Part shown: positions 1 to 64,000 of the stretch, piece by piece | Layout: each line of letters begins with the position of its first letter | Position numbering within the stretch: position 1 is the first letter of the stretch | Assembly: GCF_964194155.1 (NCBI RefSeq) | Contig: NC_135895.1 | Location: 89,528,001 to 89,592,000, forward strand | DNA: 64,000 nucleotides | From: Cetorhinus maximus | Taxonomy: Eukaryota | Direction of reading: 5' to 3' | The notes under the pieces: model-generated | Database searches by the model: none | What the model was told of the DNA's origin: nothing | Seen by the model: only the letters and a program-made list of their open reading frames with translations | Position numbers and translations under genes: made by a program

Positions 1-714
1 CAAAATGCATACCCTCACATTTTCCCACATTATATTCCATCTGCCAAGTTTTTGTCCACTCACTTAACCTGTCTATATCCCTCTGTAGACTCCTCACCAC
101 TTGCTTCCCCACCTATTTTTGTGTCACCCGCAAACTTGGCAATAGTACATTCATTTCCCTCATCCAAGTCATTAATATATATTGTAAATAACTGTGGCCC
201 CAGCACTGATCCCTGTGGCTCCACTAGTTATAGGTTGCCATCCTGAAAATGCCCCCCTTATCCCAACTCTCTGCCTTCTATTAGTTAGCCAATCCTCTAT
301 CTATGCTAATATACTACCCAAAACACCACGGGCTCGTATCTTATTAAGTAGCCTTGTGCGGTACCAAATATATTACATCTACTGGTTCTCCATTATCTAT
401 TCTGCTTGTTATCTCCTCAAAGAATTCTAATAGATTTGTCAGGCATGATTTCCCCTTCATGAATCCATGCTGACTCTGCTCGATTATATTATGTATTTCT
501 AAATGCTCTGCTATTACATCCTTTATAATAGACTCCAACATTTTCCCAATGATGGATGTTAAGCTAACTAGCCTATAGTTATCTGTTTTTTGTCTCCCTC
601 CCTTTTTGAATAAGGGTGTTACATTGGCAGTTTTCCAATCCTCTGGGACTTTTACAGAATCTAAGGATTCTTGGAAGATTATTACCAGTGCATCCACTAT
701 CTCTGCAGCTACTC
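1..714 (-). mobile_element. CR1-clade LINE fragment (ORF2 reverse transcriptase, decayed)
   Basis: Minus-strand translation gives VPEDWKTANVTPLFKKGGRQKTDNYRLVSLTSIIGKMLE...SQHGFMKGKSCLTNLLEFFEE...PVDVIYL, typical CR1 RT motifs. It continues towards the window start with frameshifts and a deletion. Confidence 0.95.
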
Positions 715-715
715 C

Positions 716-1322
716 CGAGGGAGGAGAAAGCAGGGAGAGAGAGATGAGATGGTGGGGAGAGAGTAGAGAAGGCGGGGAGTCAGGGGAGAAGGCGGAGAGA
801 CAGGGGAGAAGGCAGGGGGGACAGGGGGGCAGGGGAGAAGGCGGGGAGACAAGGGAGAAGGCGGGGAGACAAGGGAGAAGGCGGGGAGACAAGGGAGAAG
901 GCGGGGAGACAGGGGAGAAGGCGGGGAGACAGGGGAGAAGGCGGGGAGACAGGGGAGAAGGCGGGGAGACAGGGGAGAAGGCGGGGAGACAGGGGAGAAG
1001 GCAGGGAGACAGGGGAGAAGGCGGGGAGACGGGGAGAAGGCGGGGAGACGGGGAGAAGGCTGCAGGGGCTGGAGAAGGAGGCGGGGAGAGAGGGGAGGAG
1101 GAGGCGGGGAGAGGGAGGAGGAGGCGGGGAGAGGGGGAGGAGGAGGCGGGGAGAGGGAGGAGGAGGCAGGGAGAGTGAGGAGGAGGCGGGGAGAGGGAGG
1201 AGGAGGCAGGGAGAGGGAGGAGGAGGCGGGGAGAGGGAGGAGGAGGCGGGGAGAGGGAGGAGGAGGCGGTAGAGGAGTTGCAGAGGAGGTGGTAGAGGAA
1301 AGAGGGAGGAGGAGATGGATAG
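716..1322 (+). repeat. Purine-rich minisatellite: two related ~20-bp arrays (GGAGAAGGCGGGGAGACA(A/G)G, then GGAGGAGGCGGGGAGAGGGA)
   Basis: Tandem units are directly visible, and both arrays share the core GGCGGGGAGA. Confidence 0.95.
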
Positions 1323-1667
1323 AGGTGCTGAACACACAATGAAACTGAACTGGGAACTCACTTATTTCTACCACACTATTGATAATTCATTTCATAATGT
1401 GAAATCTCAGGCATTATATGATGCAGTATGCTTGTCTACTAGCTCCCCTCAATGGTGGTAACTGGTGTTTGTCGGAAGATCGGCTGACTAATGTAATATA
1501 AATTGTACTTCTGTAAAATATAAATATATAATATATAAAATATATATGTATACTGGACACAAATTATACAGCTAACAAGAACAATTCCTTCAAAACCAAC
1601 ATGAATGCTTTGGATAAAATTCACCAAAATAAATCTATTATTAATTACCATTCTAAAAAGCTGCGGC

Positions 1668-2007
1668 TTTTTCATTATTCTTTCATGCGATGTGGGGGTC
1701 GCTGGCACGGCCAGCATTTTTTGCTCATCTCTAATTGCCCTTGTACTGAGTTGCTTGCTCGGCCATTTCAGAGGGCAGTTAAGAGTCAGTCACATTACTC
1801 TGGGTCTAGTGTCACATGTAGGCCAGACCAGGTAAGGATGGCAGATTTCCTTCCCTAAAGGACATTAGTGAACGAGATGGGCTTTTATGATAATCGATGA
1901 TGATTATTATGGTCATTGTCATTTAAATACCACCAGTTGTCTCCGGAGCGTTAGCTGGGGCTGCTCGATTACTAGTCCAGTGGCATTACCACTATGCCAC
2001 TGCCTCC
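1668..2007 (-). mobile_element. tRNA-headed SINE with LINE-derived 3' tail
   Basis: The reverse complement starts GGAGGCAGTGGCATAGTGGTAAT (A-box-like). The body matches 27841-28145, and the tail (CAAGGGCAATTAGAGATG..ATGCTGGCC..GCCAGCGA) matches the LINE 3' ends at ~5652-5740 and ~22214-22295. Confidence 0.85.
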
Positions 2008-2959
2008 ATTACACCATTTAGAAAGTAATGGTAATTTGCTGCAGAACTCCAAATTTTTATATATATCTACATATAAAAGGGCAATAATCCTTGAAGCTAG
2101 AAAGTTACTTCACTCCTGAAAGTAAGACATTACAAAGAAAATGAACACACAATACACAGGACTGTGAAGGAATGCTACTTGTATTTTTATTCCAACACCT
2201 GGTCCTGGGAAAATCTTTGAAAAGGTTACCAACAATTGCAAGTGCAGATCATTTGATGCAAGAAAATGAAAACATACTTGAAGCACACATCACTTACAGA
2301 CAATGTTGGGAGCTTGCTTTCCCCAATTTAGGTCGATATGGGCACACGTCCCAAGGGATAGCAGCCTATAATCTACATCAATGCTTGTGTAAGAAGTATG
2401 GATATTGATTTCAAAATAATTTGCCCTGCCTCTTATCCAGCAATATCAATTACTTTTAGGGCTAGGTCAGTCATAGTCCATGCTTAAAAACTGACAAATA
2501 TGAATAATACTGAACGACAGATCGATTGAGCATAAGGGTTCTGTAAATTTGACCCACTCTCTCCTGGAAACCTCAAGCTTTCAACTGGAATAGAGACACA
2601 ATTAAATGCCATGGCTTGGGAAAGGGTTAAGCCGCAGCTGCTGTCTAATAATATAAGGTGCTAAAAAACATTCGCAATCTGAAATCTCTTGTACATTTGC
2701 TTCAAGGGAGTCCTGACAGAATTGATTTTATTTTATCCTGCCAAAAAATAACTTAATATAGATTTGAACTTCTCAAGTAGATGAAACATTAAAATAAAAG
2801 ACCAGGAGGGGTGGCGAAAGGTGTAAAATGTTGCATTAAGACAGCAAGGACCTCTGATAGCAAATACTGCCATTGACAAGAGCAATAGAAAAAAGTTCCT
2901 TATTGATTCACGTTTTTGTTTTTGGTTTAAGATTTTCAGTTATTGCCTGTGAAGCGCTG

Positions 2960-3146
2960 GATTATACAGCCCAACTGAATCTGGCTTTGATCGGTCTCTA
3001 AAAAAACTAGCAGATATTTCCATCGCGGATTCTAATGGAATTGGCTCAGAATTGATGTTAAAAATGAAGTAAAATGTGAAAAACTCAGTTGCTATATAAA
3101 CTGGTTGCAACGGTGCGGAGCCACATGATTGGGAACTGCCCTGATC
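2960..3146 (+). repeat. Local dispersed duplication, copy 1 (partner 4773-4966)
   Basis: Collinear shared blocks ATTATACAGCCCA, CAGATATTTCCATC, ATTCTAATGG.ATTGG.TCAGAATTGATGTTAAAAATGA, GAAAAACTCAGTTGCTATAT. Confidence 0.85.
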
Positions 3147-3899
3147 TATACAGAGCTAGCCCATTTACTATGCAGCAGCAATAGGGGTATTGGCAATTGG
3201 TCACAGTGCCTAGGTTAGAAAAAGGAAAAAGCAACTAGGAAAGTGATTCCTGATCATTATCCAGAGCTCCTGTTGGAAAATGTATGTCTGCAGATAGGAC
3301 CAAGATTGACAGTGATTTACCAGTCTGCTGATACTCTTTGTCTGAGCTATAACATAACTGGCAACTTGGATGAAGGCAACAGTGCTCATGGAATTGTGTC
3401 CCAACAAGAGTCAGCACTTCCAAAAGAAGGCAATAAGCAAAAAAAAAATCAAACAGAAGGCTCCTGTGTTGAGCAGGTAATAAAAATAAGGTTCTGATCA
3501 ATCCTCATTAAACTAAGCAAAAAAATCTGTTTAGCAGGACTTATCAGAGTTGATGTTAAAGATTCCAGTTACTTAAAGCGTTTCTCCAATGTCCTCATCA
3601 CAGAGTGATATGATACAGGTTCTTCCCCGCAATGTCACCACAGCCAAGCATTAAGTGGTGGCCAGGTATATGTACACAGAGAGGGCAAACTCCAAGCCAC
3701 TTTCTCGTGCTTTTGGTAGCTAGTTAACCCAAGGAGCAAATTATATTCTCTGTGACTGTGAGCAGTAGCCCTTCTCATCCTATTTATCTCTCTGCAGCTT
3801 TCATTACCCTCCTCCACTGTCCAGCTCAGTGGGACTACCCTCCCTTGATTCCACTCTTACCTTTGTGATTAAAGTCAGGGCATCAATACCAATACCAAC

Positions 3900-4060
3900 T
3901 CACTTTGGGAGTCCTCTAAGGTTGTCCTCAGCCCACTCCTCTTCCTTATTTACATGCTTCACTTTGGCAACATCATTTAGAGACAGTGTGTTAGAGTCAG
4001 CATGCACACTGATGATACCCAGATTTACCTCTCCACCATCTCGCCTGACCAGTCTGCTGT
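3900..4060 (+). mobile_element. L2-clade LINE RT fragment
   Basis: Degenerate translation LFLIYML..GNII....MHTDDTQIYLST resembles the L2 RT YADDTQLYLS motif. Confidence 0.65.
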
Positions 4061-4289
4061 CATTGGCTATATGGTACTTGACTGAAAGCAAATTCTGTGG
4101 GCCATAACCAACAAAGTACTTGAGCACTGTAAGTATTTTTGTGTAGCTTCGTATAGGCAGTAGTATAAAGGGGCCAACTTGTACACAGCAAGCACAGGAA
4201 CTTTCACTTAGAGGGGCATTGGCCACAATTCCCTCCGGCTAGACTTTAGGAAGAATTAAGTTATTGTCTTTGCTCCTCAGCCACCCGCA

Positions 4290-4420
4290 TCCATATCACA
4301 AACTATTGCCTTCCCACTAACTCCATTCTCCTCCCTACATTACAACTACCCATCATTTGTGGGCTGCATAGTGCTTTGAGACGTCCAGTGGTTGTGAAAA
4401 GCAAATAAATGCAAGTCTTT
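4290..4420 (+). mobile_element. L2/SINE-type 3' tail fragment
   Basis: GTGCTTTGAGACGTCCAGTGGTTGTGAAAAGCAAATAAATGCAAGTCTTT resembles L2/Deu-SINE 3' ends. Confidence 0.5.
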
Positions 4421-4446
4421 CATTTTTTCCTTTCTTTTCCCTGGCC

Positions 4447-4560
4447 ATAGGAACATAGGACTTAGGAACAGGGGTAGGCCCTTAGAGTCTGCTCTGCCAT
4501 TCAACAGGATCATGGCTGATCTGATTACGGTCTGAACTCCACTTTCCTGTCTGCCCTCCA
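4447..4560 (-). mobile_element. CR1 3' UTR fragment
   Basis: CATAGGAACATAGG...CTGCTCTGCCATTCAA.AGGATCATGGCTGATC is the same tail seen at 38380-38500 and, inverted, at 56090-56165. Confidence 0.75.
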
Positions 4561-4772
4561 CAAAAATGGCTGCAACATAACCAGTCTATTTTAGAACATT
4601 TCTTTCCAATCCTTTTATAATGTCCCCCACAATCAGCCACAAATATTCCTTGATCAAGGCCTACCTTTCCAAATGATGCCTGCAGTGTTCACTTGTCTTA
4701 GTCCCAATGCACTACAGGAACTATTACACTTATTTCAGAACGCTTTACTGATGATAGTAGAGGTCTTAAATG

Positions 4773-4966
4773 ATTATACAGCCCAGACACTTTATAATCT
4801 GGTTGATCTGTCCCAATAAAACTAGTAAACAGATATTTCCATCAAGAATTCTAATGGGATTGGATCAGAATTGATGTTAAAAATGATGTAAAGCTTGAAA
4901 AACTCAGTTGCTATATTCACTGCTTGCTACAGCATAAAGCCTCATGATTAGGAAGGTTCTGATCAA
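4773..4966 (+). repeat. Local dispersed duplication, copy 2 (partner 2960-3146)
   Basis: Same collinear blocks as 2960-3146. Confidence 0.85.
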
Positions 4967-5150
4967 ACACAGATTCAGAAGGGAAGGTTCTGCCTGACCA
5001 ACCTCCTCGACTTCTGTGAGGAAATTAAATCCCAAGTAGAATGTGGCATGATGTGGGGTACCTCATCTTCCAAAAGGATCTTGATTAAGTTCCACACAAA
5101 ACGCTACTAATTAAATTCAAAGTTGCAGGGATGTGAGGAACACTTTGCCA
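4965..5150 (+). mobile_element. CR1 RT fragment (old)
   Basis: Degenerate QHGF..GRSCLTNLLDF..E...FQK..DKVPH..L..K region. Confidence 0.65.
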
Positions 5151-5154
5151 GTTA

Positions 5155-5305
5155 ATTATTCCTGCCTTCCATCCTATCCCTATCATAGGGCTTCCCCGTT
5201 GTTCTTTCCTTCCGACCACCCCAGCCCCCACTCCTTACCACTTTCTCTGCCTCTACCCTTGCTCAAAACCTGTTACATCTATAACATTTTTCAGTCCTGA
5301 TGAAA
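5155..5305 (+). mobile_element. Probable Penelope-type pseudo-LTR fragment ending in a truncated hammerhead core
   Basis: A pyrimidine-rich tract is followed by CAGTCCTGATGAA and then breaks off. It resembles the sequence normally found upstream of the repeat at 45593-45697 (recalled). Confidence 0.4.
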
Positions 5306-5321
5306 TAAGATGCTGAACCAC

Positions 5322-5740
5322 CTTAAACATTCATTCCCTCCACCACCAACACAATGACTGCAGCGTGCATCATCAACAAGATGCACTGCAACAACTTACC
5401 AAAGCTCCTTCAACAGCACGTTCCAAACCCAGAACTCTACCATCTAGAAGAACAAGGGCAGCAGATGCTTGGGAACACCACCACCTGCAAATTCTCCCTC
5501 CGAGCCACACAGCATCCTGGTTTGGAACTATATCACCATTCCTTCACACCACTGGGTCAAAATCCTGGAACTCCTTCCTTAACAGCACTGTGGGTGTACC
5601 TATCCCACATGGGCTGCAGCAGTTCAAGGCGGCAGCTCACCACCGCCTTCTCAAAGGGCAACTAGGGATGGGCAATAAATGCTGGCCTAGCCAGCAACTC
5701 CTACATTCCGTTAATGAATATAAATAAATAAATAAAAAGT
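5322..5740 (+). mobile_element. LINE 3' end (ORF2 C-terminus plus tail), same family as 21985-22295
   Basis: Translation PRTLPSRRTRAADAWEHHHLQ...GSKSWNSFLNSTVG.P.PHGLQQFKAAAHHRLLKG, followed by an (AATA)n tail. Confidence 0.85.
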
Positions 5741-5824
5741 TATCAAATATGACAGCGAATCGATCAGACTGCACTTTGAATACTGCACCCAATTCTGGCT
5801 CTTTAGAAACAAGGGAGACATTCA

Positions 5825-6210
5825 ACACTGGAGCCACGAGGCTGACTGATCCTCAGTGTTGGGATCTGAGTTTTGAGGGAAGACTGCAGAAAACTGGTCT
5901 TATCAATCTGAAGAGAATGCGTCCCAGAGATGATCTCACATGGATCTATTACATTTTTTAGAGTATAGAAAAAGTTAATTACTTTTAATTAAATTGCAGG
6001 GCTGAGGAGTAAAACTTGGGGACATAGGTTCAAATTAGCAAAAGGTAATTTTAGGACCATTATCAGAGAATTGTTCATCGCACAAATGCAGATCAATGTA
6101 TGGAAAAGGCTGCCAGTTAAAGCTGAGGAGGCAAAAGCTCTAGAATCATTTAAGAAACAACAGCATGTTACAGTGGGGGGACATTAGGACCTTGCTAGAT
6201 GGATTAAATA
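5825..6210 (+). mobile_element. CR1 3' end (old)
   Basis: LSFEGRLQKTGLINLKRMR.R.DL, then GH.FKL.K..F and WKRLP motifs of the CR1 ORF2 C-terminus. Confidence 0.7.
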
Positions 6211-7419
6211 TAGGGTGAGTTCAAGGACAATTATCTTGTGATCATAATTCGTCACCTCAACTGACACCACAACTACCAGAAGCCACCTATCATCTCTTCA
6301 GAAGGCAACCCAAGTTTGGAAGGTTAAAATCTCTAATTATACAACTCGGTGTTACTTGACAATTGTACATAGAATGATGATTTCACACACTAAGTTGTAA
6401 TGAAATCCTGCTGACAATCCTCCAATTCAATTTTATCTTCAATACAGCACCCTTTGTATGGAATATAGCCTGATTACCACAATCTTTTTTAAGACTGCCA
6501 TTGTACCTCTTGTCCTGTGCTCTATGTCTTTGTTTGCTATCTTCCAAGTGGGAGCTGCACTTTTCTTTCTCCCTTCATTTATCATGGAGCACAAGTTGCA
6601 CTGAAATGTTTCTAAACCATTTCATTAATATTTACCCATATCCCACTCCCCTGCTTGAACTACACAACAGCTATCACCTGTTGGCATATCCCATAATATG
6701 GTAATGTCATTTACCCCGTAGTTGGCCTCCTGATTCATTTTACACGTAGAAAACCTTCCTGTGTGTCTAATCTTATGAGCCAATACCAGCACAGCCTCTG
6801 CTGATCTTGTTAGGTTCTAATAAAAATGTACGATAGCGTCCTCTGCTTTTAGCTCCCTAACAGAGTTGGATTTTCATGACCCAAGCAATGCAAAAACATG
6901 AATAGTTGTTTTACTGTGCTGAGTAAATAGCTTAGCCTTGAGGTTTTTTTTAAATTTTTGACCAACCCATCAGCCGAGGGGTCAGATTTCTTTTTTGGAT
7001 CATGAGCTAATGCTCTGTCCGAGGCTTGATGGAATCAGGAAAATTGGATTGTATCCACATTTAGTGGCCCCATATAGTCATCCTATTACTGGAGCAGCCA
7101 CAGAAAAACCTTTCAAATAACAGAGAATCTTCTGGACACTGCAAAAAAAACCTGTTTAATCCCCAAGCGATGCTTTAAGTAATAAAATGACAAAAATATA
7201 TTGCTTGTGCTGCAAATCTACAAAACCAAAACCCCTGAACTCTAACCTCGAGTTCTCCCTGTGCTGCATCAACTTAAAGTTGGAATTACTTATATAACAC
7301 AGCTATTCACCCACTCCAAGCAAATCAAGATAACTAGGCTTTAAGTGTAAACTACCAATTTGCAATATGCTTACAAGAGCAGTATACACCATGTTTAATC
7401 AATATTCACCATATACGGT

Positions 7420-8305
7420 TCTCCACATTCATAGATCCCCACGCAGTGACCCAGTGCTTGACCCACACTGCTCCCCAATGATCACCCCACACTGCTCCAC
7501 ACAGGCTGAGGCAGTGCTCCTCCCACACTCCTTTTCACAGACTGAGATGGTGTGCACTCCACACTGCGAGACATTGCTCGCCCCGCCCTGCTCCCCACAG
7601 ACTGTGAATTCGTGCTCACCCTACACTGCTCCCCACAGACTGTGAGACAGTGCTCCTCCCACACTGCTCTTCACAGAATGAGAGATCATGGTCTCCCCAC
7701 ACTGCACCCCACAGACATACAGACAGCGCCCACCTCACAGTTTCCCATAGACCTCATCAAGGTGGTCCCAGAGATGAGGAACTTCAGTTACTTGGATAGA
7801 TTGGAGAAACTTGGAGAAGAAAAGATTAAGAAGAGATTTGGTAGAGGTGTACAAAATCATGAGGGTTCTGGACAAAGTAGGTATGGGGAAAATGTCTCCT
7901 TTGGCAGGCGGAACAAGAACTTAGAGGACACCAATTTAAGGTGGTTGGCAAAAGAACTAGGGGCGACATGAGGAAAAACTTTTTTTTACCCAGCAAGTGG
8001 TTAAGATCTGGAATGCCAGGGAGTCTGATGGAGGCTGATTCAATTGAGGTTTTCAAAAGAGAATTAGATAATTATCTGAAGAGAAAACATTTGCAAGGTT
8101 ATGGGCAGAAAGCGGGGAACAGGACTAGATGAACTGCTCTTGCTGAGAACCAGCATAGACACAAAGGGCTGAATGGCCTCCTTCTGTGCTGTAACCATTC
8201 TATGACTGTGGCCTAGTGCTTGCCCCTCACTACTTCCTACAGACCGTGACTTAATGCTCCAGCCACTCTACTCCCCACAAATCGAGACAGCGATCCACCC
8301 ACATA
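7420..8305 (+). repeat. Degenerate ~30-bp minisatellite (CCCACACTGCTCCCCACAGACTGAGACAGTGCTC) interrupted by a CR1
   Basis: About ten units run from 7420 to 7755, and the units resume at ~8205-8305. Confidence 0.8.
7756..8204 (+). mobile_element. CR1 3' end (5'-truncated)
   Basis: VPEMRNFSYLDRLEKLG...RTRGDMRKNFF..W...EADSIEVFKRELDNYL, then the tail GGGCTGAATGGCCTCCTTCTGTGCTGTAACCATTCTATGA. Confidence 0.9.
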
Positions 8306-8864
8306 GCTGCTTATGCAAGTTGCTGCTCAATTGTAAAACACTTTGTGAAACAGAGTCATCTAAAGCTTCCACTCCTCTGTAAACATTTAATAGTGGTTAA
8401 ATGGAAGGATAAAAGGATGCTTAAGAGCAGCTCAATAAAAATACTGTCAGACATCAAAAAACACTCACATGTGACAGAAGTATTGCAGTCTAGACTCCAA
8501 AGAATAAATAAGTCTTAAGATGTATGAACCATAAATCACAAAGCATTTCTTATATGACAGAAACTAATCTGCCAATTAAATGTACAGTAACGGAAGCCTA
8601 TGAATACATTACAAGACTGTTATGCTAACAAAGGGAGTTCGATGATCCCAGTGAAGATGTACAACATCAGCACCTTGAATAAATGACCTAAATTTCTTTA
8701 TTGTAACACCACCAAAAATGCTACAAAAATTAATCTGAATCAAGTATATGGACCCCTTTTACTGCTGAATGATGCGTAAATTATTTAATACATTTAGTCA
8801 CTAAGTAATCTAAATGACTGTCCAACTGGCTGGTAGAAGCAGGGATTCTGGTAAGACATTGTTT

Positions 8865-9320
8865 CAGTAACAACGCTGGGTGGCGGCAGGACTGTGTGTT
8901 GGCATACCACCCTTTCACTTCTGGTCCTCACATTCAAATTTAGTTCAGATGAGGAGGAAAAATGGCTCCTCACTCAATCAGCAGTACGGATCCTGCAAGA
9001 AATGTGCTCTAGCAGCCTCAGTCAGCCACCAAGGACACAGATCCGCAAAATGAAACTGCCCCCAATCTACCACAATTTGTCAGCTTTAGAAAGGCGCTTT
9101 GGATGCCTGGTACAAGATCATAAAAAAGTCATGCTGATGTAGTAGGGAATATTTTTCTGAAGTTAGGCTTAGGGGGGCAAAGGGGAGTGAGCTTCCTTAG
9201 CACCTGACCATGTTAAATGAGACTGGAAGTACTCAATGGCAGTAACACTGGATCCTTGAAATAGGAAAATCTTCTACCCCAACACAAAAATCTCTCCAGC
9301 TAATGAGTATAAAAGTATAT
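8865..9320 (+). mobile_element. Ancient LF-SINE-like element
   Basis: CCTTTCACTTCTGG..TTCAAAT..AG..CAG...GAAATGTG...CTCAGTC...GGACA appears collinear with my recollection of the LF-SINE consensus; not checked by alignment. Confidence 0.45.
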
Positions 9321-10104
9321 ACAAAAAACAAGTTTTATTAAAGATTAAAATGTAAGGCCTTGAATCAGATCTGAAAGAAGGAACAGTTTCAAATTTTGGA
9401 AATTTGTCCCTTTCCATTGCAAGCAGTCTTTACTCTTTCCTTCAGGCTTTTGCCATCTTAGTGTTTCGCAGTCATTCATGCAGGTCATTATCAAACCAAC
9501 ACATTCTCATGTTAAAAAATCTGCCTAGGGCACCAGTGCCAAGAACATTCCCAGTTCAACCCTGAGAACGTGTTGAGCTATTCACCCTCAGCTAGTGCAG
9601 CTATCAGAACATTACAATTGGCCTCAATGCTCCGGGGTTAGGCAGAGGTAAAATAGAAATCACCTAGAGTTTCCTGCCCCCCATGGCTGAGTGGCTTATG
9701 GGCAGTCACTACTTGGGTTCACACAGATAGAATGCCACTTGGATAAAGTACTGGTACCTGCTGGCTTCTTGTAGAACCGAGCTCAAGCAGGAGCCATCAG
9801 GTTCAGGGGAGGAAGGGCCCAAAAAAATTAGAATCATGCACAAAGGGCAGAATCATCCCAGATTTGCACTATGTGCGGTAGCAGGCATGAAAGAAAGCAT
9901 TTTGCCCGCCGGCTGCATGGCGGGTTTTCACGCCACATCGTCCCCTTCCCACTTCATAAATTATGCAGTCACGGGAAACATGCTGGCTCGCTGGTGGCCG
10001 GCCTCCAATTGGCCAACCATGCCATTACTTCGCCGTTTCCTCACGCCAGGTGCCATATTTAAACTGCAGCTGCATGCACAGTTCTTAATGCTTGCAGGCT
10101 GGTG

Positions 10105-11788
10105 AAGGCAAGGCCCTGAAAGCCAAGAAAAATGCAGCCCCCGATTCAGTGACACAACCCCTGGGATGCCTTCTGAAGGCCGTGGAGGCTCGCTGCGATG
10201 TCCTCTACTCCTGCTCTGTCCGAGGAGGCCCATCAGTGTCACCACTCTGGCTTGGAAGGCAGGGGTGGTCAGTGCCAACACTGCACACTAGAGGCTGGTC
10301 ATCCAGTACAGAAAACAGATAAATGATCTTATCCGTGCTGCCAGGTTTTGTCATCATATCAACTCACCCGCTCACAAGCACATCACACGTTCGCTGGCAT
10401 CTCACTCATGGCCAGCTCAAGGGACATCACCACTCACACTCTCACATGCACCCTCACAGCTCTATCTGGCCTCATCTCTTCTGGAGATAGCCTCTTCATC
10501 TCGTCCATGGCTCTACTCAGCAAACACTCACGCCTGGCATCAGCCTTTGCTCACACTGTCTCCATCTGTCTTTATGCAGGACAAGATTGTGCATGCTCAA
10601 TGGGAGAGATCCCAGATGGGGGTTACTATGCCAGGCATCAAGATCGTCAGTCCGTTCAAGGGTCACGCGCTGGCCGGAGAGGATGTGGACCGTTCGTGCA
10701 ACGAATGTGAAGTCGGGGACGAGCACCCACTTAAAGATCCTGCACCACATCATCCCTGTCCTAACACTACTCTGAGTCCACTGTTCTGTGTTCAAAGCAG
10801 CTACCAAGCACTAATAATCTCCACCTTCTACCCTAGGCACAGCTGACACATCACCCTCAGGCAACCTTGACCCCAGCCCCAGTGCTGAGAGCATCTCGGA
10901 TGAGGACCCAGAGGGCAGTACTGTTGAATACCTATCAGGCACTCACCCACACCCTCCACCAGTGCAGCGGCACACACCTCGGTGGGACCTCGATGTAGAG
11001 TAGCCTCTAGATCACAATCTGGTGAGCACAACACACAATCTGTTCCACAGCAGGCAGAGGCAGGGAAATCCTTCATTGCCAGCACTCAGAGGACTGCTGG
11101 AGGCAAGGAATTTGCTGAGTCCAAGTCAGATGATGGGCCTCTGGGCTTGGAACTCAATCAGTTGGTGGAGCTGCAAGGACAATCATGCGACCATCAGGAA
11201 GGGATGTCTGGTGCACCCCTCATATTACAAGGGACAATGGAGGAGTCCATCTGCCTTCAGTCTGAGGTGTTAATGTGTCGACATGCCGGCGCTGAGGTCA
11301 ACACTGGCAGGATGGTGGCCGCCATGGAGATCTTGGTCCAGGACATCAATCCTGCACTGCTGCATGGGCTGAACTTCATCACTGAAGCCATAGTTGGTTT
11401 CCAACAGTGTCAATGTGAGAGTGGTATGGGGCAGCTCGATCTCACTCCAGCTTCCGCTTCTCCTCAAGAAGTCAGCCAGGGGTCATTAGGCACTCATAGA
11501 GAGGACGACTAGCAGCTCAATGCCCCGGAGCTATCCACTCAGGTGACTCCAGAAATGTCCGGCCGATCCATAGGCCCTCTTCCTATGACCCCCACTGCTC
11601 CAGCTCCACAGGCAGAGGAGGGTGCAGTTGGCCCACAGCAGGACACCCAAAGCCCTCCAGGTCTCGGCCCTCCAGAGCACGCATGTCAAAGTCACGACAG
11701 ACAGGGCGTAGCAGTCAGCAGGATGTCTCCACCTCCGCTGTGGATGTCGGGTGAGCACCAAGATGTAGTGGCAGGGTTAAGAAGATAG
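10105..11788 (+). pseudogene. Harbinger Myb/SANT-like (NAIF1/MSANTD-type) accessory gene, spliced, disrupted
   Basis: KAKKNAAPRFSD...LLKAVEARCDVLY...W...VSA...Q.RKQINDL, then an intron (~10345-10579, ending TTTATGCAG), then DKIVHAQWERSQMG. AATAAA lies at 11845. Confidence 0.8.
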
Positions 11789-12499
11789 AGTTTCACAGCA
11801 TGTGCATGGGTATTAATCACTTGTACATAATATTCACTATTGTAAATAAACTCCCAAGAATGTCTCCTTGCCTATGGCTCCTTGTTATGATGAGCAGTGT
11901 TCGTGTCACTCAGATGTGAAACCTTGGTTCCTGCACAAGATAAAGGCAGGTGTCTCAGTCCAGGGCCTCTTCTCTGTGCAGTGTGTAACCTTCAGAGCAA
12001 AGTGACGGTCCAGCTTTGCACTCACTGGACACATTAGTGATGCCCGCACCTCAATGGTGCTCGTCATTGCTGTCATAATGTTGTGGCCAAGCATCACAAG
12101 TTCTATTATTCTCTCTGTCTGCTCTCAGCACCTTTGAGGTGGGGCTGGATCCCATCTCTTCAGGAGCACACCGTTACTGGACACAGATACTGAAGAGGAC
12201 AGGTGCTGAAGGCTGACAAAGATCAGCTGTATTTAAAGTTTCAAGTCTGTGTTTCCATGATATGACCCTGATCACAGAGCACAAGCAAGCTGCCCTTAGC
12301 CAGACAGGAGTCAGACATTCACAGAAGCAATGTGAAAATCTATGGAATGTCCTCACTGCATGTCATCAATCCAGCGACTGTTAGGGCCTCCGCTGCGACT
12401 CCATGACATGAGCCTGAGCACGGAGGTTATGCATGCTGCCATCAGCCACACAGGAGTCAAACCTTCATAGATACAAGGTGAGGGTGTCAGGACTGTCCT

Positions 12500-13715
12500 C
12501 ACTGTATCTCGTCATCGTGCTCCTCAAATCTTGTGGCTATGAGGGCCCCTGAGCTCGCCTGCCCAGTGCGATCACCTTTGAGGACTTCATCACCATCATC
12601 CTCTTTCACGATGCCCCTCATAGGAGGAAACGTGAAGCTCATTCATCTCCTCCTCGAGCAGTTCCTCCCCCCGGCTACACAACCTGGCCTTGCAGCGCCA
12701 GGTTGTGTAGCGCGCAGCAAGCTACGGTGATCTGCAACACCCTCTGGAGACTGTATTGCAGTGCTCCATCAGACCTGTTGAGGCACCGGAACCTCATTTT
12801 CAAGATGCCTATCGTTTGCTCCACCAAAGTCTGGTCGCAGCATAAGCCTCGTTATACCGTCACTCTGCTGCAGTCTGAGGCCGCCACAGAGTGTCATCAG
12901 CCATGTCCTCTGCAGGTAGCCCTTGTCTCCACGGAGCCAGCCCTGCAGCCTCTGTGGACCCTGGGAGATGTCAGGGATCTGAGACCTGCCAAGGATGTAG
13001 GTGTCACGGACGCTCCCTGGGAATCATGCGCAGACCTGTAGGATGTGTTTGTGGTAGTCACAGACCAGTTGAACATTCGGCAAGTGAAAGTCCTTGTGGT
13101 CGACGTAGTTGACTACTTGTTGCCATGGAGTTCCAAGCGCCATGTGAGTGCAGTCAATGGCATGCTGCACCTATGAAAAACCAGAGATCTGTGCAAATCC
13201 CAACAGTCCTGCTTCTTGACTTTCCTGTTCCTGTGCAAAATGCACAAAGCTCTGTGCCTTCTCGAGGATGGCGTTCGTGACCTCCTGGATACACTTGTAC
13301 GTGGAAGCGTACGCGATCCCGCACAGGTCACCTGTGGAGCCCGGGAACGAGCCGCTCATGTAAAAATTGAGCGCCGCGGTCACTTTCACGGACACTGGCA
13401 GTGGATGCCCTCCATGTCCCCGTGGCACCAAATCCTGCAGCAGATGGCAAATGTGACCGAACAGTTCCCTAGACATGCGCAGTCTTCGGTGACACTGGTT
13501 CTCAGTCACCTGCAGGAGTGACAGGCACCATCATAGATATTGGATCTATGAACGACAGCTCTTTGTGGATCTTTAGCTGCGTGCATAGCAGACCCTGCCA
13601 CCCCTTAGTCTTGATGGAGGTGCTCCTGTCTTTGCCGAGCCAGGCGCCTCCGCTGCACTCTTCCTCTTTGTTCCCTGCAAGCCGTGAGGCATATCACTAT
13701 AGGACCAGGCTCCAT
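12500..13715 (-). pseudogene. Harbinger DDE transposase (HARBI1-like), disrupted
   Basis: ATG at 13715 follows a CTCTCTCTTTGACTCTGCAG acceptor. Motifs: QCHRRLRMSRELF.HICHLL, VKVTAALNFY.SGSF, AIDCTH, NVQLVCD, GDKGY, YNEA, EQTIGILKMRFRCL, CALHN, with stops and frameshifts. Confidence 0.92.
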
Positions 13716-16309
13716 GATCCTGTATCTTCTCCACCTGCAGAGTCAAAGAGAGAGATGCGTGGGTTAGCATGTGTGTCCTAAGAACCTCTCTTGGTTAAAT
13801 CTGAAAGCCCATTCATGCATGCAGGAGTGCACTGGCCACTACTTGGATGGCCAGTATGTAGTTTGCTTCATGGCTGTCCGAAACCCCACCCATCTCCACC
13901 CCCACTCCACTTGACCGATTGGAAGCAGCTTCGGCCACTGGACTGCATGCTGCGCTCTCAGTTCGGGCACAGGCATTCTCCTAATCCGCATTGCAAGGCT
14001 TCGCTGTTAGCTTGAACCATGAGAGGTACTGGTCTGAGCCTTAATAAAGGCATTGCAAGGGTCTGTGAGTGCCTCCACCAGTGACTGCGCCATGGCCACC
14101 CTTCACAAAAGGATTCTACAACTTGCTCAGTCAGCCAATTGTTCTGTTGCCTCCCTAAAACGCACGTTAATTTTTAGTCTACACCCAAGAGGTGAAAGGT
14201 TCTGGTGGATTTGGTGGCACTTTCATGCTTTTGCATTGCTTGAGTGGGCAGAAAAGCTTCAGAGGCCCGACTCCAAGCATGTCAATGGAGCTGCTGCTGA
14301 ACGGTCTCAGCTGCGGAAGAATGCTCACTTCTGACAAACTTTTTCAAGTGTGTGGCTGCTTCCCTCAACCCCCATTCCCACCCTCCTGGGATGTGCTTGT
14401 GCATTTCCTTCAGTCTGGGCTGTCTTGCCCCCAGCACCGCATCCTTCATCCACCACTCCCATCTCCCCCTCCCACCCCAGGCCTCACCCACAAATGGAGC
14501 TCTTGCCCCAGCATCGCACTAAAAGCCAGCCAGGAAAAAGCGACTCGCCTGCGGCCCGCCCCCACCTCCCCCCCACAACTTCCTTGGTGTCCTATGGGCG
14601 ATCCTCACGAGCATTGCGCACAGTTGTCTGCACTCACTTCCGTGTTCCCCTCAAAGTTCAGCTCGCCAGGCGCATGCCTTTTAAAGGCAGTTGTGAAGCA
14701 CGCCAACGTGATTTGATGCGGAGGGATGACTCCAGCGCGAGGGCAGAATAATGAGATGCAAATACATTAAAATTATGTTCCCGACCCTGGATGGTGGCCC
14801 GCCATCGACGGGTGGAGCGGATGATTGCAATCTGGTTTCACGACAGCACCAAAACCAATTTTTGGCCTTCTCGCCATTTTATTCACTCACACCCATGACG
14901 CCTGCTGCCAATGGGACCAGACGATTCCTTCAAAAGAAAAATAATCTTCTCCTGCTCCTTTGCTGGAATATGTTCATCATTAACCTCCTAGGACTCGCCC
15001 CCCTCATTCTCCTGTCCATTTCCTCTATTCTTGTGGTATTGTCCATGGATAGACTGAAAGTCTCAGGCTTGGTTGTAATGGTTGCTAAGATGGAGTGATG
15101 TTTTAACCTGTTCTCTCCATTTAACGTTGATTTTCAGGTTCCCCCTTGAGTGTACTTATTGTAGGGAGTATCTGTAGATTGGCAGTTGCTTGTAAATCTT
15201 TGGTGCCTGTACTTGGGTTCAGGCCTGGTAAGCGAAGCATGAAAAGTCAGCAGGAAATGACTGAATTATTGAATACTTTCAGCAGTGTTAAGTAATACAA
15301 TGCCTGCTGCGCGTACAATTTTGTTATTGCTGCTGTTTCATCAGGACACTGTATTAATTGTTAGGTCTTCCTCCTTATCACATTAGCTTTCAACCCCCCG
15401 CACCCCCCCCAGAATACCAGGCTAGAGGTTATCTGACAGTCCCTGGCTTCTAAGTGTTGTGCATTCTTTCAATGTCTTCTAGGCCCAGGTAATAGAAACC
15501 TATATGCAGTTGCGCAATGTATGTTACAATCCACTTTGAGAGCGTTTTGAACTGGCTGATTTACTTATTGGTTTTGAAAACCATAATGCAACCAAGTATT
15601 TCAGCTTTGAAAGGAGTGATTTGTCATTAGTTTAAAGCATGGTCAAAGCTCACTTACAACTAAACGATAACAGGATCAAGAACAAGAACAGCAGTATTAA
15701 TCAATCATCAGAATTTCCTCAGATATGGTTTATTGTTCCTTCTGGTGCATCATTACATTTCAGGAATGAATGCCTTTTGCTGTCCTTTTTTTCCACGATT
15801 TTCCCTTTAAAAAACTGGCTTGAGCTTGTGCTCAGGCACAATTCTATAACAAATCTCTTCTATTTGATTGTTCAAAGAAATCCTTGTCAGAATGTAGGAA
15901 TGGCACCAGATAAAGGATATTCTATTACGAGGCCTTAGACTGGTAAAATAATAAATTTTACAATCTTTTAAAATGAAAGGATGGATGGCAGAATAATAAA
16001 TTAGATGATAGATGGATCAGAAGATAAAGCGATGAATGGCTGACAGATAGCTCAGCCAATTCTATCTGCTTAATTAAAATAAAAATGCATGTATTTTTAA
16101 AAGCAAGGATTTTATTTTACGACACACTGACAAGTGGTTTGTGATGTTGTGGTATACCACCGAGCACTACATAGGAAATAATTTAGAAAATAAAGTCATG
16201 CAAATTTTACACTAAACAGACTTTGTTTGCCTGATGGCTTAGTTGGCAAATGTACTGCTGGTGAACCACTGGATCCTACTGGCAAAAGAGCATTCTAGGT
16301 TTTCTTTTT

Positions 16310-16635
16310 ATATAGAATCTACAGCACAGAAACAGGCCATTTGGTCTAAGCTGGTATGTATGCTTCACATGAGCTTCTTCCCCCTATGCTTTATCTAAAT
16401 CTAAGCATAACCTTCTATTCCTTTCTTGTTTAAGTAGTTATTTAGCTTCCCTTCATACACATCTATGCTATTTGCCTCAACTACTCCATTTGGTAACAAG
16501 TTCCACATTCTAACTAATCTCTGGGTAAAGAAGTTTCTCCTGGATTCTTTACTGGATTTCTTAGTGACTATCTTATATTTATGGCCCCTAGTTTTGGATT
16601 CCCAACAAGTATAAATTTCTTGTCCATGTCTACCA
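16310..16635 (-). mobile_element. CR1 3' end
   Basis: ATAGAATCTACAGCACAGAAACAGGCCATT tail and TTCCACATTCTAAC..TCTCTGGGTAAAGAAGTTTCTCC, the reverse complement of RNFFTQR..RMWN. Confidence 0.85.
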
Positions 16636-16789
16636 TAGTCTGTGCTGTGTTAGCCAGCTTCAACAAGCACATTAGTTGTAACATTAGAGTTGAAGGAGGT
16701 GCTCTATTTGTTCTGTTTAACCTTCAGCAGCAGCTGAGCACTTTTCATTTATCTCCAAGCTGTTAATTCATGAAATTAATAACTAATTA

Positions 16790-18350
16790 ACTAATCAAAT
16801 AAATAAGTAAGGACATGGCAAGACAGGTGGTGTACTGTAACTGCAACATATAGGCATTTGTGGAGGGCATTGAGATCCTGGACAGCCACAGCTGTGCTAA
16901 GTGTCTGCAACTTGAGCAACTTTGGCTCAGTGTTGTTGAGTTGGAGTCTAAGCTGCAGACATTGTAGGGCATCACAAAGGGGGAAAGAGTTACCTGGACA
17001 CTTTGTTCCAGGAGTCAGTAACAACCTTAGGCTAAGTAATACTGTAGAGTTGGTCAATGGTCAAGGGCAGAAGGTGTGATGCACGCCAAACAGGTATTTG
17101 AATCCAGGATGCAGTGATAGAGGAGCCATGTCCCATGACTTTGACCAACAGGAAAAGGGTGCTTGCTACTTGTATGGATGAGAACTAGGACCACAGGATG
17201 CATAGGCAAACTGGCCATTGCATTATAGTGCAGGCAGCCATTCAGAATTCCGAATATATTAAGCATTTGTAATAAGATGAATGAACTAGTGTTACAGAGA
17301 AATGGTTTAGATCTAATATCTTACAAAGTCATCGTTACTAGGTGACCAAGGTTTGGAGATAAATAATCCAGGCAACAACATTTTGAAAAGGCAGGTAAAA
17401 GGAGCATTAGCCCAGGCAGTGAAGGATGACTTAAAGACAGTTGTAAGAAAGGATTTGGGCTCAGGATATCAGGATGTGGAATCATATTGGTGGAGATTAG
17501 AAATAACAACAGTCAGAAAACACTGGTGGGAGGAGTTTATGGCTCCCCTAACAGTAGTTTTACAGTTGGACAGTGCATTAAGCAATAAAAAGTTGGAGCT
17601 TGTAACAAAGGCAATGTAATAATCATGGGGGGCTTTAATCTTCATATAGGCTGGCCAAATCAGTAATTACTCTCTCAAGGGTAATCTGGAAGATGAGTTT
17701 GTAGAATGTTGGAACAATACATTACGGAACCAACTAGGGGTAAGGCTATTTTAGATCTATTATTGTGTAATAAGGCAGGTTTAATTCATAATTCTATAGT
17801 AGAAGATCCTCTGGGAAAAAGTGATCATAATACAGTTGAATTCTATCTTAAATTTAAGTGCGACATACTCCAGTCCAAAACAAGAATCTTAAACTTTTAC
17901 TGCAGATGTACAGGGCCTTGGTGAGACCACATCTGGAATACTGTGTACAGTTTTGGTCTCCTTATTTGAAAAAATATATAATTGCTTTAGAAGCAGCTCA
18001 GAGAAGGTTCAATCAACTCATTCTCAGGATGAGGGTCTTTATCTTATGAAGAAAGGTTGAATAGTTTGGGCCTATACCCATTGGAGTTCAGGGGAATGAA
18101 AGGTGATCTCACTGAAACATATAAGATCCTGAGGGGATCTGATAGGGTATGTACCAGGAGGATATTTCTACTTCTGGGAGAGACTAAAACCAGGGGACAT
18201 GGTTTGAGAATAGGAGGTTGACCATTTAAGATGGAGGTTAGGGGAATTTTTTTCTCTCAAGGAGTTGTTAGTATGTGGAACTCTTTTAAGACCACAACCA
18301 GATCACCCATGATCTTATTGAAGGGCAATCTACTCATGCCCCTAAGTCCC
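16790..18350 (+). mobile_element. CR1 with ORF1 zinc-finger/leucine-zipper remnant, endonuclease and RT C-terminus; internally deleted
   Basis: CNC...HSCAKCLQLEQL...V.ELESKLQTL; EQYITEPTRGKAILDLLLCN...LGKSDHN; YRALVRPHLEYCVQFWSPYLKK. Confidence 0.88.
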
Positions 18351-18591
18351 ATGTTCAAAGGTGCAGAAAACAATTAGAAAGGCAAACAGCATGTTATTCC
18401 ACTTGAGGCAAACCAACAATGGGCCTTCAGTCCCAAAAATATTTCCTAGTCTTTATGGGTCAATGTCACACCACATGGTGTACATCACACTCTTGTTGCC
18501 CCCAGCTGACTCGTGAGGGAGAAACTGGTTGGCGCCTTCTGAAAATGAACATCACAAATAGTCATTTTGTACTACAGAACTTCAGTTTTGC

Positions 18592-19800
18592 TGACAAAAG
18601 AGGCATGCTGTCAAAGCTTTTTGTCTTGCGCTCACCAGATTGAAATCTTGCACTCACCAGACTGATGCAAGAATACCAAATTTCAAAGGGAGCAACAATT
18701 TATACTGCATGAGAAAAGGGTGCTAATTGGTTGGCAAGTGGACTCTGATTGGTAGAGGTGTTGCCTTGGAGAATGCAAGAGCGAACATTTACCCTCCAAG
18801 CTATTGTTTAAACTCAAAAAAGGCAAATCAACTCTGGTTGAGGGGCTGTCATGGGGAATGCACCAGGGAACAGTTGTCATCCATGCTTTTGTTTAATTGA
18901 TGAGGCACAATGCCTGGACATATTTTGTTTGCAGAAGACAGGGCTCTGCATATGAATAGATGTAGCTGCTAGCAAGCGTAAGTAAGCTACATTGTGAACT
19001 ATGTTGATAACCTTAAATTGGTTGTTAGTGTAGGCTGTACCAGTCTACCTTAAATTACTCTGGGAGAGTTTTTTTGAGAGAGTTAAATTACTCTGAGAGA
19101 GGTGTTTCAAAAATTTAAGCAAAAGGTGAAGCTAGCCTTTTCACACTGCTACTATGCAGTAGCAACATCGGTGGTGTTCTCTATTAACAGGATGCTACCG
19201 TCAAGCCAAAAAGACGTTCTGCCTAGCACACAAATGAGTAATGTGGCATATGAATTTCAGTGCTGGTGTGATGGCAGGTATGTAAGCCATACGTCCCAAT
19301 GACTGGTGGATCGCATCAAACAGCATGACCCTTTGGCTGTTCACGACAGAATACTGATCGTACTCAACCAGCCCGTGCTTGCAAAACTCAGAAATGTCCA
19401 ACATTAGATGCGATTCCGCGATTGGACAGCACTTACTGAGCAATCTCAGGTGTTCTAAGAATTACACTAACAACCGATTTAAGATTGTCAATTGAGCTTG
19501 CAATGTGGCTCATTGATGCTTTCTAGAAACTACATACATTTATTCGCAGGGCCCTGCCCTCTGCAAAGAGAAAGAATACATCCAAGCATTGCACTTTTTC
19601 ACTGGAACAAAGCATAGGGGGCAACTGTTCCCTGGTGCATTCACCATCGCAATGCCTCGAGCAGAGACCACTTGCCAACCAATCAGCACCCTTTTCTCAT
19701 GCAGTATAAATAGTTGTTCCCATTTAAATTTAGTATTCTTGCGTTGATCCTGATGAGTGCAAGGTGAAAAGCTTCGAAAGCGTGTCTCTTTTTTCAATAA
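18592..19800 (+). mobile_element. Penelope-like element 3' part (GIY-YIG endonuclease) with a 5' inverted copy of its pseudo-LTR
   Basis: PVYLKL.W...KDVLPSTQMSNVAYEFQCWCDGRYVSHTSQ*LVDRIKQH is GIY-YIG-like. 18592-~19035 is the reverse complement of ~19455-19800. Confidence 0.85.
19745..19780 (+). ncRNA. Minimal type I hammerhead ribozyme motif (decayed) in the Penelope pseudo-LTR
   Basis: CTGATGA (19750-19756)-GTGCAAGGT-GAAA-AGCT-TC, with a palindromic stem III (AAGCTT). Confidence 0.7.
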
Positions 19801-19879
19801 CATCACAAACAGTGTATTTAACAGTGTCGACATCGCAAGTTTATTTAATGTCATGATTCGGAATACTGGTCAGCTATTT

Positions 19880-20860
19880 AGTAGGAATGCCTGTTCTATT
19901 CATCAACCTCCTTGACTGAGCCGTGTAGATGGTTTGCATGATCTTCCTTCTGTCATCATCATGTGTGCTCTGCCTGAAGACAGGTCCTTGGTTCATAGCC
20001 TTTCTATGTCTCTCTATCCTGTGCCAGCCTTTTAATTAACAATAACTTCCTTCAATTTTCAAACCATCCAGCATTGTTATTTTCTTCCACATCTTTTACT
20101 CGTCTGTTTCTTCTTAAGATGCGCCCTACCTGGACTTTGTTCCTAATTACATTCAGTAAATCTCTTTGTTCATTGACTCTCCACAGCATTTTTTACTTTT
20201 TTCTGCCCAAATGATTCTTTCCATTCTCCTCTAAACCCACATTTCAAAGCTATTTAGCAAGTTGGTCTCCTCCTTCTTTAAGGTTCACGTCTCACATCCC
20301 TAGAAAACAACACTCCAAATCAAGCTCTTTACAAGTCACTTCTTGAATTGCTTATTCAACTTTCCATTTAGCAACCATCTCTTCTTACCAAATGCGACCT
20401 TTCCCATTGCTATCCTTCTTCTTATTTCTTTGTTGCACCGGCCATCCAGATATTATGCTTCATGAATTCTTGCACCTGTTCTAGTTCTTATCCTTCTTTG
20501 AATATATGAATATTTCTTGGAGATTTTGAGATATGCAACACTTTCGTTTTGCCAATGTTCGCTTTCATTATTCCAAAGTTCATGTTTGTTGTTACTAGTC
20601 TATCGACTAATTCTTATAAAGCTTCTTCTGTGCTTGCTGCAAGTGCTTTGACATCTTCAAATCTAACTGATGTTGTCATTCATCCCCCAATCTTAACACC
20701 AGATTGTGTCTTCAAACACTCCTTTGATCATCTCCTTCTATACATTTTCCAAATAATACAGCTTCAACATTACAAAAAAAATCTTCTGGGAAGCACTGCA
20801 AACAGGATGTTTAACATAAAATAACGTGTTCCTTTTCTCTTTATGTGTCGGGACATGTTT
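19880..20860 (-). mobile_element. RTE-clade LINE RT and C-terminus, old
   Basis: GVKIGG...VRFED..ALAASTEEAL.ELVDRL.....FG..ANIGKTKVL; EIRRRIAMGK.AF; LVKSLIWSV..GCET.TLKK; FEMW..RRM.RI.W. Confidence 0.8.
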
Positions 20861-21114
20861 TTAATATGTTTTATAAATGTATGTGCAGAAGATGATGATT
20901 AACTAACTCAATACTTAAATGGATTACCAGAGATAAAATACTGGAGCAGTTCAGGTGACATCGTAAACCGTGGCAGTGAAGTTCATGCAGTTTATGAATG
21001 CCATTTCAAACAGACTATAACACCACTCAATACACTTTCACATTTTTATTCTTCATAATCAGTAGTTTATTTAAACTGAGTTTTCTAATTCCAGTTCCAA
21101 CTCAAAATTTTAAA

Positions 21115-21470
21115 TAAACAGATCCTGCCTTGGTCTCGTCCCCTTCATGTCTCTGTAACCTCATGAGACCCTAATGCCCTTTGAGATCTCAGGACTCCTC
21201 TGATTCTAGCCTCTTGAGCATCCCTGATTTCCTTCGCTCCTCCACTGGTGGTTCTACCTTCAGCTGTCTAGACGCTAAGCTCTGAAAAGCCCTCTTTACC
21301 CCTCTCTCCTCCTTTAAGATAGTCCTCAAACCAACCTTTTTAATCAATCTTTTGGTCATCTGTCCTAATATCTCCTTTAGTGGCTCGTGTCAAATCTTGC
21401 CTGATAAAACTCTTGTGAAACACATTGGGACACTACTAAGTTACAGGAGTTAGAAAAATTGCATGTTGCT
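21115..21470 (+). mobile_element. L2-type LINE 3' end
   Basis: GLVP...NL....LRSQDSS...GG.TFSCL..KL...P followed by the tail TGTGAAACACATTGGGAC..TAAG..A; similar to 50940-51310. Confidence 0.7.
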
Positions 21471-21984
21471 GTACTCTAAGCATAACCTCAATGGCTAATG
21501 TCTGTGTAGTTGAATTATCAGGAGCCAGGTAGGTCACCTGCAACCAACATCTTTGACAGTGCCCAACACTTATTTCAAATGAAAGACTTCCACACTATTA
21601 AATACAGAAGGGATTCGAGAGGGCTGAGTTACATGGTAGTAAACTTAATGGAACGGTTCTGATGCTGTAAGTGACAACAGAGAAACAGAAGCACTCAATT
21701 CAATGATTCTTTTAAATTGACTGCCAGACCTTTGAAATATAATTTACAGTTTATTTAAACTGTAATGCTTATTTTTGAATTTTTATTATTACAGGATGGT
21801 GTAAAGTAGGTGAAAGGGTAATAAAGGTTAAAGCATTGGTGGACTTGCATAACATAATACCTTTACATTATAATACGATATCCCCAGATTTATTTTGCAG
21901 AATGTTACTGGAATAGGCATTATATTTGGAGCAAGTGACTTGACACTGTGCAACATCCGGCAAAATTCTTACATGAAGTACAAA

Positions 21985-22295
21985 GTAAACCCACGACCAC
22001 TACCATCCAGAAGGACAAGGGCAGCAGGTAGATGGGAACACCACCACCTGGAAGTTCCCCTCCAAGTCACTCACCATCCTGACATGGAAATATATCACTG
22101 TTCCTTCACTGTCACTTGGTCAAAATCCTGGAGCTCCCTCCCTAATAGCACCGTGGGTATGCCTACACCACATGGGTTGCAGCGGTTCAAGAAAGCAGCT
22201 CACCACCACCTTCTCAAGGGCAATTAGGGATGGGCAATAAATGCTGGCCCAGCCAGCGAAGCTCACATCCCATGAATGAATAATAAAAAAAAAAC
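21985..22295 (+). mobile_element. LINE 3' end, same family as 5322-5740
   Basis: PRPLPSRRTRAAGRWEHHHL...SWSSLPNSTVG.PTPHGLQRFKKAAHHHLLKGN* followed by an A-rich tail. Confidence 0.85.
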
Positions 22296-24009
22296 AATTT
22301 ATTGCTGAGTACTATGATTCTGCAGAGGAAGTCTTACTGGCTAAGAAAATTAGGGATCTCAACAACAATAAATCACTTAATAAGTATAGATTTAGATAGA
22401 TAGAAGTATATAGGTTATACAAATGATTAGAATTTCTATAATAAAATATAGTCGCTGGCCTGCGATAACTTAGTTCTGCTGATGGGCTTTGCAGTTTGAG
22501 GCTTGTGCAATGGCAGTTTTGTTTGGCACTTACAGGTCCCAAATATTGCTATTGGATAACTGAAAGGGTTAATGCATTTCATACTCCACCAAGCTCACAT
22601 TCTGACACACACACAGATGTGCACAGATTCCACAGAAGAGCACATCCCTTAATTTCATGGTTCCCCTACCCCATGGCCAGCTTTCATCCACAATTCAATA
22701 ATGTGTCAACTCCTTCCTTGGCTCAGCTATTCACCGCACAATGCTTCAAATTTAGTGTGAAAATCACTTGACTGTCCCAGGGCCACAGGCTGTGTTAAGA
22801 GGATCAGGCAGGAGAGTTATCTAATCAAATCAGAGGAGCTCAATGAAGAAACTCCAGCCTGTTTTGTACCTCTTAACATTAACCTTGCCAATCAAAAAGC
22901 AAACAGGAGCGTGCCTGTGCACATTAACTCCTACCCTGTCCTTGAACCAGCACAGAAACCAAACCAATAAGGCCTTCAATCCCTGTGCCAAGTGAGCCCT
23001 GGAGATACCTCCAATTCCATTAAAGGGACTCTTGAGAAAGGCAGAGACACCCTGAAGTGCAAGGTCTTGAAAGAAGCTAATGCTATACACATTTATTAAT
23101 GCCACCAAAGGAGAACAAATTAAAGAGAATAGGCCATACATATTGGTCACTGACTGTAACCCTTTCGAGCCTATGATATTAGTGGATCAATTTATTTCGC
23201 TGACTTACTTAAACACTCAAGCATCTAGGGCTTTCAAGGTTTTCTAGTTAATCAAATAACTAAACACTGAGTTCCAAATCAGGTAGCTACATGAATTAAC
23301 TAACCATTTCAGAACTGAGCTAGTTCATACGCTATGCTGTGCAGTCTACTATTTATCATATGTTATTTGCCACAATACGTGTTATGAGACTGAATGGTTT
23401 CTATCACCAAGAGAAACCCAGCAATCACCAATTAACTGGAATAAGAAAGTAATTAAATTTAAATATAATTCAAAATGCTGGAATGATAAGCTGCATTTTC
23501 CATGCTGCTGTATTGGGAAAGCTATGACAAACTGACCGTAGACAAGCTCCTTGAGGAACTAGCAGTTGAACTAAAAAAGGCAATGCATCATACAGCCCAA
23601 CATAAAGTTCAATACTTCTACCACAAATACAACAATAAATGTTCATATCGGTATGATATAAGACGTATAGAAATCTAGCTTGGAACATTGCTTCATTTTA
23701 AAATTTTTATTACTGTAATGTGCTCATGTAATTGCTTCTCCTTCCTGAAGTGCATTTGGGGGTGGATTACATTACTACATGGTTTGCATTTTCATTAATT
23801 TTTCTCTCTTAATTGGGTGAACATTTTATTTATAAGCCAAAATTCTATTGTCTTCTATCATGAACACAACAAAGTTGCCAGAATGGTAGATTACTCAGTT
23901 ATAGATTATGGTGCACTTTCATTCACTGTGCCATCTCTACAGTTACTTGCCAGGATGATTTTCTACTATCTACTGAAGGCAGGGATTCAGGCTAGGATTA
24001 GGAATCAGG

Positions 24010-24300
24010 GGTTTCAGCAGCCCTCCAGCATCATGTCAAAGCAGCCTTCAAAATATATCAGTCTAGACAGTCAGTGCTGACAGGTTAATCAGGGAGATGG
24101 GTGGGATAACATGGGAGGCCAAAGCAACTGTTGTCCAAACAACTGATTGGCAATCAGGAGCAGGAACCCTAGTCTGAGGAGACTGTATCAATTCCAACAT
24201 CCCCTACTGGCACTCCAATCAAAATTGATTAACTCAGCCTGGACTAGGGATCATGCCTGGAACTTCTGTGGGCATTACATTGTCCACACAACCATCTGGG
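24010..24300 (-). mobile_element. Old tRNA-derived SINE family (related copies ~9540-9830 +, 38950-39260 -, 40000-40310 -, 44900-45080 -)
   Basis: Recurrent degenerate motifs (GGAGCAGGAA, GGGAT..AACCTGG.AC.TTC as a reverse B-box, TAGACA) are shared between copies. Confidence 0.45.
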
Positions 24301-24849
24301 ACAGGAGGAAGAGATCAGTCATATGTTTATTGACGCATGTTTTATTTTAAATTATTTAGTCAAAACAGACCTGAGTCACAACAGTCTTGTCATTTTCTTA
24401 CATTCACTATTTTGTTTCTCTCCCTTTGTAAACTCAAAGATCAAGTACATTCAGCTGACAAACAGGACAAATTGCGCTGCAATAGATTAACTGAATTACA
24501 AAATGGCTATTATCAGTTACCATAGACCTCACACAAGTTAGCAGTCAAGTATGTCGTGTGAAACTCATTCAATTTCTCTTTTCTGAAGAAATAGGCCTGT
24601 TTTCAATTAATAGTTAAAAGTATAATCATTCAAGTGGCTGTGGGAATGGGAATGGATATGGTTTTGTAGTTTTGTCAGAAATTGGTGATTCATACCATCG
24701 TAAGTGCCAAATTAATTTTTCTTCTTCAAATGTGCTCTGCTGTGAAGGCTCTTTGGAGCAGCCAGAGCTTCATCAGGATTTTATCACATCTATTAATAAG
24801 GGTGATTTTAGGTCAGTGATTATGATGCACAATAGTGTCAAGACAAGTA

Positions 24850-25850
24850 CGTGCATGACGGTATAATAAATCTTTAAAGGTATATTTTTAAAGACTACAT
24901 TTTAAAATAAATAAAACTGGAACTTAAGATAACTCATCAGAACTATCACAGTTTTTTGGATTAAACCATCTCATCTCTCAAGAGGGCAACGATACCTTTT
25001 CTGATATTGACTCACTGTGGTTTATGCCAAGAGACAAATGAAACTCCATTGACACCTTCATTATAAAAATGCAAATTTGCCTCGTCACATCTAAAGTTTT
25101 GGCCACCTAAAATCCACAGACCGTTAATTAAATTACCACAATCCCTTATTTGGGACCATGACATGACACTGATGAGAGGTCACATGATATAGCAGCCATC
25201 TTGGCTCCCTGTTACAGATATAGCAGAGAATTGAAACTGCTTTTCAGAGACATCTTCAGAGACGCAGACAGAATTCCATCAGAAAGAGAGAGAGAGAGAG
25301 AGAGAGGGGAACCGACAGGCAAAGTCATCGACTGCTGCACTAGTTAAGCAGCAAAGTAACTAGCTACAATATGTTGAAAGAGAAACTAAGTCTCCCTCTC
25401 TCCTCTAACTTGTTCCATCTTCAAGCCTATCTGTGAGAACAACTTGTGGGCAGGTCAAATCTAGGAGCCATCACCACTGCTGCGAAATCAATGCATTTTC
25501 AAGGCCTTCACATCAGCTAAAGTAACAACTTGACTACGAAACATCAGGCCTGCACCAAAATAGAGAATTAGTTAAATTCCATTTTTATTATTACCGTTTT
25601 ACTTTCAACTGTATCTAGTTTTTATGTGTGCATTAGCATGGGTGAGTTGTATGAGTGACATTTTCATTAAGCTCTGGGGCAAATGTGTGAGAAATAAACT
25701 AACATTCGTCATTCTAAAAATACAAAAGCTTGCTGCTGCGTTATTTAAATTGATTAAATCACTCCAAGGATAAGAAAATGCACACATCCACATACAAATA
25801 TATTTGATAATGGGCAATAAAAAGTTAACACCTTAAAATTGTCCATGGCA
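24850..25850 (+). mobile_element. LTR-like remnant containing an (AG)n tract
   Basis: Organisation resembles 53790-56302 and 37200-38030 (e.g. GGCCTGCAC..AATAGAG, TGTG.GA.AATAAA). Termini not resolved. Confidence 0.35.
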
Positions 25851-25959
25851 ATAGGCAAAAAAAAAAGTTTACACAACAGACAGCCTGCCAAGACCAAATA
25901 TCAGATAAAACAGTTTAACAGCTCTAAGAGCGTGGATAGATCAAATGAGATGGTGCATC

Positions 25960-26345
25960 ATCAAATGAACTGTGTGCTGTCAGCATACATTGGAAGCTGA
26001 GCCTTTGTATGTGCATTGTGTTGCTCAGATGCCAGAATGTAGATGAGGAAGAGAAGGAAGATGGGGAGGTTGGGAGGGGGGGTATGGTGGTTAGAACACA
26101 AAGGTGGGTCATTGGAAAACTCCAGAGGTGACTGTGCCTGTGTGCCAGTAGGAAGAGAAGCCTCTGTTGGAGATGTTTTGCGTACAATCAGAGAGGTCTG
26201 AGTGGAATCAGGTCAGACCAGTCCCGCTAGCTGGGAAATGAAGGAGAGGCATTGGAACAGGATGCTGTGGCCAGAAGCTGGCAGTGCTAATAACTGAGAT
26301 CGGTCAAGAAGGTCCGAGGGATAACATATCACGCTTACAGTCACA
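25960..26345 (-). mobile_element. L2-type LINE endonuclease/linker fragment
   Basis: GGTCTGAGTGGAATCAGG, GGAGAGGCATTGGAACAGGATG and GAGATCGGTCAAGAAGG are typical reverse-strand L2 segments; similar to 50580-50790. Confidence 0.5.
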
Positions 26346-27035
26346 TTGTTGTAAAACATGCATTTCATGTGTCTGTCAACTTAAAAGGTTTTCAATTACT
26401 TTAAGCAATGAATTTGTAGTTACCACAGTTCTGTGGGCAAATGTGACAGATGTACTGCATCAGCACCGCCCTATTGAAGCTTTTCGCAATCTGATTTTAT
26501 GGGCTGGACTTTCTCCTTTGACATGAAAATCGCGAGTCAGGACATTCCTGAAGTCACAATCCCACTTCCTGCTTGGCAGCACCAGTCTACAATATTTATG
26601 TGGCAGGATGGTGGGGATGGGCTGGAGTCAGGGCCTCACCTCTTGAGGCAGGCCCTCGGGTGGATGCCGAGGCTGGCAGGTTAGAAGGACCACCTCCACT
26701 CACTGGGGCAATGGCCCAGTTCAGTATATGAGTGTTAGGCACCCTAGCTCTCAGCCATCACCCACTGTCCATTCTCCTCCATATCCAGCATGCCCCCTCC
26801 ATACACCTTCACCCAGTATCCATTATGGGAAGGACTCTGTGAACCCTATCGTAACATTGGGAAGTCTTTGAGATGTTCATGAAACTATCAAAATAAACAA
26901 ACAGCCATTCAAAAATTTCTTCAAAAACATAATCCTTTTACGGGCTCATAAAACTATCAAAACAAAGCAAAGTTCACAGTCCCCTTAACAGCTGTACGAA
27001 TAACCCCCTGCTAAACTGAATCCATTAGAGAGATT

Positions 27036-27470
27036 TAGAGTTCAACCGAGCATTCATAATCAAGAATCCATTGCACGGTTGTGTCAACAAAATATCCAGA
27101 GCTGAGTACATTAAAACTAAGAATCACACTAACAAACAATTTAAAATTATCAGTTGGGCTTACAAGGCGGCACACATATGCTTGCTTGAAACTACATATA
27201 TTTATAAACAGGGCCTTGTCCTCTGCAAGCAGAAAGAACATGTCCCGCCATTGTGGCTTTTCTGAATTAAACAAAGGCATGGAGCACAATAGTTTCTTGG
27301 TGCATTTTCCATAGCAATGGCTTGACCAATCAAACTTGAGTTGCCAATCAATCAGCACCCTTTGCTCATGCAGTATAAATTGTTGCTCCCTTTAAAATTT
27401 GGTATTCTTGTGTCTGTCCTGATGAGTGTAAGATGAAAAGATTTGGCGGCATGTCTCTTTCTTCAGCAGT
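27036..27470 (+). mobile_element. Penelope-like 3' fragment with hammerhead motif (27414-27449)
   Basis: Collinear with 19400-19800; contains CTGTC-CTGATGA-GTGTAAGAT-GAAA. Confidence 0.85.
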
Positions 27471-27840
27471 GCATTGAAACCTTTGAAGTAGTAGAACAGA
27501 TGATCAACTGTTCCATTGTTTCAAATGCTGAATAGATGCCTACTTTGTCAATCAGTCAGCCATCCATTCAGCTATTAAAAGGCTCATGAGATAGATGAAA
27601 AATGGATGCATGTAAGGCTCAACAGGTAGGTCAAAACAAATGGTCAAATTGACAATCTAAAATCAAATCTCATACTACTGAATGCACAAAAGCACTTTAT
27701 TCACTGGAGAAAGTACTCAAATGCACCTGAATACTTTCACAATACTGGTCAGTTTATTGATCATTACCTTTTAAGAACAACATCCTATCATCAATTTATT
27801 TTATTAAAACACACTTGAATTCTCATACAGCATCTAATTA

Positions 27841-29070
27841 GGGGAAGGCGGTGCAATAGTGGTATTGTCGCTGGATTAGTAATTGAGAGACCCAGGGTAA
27901 TGCTCTGGGATCCCAGTTTTGAATCTTACCACGACAAATGGTGAAATTTGAATTCAATAAAAATCTGGAATTAAAAGTCCAATGATGACCATATTTTTTG
28001 TAAAAAACCCCATCTGGTTCACGAATGTTCTTTAGGGAAAGAAATCTGGCATCCTTACCTGGTCTGGCCCACATGCAGCTCCAGACCCACAGCAACGTGG
28101 TTGACTCTTAACTGCCCTCTGAAATGGCCTGGCAAGCCACTCAGTTGCATCAATCCGCCAAAAACTCTAAAAGGCATCAACGTAGGCACCAGAAATGACA
28201 ATAGCAAACTCAGCCCTGTCGACCATGCAAATTCCTCCTTACTAACATCTGGGGGCTCATGCCAAAATTGGGAGAACTGTCTCACAGACTAGTCAAGCAA
28301 CAGCCTGTCATAGTCATACTCATGGAAACATACCTCACAGAATTGCCCCAGACACGCCATCACTATCCAGCAGAAGTGGCAGCACAGTGGTATACAGTCA
28401 GAAGAGAGTTGCCCTGGGAGTCCTCAACATCGACTCCTGACCCCATGAAATCTCATGACATCAGGTCAAACATGGCAAGGAATTCTCCCGCTGATTACCA
28501 CGTACTGCAGCCCCCCACAACCACCCCTCAACTAATGAATCAGAACTCCTCCATGTTGAACACCACTTGGAGGAAGCACTAAGAGTGGCAAGGGCGCACA
28601 ACGTACTCCGGGTTGGAGACTTCAACGTCCATCACCAAGAGTGGTTTGGTAGCACCACTACTTACCAAGCTGACTGAGTCCTAAAGGACATAGCTGCTAG
28701 ACTGGGTTTGCGGCAGATAATGAGGGAACAAACAAGAGGGAAAAACGTACTTGAACTCATCTTCACCAACCAGCCTGTCACGGATACAGCTGTCCACGGC
28801 AGTATCGGTAGGAGTGACCACCGCATAGTCCTTGTGGAGACAAAGTCCCATCTTCACATTAAGGATGTCCTCCATCTATCATGTTGTGTGGCACTCAGTA
28901 CCACCATGCTAAATGGGATAGATTTTGAACAGATTTAGCAACTCAAGACTGGGCAACCATAAGGCACTGTGAGCCATCAGCAGCAGAAGAACTGTACTCA
29001 ATCACAACCTGTAATCCCATAGCCCAACATATCCCACGCTCTACCATTACCACAAAGCCAGGGGACCAAC
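27841..29070 (+). mobile_element. LINE 5' portion: tRNA/SINE-like head directly followed by an APE endonuclease ORF (decayed)
   Basis: A-box-like GGTGCAATAGTGG and B-box-like GTTTTGAATC, then NIWGLMPKLGELSHRLVKQQPVIVILMETYL...GDFNVHHQEWFGS...QTRGKNVLELIFTN...IGRSDHRIV. Confidence 0.85.
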
Positions 29071-29759
29071 TACTACAGGTGAGAAAAAAACTGAAGCATC
29101 TAGTCATGCAGTTTCAATAGAGCTCTTTGTTGACATTTCCCCAAGGGCTATTAATATATCATCATGTATACTTGGCTAAGTTTCAAAAGCTACAACTGCC
29201 TCAGCAAGGGGTTCTGAGTTCATAGTTTGATTGGTAGTTTAAAGAGTCTATGAATGGATTAGCTGTCTTTGATATGGGTCTACACAGAAGTTTGTTTTTA
29301 TAAGAGATGAACCACTGGAAGGGATTTAAAAACTTTGAATGGGCTTTATGGGTGCAAGTTATTTTTCACTATCAAGTGTATACAAAAGAGAGCTGTATTA
29401 GATTGTTCAAAGTTCATTCTTTACATCCCCGCATGGCTCCTGAGGTCTGCTAATGGTGGATACTGGATGAGTGGTTATGGACATGGCATGAAGGATATGA
29501 GGGGCCATGGGGCTGGGTGAGGACCTAATGACTTCTAAAATAACTGGGATGAAATCCCAGAGAACAGAGACGGGCCTTCTAACCAGCGCACTTTGGAACT
29601 TGACCGTCCCCATGGATGCCTATACTCTGCTTCTGGGGTTGGTGAACCTGACTATATCCTGCGCCCACCCTCCCTGGAGTGAATGTCGCACGTTTTGGGG
29701 TACTTTTTAACCAAGGTTGGTTAAAAAGTACCAACCTGGGTAGCCAAAATCCGTCCCAT

Positions 29760-31720
29760 ATTCGTTTTTCTGTTTCTGTATCAATTTCTTGGCTCTGCTT
29801 TGCTAAATTCTAAAATCATTCCAATCCTCAAGTTTACCACTCTTTTTTGGCAACATTATAAGTCTCATCCTGTGATCTAATGCTATCTTTAATTCATTTT
29901 GTTAGACACAGTTGGAGCATTTTTGCTGTAGGGCTTTTGTGCCTTAAAGAAATGATTATTTGTTCCAAATCATGCATTAATTAGAATCGTAGAAAGTTTA
30001 CAGCACAGAAAGAGGCCACTTGGCCCATCTTGTCTGTGCCAGCCAAAAAGCAAGCCACCCAGCCTAATCCCACTTTCCAGCATTTGATCCATAGCCCTGC
30101 AGGTTATGGCACTTGAGGCGCATATCCAGACGCCTTTTAAATGTGTTGAGGTTCCTGCCTCTACTACCCTTTAAGACAGTAAGTTCCAGACCCCCACAAC
30201 CCTCTGGGCGAAAAAAAAAACATTCTCATCTCCACTCTAATCTTTTTATCAATCGTTTTAAAGCGATGCCCCCCAGTCACTGACCTCTCTGCTAAGATAA
30301 GTAGGTCCTTACTATCCATTCTATCCAGGCCCCTCACAGTTTTGTACATCTCAATCAGTTCTCCCCTCAGCCTCCTCTGTTCCAAGGAGAACCCCAGTCC
30401 ACCCAATCTTTCCTCATAGTGCACTTTTCCAGTCTTGGCAACATCCTCATAAATCTCCTTTGTACCCTCTCTAGTGCAATTACATCTTTTCTGTAATGAG
30501 GTGACCAGAACTGCACACAGTACTTAAATTGTGGCCTAATGAAAAATACAGTTTCCAGCATAATCTCCTGCTCTTATATTCTGTGCCTCAGCTAATAAAG
30601 GAAAGGATTCCATATGCCTTCTTAACCACCTTATTGACCTGTCCTGCTACCTTCAGCTGTGGGCTTTCACTCCAAGGTCCCTAACTTCCTCTACATCTCT
30701 CAGTATTGTCCCATTAATTGTGTTCCTTTGCCTTGTTCTTTAAATGCCGGCCATTGCATGCCCACATTCATATCTTTAAATCTAATTTCCCAATCTAACT
30801 CAGCCAACTTGCCCCTCACACCTACGTAGTTTGCTTTGTTTAGATTTAAGACTCTAGTTTCAGACTTAACTAAGTCACTTTCAAATTTAAAATAAAATTT
30901 TACCATATAATGGTTACTCTTCCCTAGAGGCCCGTTTACTACAATTTAATTCACCTTCTCATTGCACAATACTAGATCCAAAACAACCTGTTTCCTATTT
31001 GGCTCATTCACATACTGATCAAGAAACCATCTTGCATACTTTCCATGAATTCGTCCTCCATATTATTACAAATTTGTTTTGACCAGTCCATATGAAAATT
31101 AAAGTCCCCCATGATAACTGTATTACCCTTACTACATGCATCTCTGATTTCATGATTTAGACTCTGTCCTACAGCTACTATTAGGGGGCCTATAAGCAAC
31201 TCACACCAACATTTTCTGTCCTTTGCTGTTTCTTAGCTCCACCTAAACTGATTCTACATCTTGATTTGTTGAGCTAAGATCCTTAATTTATTTCACTATT
31301 TATTATCAGGGATAGTCCTCCTACCTTTTCATTTTGCTTGTATCTTCTAAAAGAGTTAAGAATCCTGGACTATTTAGTTCTCAACATTGGTCAGTTTGCA
31401 GCCACACCTCCGTAACGACTATACAACCAAACCTATATATTTCTATCTGCACTATTAATTAATCTAATTTGTTGCAAATGGTTTGCAAAGATATTGTGCC
31501 TTTAAGTTTGACGGTTTTCTAATTTTCCCTGACATTGCCTTAGTCATTGATGCCTTATTGGCTTTGTACTCTCACTCTGCTTATTTTTATCCAAAATGCT
31601 GCTGTGCTCTGGCGCCTTGATATTTCCCTTGCTGCTTTTGAATTTACCCTTCCCTGATCCTCCCACCATCCCCTTTATTAGTTTAATGCCCTGTCTATTG
31701 CCCTAGTTATTCTACTCAAA
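29760..31720 (-). mobile_element. CR1 (ORF2 endonuclease region) interrupted by a second CR1
   Basis: VGVAYRPPNS...MGDFNFHMDW...LNLNKANYVGVR..LA..DW. The host frame rejoins as WPAFKE|LMHDLEQ across the insert. Confidence 0.85.
29983..30735 (-). mobile_element. CR1 3' end nested in the older CR1
   Basis: IRPQFKYCVQFWSPHYRKDVIALERVQRRF..., FSLEQRRLRGELIEMYK, and the 3' tail at 29983. Confidence 0.9.
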
Positions 31721-32663
31721 CTTGGGTTGAAAGGAGGTATGAAAATCTCAAATTAAGGTTTATATTTCTTCATTAATTTGTTTTAATCTGAATTAGTAAG
31801 TTTAACAATTTTGATAACCATCCATATATGACACAGCCCCAAAAACAAGCCTGCCTGTCTACCTACCCCAGGTCTGAAAAGGTTTCCAAATTCCTACCCC
31901 CTTGTATCAGCAGAGACACCTCCATTAAGTAATTTTGTAGGGGCAAAAGTAGCAGAAAATTAACATGAGCATGCTAAGAGGTTTCAGGCTCATGTATTTC
32001 AAGAGAAGGGAAAAATAATCAATCAAACTGCCTGAATTGTCACTATACGGTAGAACCCTGTCATAATTTGGAAATTAATGACGAGCACCCAAAGAGCCTT
32101 CCAGCCCTGAATGATTACATAATTATACAGTAAACAGATTGGTAAATGCATTTGGGGAAGTTTTATTTTTAAAAAATACTAAATGGAAAAATAGCGTTAT
32201 GACTGATTATATCAGGCTGTATAACGATTGATTCATTAGTTAAAGACCCAAAAGATAAAAGTATAAGAATCACTTTTATTTTTGGTCTCAAAAATGTCCA
32301 AATATTTCTATATAGGAGTATAACTAATTCTTTGTTGAAAAGTCTTAACCTTTTTACTGGCAGAAAATTACGTCAACGCAAATTCAAAAAATGATTTACA
32401 ACCTTCTATTTCATAAAGTATGATTTACATGAAAAATGCACTACTGGCTCCTTTTAAACATCAAGTGTTGCTGGTGTCATCTGATTGTTTTATAGTGAAT
32501 ATAACATTTTCACGGCTTTAATAGATCACTTGAAAACACAATGTATGTGCAGCTTTCTTCTACGGTATCCAACTGCTATTATATCGTACAAAAGATGCCA
32601 TGACAGAATTTAACTGCATAATTATTATAAAATACATTCACTTTTAGTGGCAATTAGAGCACA

Positions 32664-34023
32664 TGTCATGAAGATGTGCTTTGTGGCAAATGATTTTTAA
32701 TTCACTGGCTGGTACCATGAATTGTACTTTTAAAAACAGACTCATTTTAAAACACAGGCTAAAATGATGAACTCTCAGCCAAGGTGACTATATAATTTGC
32801 ATCACTGTACATTCCACTGAGATGGAGATAGCATGTCTGCAAAAGCCAAATACAATGACCTCAGGGGAATGTGAATGAACCATATTTCCTATTCCAACAT
32901 ACGGCCAACGTGTCGCAATCCAGCCCGGACTTACTGTTCAAAATACAGGTACGGGCAAGTGAAAGACTTGTAAGGAGATGCTACTCCAATCACAGGCCGT
33001 TTCTCTCCCACCAATGAGCCTATCAGCAGGAAATGTGGGTGCGTAACAGTCTGTGATTGGAGGAACAGTGTGAAGGTGAGTGGCCATGTTGCATTCTCTC
33101 TTTCACCTTCTGCACAGGCGCCGGCTCCCTAAAGAAGCACAGGGATCAAGATAGAGGAGCAGTCGGGGAGACCACGAGGAATAGCAGTCACAGCAATAGC
33201 GCCCTCCCGCCACCCACATCCCCCCTCCATCCAGGACAGCTGGAGTATCCGACAGGGCTGAGCAAGGAAGTGTGTTGTGGCACCTTCAAAGCCATCCCAA
33301 ATTCCTCCTCAGTGGCAAAATATCCAAGGGGATGGGGAGAGAGAGAGAAAGAGAGAGAATGGAGTGTATGAAAGTGAGTGAGTGAGTGACTTTTAGATTC
33401 TAGGAAAGGTAACTTTCAAAAGAAAGTTAAAAACATGGGTTTAAAGGTGAAAGGGGAAAAATGTATTTACTGAAAGATTGAAGACTGAATGGAGGTGTGT
33501 GACTACGTGATTTTGAAGATTGTGCTCTGTGAGCACAGTCCCGTGAAGGAAGCAACTTCTAACCACTCCAGAGAAATGTCTGATTGGTCCAGAAAGCCAT
33601 GTTTTGTTACAAGCCTTGGATTTCCATTGTCGAGTGAGAAGGAAAGAGAAGCTTGTGAAATACCTCCCTTATTGCAACTGTAGGTTGTGGTAATATTACT
33701 GGATATTTTATAGATTAAGAATCTATAGGGACTGTTGCTTGGAAAAGGGTGTTTATTTGTGAGTCCAGCTAAATAGAAATCTTTTGGGAAATGTTTCCAG
33801 GCTAAATTTAACTATGTAACTGTAATCTTGTATGTTTAAGTTTTCTTTTGCTAATAAATATTTTAATTTAATATTTAAAATCTCCAAAAGTGGTCGTGGA
33901 CCTGACTTCAGTACACATACCTTCTTGTAATAAAACACAAATTGCAAATCGTTATGATAGCTTGACCAAGTTTCCCTTTGGGATTTGGCAAGCCTGACAA
34001 TTACCACCTGCCATATCATAACA
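32664..34023 (+). mobile_element. Probable LTR (3' half secure, 5' boundary tentative), ending next to the gap
   Basis: The 3' end ...TTTCCCTTTGGGATTTGG...CTGCCATATCATAACA and the AATAAA region match the solo LTR at 47175-48091. TGTCATGAA at 32664 is a candidate start. Confidence 0.6.
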
Positions 34024-34024
34024 T

Positions 34025-34160
34025 NNNNNNNNNNNNNNNNNNNNNNNNNNNNNNNNNNNNNNNNNNNNNNNNNNNNNNNNNNNNNNNNNNNNNNNNNNNN
34101 NNNNNNNNNNNNNNNNNNNNNNNNNNNNNNNNNNNNNNNNNNNNNNNNNNNNNNNNNNNN
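34025..34160. other. Assembly gap (N run)
   Basis: Run of N. Confidence 1.
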
Positions 34161-34692
34161 AGTGAATGACAGTGTGAGTGCGTGTGCATGCGTGAGTCCA
34201 CGTATATGTGTGTTAGTGAGAGTCTGTGTGTGTATTTGTGTGTGTGTTTGGGTGAGAGAATGTGTGTGTGAGAGAGAGTGTCTGAGTGCATGCATGTGTG
34301 TGTGAGTGAGTCTGTGTGGGAGTGTGCACGTGTGTGAGTATATGGGAGTGTGTGTGTGTGAGAGAGAAAGAGAGAGTCTGTGTGAATGTGTGAGAGTGAG
34401 AGTGTGCGGGCGGAATTTTGCCTGTATTGCATTAAGTGCAGTGGCGGGCATGAAAAATGATGATTTTCCTGCTGGCCGCAATGGCAGGTTTTTGTGCCGT
34501 AACATCCGCTTCCCAGCACGTCCCATCTTATTAATAATGCATGAATGGGAAACACATCGGAACGCTGGAGGGCGGCCTTGGATTTTCCCGCCATGCTGTC
34601 ACCTCAGTGCTTCCACACTCTGGGCGCCACATTTAAAGGCCACCAGAGCAGCCTACTTCATGCCTAGAGACCAGGACTGCTCCAGGTGACAG

Positions 34693-35308
34693 ATGGCACC
34701 AAAAGCCAGGAAGATGCCAGCACCCAAATGTGGTGACACCTCACTGGAGTGCTTTTTGGACACTGTTGAGGCCTGCCACAATGTCCAGTACCCCCGCTGT
34801 GGCCAGAGGAGGTATACCAGAGTCGCCAACTTGGCCTGGGAGGCGGTGCAGTGGCGGTCAGTGCCAATGGAACACAGAGGAAGTCAGCCATCCAGTGCAG
34901 GCAGAGGGTCATTGATCTCATCTGTTCCACCAAGGTAAGTTAACCACCTCATTACTTTCAACACACACACTCACAAACCCATCTCATGCCTCAAGGGACA
35001 ATATCACTAACTCTCTCACACACACCCACATCTCCATCAGGCTCATATCCTCTGAAGCTCGTGTCCTCAACCTGTCCATGGCTCTGCTCACCACACAAAC
35101 ATTCCACACATCCTTATCATCTGCCGTGGCATGCGCCTGCTCACACTCTCTCCATCTGTTTGCATGCAGGAGAAGTTGGCCCACAACAGGAGGGAGAGGT
35201 CCCAGGCCTGGGGTGGAGTGGCCGATATTAGGCCACTTACTCACTTTGAGGAGCGTGCCATCGTGCTAGCTGGTGAGGGCGTGGACCATAACTTTGGCGA
35301 TGGTGAGG
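34693..35308 (+). pseudogene. Harbinger Myb/SANT-like gene, exons 34693-34934 and 35170-35308, frameshifted and truncated
   Basis: MAPKARKMPAPKCGDTSLECFLDTVEA...AWEAV; donor AAG|GTAAGT at 34935; acceptor TGCAG at 35169; then EKLAHNRRERSQ. Confidence 0.85.
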
Positions 35309-35645
35309 TGTCACAAGAGTATAATAATTCTCAGAATATTATGATTTATTGTAAAAGTAGGTTAATAGTGGGATTTGGATAGTTTCTGTGTATGTGTGTG
35401 TGGGGGGGGATTTGATTGAATTGGAGACTGCTGGTCTGGAGACTTCGACTCATCAAATGAAGCTAGGTTTGAAATGCTAAGTACATAAACATGGCTGAAA
35501 TCTTAGAATGTGAGGTGAGAAGAATTTGCATTTTTAGATAAATCAGGGTAGTTTGAATTTCAAAGAGATGATAGGATGTTACACCTAGCCAGAGAAGCTG
35601 GGCCAAGCAGAGTGTTTATTTTTCCAAAGGTAACTGATAATGGAC
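35309..35645 (+). mobile_element. 5' part of an LTR (family of 47175-48091) inside the Harbinger
   Basis: Starts TGTCAC and shares TTTGAAATGCTAA...AAACATGG...AATTTGCATTTT.AGATAA and TGTTTATTTT.CCAAAGGTA.CTGAT with 47175-47510. Confidence 0.8.
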
Positions 35646-36728
35646 CGTAACCTCTGATTGGCGTTGGAAAGTGATGGCCAGCAGAAATTAGAAGAAATAA
35701 ATACCTACTTACCTGACCTTGAAAATAATGTTGACATTTCCGTTCACCGGAGCTGCTTGGGGCCTGCATCGAAAGACTCTTTGCAAGCCCCAGCGAAGTC
35801 AAGATGCAGTATATTCAAGGAGGCCATGCCCCCTTTCTTATGGCACTAGAGACGGTGCGAGCCCATGGCAAAGTCCCTGGGAGATGGCGCAAGCCCCCAT
35901 GGCAAAGTCCCTGGGAGACGACTGCTTCGCTGTGGGGCCATGTACTTGAGGATCAACCCAGAATGCGATGCATGTATTCCCCCAGAGTCCGGTAGCTGTA
36001 GGCATCTTCTTCTCCTTGGATGTCCGCAATCTGAGCAAAGTCCTAAAGGTAAATCCCGACTTCTGCACGTTATGCTTGTCCAGACATGTTCTGGACTGCT
36101 GTGTTTCCCCATCGGCACAAAGGTAAATTGGGGGGACAATTCCAGTCAGGCTTTACTTTGTATCCCATTAGCAAAATGCAAATTGGTTTCACGTTGGCCT
36201 CCAGCAGGATGCACAATCTACTATGGCAGAAACCATAGATGACCCTGGATTTCACGCTGGCGTGAAACCAATTTTTGTCCCTCCCGCCGAATTTCCTCCT
36301 CCTCCGCAACAGCTGGGGAAAATCCTGACTCGCGTGTGAGTCTATGTGTGAGAGTGTGGGAGTCTGTGTGTGTATGAGTGAGTATGTGTGTGTGTGAGTG
36401 AGCGTGTGTGTGTACGTTCATGTGGGAGTGTGTGTGTGGGAGTGTGTGTCTGTGTGAGTGTGCGTGTGCATGCGAGCGAGTGAGAGTCTGTGTGTATGTG
36501 CACGAGTGAGAGTCAGTGAGAGTGAGTGTCAGAGTGAGTTAGGTGAGTTTGTGTGTGTATGTATGCGTGAGAGAGAGAGGTGAGTCTGTGCGTGTGAGAG
36601 AGTGTGAGATGTGTATGTGTGCACGTGTGCGCGAGTCTGCGAGAGTGTGAATCTGTGCGAGTCTGAGTCCATTTGAGTGTACACAACTCTTTGTAAGATA
36701 AAGATTCCTGCGACTGGGAATGAGCTGG

Positions 36729-36730
<2 letters not shown>

Positions 36731-36760
<30 letters not shown>
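36731..36760 (+). repeat. (AC)n microsatellite, ~15 units
   Basis: Seen directly. Confidence 0.95.
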
Positions 36761-36762
<2 letters not shown>

Positions 36763-37199
36763 TTCCCCCTCCCCCTCTTTCCTCTCCAAAAGCCTATCCA
36801 CAAAGCAGGCCAGGAGAAGAGGAAAACCCAGGATGAAAAGCCAAACACTTCTGACCCCCATGAAATTCCTATGAATTTCACTGAGGCCAGCTCAGAGTGT
36901 GCACCACCAGAGCCGAATGCAAGAATGCATGTTAAACTCAACTCCTTAATGTGGCCCCTGTCCCCACTCCTTCCCTGGTGATCAAGACTTGGGGCCTAGT
37001 CTGTCTCTCTAGCTCTGCTTCTTAAGCAAAAAGGCAAAAAAGATTTTATTGGTTAGCTCTGCTGCTTGGCACTTTTTAATGGTCATTTTTATTAATCACT
37101 CTGTCCTTAAATTATCAATTTATTGCTTTGACATGGATTTTTAAAAAAAATTCATGTTTAATGCTGCGCCAAACATTGTCTTTCTGAAATTTGCTCATC

Positions 37200-38030
37200 A
37201 TTTCCTTGAGTGAGAAAAAAATTGAAACGAGGTCCCTCACAAGAGAAGGCAGGACAAACCTGCATTAGCATAACGTCCATATACTCAACTGGGCAAAGAC
37301 AAATTATCAAACCTAATTAGTTGAACAATGGGACTCAGGCTAAGAATGGGAATTCCCAGGCTTGACCTAATTAGGTTGCAATTGGAATGAACGATCATGT
37401 TTAAACTACTGGTCAGTTGGAGGGGGAAAAAATTAGGAGTATCAAAATCACATGGCAAGCCAACCCTTTATATGTTTTAAGCATCTGTTTTCTGAGGAAC
37501 TGAGGACAAGCAGCTGTGAAGCTGAGAGACATCCTCTCACTCTCCAACTAACTTGCAAGCTTTTGGGCTCTGTCTGCTATTGTTTGATATTCTCTCCCTG
37601 CGCAGCATAGAGAGATTTTAAAGAAAGAACTCAACTCAATAGCTGTGTCTCCAGAAGAATAGATATATCATCATCCATCTACGGTTTTAAACCATCTCGA
37701 TGCTGAAAGACGACCACCGGATTCAAACTGAAGCCAGCTGAGTCACCAAACTACAGACTGTGAATTCATTTTTACTTATATGGACTCGAATTTGACCAAC
37801 CTGTCCATCCTGTCAATAAAGCCAACCTCTTTCTTGGTCAAACTCAAGAAAACCTATCCTATTGGTTCTTTTATGATCCCAGAGCATAAACAGATAAACA
37901 GTTAAGTACTCACTGAATTGGTCACTGAATTGTAAGTACTTCCTTTTCCAACAAACAAAAACCTGTTGCAGTTAAACAAGGAGAGGGCAAAGACGGAAGC
38001 CATTTGACCCTTCCTCACCTAGTCGTAATA
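37200..38030 (+). mobile_element. LTR-like remnant
   Basis: Ends ...CCTCACCTAGTCGTAATACA with an upstream AATAAA; organisation similar to 24850-25850. No TSD found. Confidence 0.35.
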
Positions 38031-38377
38031 CATAATATTTCGGAACATAATTTATTGGTCAACTTTACCTGTGTAAAATAAACCACATTATGCTCCACTT
38101 AAAGAACAATATTGGTTTATGTATTTACAGCGGTATACTTTCAGTATGGCCAGGCAGAGGTTAACATTAAGAAATAAACAATTGTTTGTTGTAAAGAATA
38201 ATCTTCCACCACTATGCTCTGCCAACACTGGGGAATCCATTTGTGATTTTTGGAATGGGAACAGTGGAACATTTCAATGCACTATTTGAGAGTATTGATT
38301 AGCTTCCTTAAAGTGTTCTTGCCAATTGTGTCAATATAAAGCAACTGCTCGGTGTAAAATTATGAGTAATATCATAG

Positions 38378-38940
38378 GGTCATAAGAAATAGTAGGAGTA
38401 GGCTTTTAAGCCCAGCGAGCCTGCCCCGCCATTCGATAAGATCATGGCTGATCGATTGTGGCCTTATCTCCACACTCCTGTCTATCCCCTGTAACCCTTA
38501 ACTGCCTTGTCAATCAAAAGTCTGTCTAACTCAGCCTTGAATATGTTCAATGACCCAGGCGAATGAACCTTCACTGAACTGCTTCCAATGCAGGTATATC
38601 CTTCCTTAGGTAAGGAGACCTAGCCCAGTAGTTGTAGCAAGACTTCCCTAGCTTTATACTCCATACCCCTTACAAAAAGGCAAACATTCCATTTGCCTTC
38701 CTAATTACTTGCTATACCTACATGCTAATAATTTGTGATTCATGTACAAGGGCACCCAGATCCATCTACTGCAGCACTCTGCATTCTCTCTCCATTTAAA
38801 TAATATGCTGCTTTTCTATTCTTCTTGCCAAAGTGGACAATCTCACATTTCCCCACATTATACTCCATCTGCCAGCCCTACATATCTTTACATCAGCAGC
38901 AACTTTGGCTGCAACATAGTCAGTCCCTTCATCCAAGTAT
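38378..38940 (-). mobile_element. CR1 3' fragments (internally deleted)
   Basis: CATAAGAAATAGTAGGAGTAGGC tail; reverse complement of KANGMFAF..GYGV, VHFG.KN.K and AKVAAD.K. Confidence 0.8.
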
Positions 38941-40394
38941 GAAGTGGTGTTTCACCTTCCCTCAATAGCCCACTTGCTCTTTTGAAGGTGTCAACTGTCA
39001 CTGATGTATAGACCATGGGTGCATACAGCTCACACAAATAGACCTTTTCTTCAGGTGAGCCTAGACAATGACTAAAGGATGGGTATTCAACCGTGAAGTG
39101 CATTACAGCCGAGTCTGATCCAGACTTGACCTGACATGCACACTTCACAGTAAGGGGTAAAACATCAACAAACTTAGCAAACATAAGGGGATTGAACCTG
39201 GAACCTTCTAGTATGTATGCCTTAGTACCCTTATTAATGTAATAACTCTTAAGCCATAGAAGGTACTAGGAATATTTTTTTTAATGCAGTGCTAGTGGAA
39301 TACAAAAATAACCCCAAATTAAACTGTGTTCCTCTTTTGTAATGTTTTTTTTTAAAAGCCACATTCTGATTGAACTCAGAATACTTGAGATCTGTGGTTA
39401 TTACAATGGGATAAAAGAAATATTGACGCAGTTGGCTTTATTTACAGTATTTACAGGCATGCCAATTTGACTTTCCCCAACATTTTTAAAAACAACTAAT
39501 TCTAGGAAACTGTTGCTTTCTTACCAATTCAAATAATCTTCATGATATATTTTGCATTTAGTTTTGATGAATTTGCTGTGCTTGGGTTTATCGATTATAT
39601 GTTAAGTACATTAATCTATCAGTGATTGTAGTGATTAATTATCTAGTCAAATTTTAAGAAATATGATTAAGAGGAGATTAATGTTGGTTCACTGAACAAT
39701 GGTATATATAACAGACGGGTTCACATGCCAATCTACAGTACTCTTAAACGCACAGAAACAGATTAAAATAAAGTTAACATATTCATGTTGAGGAGAGACA
39801 GTGCTGGAAAATTTTACACATTACAACAGTGATGAAGAAATTCATTAAAACATCTTTTCTGGGAAAGGATATGGACGACTGATGAGGTGAATCCTTATTG
39901 GATCACTGACATGTCAAGATTTGATCATGTGTTTCAAACAGAAGGAAAACAAGACTTTTTTTCTAAGATCTTTCTCCCTTTAGCTCTTGACAAAGACACT
40001 CTCCAGCGCCTCCTGAAGTAGCCATCTTCATAAAAACGATTAGACAACATTGATAAACTATTTAACCCTGAAGGGCACCACAGCCAAGCTTAATCGTGTA
40101 CTTGCCCAATGCACTCACTTTCCAGCAGGAACATCAAAGGTAGGAGCAGGAATCTGACTAATTTCCCTTTTCCTGAAATCCAGGAACACTGAAGCTAATT
40201 CTGGTTCCTTGACTGACAACAACTTACTTAACAAAAGCTGGAGGTTGAACCTGGCACCTTCCTGACTTCTTTACCTCAGCTCCGCACAGTGTCTTTAACA
40301 ACCTTGTCATCAGCAGAACAAGCCTTTTTGCAGTTTTGGTATATCAACAGCCGGTGAGGAACTACGATTTATTTTACAATGCTGTCAGTCATGC

Positions 40395-42005
40395 TGTCCT
40401 GAGAGGAGTTGAGTGAAAAATTGGTAGAGGTGTTAGAAATCATGAGGACTCCAGGCAGAGTAGTTGGAGAGAAGCTGTTCCCATTGGCAGAAAGGGCAAG
40501 AACCAGAGGACACCAATTTAAGGCAATTGCCAAAAGAACCAGAGGTAACGGCCTGGATTTTCATCCTTGAGGCAGGTAGTGGAGTCAGGAAAATGCTCAG
40601 CTTGGCCCACTCGCCTGGGGAGAAAGTGCCTGCAAAGGTGGAATCTTCATTGCCGCGGGGTGGGTGCAAGCTGAAGTCGGGCCAGCCCACCAGGGAAGAA
40701 GTTTGGAGGCAGCCACAGGGGCTGCTGGTTGTAGAGGCAGGCTGTTTAAAAGGCCCACCTCAGTGCAGCGGGACTTTGTCCCAGTTAAAACACTCACCCT
40801 CCAAACACTCCCCATGCCCCACTGCATGTCCCCTACCCAGCTCCCCCATGGCTCCTCATGCCTCCTGTGCAAGCTCTGCCCTGTCACCCATTCCTTAAGG
40901 CCCCACTTGCCCCCCATGCCAAGCTATGGCACTTCCATGCCCATTGGTTCTAAACAATGTATAGTGGGTCAATGAGCCCTGTAGTGACAATAGGATGTGT
41001 TTAAAAAAATCATTATGTATACTTGGCTGAGAGCCCAGACAACTATTACTCTTGTTGAAACACCTATGTCCCAGACAAAACATTGTTTGATTGACAGCTC
41101 AGGCTCTCTGATCTCTGCTGTCAATTTCACAATGTTTGTTTCCACAACGTTAAGTGTTTTCGAGGGTTTGTGGTTTTTGTTATTAATACTTTAAAGGGTC
41201 TGGATAATTGAGACTTTTATTAGCTTGTAGTGAAGTGACTTTTTTTCCCCAGCATAGGAGAAAGTTATGAATGAAGTACTCTTCAAAATGTTTTTGTTTA
41301 CATACCCTATTGTCACTACAGGATTCACTGGTTCTAGATAGCAAATAGTGGGTTAATGGACATGGAAGTGCCATAGTTTGGCACAGAGGGCATGAGGGGC
41401 AATGGAAGGTGGGTGGAAGGGCAGAGCTTGGCATAGGGGGCATGAGAAGGACCTTTTAAATTTACCTTTTAAAAGATCCCTTCATGCAGACTCGGGTTCA
41501 TGACTCCTCTAAGGGGCTGTGAACCATGACTCTTTAAAAACCTGACCCAACTCAATGAGAATTGCGGAGGAGTAGGACATGCCTATCTCTGCAATGGAAC
41601 TGGCTAGGTCAGGCATGCCGAGTGCAGGCTTTTGACAGGGCCCACATCCTTTAAATGCACTTCTGAAAATCAAACAGCCCGGGAATGGGATCCGCAATCC
41701 TGGAATCAGGACCCACCTGCCATTTTTAGAGGGCTCCCGAGTCATTCCAACTCAGTGAAAGTCCAGGCCAACATGAGTAAAATATTTTTTATGCTGTGAG
41801 TCATTAGGGTCTCGAATGCACTAAGAGTGTGATGGAGGCAGATTCAACTGATAAGCACCTGTAGAGGAAAAAAATTGCAGGGCTATGGGGAAAAGGCAGG
41901 GGAGCAGGACTAGCTGAGTAGTTCTTACAGAGAATCCGCATGGACACAATGGGCCAAAAGGCCACCTCCTGTGTTGCAACCATTCTATGATTCTATTCTA
42001 TGATT
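40395..42005 (+). mobile_element. CR1 3' end split by a MITE
   Basis: 40395-40549 and 41773-42005 rejoin to match 7815-8204; ends in (ATTCT/ATG) tail repeats. Confidence 0.85.
40550..41769. mobile_element. Harbinger-type MITE with 3-bp TSD (AAC)
   Basis: TIRs GGCCTGGATTTTCA / TGAAAGTCCAGGCC; AAC at 40547-40549 and 41770-41772. Confidence 0.9.
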
Positions 42006-45000
42006 CGAACTACAGGGACTCCTGTGGTTTATGAGAAAATGCTGTAGCACAATGTTACATTCAGGTTGAAAGATCAAAGAAAACCACAGAGTGCCAGGTT
42101 TTGGTTTTAAACTGGATTTTAAAATGGCCATCTTATGTTTCAATAATCGAAAGTGGCACTGAGTTTGCATGCACTGTTGATATGAGAAGTATTTATTGTA
42201 CTTCACATTTCAATGTAAGTGAGAAAAGAACATACAAGATAAGTCGATAAGTGGATGTGAAAAAAGTAGCTACAGCACCCGATGTGGTCCATGATGAGGT
42301 GCAGCTACTGTGCCTTTATAACAAGTAAAAATAAACCTTTCGGATAAGTGAAACAGAATATGCACTTGCCCTGTTACTCAACCAGAAAAAAGTTAACCTA
42401 GGAACCTATTTACTCAGCACTCGCTCATTTATTTTTTCTTTCTAAAATAATCTGACAACGATTGTTATAAAAAAAGTGACTTAAACATATTGATCCTGCT
42501 TAAGAGCTGTTGGTGTGTGCAATAGGATTCTTAAAATTAAACTCAAATACTATACAGGGGACTAGCAAAATATACATGAAATTATTGTCCTGTTGACAGA
42601 AGAGATTGATAGGGATTAGAAAGTTATATTCACAGTTAAAAGGCTCATTTGCAATATAAATACAGATTTCTGTAATTTGGATAAATGCGAAGTCTGGCTA
42701 ACAGGGAAGATAAATTCTGGTATAAGTTGACTCTACAACTGAGGATCAGGTGAACCTCAGAAGTAAGTTGTGCCCTTTGGGGCCTGACTTCTGATTAGTA
42801 AGATTTAGAAGTGATATTTTACACAATCTACATCCCATGGATCTAACATCCGCTCCTAACCAAACACACACTTGAGGCAAAGAATCATGCTTGTTAGACA
42901 ACAATAGCACTGAATTAGGACAAATTTAAAATGCCACCAAGATAATCTTACCTTCTATAATACCCACATTGGCTCTGGTACTGTATTGTGGCTGCATGTT
43001 TCCCTTAAAGATGAACTTGGAAGTTCTCCAATGACATTCAGGAAAGGGCGCTGCCCAATGAGGCAATGTGTCACACAGACCTAAATGTTTCATCTATGCT
43101 AGTAGAGCCGGCAAGGGTCGGGGGGCACAGTGGTGACAATCAGCTTCAAATTAGAAAGGTGAAAATAAAAATTAAATTAAATTTAGCCAGGCTCCCTACT
43201 CCCAATTGCTGTCCACACACAAGTGTGATAACGTGAAGGCATCAGGCCATGATAACTTCTCAATATCAAAAACTCAGTCACACAGCAAAATTAGGGAGAA
43301 TGGACACTCAGTTAAAGCACCGCAGACCCAACCATAGAACAGGACTCAAGAAAATAAGGGGGAAAAAAACTAGGAAAAGAAACCAAGGAAAAGGCACCAT
43401 TAAAAAGAAAATAAACTTTGAGTTGAATTAGGCCAGCACCCTAACTAAATCAATCACTGATGTATTTTTACAGGAAGAGTGCAATGTTGATCAGGCCATT
43501 AAAAATCAGAATGTCTGAAACTATCTGAATGTTTTTTTTTCCATTTAGTTCAGCAGTACTTGGTCATTTCAACTAGACAAACTGACATGTTCACATATTC
43601 CAAACAAGTTCTTTGTGCTATTGTGCCTGTGATATTTCAATCTTTCTGCAGGCAAACTCAGCCATTTCTTGGTAAGTCAAGGTTGGTAGGGATTGTAAAC
43701 CTTTTGTTATTTCAGTGAGTGAACATACGGAGCATAAGTTATAGTCAGATTCATTTAATTCAACATATCTTTGCATAAGCATACAAAAACAAAGAACACA
43801 GCACACGTCCTCACATCTCACTTGTCTTTAAAAAAACTTCTAACTGTTCCTTTAAAATGTTTGACCCTCTCACCCTTTAAAAGGCTTCTGCAATTCTCTG
43901 TTTAAAAACCCTGACAACATTCATTTGCAAAAGGCCCCTCCACTGGTGTGTTATCTGTCCTTTTATTAGAACAGGGATTAAAGAACTTTTCAACACAATG
44001 GGTGCAAGATGTGATTACCTGAAGACACTAAAAAATTGCAACCCTTTGCCATATTAACCACCTTTTGTTAAATTATGTCTTATAAACTTGCAATAACAAA
44101 CTTTGCATAAACATACTAAAATAAACTTTTTCCTCTCAGCTCCCCATCCCCAAATTTTTGTGGAAAAAGTTATCAAAAAATACCTTAGGAATGCTGAGAT
44201 TTTCATGCAAAATAAGCCTTCGCTCAATCACAAGCAGTGACTTCCTGAAAAGGTATGGCAGCATCTGATGCAGTCCAGCATTGTAGACTGGTGGAGGCCA
44301 TTGCACACATTCGTTGTGACCTCACAGGGTTTTTTTTTAACCTTTTTTTACCGTATAAAAATATTTTTGCTGCTACAGCAGTAGTACAGATTGAACCTGT
44401 GAATGGTCGTGTGTACCAGTATAGGTCACCAGCTTAGAAGTAAACATATTCTCTCTGTTCCTTCTATAAATTAAACAACCTTTTAATTTGCCATAGTCTA
44501 TCTATATATGGGTTTGCGGATATATTTCTGTAAAAATAGTTTATGACTTTCATATAGAGATCTTCTTTTGCCTTTTCAATAAATGAAATATGTTACCAGT
44601 TACTGTAAGCTCTTAAATCATTAGTGAAAATCACTAACCCATTAGTTCACTTCCCCCCATGAATTATGTTTTCTGTGGCATATGCTGTAATCTGTGGCCG
44701 GTTGGAAGCTGTGAATGAGCATAAATTTTTTTGAAAAGGCCCATTAGTGGTTGTATGCCTGATGCGTGTCCATTGCCTCCGGTAAATAAAACAAACATTA
44801 GTCATGAGTCTTTTTTTCTCTGTCTTTTTCTTCTCTTCTTCAGAAGGTGCTGATGCTGACCTAGGTAGCATTTCATGCGGTGGGGTCGGGGCTCTATATC
44901 ATATCCAAAGCCAAACCTATCCTCACCTCAAGTCCTCCCACACACACCACCACATGTACACATTGAAGAATCCTGGTAGAGATCAGCTAACTCGGAACAG

Positions 45001-45454
45001 AACAGGAATCAAAGCTAGGATCACCCTGGTTTGCATTACGATCATCCATATCAGACTGTGCATTTACCCACAAAGCCACTGAAGGAGCTATGGCTTAATT
45101 TTCAAGCACAAAATTCAGTAAATACTCCCAATAAGTTGGACGAGTCTCCTCCCCAAAAGTGCCACTAATACAAATGCCAACAGGAATTGCATAAACAGAT
45201 TAGTCTAATTATCTCCAATAGGGGCTTACAGCATATCTTCACCATCTGCTATGGTTCACCCCGTCCCCTCCTTTGAAGGTACTGGACTGGTCCATTGCTC
45301 AAATGATGAGCATGCATATCAGGTCCCAACACAGGAGTATATTTACTATAAAGCCAATCAGATGGAATAACTGCAAATGCAGAAAACACATTGTTTAGCT
45401 GAACCAAAACGTCACTCATCTCTCACACTACATATGAATCCATGGGCCGGGTGC

Positions 45455-45545
45455 ACTGTGATAGGCTTGAAATGTTAACACTGTTTTTGTCCCCACAGAT
45501 GCTACTTGACTTGCTGAGTATTTGTAGCATTTTCTGTTTTTATTG
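45455..45545 (+). mobile_element. Short Penelope-type terminal repeat, older copy
   Basis: TGAAATGTTAAC..TGTTT....CCACAGATGCT.C.TGAC.TGCTGAGT is homologous to 45620-45697. A reverse copy lies at ~50535-50580. Confidence 0.7.
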
Positions 45546-45554
45546 TCTGTTTTT

Positions 45555-45948
45555 GTGATGTTGATTGAAGTAAAGGTATTGGCCAGGACACTGGGGTTCC
45601 GAAGAAGAGTCATATTGGACTCGAAACGTTAACTCTGTTTCTCTCTCCACAGATGCTGCCAGACCTGCTGAGTTTTCCAGCACTTTCTGTTTTTAATACT
45701 GGGGATAAATCCCCTGCTCTCCTTTAAAATAGTATTGTAGGTTCTTATACATCCACCTTATTGGACAGTCATGGTCTCGATTTAATTCTTCACCCAAAAA
45801 ACAGCACCTCCAACAGTGCAGCACTCCCTCAGTGCTGCACTGGAGTGTCAGCTTTGATTTGCCTGCTCAAGTCCTGGAGTTGGACTTGAACTCTCAACCT
45901 TCAGACTCAAGAGCTGAGAGTGCTACCAACTCAGCCAGGCTGACACTT
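45555..45948 (-). mobile_element. DeuSINE (SacSINE1/AmnSINE1-like) interrupted by a ~100-bp insert
   Basis: The reverse complement has a tRNA-like head (GGCTGAGTTGGTAGCAC...GTTCAAGTCC), then GAGGGAGTGCTGCACTGTTGGAGGTGCTG and GAGCAGGGGA...GTGTCCTGGCCAATA, which are Deu-domain motifs (recalled). Confidence 0.8.
45593..45697 (+). mobile_element. Short Penelope-type repeat carrying a hammerhead-like motif (45593-45636)
   Basis: CCGAAGA-A-GAGTC[ATATTG]GACTC-GAAA-CGTT. ACTGGGG is duplicated at 45590-45596 and 45698-45704. Confidence 0.7.
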
Positions 45949-47174
45949 AAGGAAAGGTAAATCACTCCTGTTCTACTCAGTGCTGTAGGAGCTTGAAAGT
46001 GAATGTGTGGGCATTTCTGCTATCATGTGACCTCTATTTTTATTTGTGCAAAATTGCTGAAAAAAAATGTCTTGCTGCTGGAAAATGCTAAAAGCATGCC
46101 AATAATGTATTGTATTTTTTTTAAACCCTTTAGTCAGGCCTAAAATAAAACATGCATTTTATTGTGTGTAATGGAAGAAGGTGCATATATTTTATAGAGC
46201 TCTGAGAGACTGGGTGGCATGAGACTGAGATTTCCATATGCTGCAGCTGTAAAACTTCAACTGCAAAAAATTGCAGAGGAGCTTATTATATTTTATACTT
46301 GCACTGTGTGCAGTAAATTGCTTTTTCTATTGGCACAGTCAGGAGATAAATTTTCTCCCTTTGTTCTTGACATTTTACCTTCAGTGCATAGACTGCAGGG
46401 CGATAGCTGAAACCTTGCCATGGATACCATTAATGTCCCTCGTATAGAGAACAATCTGTACACTAAAGGCTTTTTATTTTAACAGAGAGTGCTGCATAGT
46501 TAAATGATGGAATAAAAAAATACCTCTTAGTGGTAATGTTTAGAGCAATTTATCACCTTCAAGTAAACAGAGTAATATTATGCTCAGGACTGTTAAATAT
46601 GTCAAGCTCAGGATAGCGAGCACAGCAGCAAAAATGGCAGTCTCAGTTATTGCTCTTTATCTCTGTAGATACAGATGAAAACACAACCAAGAGACAGACA
46701 TTTACATTTATGTCACAAAGCAGGGTGTGAGATGGGGAGTAGGAATAGAAAGTAAATTGTGTACGGATGTTGAGGGTCCTTGGTCCTTCTTCAAACAGAG
46801 AAAATTGTGATTGAAAAACTATTTGGGCAAGAGAGATCTACAGGCAATCAAAAGATACCATCCAGTGCAATATACTTCTTTGTAAAATAAACAAGTGAGT
46901 TGATCCATTTCGCCAACATGAGGGGAAATTTCAATATCTCCTAGTTTGAAAGCAGTCTAGTGAACACTTGCCTTATCTCATTACCGAGCATGAAAAATCT
47001 CAATCAAGTACCGTGTTCAATATAGGCAACCAGCTTGCATTTAAATAAAAGTCATAGTTTTCCACTGATACTGAAGCATAACAACACTGCAATATTCAGA
47101 GGGATAATTTTAATTAGAATCTGTATCAAAATATTTTGTCTTTTGTGCATCAGTGTAAAATAGATTGAACCTAG

Positions 47175-48091
47175 TGTCATGAAACTAACATTTTTTCATT
47201 ATATTATTATGGTTTATTGTACAGTAGATTTATGTGTGTGAGTGTAGATGGTTCTGTCTGTGTGGTTTAATTGAATTAGTCAGATAGACTGCAAGCTTGA
47301 AATTGTCAAAATAAGTTAGGGGTAAAAGGCATTTGAAATGCTAATGAGTAAACATGGATGAGGGCTTAGCGTGTAGGATGTGAAGGAAATTTGCATTTTA
47401 GATAAGTGAAGGAGTTGTTTAGGTTTCAAAGCAATGATAGGGTGTTTACAGCTAACAAGATAAGCAAGGCCAAGCCCTATGTTTATTTTTCCCAAAGGTA
47501 CTGATCGCATTGGCAACATTAAAGATTTTTATATTATAGGAAAAGTAAATTTCCAAAGACATACAGAACAATGGAATTTACAGGTTAAAGAGAGAGAACC
47601 ATATGTAAAGAAAATAGAAGGCTATCTTGGGGGGCTATATAAGATCTAAAAGGACTCTGTAAAACAGTCTAAAAGCTTCCAGCCACTTTTACAGAAGTCT
47701 GCTGTGTCTAATAACCAAAAGTGGAGGAAGGCCTTTGAAGTTCCACTGTCCAGTGGGTGCTTTGGTAAATTTGCTGGCTTTTTTTAAAATTTAAAATCTA
47801 TTTTGGACTGTTGCCTTAAAGGGGGTGTATAGTTGGGAGTCAGGTTAATTAGGAATTTTGGGATTTGTTATTGTATTAAGTAACTGTAATTTTATGTATG
47901 TGCTTGAATTTTTTTTGTTAATAAATATTTTAATTTAATTTTTATAATCTCTAAAGGTGTTAGGCGATTCATTACTTCTGTATTCAGTGCACAAATCTTT
48001 TCCTAATAAATACAAATTGCAAAACAGCTGTGATAGCATTTCCCTTCTGGATTTGGACCGCCTGGCACACATCAGCTGCCACGTCATAACA
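47175..48091 (+). mobile_element. Solo LTR with 5-bp TSD (CCTAG)
   Basis: Termini TGTCATGA...TCATAACA; CCTAG at 47170-47174 and 48092-48096; internal AATAAA. Confidence 0.9.
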
Positions 48092-48166
48092 CCTAGCCAC
48101 CATATCCCTGTATCAGGAAGCAGTCATTACAAATGAGAAATGTCATTCCTATAGAACTGTCTCATT

Positions 48167-48855
48167 GGGGAGAATTTTCTCCCTGTCAGGGGGGGTTGGG
48201 CAGGAGCAGGGGCGGGCGGGTGTACAGCTGATCGCCAACCGCGATCGTCTGCGCGCCGCCATTTTACGTCGGCGGGCCAATTAAGGCCCACCGAGCGTGA
48301 CATGCACCCAGAAGCGCTGAGCGCTCCCTGTACGGGCAGGGGGGAGTAGGCTGAGTCAGGGCCTGTGCGAAAGAGCACAGAAATCTCCCTGAGGCAGCTC
48401 TGTGCTGCCTCAAGGAGATTAGTATAAGTTTCAAAAAATGTAATAAAAAAAATTTTAGGACATGACCCCTCAAGTGAAAATGTCACATGAGCTGGGTCAT
48501 GTCTATGAATTTTAATGAATATCTTTATTTCGCTTATAAATCATTCATAAAACCTCATCCCGCCCATGGATGAGGTTTATGAAAAATGCGAAGGCCGCCT
48601 GGGCTCTCCTTCTGCCCACCAACCTTAAGGTTGGACGGGCAGCTATGTTAAGTGGTTTAATTAGTTGTTAAATGGCCTTAATAGGCCATTTTTGACAGTC
48701 TGGCGGGCGGGTAGCCAACTCGACTGCCCGCCCACCAAACTGAAAATCGGAATGACGTGCAGTGACATCGGGATGCACGCCTGACGTCACCGCGCATCAT
48801 TTTACGCATTGGCGAGTGGGCCCCGCCCCAGCTCGCCGAGCCGAAGATTCTGGCC
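48167..48855. mobile_element. CpG-rich Harbinger-type MITE
   Basis: Ends GGGGAGAATTTT / AAGATTCTGGCC; GC-rich subtermini and an AT-rich centre; flanks ATT/ATA. Confidence 0.75.
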
Positions 48856-50579
48856 ATAGGCAGGACTGAAAACCATCTGATCCCAAAGTCTCTAACATAT
48901 TTGACACTGCAGCTCTTCCCTGACTGAAAACAATTGTTATGTGTGCAGCCTTCATACCAACCTGTTAGCATCACACTAGTGAAGAAAATAAAAGACAACA
49001 GGGATGGCTGGACTCACAGCAGGGAACAGTAGTAAAACAGAAATACCCCAAATGACTAAGTTCCCTTCTTTGATTTTGAATACTTGCAATTCCAAGTAAA
49101 TAAAATAACAAAAATAGACTCTGGCATAGCTTTCTGTTCACACTGACACACTGTTCAATACCCTATTACTGGTTTACAATCATAATATTTCTGAATGAAA
49201 GCAAAGATCAAACCTAGGTCTTTCCACCCAACAAACCCATCAAGCGCAACAGCCACAGATGTTCACAAATTCTTTGGTAAAAAAGATTGATGGCAAAATT
49301 CTGCAAGAAAATCCTCAATTTACCAACACTATGTGGATCATGAATAAAAGCATTCCTGTTGAGATCAATACAGATAATGCTTAGGAGATTATTCCTTCAT
49401 GCCATTTTTGCTATTGATCAGGCTTTAAATGGTTTTTTTACTTTTCAAAACAATTGATCTGCCTGAACTATTATTGCAAATCAGTTGAGTTGGGGTTAAA
49501 TTATTCCCAATACTGTGGTTTTATGCAAATCTCACACAAGAGTCCCGATTTGTAATAGTCAATGTCTAAATAAATTTGTAACAATAATCATTTAAAAGTG
49601 GGGAGGAGGAAGCGGGTTAGAAAAGAACAGTAAAACTGTTTTATCTGTCATTCTGCTTTTCATTTAAAAATACTATAATTATCTATGACTTGATATACAT
49701 AGATCGACAACTAAGATATTAATTTCATCCTCTCATCCTTTGACTTTAAACAGGAATTCACAAGAGTTGTATTTAGATGTATTTAAATAAAAAGTCATTT
49801 TTTCCAGCAATTCTGAGGCATGGCTACACCAATATATTCAGAGGGCTGATAACACAATAGCGTATCATACCTACAGGATCCAAAAAGAATAGGGGGATTT
49901 CATTTCAGATTGTTGCAACGAGAACAGAAATATCAGGCTCAATTTTGCTTTAGAAATAACATTGAGGTTAATGACACTCATCATTACTTAAACACAAATG
50001 GCACAGTAACTTTAGACAAGGACACGTGCACAATTAAACCTGAAAATTCGAAGTTGCTATCCAAGATGCACTGCTCCTTCAAATGTTTTCCAAAGATGGC
50101 ATTTTGGCATCTGACTCACCATTGACATACATTGAATAATGTGAAATCGCTGTGCTTGCCTCGTAAAACAAACTAAGAAAAAAAGTTAGGGTTTGTTTAT
50201 TCCAGTCTAAGCACCCTTTTAATGCATGGCAAGTCTTAATTACTATCAAACAACCTCTGACGCTGAAAGTTAACTTTACAAGTGCGAAATTTCATTCCTT
50301 CAGGTTTTAATAATTGTTGGAGATTTATTAAAAATATATATTTTTAGCTTTATGTTTCATTTCTCTCTCCTCCAATCTTTCTTTTTTTATTTTGCTTTGT
50401 GTACCTGAGTTGAGATTGAATTCAATATTCTGACACTTTATGATTCAGCACTACTCATTAACGATTCTGCAACTCAATTAATTAAGGAGATGAAACAGTT
50501 TTTTGTACCGTTCACAAACTGCGGGTGTTGGAAGTCTGAAATAAAAACAGAAAATGCTGGAAATACTCAGCAAGTCAGA

Positions 50580-50790
50580 TGGAGACGAGGCAGACAATGG
50601 TGCATAGAAAAAAGTGGCTCAGTTACAGAGCGGGAGTGGAGAAGGAAACCAAGGTCAGAATCAAGAGGGGTCCCAGACCTCTGCACTTCCTGGTTCAGCT
50701 AGAGGTGGAAGCCAAGATGGTTGGTTCAGAGGTGCTATGGAGCTCAGAGCTTCAGAAGATGGACTCTCACCACCCTCCACTCAGTTAATC
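50580..50790 (-). mobile_element. L2-type LINE fragment
   Basis: GGAGTGGAGAAGGAAACCAAGGTCAGAATCAAGAGGGG..CCAGAC resembles the reverse-strand L2 RT region. Confidence 0.45.
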
Positions 50791-50939
50791 AAACTGACAA
50801 AAAGCCTTTCATTATTATCCCAAACATAATTGAGCAAAACCTCAGAATAGTCATCTAGCTCCATAACGTCACAATTCAAATCTACTGGAGGTTTAGTTTT
50901 TTCCTTTCTTCAACATCGTAGGAAACAACGCATAGCGTA

Positions 50940-51310
50940 TTCAACAATCTCAGTCTATAACTCTCCCTATAACTTGCGCTTTTCAGGCCAACCAAGATAT
51001 TCATCCTGCACTCCTCCAATTCTGGTCTCTTGTGTATTCTCGATTTTCATCACTCCATCATTAGTGATTAGGCCTTCAGCTGCCTTAGGCCCCAAACTCT
51101 GGAACATCCTCCCTAAATCTCTCCGCCTGGCTTTCCATCTCGCTATAAGACACACCTTAAATCTTACAACTTTACCAAGCTTTCGGCCACCTACCAAATA
51201 TTTCTTATGCGGCTTCATGTCATGTTTTGCTTGATAACGTTGTTGTAAAGCACCTAGAGATGCTTTACTAAGTTAAAGGTGGTGTTATGTAAATACAAGC
51301 CGTTATTATT
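50940..51310 (+). mobile_element. L2-type LINE 3' end
   Basis: AFSCLGPKLWNILPKSLR-like translation and the tail TGTAAAGCACCTAGAGATG.TTTACTA.GTTAAAGG. Confidence 0.75.
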
Positions 51311-51689
51311 GGTCTTAAATAACATGCATTAAGTGCTTTTTATGGCAACATGCTCCATGCACCCAGTAGTCTGTAGGGGTAAATGTTTCTTCTAATCTCC
51401 AATCTTCCCCAAAGCACATTAAATCTTAAATCTGTCTTTTGTGCTCACAGTCTGAATCACTCTACTTCTATGATGCATCTTAGCATTTTAAGTCTAAATC
51501 ATGTACCCTGCATTCACTTTTCTCCCATAAAAATAAGTACTACAAGTCTTACCACAGAATCATCCTCATTACATCATGTTCCAAACGGGCGTCAGTTTCC
51601 TCTGAGCAGTAAATTTACTACATTTCTATGTTGCAAAAGTACACAAAGTTAGAATCATTTCTTTCAACTTATAAGTAAATGAGCCTTGG

Positions 51690-52135
51690 AATGTATCCTA
51701 GAATTTGATTACCTTTGCTGACAGGTTCACATGAATTGCAATCTTTTACACAGAATTTACAGAGTGGCCATGAATTCCATATTCGAACCACTCTCTTAGT
51801 AAGGAAGTTTCTCCTGAATTCCTCATTGCATTTATTAGTGACTATCTTACATTTGAGAGCATTCCCTCCCTTTTTGTCTGTCCTTTCTCGTTCTAACAGC
51901 GTCCTCTTCTGTTTATTTCTTTTTGGATTTTCTTCTCTGATTCTTTCTCTGATCCAATCTTCCCTCAGCAACAGTAATTAGCCTCTAATTAAGCTCAGAA
52001 ATGTGTGAATATAGAAACAGAAGTAGGCTACTTAGTCCCTACAACCTGTTTAGCACCCAAACAGGCCACGGCTGATCTGCATCCCAACTCCATCTATCCA
52101 CCCTGGCTCCATATCCCTTAATACCCTTGCCCACA
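51690..52135 (-). mobile_element. Two short CR1 3' fragments (~51740-51860 and ~52010-52135)
   Basis: FRRNFLTKRVVRIWNS; ATAGAAACAGAAGTAGGC...GGCTGATCTG tail. Confidence 0.65.
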
Positions 52136-53789
52136 ATCAGGTTCTAAGTTAGCTTGGCATGTGCTAGCTAAACTTTGCTTTCTTAAAAGACACAGATCTT
52201 TTATGCACAACTCCAGCTGGGCCATAGAGTAATATACTGCACAGCATATGGCAAAATAATTCAGTCCAAAGGTCATGTCTTGGAGTTAATGGCCATTTCA
52301 CAAACGGTAGGTCTCACCATTTCATATTAGTTTACGTTTATCTCACAAAGCGTTAAATCACTGAATAAAAAAGCATGACATTGGCAAGGCATGTATTGGA
52401 GCTGGATGGACATTCTGTGAATTGGTACCTCTCACCTACCATTTGAACTTAAGACAATGCGAGTGAATTTAGACGTTCCAGTCGGCCATCCCCACCTATT
52501 ATGTTGGTTGACCAATTCAACCCAGGACAATAAGAGTGAGCCTCCAGGAATCCCCACCCAGAGGAGCAGTGGTTGGTTTGACTGGCAGTTCTACTTGCAT
52601 GGATCAGCAGACCAAGTAAAACAGTTAACAATAAATATTCAAGGTAGGCTATAGGAACGATCAGCAACACTCTGAATGCACAGAAATAAAAGATCAGGAA
52701 ATTAAATGTAGAGTGATCTGGGAATGTAATGTGAATTCCTAGGCAGGGGCCTATATATCTAGTGGAGCTGGCAGGAGCTATAATGAATAGAGCTCTGAGT
52801 AATAAAAAAAAAATCAAAATATTAAGTATGGATTCTGAAGTCTATTCTTTGTTGGTCTTGTGTGTGTAATTTTCAGAGAATAAACAAAGCATCACTAAAG
52901 AGCTTATGCAAAGGGGAGGAAGGTTGTCTGCATGTCTTTTGACTGTACATATCAATGAACCTTGCATGCTTACAAACCCACCATAAGAAACTAGGCACTC
53001 CAAGTACAGTGAAACCTGTAAATCACTGGCACTTGAGGACTGGCATCAGGTGTTCCTCATTTTCAAAATACCACTAAATATTTTCAGTAGAATTATTCAG
53101 TGGTTAACAAATACACCCAAATCCTCTGCCTTTTGTACCTTTACCTGATGAGCTCCATTTTATCAAGTACAGCTTTTGGTATTTCCTTTTGCAATATGCA
53201 TACATTGAAATCCAACAGTTGTTTCTTAGCTGATCTGCACAATGGAATAAAGCAGCAATGCCCTCTGCCCTATCTGCAGTTTGTCTTAAAGTCAGGATTG
53301 TTGTCAGAGACAATGCATACTGACCAGAATATGAGGACGATTATTAGCAGCTCGCATGAAAGAAAGATCTGCTTTTATATAGTTCCTCATCATGGCTCTC
53401 AGAAGTGTTCAAAAGTGCTTCCTGTGGAGTGAATTACTTTTTTCTAAATGCTGTAACTGTTGTTATGCAAACAGACACAGCTGGCAGTTTGTACACAGAG
53501 CCCACAATAGCAGTAACATTTTTGGCAGTGACAGTTGGAGGGTCATTGATAGGCAGGACATCAGGAAAACTTCCTACTCTATTCTAAATAATGTCAAAGG
53601 GCATGGAGAAGCAAGCAGGAGAGTAGCATTGGACCAGGTGGCTCATGTGGGGAGAAAACCCAGTGCTGGCTTTAAGGGCCATCTGGCTATTTCTGTAATA
53701 TTATATGACAGGCTAACACAAGCACAAATTAGCACCCGATGTTAATGACTTAATTCTATTGTTGCAGGGCCTAATAAATTTCTATCAAG

Positions 53790-56302
53790 TGTCATGCTCA
53801 GTACAAGCATGAGGATATTGGATTTTACAGACTGTAAGGTCATACTTTGTGAAAGTGGCCACAAAAGGTGGCTGCAACTTCACATGTGACTGTGGGATTT
53901 AAACCATGGACAGCATTCGATTCTGTGGCCAACATTTAGTTAAACATGGACCTGAATGAGGGACGCAGCAGCTCATTAGACATCTCATTGTTTAAGGACG
54001 AACCAGTGTTTGAGGAATATAGGATTTCTAGGTTGTTTGTCTCAGAGTGCCATATTGAACAAAGGAGGGTTTTTGAGCTCAAGGTGGGGAAGAGATAAGA
54101 GTGAATGACCATTGTTAACTGCCATTGTATCGTGGTGGTCTGGCCCCCAGAAATGATAACCCTGCAGTCATGTGACTGAAACTAACTTTCAGGCACTGCA
54201 GTAAAATACCCTGAAACAAAGCAAATCCAGGAAAGAAACATCTGAAACCAGAAACATCTGAACCATCATAATTGAAGGTCTTCTAATGCAGCCAAAGTAC
54301 TGTACTTGTTCCAGCTTCCAAGTCCACCTTAGAACCAATCTCCTGGCTATTCATCTACAAGGGACTTTACAGATTCATGAGAATCCTTTGTTTCTAAAAG
54401 ACCTACACTCAAACTAAACTAAATTCAACTAAGACAACAAGAGGCCTGCACTGACATAGAGATTGAGTTATAAATCCCATTCTTATAATTACGGTTTTAA
54501 CATCTCTAATCTTTGTGTGTGATGGTGTGAGTGAGACCTGAGATTGAGATTTTGTGTTTTAAACATCCAGGGAAAGTGTGTGATAATAAATAACTTTCTT
54601 TATTTTTAAAATCCATTACAGGTGGAGACAGGAGAATTCATAATGGAGAACAGAGAAATGGCAGAGAAAATAAACAATTACTTTGTGTCTGCCTTCACAG
54701 GGGAAGATACAGAAAATATCCCAGAGATACTAGGGAACCAATGGACTTGTGAAAATGAGAAACCAAAATAAATTAGCATTAATAAAGAGGTAATATTTGA
54801 AAATTAACTGGATTGAAGATTGATAAATCCCCTGGACCAGATGAGCTACATCCCAGAGTGTTGAAGGAGGTGGCTATAGAGATAGTGGATGCATTTCAAT
54901 ATTCTATGGATTCTGGAACGGTTCCTGTAAATGTAAGCCCACTATTTAAGAAGGGAGGGAGGGAGAAAACAGAGATCTACAAGCCTGTTAGTTTGATGTC
55001 AGTAGTAGGAAAAATGTTAGAATCTATTGTAAAGGGGTTGATAACAGGTGACTTGGAAAATAATGATATGATTGGGCAAAGTCAAGATGGAGTTATGAAA
55101 GGGAAATCATGTTTGTCAGATCTGTTGGAGTTTTTTTGAGGATGTTACCTGCAGCATAGATAAAGGAAAACCAGTGGATGTGGTGCATTTGGATTGTCAG
55201 AGGCTTTTGATAAGGTGCCACACAGCAGGTTAGTAAACAAAATTAGAGCACTTGGGATTGGGGTAATATACTGGTATGGATTGAGAATTGGTTAGCAGAC
55301 AGAAAACAGTAGGAATAAATGGGTCATTCTCAGGATGGCAGGCTGTTACTAGTGGGGTACCATAAGAATCAGTGCTGGGGCCACAGCTATTCACAATTTA
55401 GATACACGATTTGGATGTGGGGACCAAATGTAATATTTCCAAATTTGCTGATGACACAAAACTAGATGGGAATGTTACGTTGTGAGGAGGATGCAAGGAG
55501 GCTTCAAGGGAATTTGGACAGAACTAAGTGAGTGGGCAAGAACATTATCCACTTTGGTAGAAAAAACAGAAAGGTAGGGTATTTCTTAAATGGTGAGAGG
55601 TTAGAAAGTGTTGATGTCCAAAGGAACCTGGATGTCCTTGTTCATGAGTCACTGAAAACTAGCATGCTGGTGCAGCAAGCAATTATGAAGGCAAATGGTA
55701 TGTTGGTCTTCAACGCTAGGGCACTTGAGTACAGGATAAAGATGTTTTACTGCAATTGTATCGAGCCTTGGTGAGACTGCACCTGGAGTATTGTGTACAA
55801 TTTTGGTCACCTTATCTAAGGAAGAATATACAGAATATGACACAGTGGATGTGGATAGGATGTTGCTCCTGGCTGATGAGCTTAGTACTAGAATAAGGGG
55901 CAGGCCATTTTAGACTGAGATGAGGAGGAATTTCTTGACTTAGAGGGTGGTGAATCTTTGGAATTCGCTACCCCAGAGGGCTGTGGAAGCTCAATCACTG
56001 AGTATGTTGAAGTCAGAAATCAACAGATTTCTGAATACTAATGACACCAAGGGATATGGGGTTAGTGGGGAAAAATGGTGTAAAGGCAGATGATCAGCCA
56101 GGATATGTTTGAATGGCGGAGCAGGCTTGTCAGATGGAATGACCTACTCCTGCTCCTATGTTCTTAAATCACTAAAAAGCCCGGTGCTGGAATTTATTTT
56201 AAATTAGGAAAAATCACTCTGAGGATAAGGAAATACACACACCTTACATACAAACATCCTGATTATGGACTGGAAGGGACCACACAAATTCTGTCCATAA
56301 CA
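53790..56302 (+). mobile_element. Solo LTR with 4-bp TSD (CAAG), interrupted by a CR1
   Basis: Termini TGTCATG (53790) and CATAACA (56302); CAAG at 53786-53789 and 56303-56306. Confidence 0.65.
54619..56165 (+). mobile_element. CR1 ORF2 RT to 3' end, 5'-truncated
   Basis: KSPGPDELHPRVLKEVA...LFKKGGREK..YKPVSL...SKFADDTKL...HLEYCVQFWSP; tail CTACTCCTGCTCCTATGTTCTT. Confidence 0.95.
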
Positions 56303-59079
56303 CAAGTTTTTCGGATCTACTGGGGTTCTTCCCTGTATTACCGACAGGGTTTAATTTAAGCAGCACCAAATTCTCCTCTCATCCTATGTCCACAAACAGA
56401 AAGGTGTTTTGATCCGTTTCCCTCTTTATAAGCAGTGGCTTATTTCCCCAACCCCTTGGTTTTTATGTGGTCCAATTTGCTAATAATAGCCCCACAGCAA
56501 ACTTGAGATAGGATGAACCCAAAGGATTAATATATTTGCACATACTCAATGCGGGGCAGGAGGGTCGCAATGTCACCTACACACTCCGACAGTAAAGGGA
56601 AGGATAGAGAAAGGAAGGATTTTCAGTACAGAGACCACAGAGAAAATAAATATTGGTTCACATTGGTTCCAGGATCAAAGTCCAATGAGATATTCCTTCA
56701 CGGAGGTCAGTGGGTTCAAAACCAATGCTGGATAATTCACTTTCCCGGTGGTGCTAACTTCACAAGATGAGATTGATTCATCTCTGTGTGCCTGTCTTGA
56801 AGGCGATGGCACAGAACTTCCAACAGAAGCAAGGTAGTTGGGGCCAGGTGTTCAACATAGGCCAGCGCTCCTTCAGTGTGGCCTGTTAGTCAGATGTTAA
56901 ACAGCAGACTTCAGCCCAGCAAGGCAATGTTACTTGTTCAATAAGCCACAGGCCTAGGCATGTGACTTCCATCTCTCCACACTGCCTTTGACAAAGATTA
57001 CGTATCCCTCGTCTGGGATCCCCGAGATTGTTAAATGTCTCAACCATTAAGAATTAAACGCAAGGTTGCGGGGCCCTTTGCCTTAGCAGGAGAGCAGACT
57101 CCTGTTGGCTGGACAGGGTTATGAAAGGCAGATGGCCTTCATATAGCTCTCTTTGGGTTTGGCCTGTGCTGCCCAAATGTGGTCATTAGTGATGCCCCAG
57201 AGATAACAATGTACGAGTTTCCTCGATACTGCCAGGCAGCTCCTTTTGTTCAGGGGTCACAAACAGACATAGATTCAGCCATTTTAAGGATTTTTGTCAA
57301 ATTTTATAACTAGCCATAAGGATATCCATATATATTTTATAAAAATGAGGTCTTAGTCTCTCGCACCTATATCAATCATTTATCCATAAGTCTGGGGAGA
57401 TCCGAGCTAAATATTCTGGTCAGGTTAAATTATCTCCCAATCAAGCGGACCCAAGTTGATATTTAGGAATTATGGTTCTCCCCAGTTGATATATGTCAGT
57501 TAGTAAGCCTGGGTAGGGTAGCTACCCAGAAAACACTGAAGATAGCACGATTTTTAATGGAATGAATTCGTCCCGGCTCCTGCTACCCTCACTAAACCTG
57601 TGAAACTAAAGTTTCCTTCCCAGTGTGCACAGTAACTAAAGTGGTTTCTCATGAATCGCTTGCTGCAATGATAATTTTTCCAGTACTAAAAATGGGGTTT
57701 TAATTAAGTTTTATCATTCCACTTTAAACTCAATTGGGTTTGGCCAAGACAAGGTATAATGCCTGGGTCCTGGACACAATCAAATTTCTCCATCCGCTTT
57801 AGGAGAGTGGGGCAAAATAACCAGTGCAGACATTGAAATTATATCGCTGCATTTGTGGTTGTTCTACTTTTACATTAACAGAATACTGCTCAAAATCTGT
57901 ATGTTGCCGTTTATTCCTCAGTCTGTATAATTACACTCCCAAGGTTGCATGAGAAAGTGAAAACAAATAACATTGGAAAAGGTAGAATGATTTATGACAA
58001 TTTCAAACTACAGTTTACAAAATTTAGGTTACAGGAAAGAGACAACTCCTTTTTAAAAAGGTCACATAACTGTGACCCACACTATGGCCATTCCCCAACA
58101 GGGAATTCAAGATAAATGGCAATTTCTCATACTATGACAATCATGAAGCCTGGCCGCTATAATAGCACTATACAAAAGGAATCTTCAGGTAATATTGTGA
58201 GATGGATCAAAATACTTTCTCCAAAATACTGTCACGTTAGCTCTTAGGCCTTGTCAAATGTTAATCTGTGATTATGGGACAGCAGAAGTGGAGCACCCTC
58301 AGATATTCAAATTTAATGTCAATCTTGACTCATCTGTACCACTTAGCAATGAAATAATAGGCTGTGGGACAAACAATCCAAATGATGCCTTTTGTGGGGA
58401 ATAAAACAAACTATAGTATTTTGTTCAATGCAATTATCTACAATGGTGCAATTTTTAAACAGCTTTACCATCAGTACCAGTTTTAAATATTGAACAGCTG
58501 TGTAAGGAATAAAGACTAATAATGGCATCTTTTTTCTATTTGTTGATTTGGTAAATATTTTTGTTTAAACGGTGTGTGCTGCTGATATTACTGGGAGCAA
58601 GCTAAATTAACAAAGATAAATTAATTTAGCCTAGGGCAATTCTGTGATTATGTCACTTCAACTATCTCACCCTCACTATCAAGACTCAATACTTTCTCCA
58701 GTACCATGCGTACTCAACACTTAAAATTTAGAACACACAGAAATGGATAGGAAAGAAAGGTGCTAAAGCTGAACATTAAATAATATGATTTTTGAACAAA
58801 GGCATATTTGATGGATCAACTTGCTCTTCAAATAAAAATTCACATGTAGTGCATGAATAATCTTACGGGTTCTACTCTATAATCAGATCCTGAAAGGATA
58901 ATTACCAGTGATTCTGTAAATAATAGTTAACATTTGGTAAGGGGCATGGATGAAATGGAAATGTACAGCCCCTCTAGGAGGTGAAAAACACCAGCATCTG
59001 AACTTATTCAAAGCAATTCAGCATTTCATAAAACAGCAAGGTAAAATATAGGTTCAAAGAACTAACATACTCTTAAAAT

Positions 59080-59860
59080 AAACACAATCTCAGTCGAGAC
59101 CAAAGAAAAAAAATACGAAATCCCAGTTATTTACTGGAAGAATGAAGCCACAAGATTGCACGGTATAAACAAAAGAATTTTTACCATACAAGAGTCAAAC
59201 AAAGCAAACACTAAATGCTATTTTAGCTAATCCCCTAAACGCTAAAACCCAGAATCAATATAAGTTAAACATGAATTAACAGGAAAATTGTGGTCAATCA
59301 CAAATTATAAATTCTACATTAAATAGCAGACACAACTAGGTCAGATCTTAAGAATTGACTCGGCAGTCCATCCAACATATATGTCATCAACCTCTGTCAC
59401 AAAATCCATCAGAACTCTGTCTCTCTCACAAAGAATTTCAACTCTTCTTTCAGGATCTAACTTGATCTTAAGCTGACAGCAGTGTACAACCAACCCGAGT
59501 TCCACAAGCATGGTCTTCACCAAAAATGGCACACATCTGTAGACCCTCCTCAACTCTGCTAATGATGATCTGTATGGTGTACATCCATCTATGTTATCTT
59601 CAAAATTATCTCTGGATGCATCACTGGACTCATCATCAACTACTGAGCTCTGATGGCTGTGCGTCTTTTAATATAGTTTCAACCATAAGTTTTGGTTTCC
59701 AATCTCAGTCTCAGTTTTCTTAGAAACTGGGAGGGCCAGTTTCTTTTCTCAGTTTCCTTATCCAATTTCTATTTTCAGTTTCACTTTTCAGTTTCCTTGT
59801 ACAATTAGGGTCTATCTTAAAAAAAGCAATCTTTGAAACCATGTATTTCATCACAACAGG
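59080..59860 (-). mobile_element. Possible LTR-like remnant
   Basis: Reverse-strand composition resembles the other LTRs (T-rich 3' part, TG start near 59858). No TSD verified. Confidence 0.25.
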
Positions 59861-62132
59861 ACTGTCTTCTTTGACATGATTCTACATCCAGGCTGAATAT
59901 GTTCTCTAAAGTTGTTTATTGATACAAAGATAATCATCCATTATTTGTTATGGATCACAACCCTAAAAGGAAGCACACACAGACTACCAGAGCTTGACTC
60001 TGATTTGAAGGGAAATATGCATGCATTGTGCACTAGTGCATCATTCAATTTCCACCATTTACTCTTCAATAGGACACCAGAGAGCAAGCAGCAAATTTTC
60101 TTGTTGTCCCTGATAAATGAACAAGATGGTATGCGGTGTTCAGTCGCTCAACCCATTAAATAGGGCTGTATTCACACCTGTTCCTAATCCAAATATCCTC
60201 CAACTTTCTCCCGCTGTTCCCCACCCCCCTCCCCAACAAACTATTCCATAGAAGTAATGGAAATTTCAGTGAAAACATGCTCCTTGACTCAAACTCCTGT
60301 GTCGGTGTTTATAGTCCATGAGTAGTTTCAATCCTTTGTGCCTGCTGATCCAATACTTTATTCCCCTTTTCCAATCACATCTCATATAAATGTAAAAGCT
60401 CACAAGGTCTCTGCTTCAATCCCTAATTCTGATGTAATGTATCCCATTGCCAAAGGTCTCTATGCAAAATATGCTTCTCCCATTCTCTAAGCCAAATCTC
60501 TTACAGTTATTCATATCTATGTTGCCTCATTCCAGACCCCTCAAGAGATCGGACACTTTCATTCTTCTTGTAGAGCCAAGGACTTAGCTGATTTAGACAT
60601 GTGATAGCAACGTACCGAAGGAGAGGTGTTTTAATTGGAGTGGTGTCTTAAATTGGTGGTCCAAAGCCTTGACCTAGGTTTTAGACTTAAGGGCTGGCAC
60701 TCGCTCTCTCTGAAGCTGCACAGATGAGCAATGGCCTAGCAGGCAGCAACAGAAACCTAGCCCAGTTAGCTTTGAAATAGCGAGAAATGTGGGTCTTTTT
60801 ATCGCAATATGGTGAAGTGGTATCGTTGTTACTTTTCATAACCAAGAAAATTGACTGTTCACACTGTGAAATCTATATGAAATCTATATTGTGTTCATTC
60901 GTGTACTTAATGTGGCATATACCAATTTATTTGCTTGAAGTGGTGCTTTGCTTGGATGGAGTACTTCACAGTGTATATTCCATAATGGATAAGTCATGTG
61001 GCAGTACAGGACGTTTCAGTGCCAGCATAATCTCTGGGTCTCACAATCGTTAATAGATATTGAGCAGCAAAAGGTGCATTCCAGATCATAGAAAATGTAA
61101 GTTCTACCGATAGGGGTGGCAAGACAATATTACAAATCAGAAATCATACTAAAGCACCAATATCAGGTAACTAGCTGTTAAGCATGGGGCGTGTGATGCA
61201 TCTCCATCTAACATTTACTGAATCCAGTCTTATTTTATTGAGGTACCTAACTAGATCTAGTCAGTAAATTATGAAGATGAAACCTGTAGGCTGTTTCTTT
61301 AGGAAACAAATTAAATACTTAGAAATACTGTACCCTATGCTTTTCTACTATCAAGCATCTTGGCACAACGTTTTTATTTTATTTTTGTTTTGCACTCTAA
61401 CCATCATGAATAAAACAATTACAAGTAGATTAGACACATGAGCCACTGGACATTTACAGAACTCTTGGATCATATTTTTGTTCTGCTAATTTAATTTGCT
61501 CCTCAGGTTATTTGTAGTTTTGAAAACTATTAAGACAGCCTATTTGCTCCAAGTAGGTGTAAATGTAACAAATCTATTGCGCTAACACTGCATTATGCAT
61601 TTGGCAGGTCATAGAGGGGCAAACTACTGGTATTTCAAGCATAACTTGTAAAAACAGATGGATTCTTTTACCTCAGCTTCATACTGTATAAAATGGTTCT
61701 ATTGCATACACACAGGCACATACACAGAGACACACATGCACACACACAGGAGGAATTACAACAACATGCTTAGAACTGTGACTGTTATAATAACTATTAT
61801 TAAGAAGCAAGATTGAGTAGAGTATTTGTAACACTAGCGTTTAAGAGAACAAACCTCCTCAGTAGTCTACATTTAAATCCAATTACTGATAGATACGTGG
61901 AGAGCTTTGTCAGCCCTCAGCTTATGCTAAATCTATACAAGTATACTTGGGAAACTTTGGCCTATCAACCCCCAAAACAGCACACTCTGTGTAAAACATG
62001 AAGCAGACCATGTACCCTTAGAATGTAAATGATATGGTAATCATGAGCATGGGGAACAGTTAGTAAAAAGATATACACTTGTAAGTATAAGCTGACAACA
62101 GCTGTTCGGAGCAGAACATTTGGACCCACTCA

Positions 62133-64000
62133 GACATTTACAGCACAGGAGGAGGCCATTCGGCCCATCGTGTCCGTGCCAGTCAACAAATATCTGACTG
62201 CACTAATCCCATTTTCCAGCGCTTGGCCCAAAGCCCTGAAGGTTATGGCAACGCAAGTAGATATTTAAGTGCTTCTTAAATGTTATGAGAGTTTCTGATT
62301 CAACCACCCTTTCAGGCAGAGAGTTCCAGACTCCCACCATCCTCTGGGTGAAGGAATTTCTCAACTCTCCTCTTACTTTTACTTCTTACCGTAAATCTAT
62401 GCCCCCTGGTTATTGACCTCTCTAATGGAAATTGCCGTCCTATCCACCCTATGTCCCTCATAATCTTATATACCTATATCAGATCCCCTCTCAACTTTCG
62501 CTGCTCCAAGGAAGACAACCCCAGCCCAAGCAGCAACCTGGTAAATCTCCTCTGCAACCTGTCCAGTGCAATCATATCCTTCCTATAATGTGGTGACTAT
62601 TCCAGTTGTGGCCTAACCAGTGTTTTATACAGTTTCAGTATAACTTCCCTGCTGCTCTTGTATTCTATGCCTTGGCTAATAAAGGCAAGTATCCCATACA
62701 TCTTCTTAACCACCTTATCTACCTGCTCTGCTACCTACAGGGAACTATGGCTATGCACATCAACATCCTTCTGGCCTTCAGTACTTTTCAGGGTCCTACC
62801 ATTCATATTTTAATCCCTTGCCTTGTTAGCCTTCCCCAATTGCATTACATCACATTTTTCCGGGCTGAATTCCATTTGCCACTGTTCTGCCCACCGGACC
62901 AGCCCATTGATATCCTCCTGCAGTTTACAGCTATCCTCCTCACTATTTACCACCTTACCAATTTTCGTGTAACCCGCGAACTTCTTGATCATGCCCCCTA
63001 CATTTAAGTCCAAATCATTTATGTACACCACAAACAGCAAGGGCCCCAGCACCAAGCCCTGCAGAACCCCACTGGAAAAATGCTTCCAGTCACAGAAACA
63101 TCCCTCTACCATCACCTTCTCAGCCTCCTGCCTCTCAGCCAATTTTGGACCCAACGTGCCACTTTGCCTTGGATCCCATGGGCTCATACTTTCTTGACCA
63201 GTCTGCCATGAGGGACCTTATCAAAACTCTTGCTAAAGTCCAAGTAGACCACATCAAATACATTACCTTCATCAACACTCCTAGTTACCTCCTCAAAAAA
63301 ATTTGATCAAATTTGTCATACATGAACTTCCCATAACAAATCCATGCTGACTATCCCTGATTAATCTATGTCTCTCCAAGTGCAGATATATTCTGTCCCT
63401 CAGAATTCTTTCTAGTAACTTCCCCACCACCGAGGTTAGGCTGACTGGCCTGTAATTTCCTGGTCTATCCCTTCCCCCCTGTTTTAATAATGGGACAACA
63501 TTAGCAGTCCTCCAGTCCTCTGGCACCTCACCTGTGGCCAGAGAGGATTTGAAAATTACTGCCAGGGTCCCTGATATCTCTTCCTTTGCCTCCCTCAACA
63601 GCCTGTGCTGCATCTCACCCGGGCCTGCAGGTTTAACCACTTTTAAGGCCGCTAGTACCTCCTGTCTCTCTATGTTAATTTCCTCTAATATTTCAAAGTC
63701 CTCCACCCTGGTTTCTATATCTGCGTCATCCTTTTCCATTCTGAAGGCCAACGCAAAGTATTCATTGAGGACTGTATCCATGCCTCCTGGGACCACACAC
63801 ACATTACCTCTGTGGTCCCTAATTGGCTCTACTCTTTCCCTAGTTATTCCCCTGCTCTTTATATATTTAAAAAACCCCTTTGGGCTTTCCTTTATTTTAC
63901 CCACAAATGCTTTCACATGCACTCCCTTAGCTTTCCTAATTTTCTTTTTAAGCTCCACCCTGCACTTCTTGTACTCCTCTAGGGACTCTGCCGTATTGAG
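62133..64000 (-). mobile_element. CR1 ORF2 (RT) to 3' end, relatively well preserved, runs off the window
   Basis: VPEDWRTANVVPL.K.GGRD.PGNYRPVSLTSVVGKLLE...SQHGF; SGVLQGLVLGPLLFVVYINDLD...WQMEFSPEKC. Confidence 0.95.

Follow-up and report, generated by a model that had tools for sequence, protein, structure and literature searches.

Can a tRNA-derived, RNA polymerase III (Pol III)-like head that runs directly into a LINE endonuclease be the native 5' end of a coding retrotransposon, or have two unrelated repeats simply come to lie side by side? The question is raised by positions 27841-29070 (+ strand) of the window, by which we mean the whole 64,000-nucleotide stretch of Cetorhinus maximus DNA that was analysed. 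Available passages of one paper (PMC10886601) give the textbook division, in which Pol II transcribes coding LINEs and Pol III transcribes non-coding SINEs. If read by Pol III, a LINE that has its own tRNA head and no terminators in its coding strand would break this division, and would be a natural way to test whether Pol III RNAs that are long and uncapped can act as mRNA.

Anatomy of the window copy

The element at 27841-29070 derives from a 3.3-kb LINE; this copy is decayed and broken at its 3' end and, with gaps counted, shares 82% identity with the family majority. The full LINE is made up, in order, of a tRNA-Thr-like head, a conserved body, a single frame for endonuclease and reverse transcriptase (RT), and a tail, without ORF1. 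A-box- and B-box-like motifs, a body shared with a SINE and an APE endonuclease, all named in the original prediction, are present in the window copy. The tRNA-Thr(AGT)-like head occupies 27841-27935, and the 5' ends of the family begin here. Its A-box remnant (27852-27862) is worn and its B box (about 27915-27926) is broken, with a 20-nt hairpin insert at 27891-27909; both boxes are clean in the family majority. The head is followed by an A-rich head-body spacer (27936-28003), part of which is deleted in this copy, and by the conserved body (28004-28147), which is nearly constant in the published shark and ray consensuses and corresponds, on by-eye alignment comparison, to neither the Deu nor the Meta domain. 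The linker and an Arg-rich leader (28148-28228) carry a deletion that takes out the out-of-frame AUG of the family. The APE endonuclease domain (28229-28850), interrupted by frameshifts and stops, begins about 80 nt past the body and leads into the beginning of the endonuclease-RT linker (28851-29070), where the copy ends upstream of RT, so that neither RT nor tail is present. The endonuclease motifs ETYL, GDFNVHH, TRGKNVLELIFTN and SDH all lie on the + strand, scattered across different frames with stops present, and the copy is therefore dead.

The window also contains a SINE at 1668-2007 (- strand), in which the final ~75 nt of the LINE follow directly on head and body. The head of the window LINE matches 1939-2007 of this SINE, and 28004-28145 is 86% identical to its reversed body (1745-1886) over 142 nt. 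The body had been predicted to belong to the same family as this SINE, and the alignment bears this out; the SINE itself, however, has a sister head type and does not belong to the same subfamily. Two 5'-truncated copies of the headed LINE, each with 3' end and tail, lie on the + strand at 5325-5732 (85% to the majority) and 21987-22294 (94%). Between body and endonuclease of the window copy there is neither a SINE tail nor poly(A), as had been noted. The lack of a target-site duplication, also noted, says little, since a long flanking duplication occurs in just one of 15 full-length copies and no duplication is consistent among them.

A canonical CR1 identity was considered for the element and rejected: the shark CR1 at 29997-30656 (- strand), the 3' part of a canonical CR1-type LINE from an abundant family that we used as a control, has a different tail and composition, and RT-type matches from other LINEs are below 45% identity. 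RT fragments of other LINE families, which share 27-36% identity with the Zenon protein, are found in the window at 401-709, 54801-55259 and 62591-63655. Immediately upstream of the element (27117-27465) is a further dispersed repeat, about 350 nt long, with two more copies in the window at 18645-19032 and 19455-19796. A viral-contig scan found nothing.

The head as the 5' end of the LINE family

We found that the head is the normal 5' end of the LINE family, and that head, body, APE and RT frame, and tail move as one unit in thousands of copies. A search of the genome (3.99 Gb) with 28060-28360 gave 5,388 candidates, and all 40 scored hits, one of them the window itself, span the junction. 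The stretch from the head through the junction is collinear in 23 of 29 other copies. When 20 of the more complete copies were extended to 10 kb, 19 finished in the tail seen at 5322-5740, mostly about 2.9 kb downstream; the full element ends in the tail at 5322-5740 and 21985-22295, a point that the original prediction had proposed to check. Exact 23-mers were counted 4,424 times for the body-to-LINE junction, 3,884 times for the endonuclease start and 2,987 times for the main SINE junction, with zero matches for each reversed control; these counts are lower bounds, with copies differing by about 6-10% from the majority (one of 16 by more). A search with the endonuclease only led upstream into body or head at 25 of 30 loci, a set in which one locus is the query and two repeat other loci. 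The remaining five break off at scattered points, and their flanks share no alternative 5' end and no ORF1.

These results bear on two ways in which the prediction could have failed, a junction that is single-copy and full-length LINEs with a different 5' UTR and an ORF1; the junction is multi-copy, and the loci picked by endonuclease mostly reach the head or body. A chance adjacency, or a local deletion that fused a SINE to a 5'-truncated LINE, would agree with the decayed state of the window copy and with nothing further. Set against 4,424 exact matches of the junction and its presence in the published consensuses of five species, the probability of such an accident is negligible.

The majority sequence, derived from 86 loci, is 3,299 nt long and comprises a 350-nt 5' region, 975 open codons and a short tail with an A-rich run. 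The 5' region holds only short frames and has no space for ORF1. With a 975-codon APE and RT frame and no other 5' end, the family agrees with the predicted single-ORF LINE that begins with a tRNA-like head. Pfam assigned Exo_endo_phos_2 and RVT_1 to the genomic copies, and the 3' ends of the copies read ATGAATGAAT followed by a short A-rich run. Of 171 variants shared among copies, 79 are synonymous in the coding frame and 42 in the AUG frame, a difference that shows coding constraint on the source elements. The fetched copies include no intact one, and the longest stop-free stretch is 502 codons. In a tree of 67 RT domains, which holds no named reference, the element is placed apart from the shark CR1 control and grouped with single-frame homologues (support 0.78). 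Only the 0.4-kb derivatives are short and non-coding in the sense of a SINE; the 3.3-kb coding LINE is not.

A pattern made from the loop and T arm of the head found two host tRNA-Thr(AGT) genes, which align to the head; by a manual count, roughly two thirds of the positions in the tRNA agree with the head, 20 of them by construction of the pattern. Among 12 other pattern loci, ARAGORN called two as tRNA-Thr(agt), both of them element heads without the 20-nt hairpin insert. It found no tRNA in the window or in seven loci with insert-bearing heads, and an Rfam scan of 27700-28300 gave no tRNA match and only weak snoRNA matches below thresholds. Internal A and B boxes of tRNA-gene origin are present in the family head and are decayed in the window copy. 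The body by itself folded no better than shuffled sequences (z -0.5), compared with z -2.6 for the head and z -3.1 for the whole 5' region. A Deu-domain or SacSINE1 identity for the body was rejected after by-eye comparison with the AmnSINE1/EbuSINE Deu alignment. In body and tail the element may resemble the LF-SINE consensus.

Several loci have features of their own. The two host tRNA-Thr(AGT) genes (L116:1469-1542 and L122:1491-1564) are each followed by a T run, and L122 also contains a SINE in which position 243 is joined to 3146, a third junction. At L060:711-1149, a LINE copy is preceded by about nine tandem repeats of a 50-nt piece of the head. L096 and L102, which are near-identical duplicates, carry a 56-nt tandem satellite from the LINE 3' region after a LINE fragment.

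T clusters, transcription and the start of translation

Oligo(T) and near-T4 clusters terminate Pol III transcripts, and a depletion of T runs on the sense strand was among the checks proposed with the original prediction. The depletion is clear. The 3.3-kb majority contains no T4 run, compared with 14, 11 and 9 such runs of A, C and G, and 184 kb of real copies contain 0.45 T4 runs per kb, compared with 5.0, 3.1 and 2.4. When shuffles keep the protein and its codon usage, 10.9 windows with at least four T in five are expected and one occurs (P 0.003); for TTT the expectation is 15.0 and the count four, with none of 3000 shuffles as low. Clusters of A, C and G are at expected levels in the synonymous shuffles (79 versus 65 for C). 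T4 alone is not significant under the strictest null (0 versus 2.05, P 0.09), while a looser null expects 3.7 (P 0.015). Six long open stretches from real copies all fall under their nulls for T clusters. The CR1 control from the same genome, in contrast, has 3.6 T4 runs per kb and 33 T-cluster windows versus 31.9 expected.

Related LINEs were represented by 68 of 80 metagenome loci, those with an open frame of at least 300 codons. In these controls, which are distant relatives with none demonstrated as a headless Zenon sister, the observed/expected ratio of T clusters has a median of 1.02 and a minimum of 0.48, compared with 0.09 in the shark element; two of the 68 frames likewise have no T4 run. 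Phe makes up 1.85% of the encoded protein, under the values of all 60 top homologues (minimum 2.27, median 5.0). The selective absence of T clusters from the sense strand points to transcription by Pol III. Among the metagenome loci, L190 (372 codons) and L248 (401 codons) have no T4 run and the lowest control ratios (0.56 and 0.48); L190 lies outside the group of the shark element in the RT tree, and the contigs of both end short of the 5' ends. Homologous single-frame proteins with low Phe (2.3-2.4%) are P0001, P0046, P0049 and P0054.

Judging from these sequence features, the source elements were probably transcribed end to end by Pol III from the tRNA-Thr-like head. Pol III would initiate at the head and read through the element because terminators have been selected away. 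Counting against this is the view, given in available passages of PMC10886601, that Pol III is weakly processive and that known Pol III elements do not exceed about 1.3 kb. PMC2666806 reports that retroelement RNAs made by Pol III had no need of ORF1p in a human L1/Alu assay. The missing ORF1 is no argument for Pol III, since its absence is general to Zenon, including a lepidopteran Zenon whose 5' derivative reportedly lacks a Pol III promoter.

The coding frame has its first Met near codon 290, past the whole endonuclease, with no in-frame AUG earlier, and ten AUGs lie upstream of the frame. Homologues mostly start with Met and a basic leader about 20-35 residues ahead of the first endonuclease motif, the closest of them (P0001) 31 residues ahead. 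At this distance the shark frame has AAT, overlapped by an AUG that is one base out of frame, and an equally Arg-rich leader follows. The frame offset of this AUG is retained in 40 of 55 copies, and just four scattered indels restore the frame. By eye, the same AUG and following letters are found in the main published consensuses of five species, and they are missing from one of three dogfish variants. We infer a one-base shift just after the conserved AUG, or else structure-directed entry.

Two other candidates for the start region were considered. Read-through from an upstream in-frame AUG-GCC-UAG was rejected: it would meet a further in-frame TAA in the linker of 12 of the 60 copies listed, and in two of five published species consensuses the linker is longer or shorter by a number of bases not divisible by three (by eye). 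A functional 35-codon upstream peptide is not supported, since 24 of 82 copies have TTG in place of its stop and the overlap shows no preference for either frame among its variants (6 versus 5 of 13).

Translation of the uncapped RNA would begin in a non-standard way close to the conserved AUG that lies out of frame. The element's protein would then recognise its 3' tail and bring about insertion by target-primed reverse transcription, which is established LINE biology. Internal deletions that keep head and tail probably gave rise to the SINE families, for which no further promoter capture would be needed. We propose tentatively that this may be an autonomous retrotransposon with a 3.3-kb mRNA made by Pol III. 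Terminators would have been removed from this mRNA to the point of altering amino-acid usage, and its translation would need neither a cap nor an in-frame AUG, relying on a one-base shift right after the conserved AUG or on structure-directed entry; such an element would be both a LINE and the parent of SINEs, with conservation in sharks and rays.

The head might instead be a captured tRNA or SINE module that serves as a Pol II promoter or an RNA-structure element in a capped Pol II LINE, which would avoid T for another reason, such as splice acceptors or U-rich decay signals. Non-LTR retrotransposons are indeed described as Pol II transcripts in available passages of PMC10886601, the 20-nt insert widens the spacing from A to B box in most heads, and the strict test on T4 alone is weak. 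On the other hand, the CR1 of the same genome, presumably a Pol II element, does not avoid T clusters, and the observed level of C clusters is contrary to what avoidance of pyrimidine tracts predicts. The A and B boxes, moreover, are retained across sharks and a ray, and ten upstream AUGs without an in-frame start fit cap scanning poorly. Transcription by Pol II is unlikely in our view.

The late in-frame AUG and the want of an intact copy among those fetched would also agree with a tRNA-headed form that is a Pol III-made passenger, copied in trans by the enzyme of a differently headed Pol II master LINE, with its own frame untranslated. Such a passenger would hardly be expected to keep a majority frame open for 975 codons or the excess of synonymous variants described above, and no other 5' end that could belong to a master was found among the loci picked by endonuclease. 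Junction and endonuclease-start counts are also alike genome-wide (4,424 and 3,884). Phe itself is reduced, implying selection on RNA and protein both. We regard the passenger as very improbable, and return to an autonomous element that is read by Pol III as the preferred reading.

Relation to Zenon, derived SINEs and other elements

The original prediction had left open whether the element was already catalogued. Judged by its sequence, the LINE family is already published as elasmobranch Zenon, with the consensuses CarCar_Zenon-1, ScyCan, RhiTyp, SquAca and HypSab (Stuart et al. 2026, PMC13343379). Two head motifs occur verbatim in CarCar_Zenon-1, whose first 400 letters agree by eye almost letter for letter with our majority and whose length is 3,288 letters compared with 3,299. 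Published consensuses from four sharks and a ray open with the same head (first 400 letters); it was not seen in the first 400 letters of the hagfish and coelacanth Zenon consensuses. Zenon is described as lacking ORF1 and having a poly(A) tail (PMC13343379, in the passages available), and our LINE family and elasmobranch Zenon share the absence of ORF1 and an A-rich 3' end. The head is not described in the main text of that paper, in which the words "tRNA" and "polymerase III" do not occur, and its available passages do not describe T-cluster avoidance, the missing start codon or derived SINEs. A whale shark preprint names CR1-Zenon only, in the part available. A keyword literature search, covering sources outside Repbase, Dfam and subscription journals, found no account of this tRNA head or of a Pol III-driven autonomous LINE. 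The existence of the family and its single-frame structure are not new. Three features that were checked against controls are real and apparently undescribed in print: a tRNA head that is the element's own 5' end, the avoidance of terminators, and a frame without AUG. With the family sequence already published, the value of the element lies in mechanism.

The SINE of the window joins family position 318 to 3219, and so do the 29 other copies fetched with it (30 of 30 junctions). Over all loci we found 41 SINE-like elements, 33 with the 318/3219 junction (a count inflated by the choice of query), five with a junction near 295/3220 and three others, so at least two SINE junction families exist. 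The 295-type SINE has the head alleles of the LINE majority, which fits a deletion product; for this one family, an origin of the SINE by internal deletion of the LINE is supported. The 318-type SINE has its own head alleles, by eye nearer to the published dogfish Zenon head. Two of 43 LINE heads resemble it and share no excess private coding changes, so a head exchange in the other direction is possible. The predicted descent of the SINE from the LINE by deletion is thus supported for the 295 type and likely for the 318-type SINE of the window.

In four public contig sets, the 318 joint was present in all four and the 295 joint in three, with cover in 30 of 30 bins; the reference for this comparison was L039, which has a SINE-type head, and the RNA nature of the sets is a guess and the contigs reveal neither start nor strand nor level, so they are not evidence of expression. 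LINE copies with SINE-type head alleles occur at L039:1913-2100 and L107; no excess of private changes is common to their coding parts, and SINE and LINE may have swapped heads independently in these cases.

A one-step origin of SINEs is offered by this family, with head, body and tail all from a single LINE. The LINE would also be a source for a conserved SINE body, of a kind that Kojima 2018 (PMC5786205, available passages) reported as not found, no LINE sequence like conserved SINE bodies having turned up there. In the scheme of that paper the head is added after the deletion, whereas the shark head is already on the full-length LINE. The same paper gives, in one sentence, an earlier case of an autonomous LINE with tRNA-like DNA, namely RTE-1_DAn and LINEs related to it; RTE-1_DAn belongs to the RTE clade, and the available passages do not discuss the position of the tRNA-like sequence, a promoter role or terminator avoidance.

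Lepidopteran Zenon, likewise single-framed, repeatedly sheds short internally deleted elements with both ends, such as the Persaeus SIDE (PMC6740152, in part). Persaeus is described there as having no tRNA homology and no Pol III promoter, in contrast to the shark deletion products, which are tRNA-headed SINEs. The Deu-SINEs SacSINE1 and LmeSINE1 (PMC5499810, available passages) also combine a tRNA head, a conserved body and a LINE-like tail, as the shark SINEs do; their partner LINE, however, is named as L2-2_CM in the same passages, and the Deu domain printed in the supplement of PMC7245038 is, by eye, unlike the body of the shark LINE. Small-RNA-derived Pol III promoters are also found in retroelements other than SINEs, the TRIMp3 elements Helenus, Ajax and Cassandra (PMC10886601, in the passages available), but these are LTR elements, 0.3-1.3 kb long, that are non-autonomous and do not code for RT.
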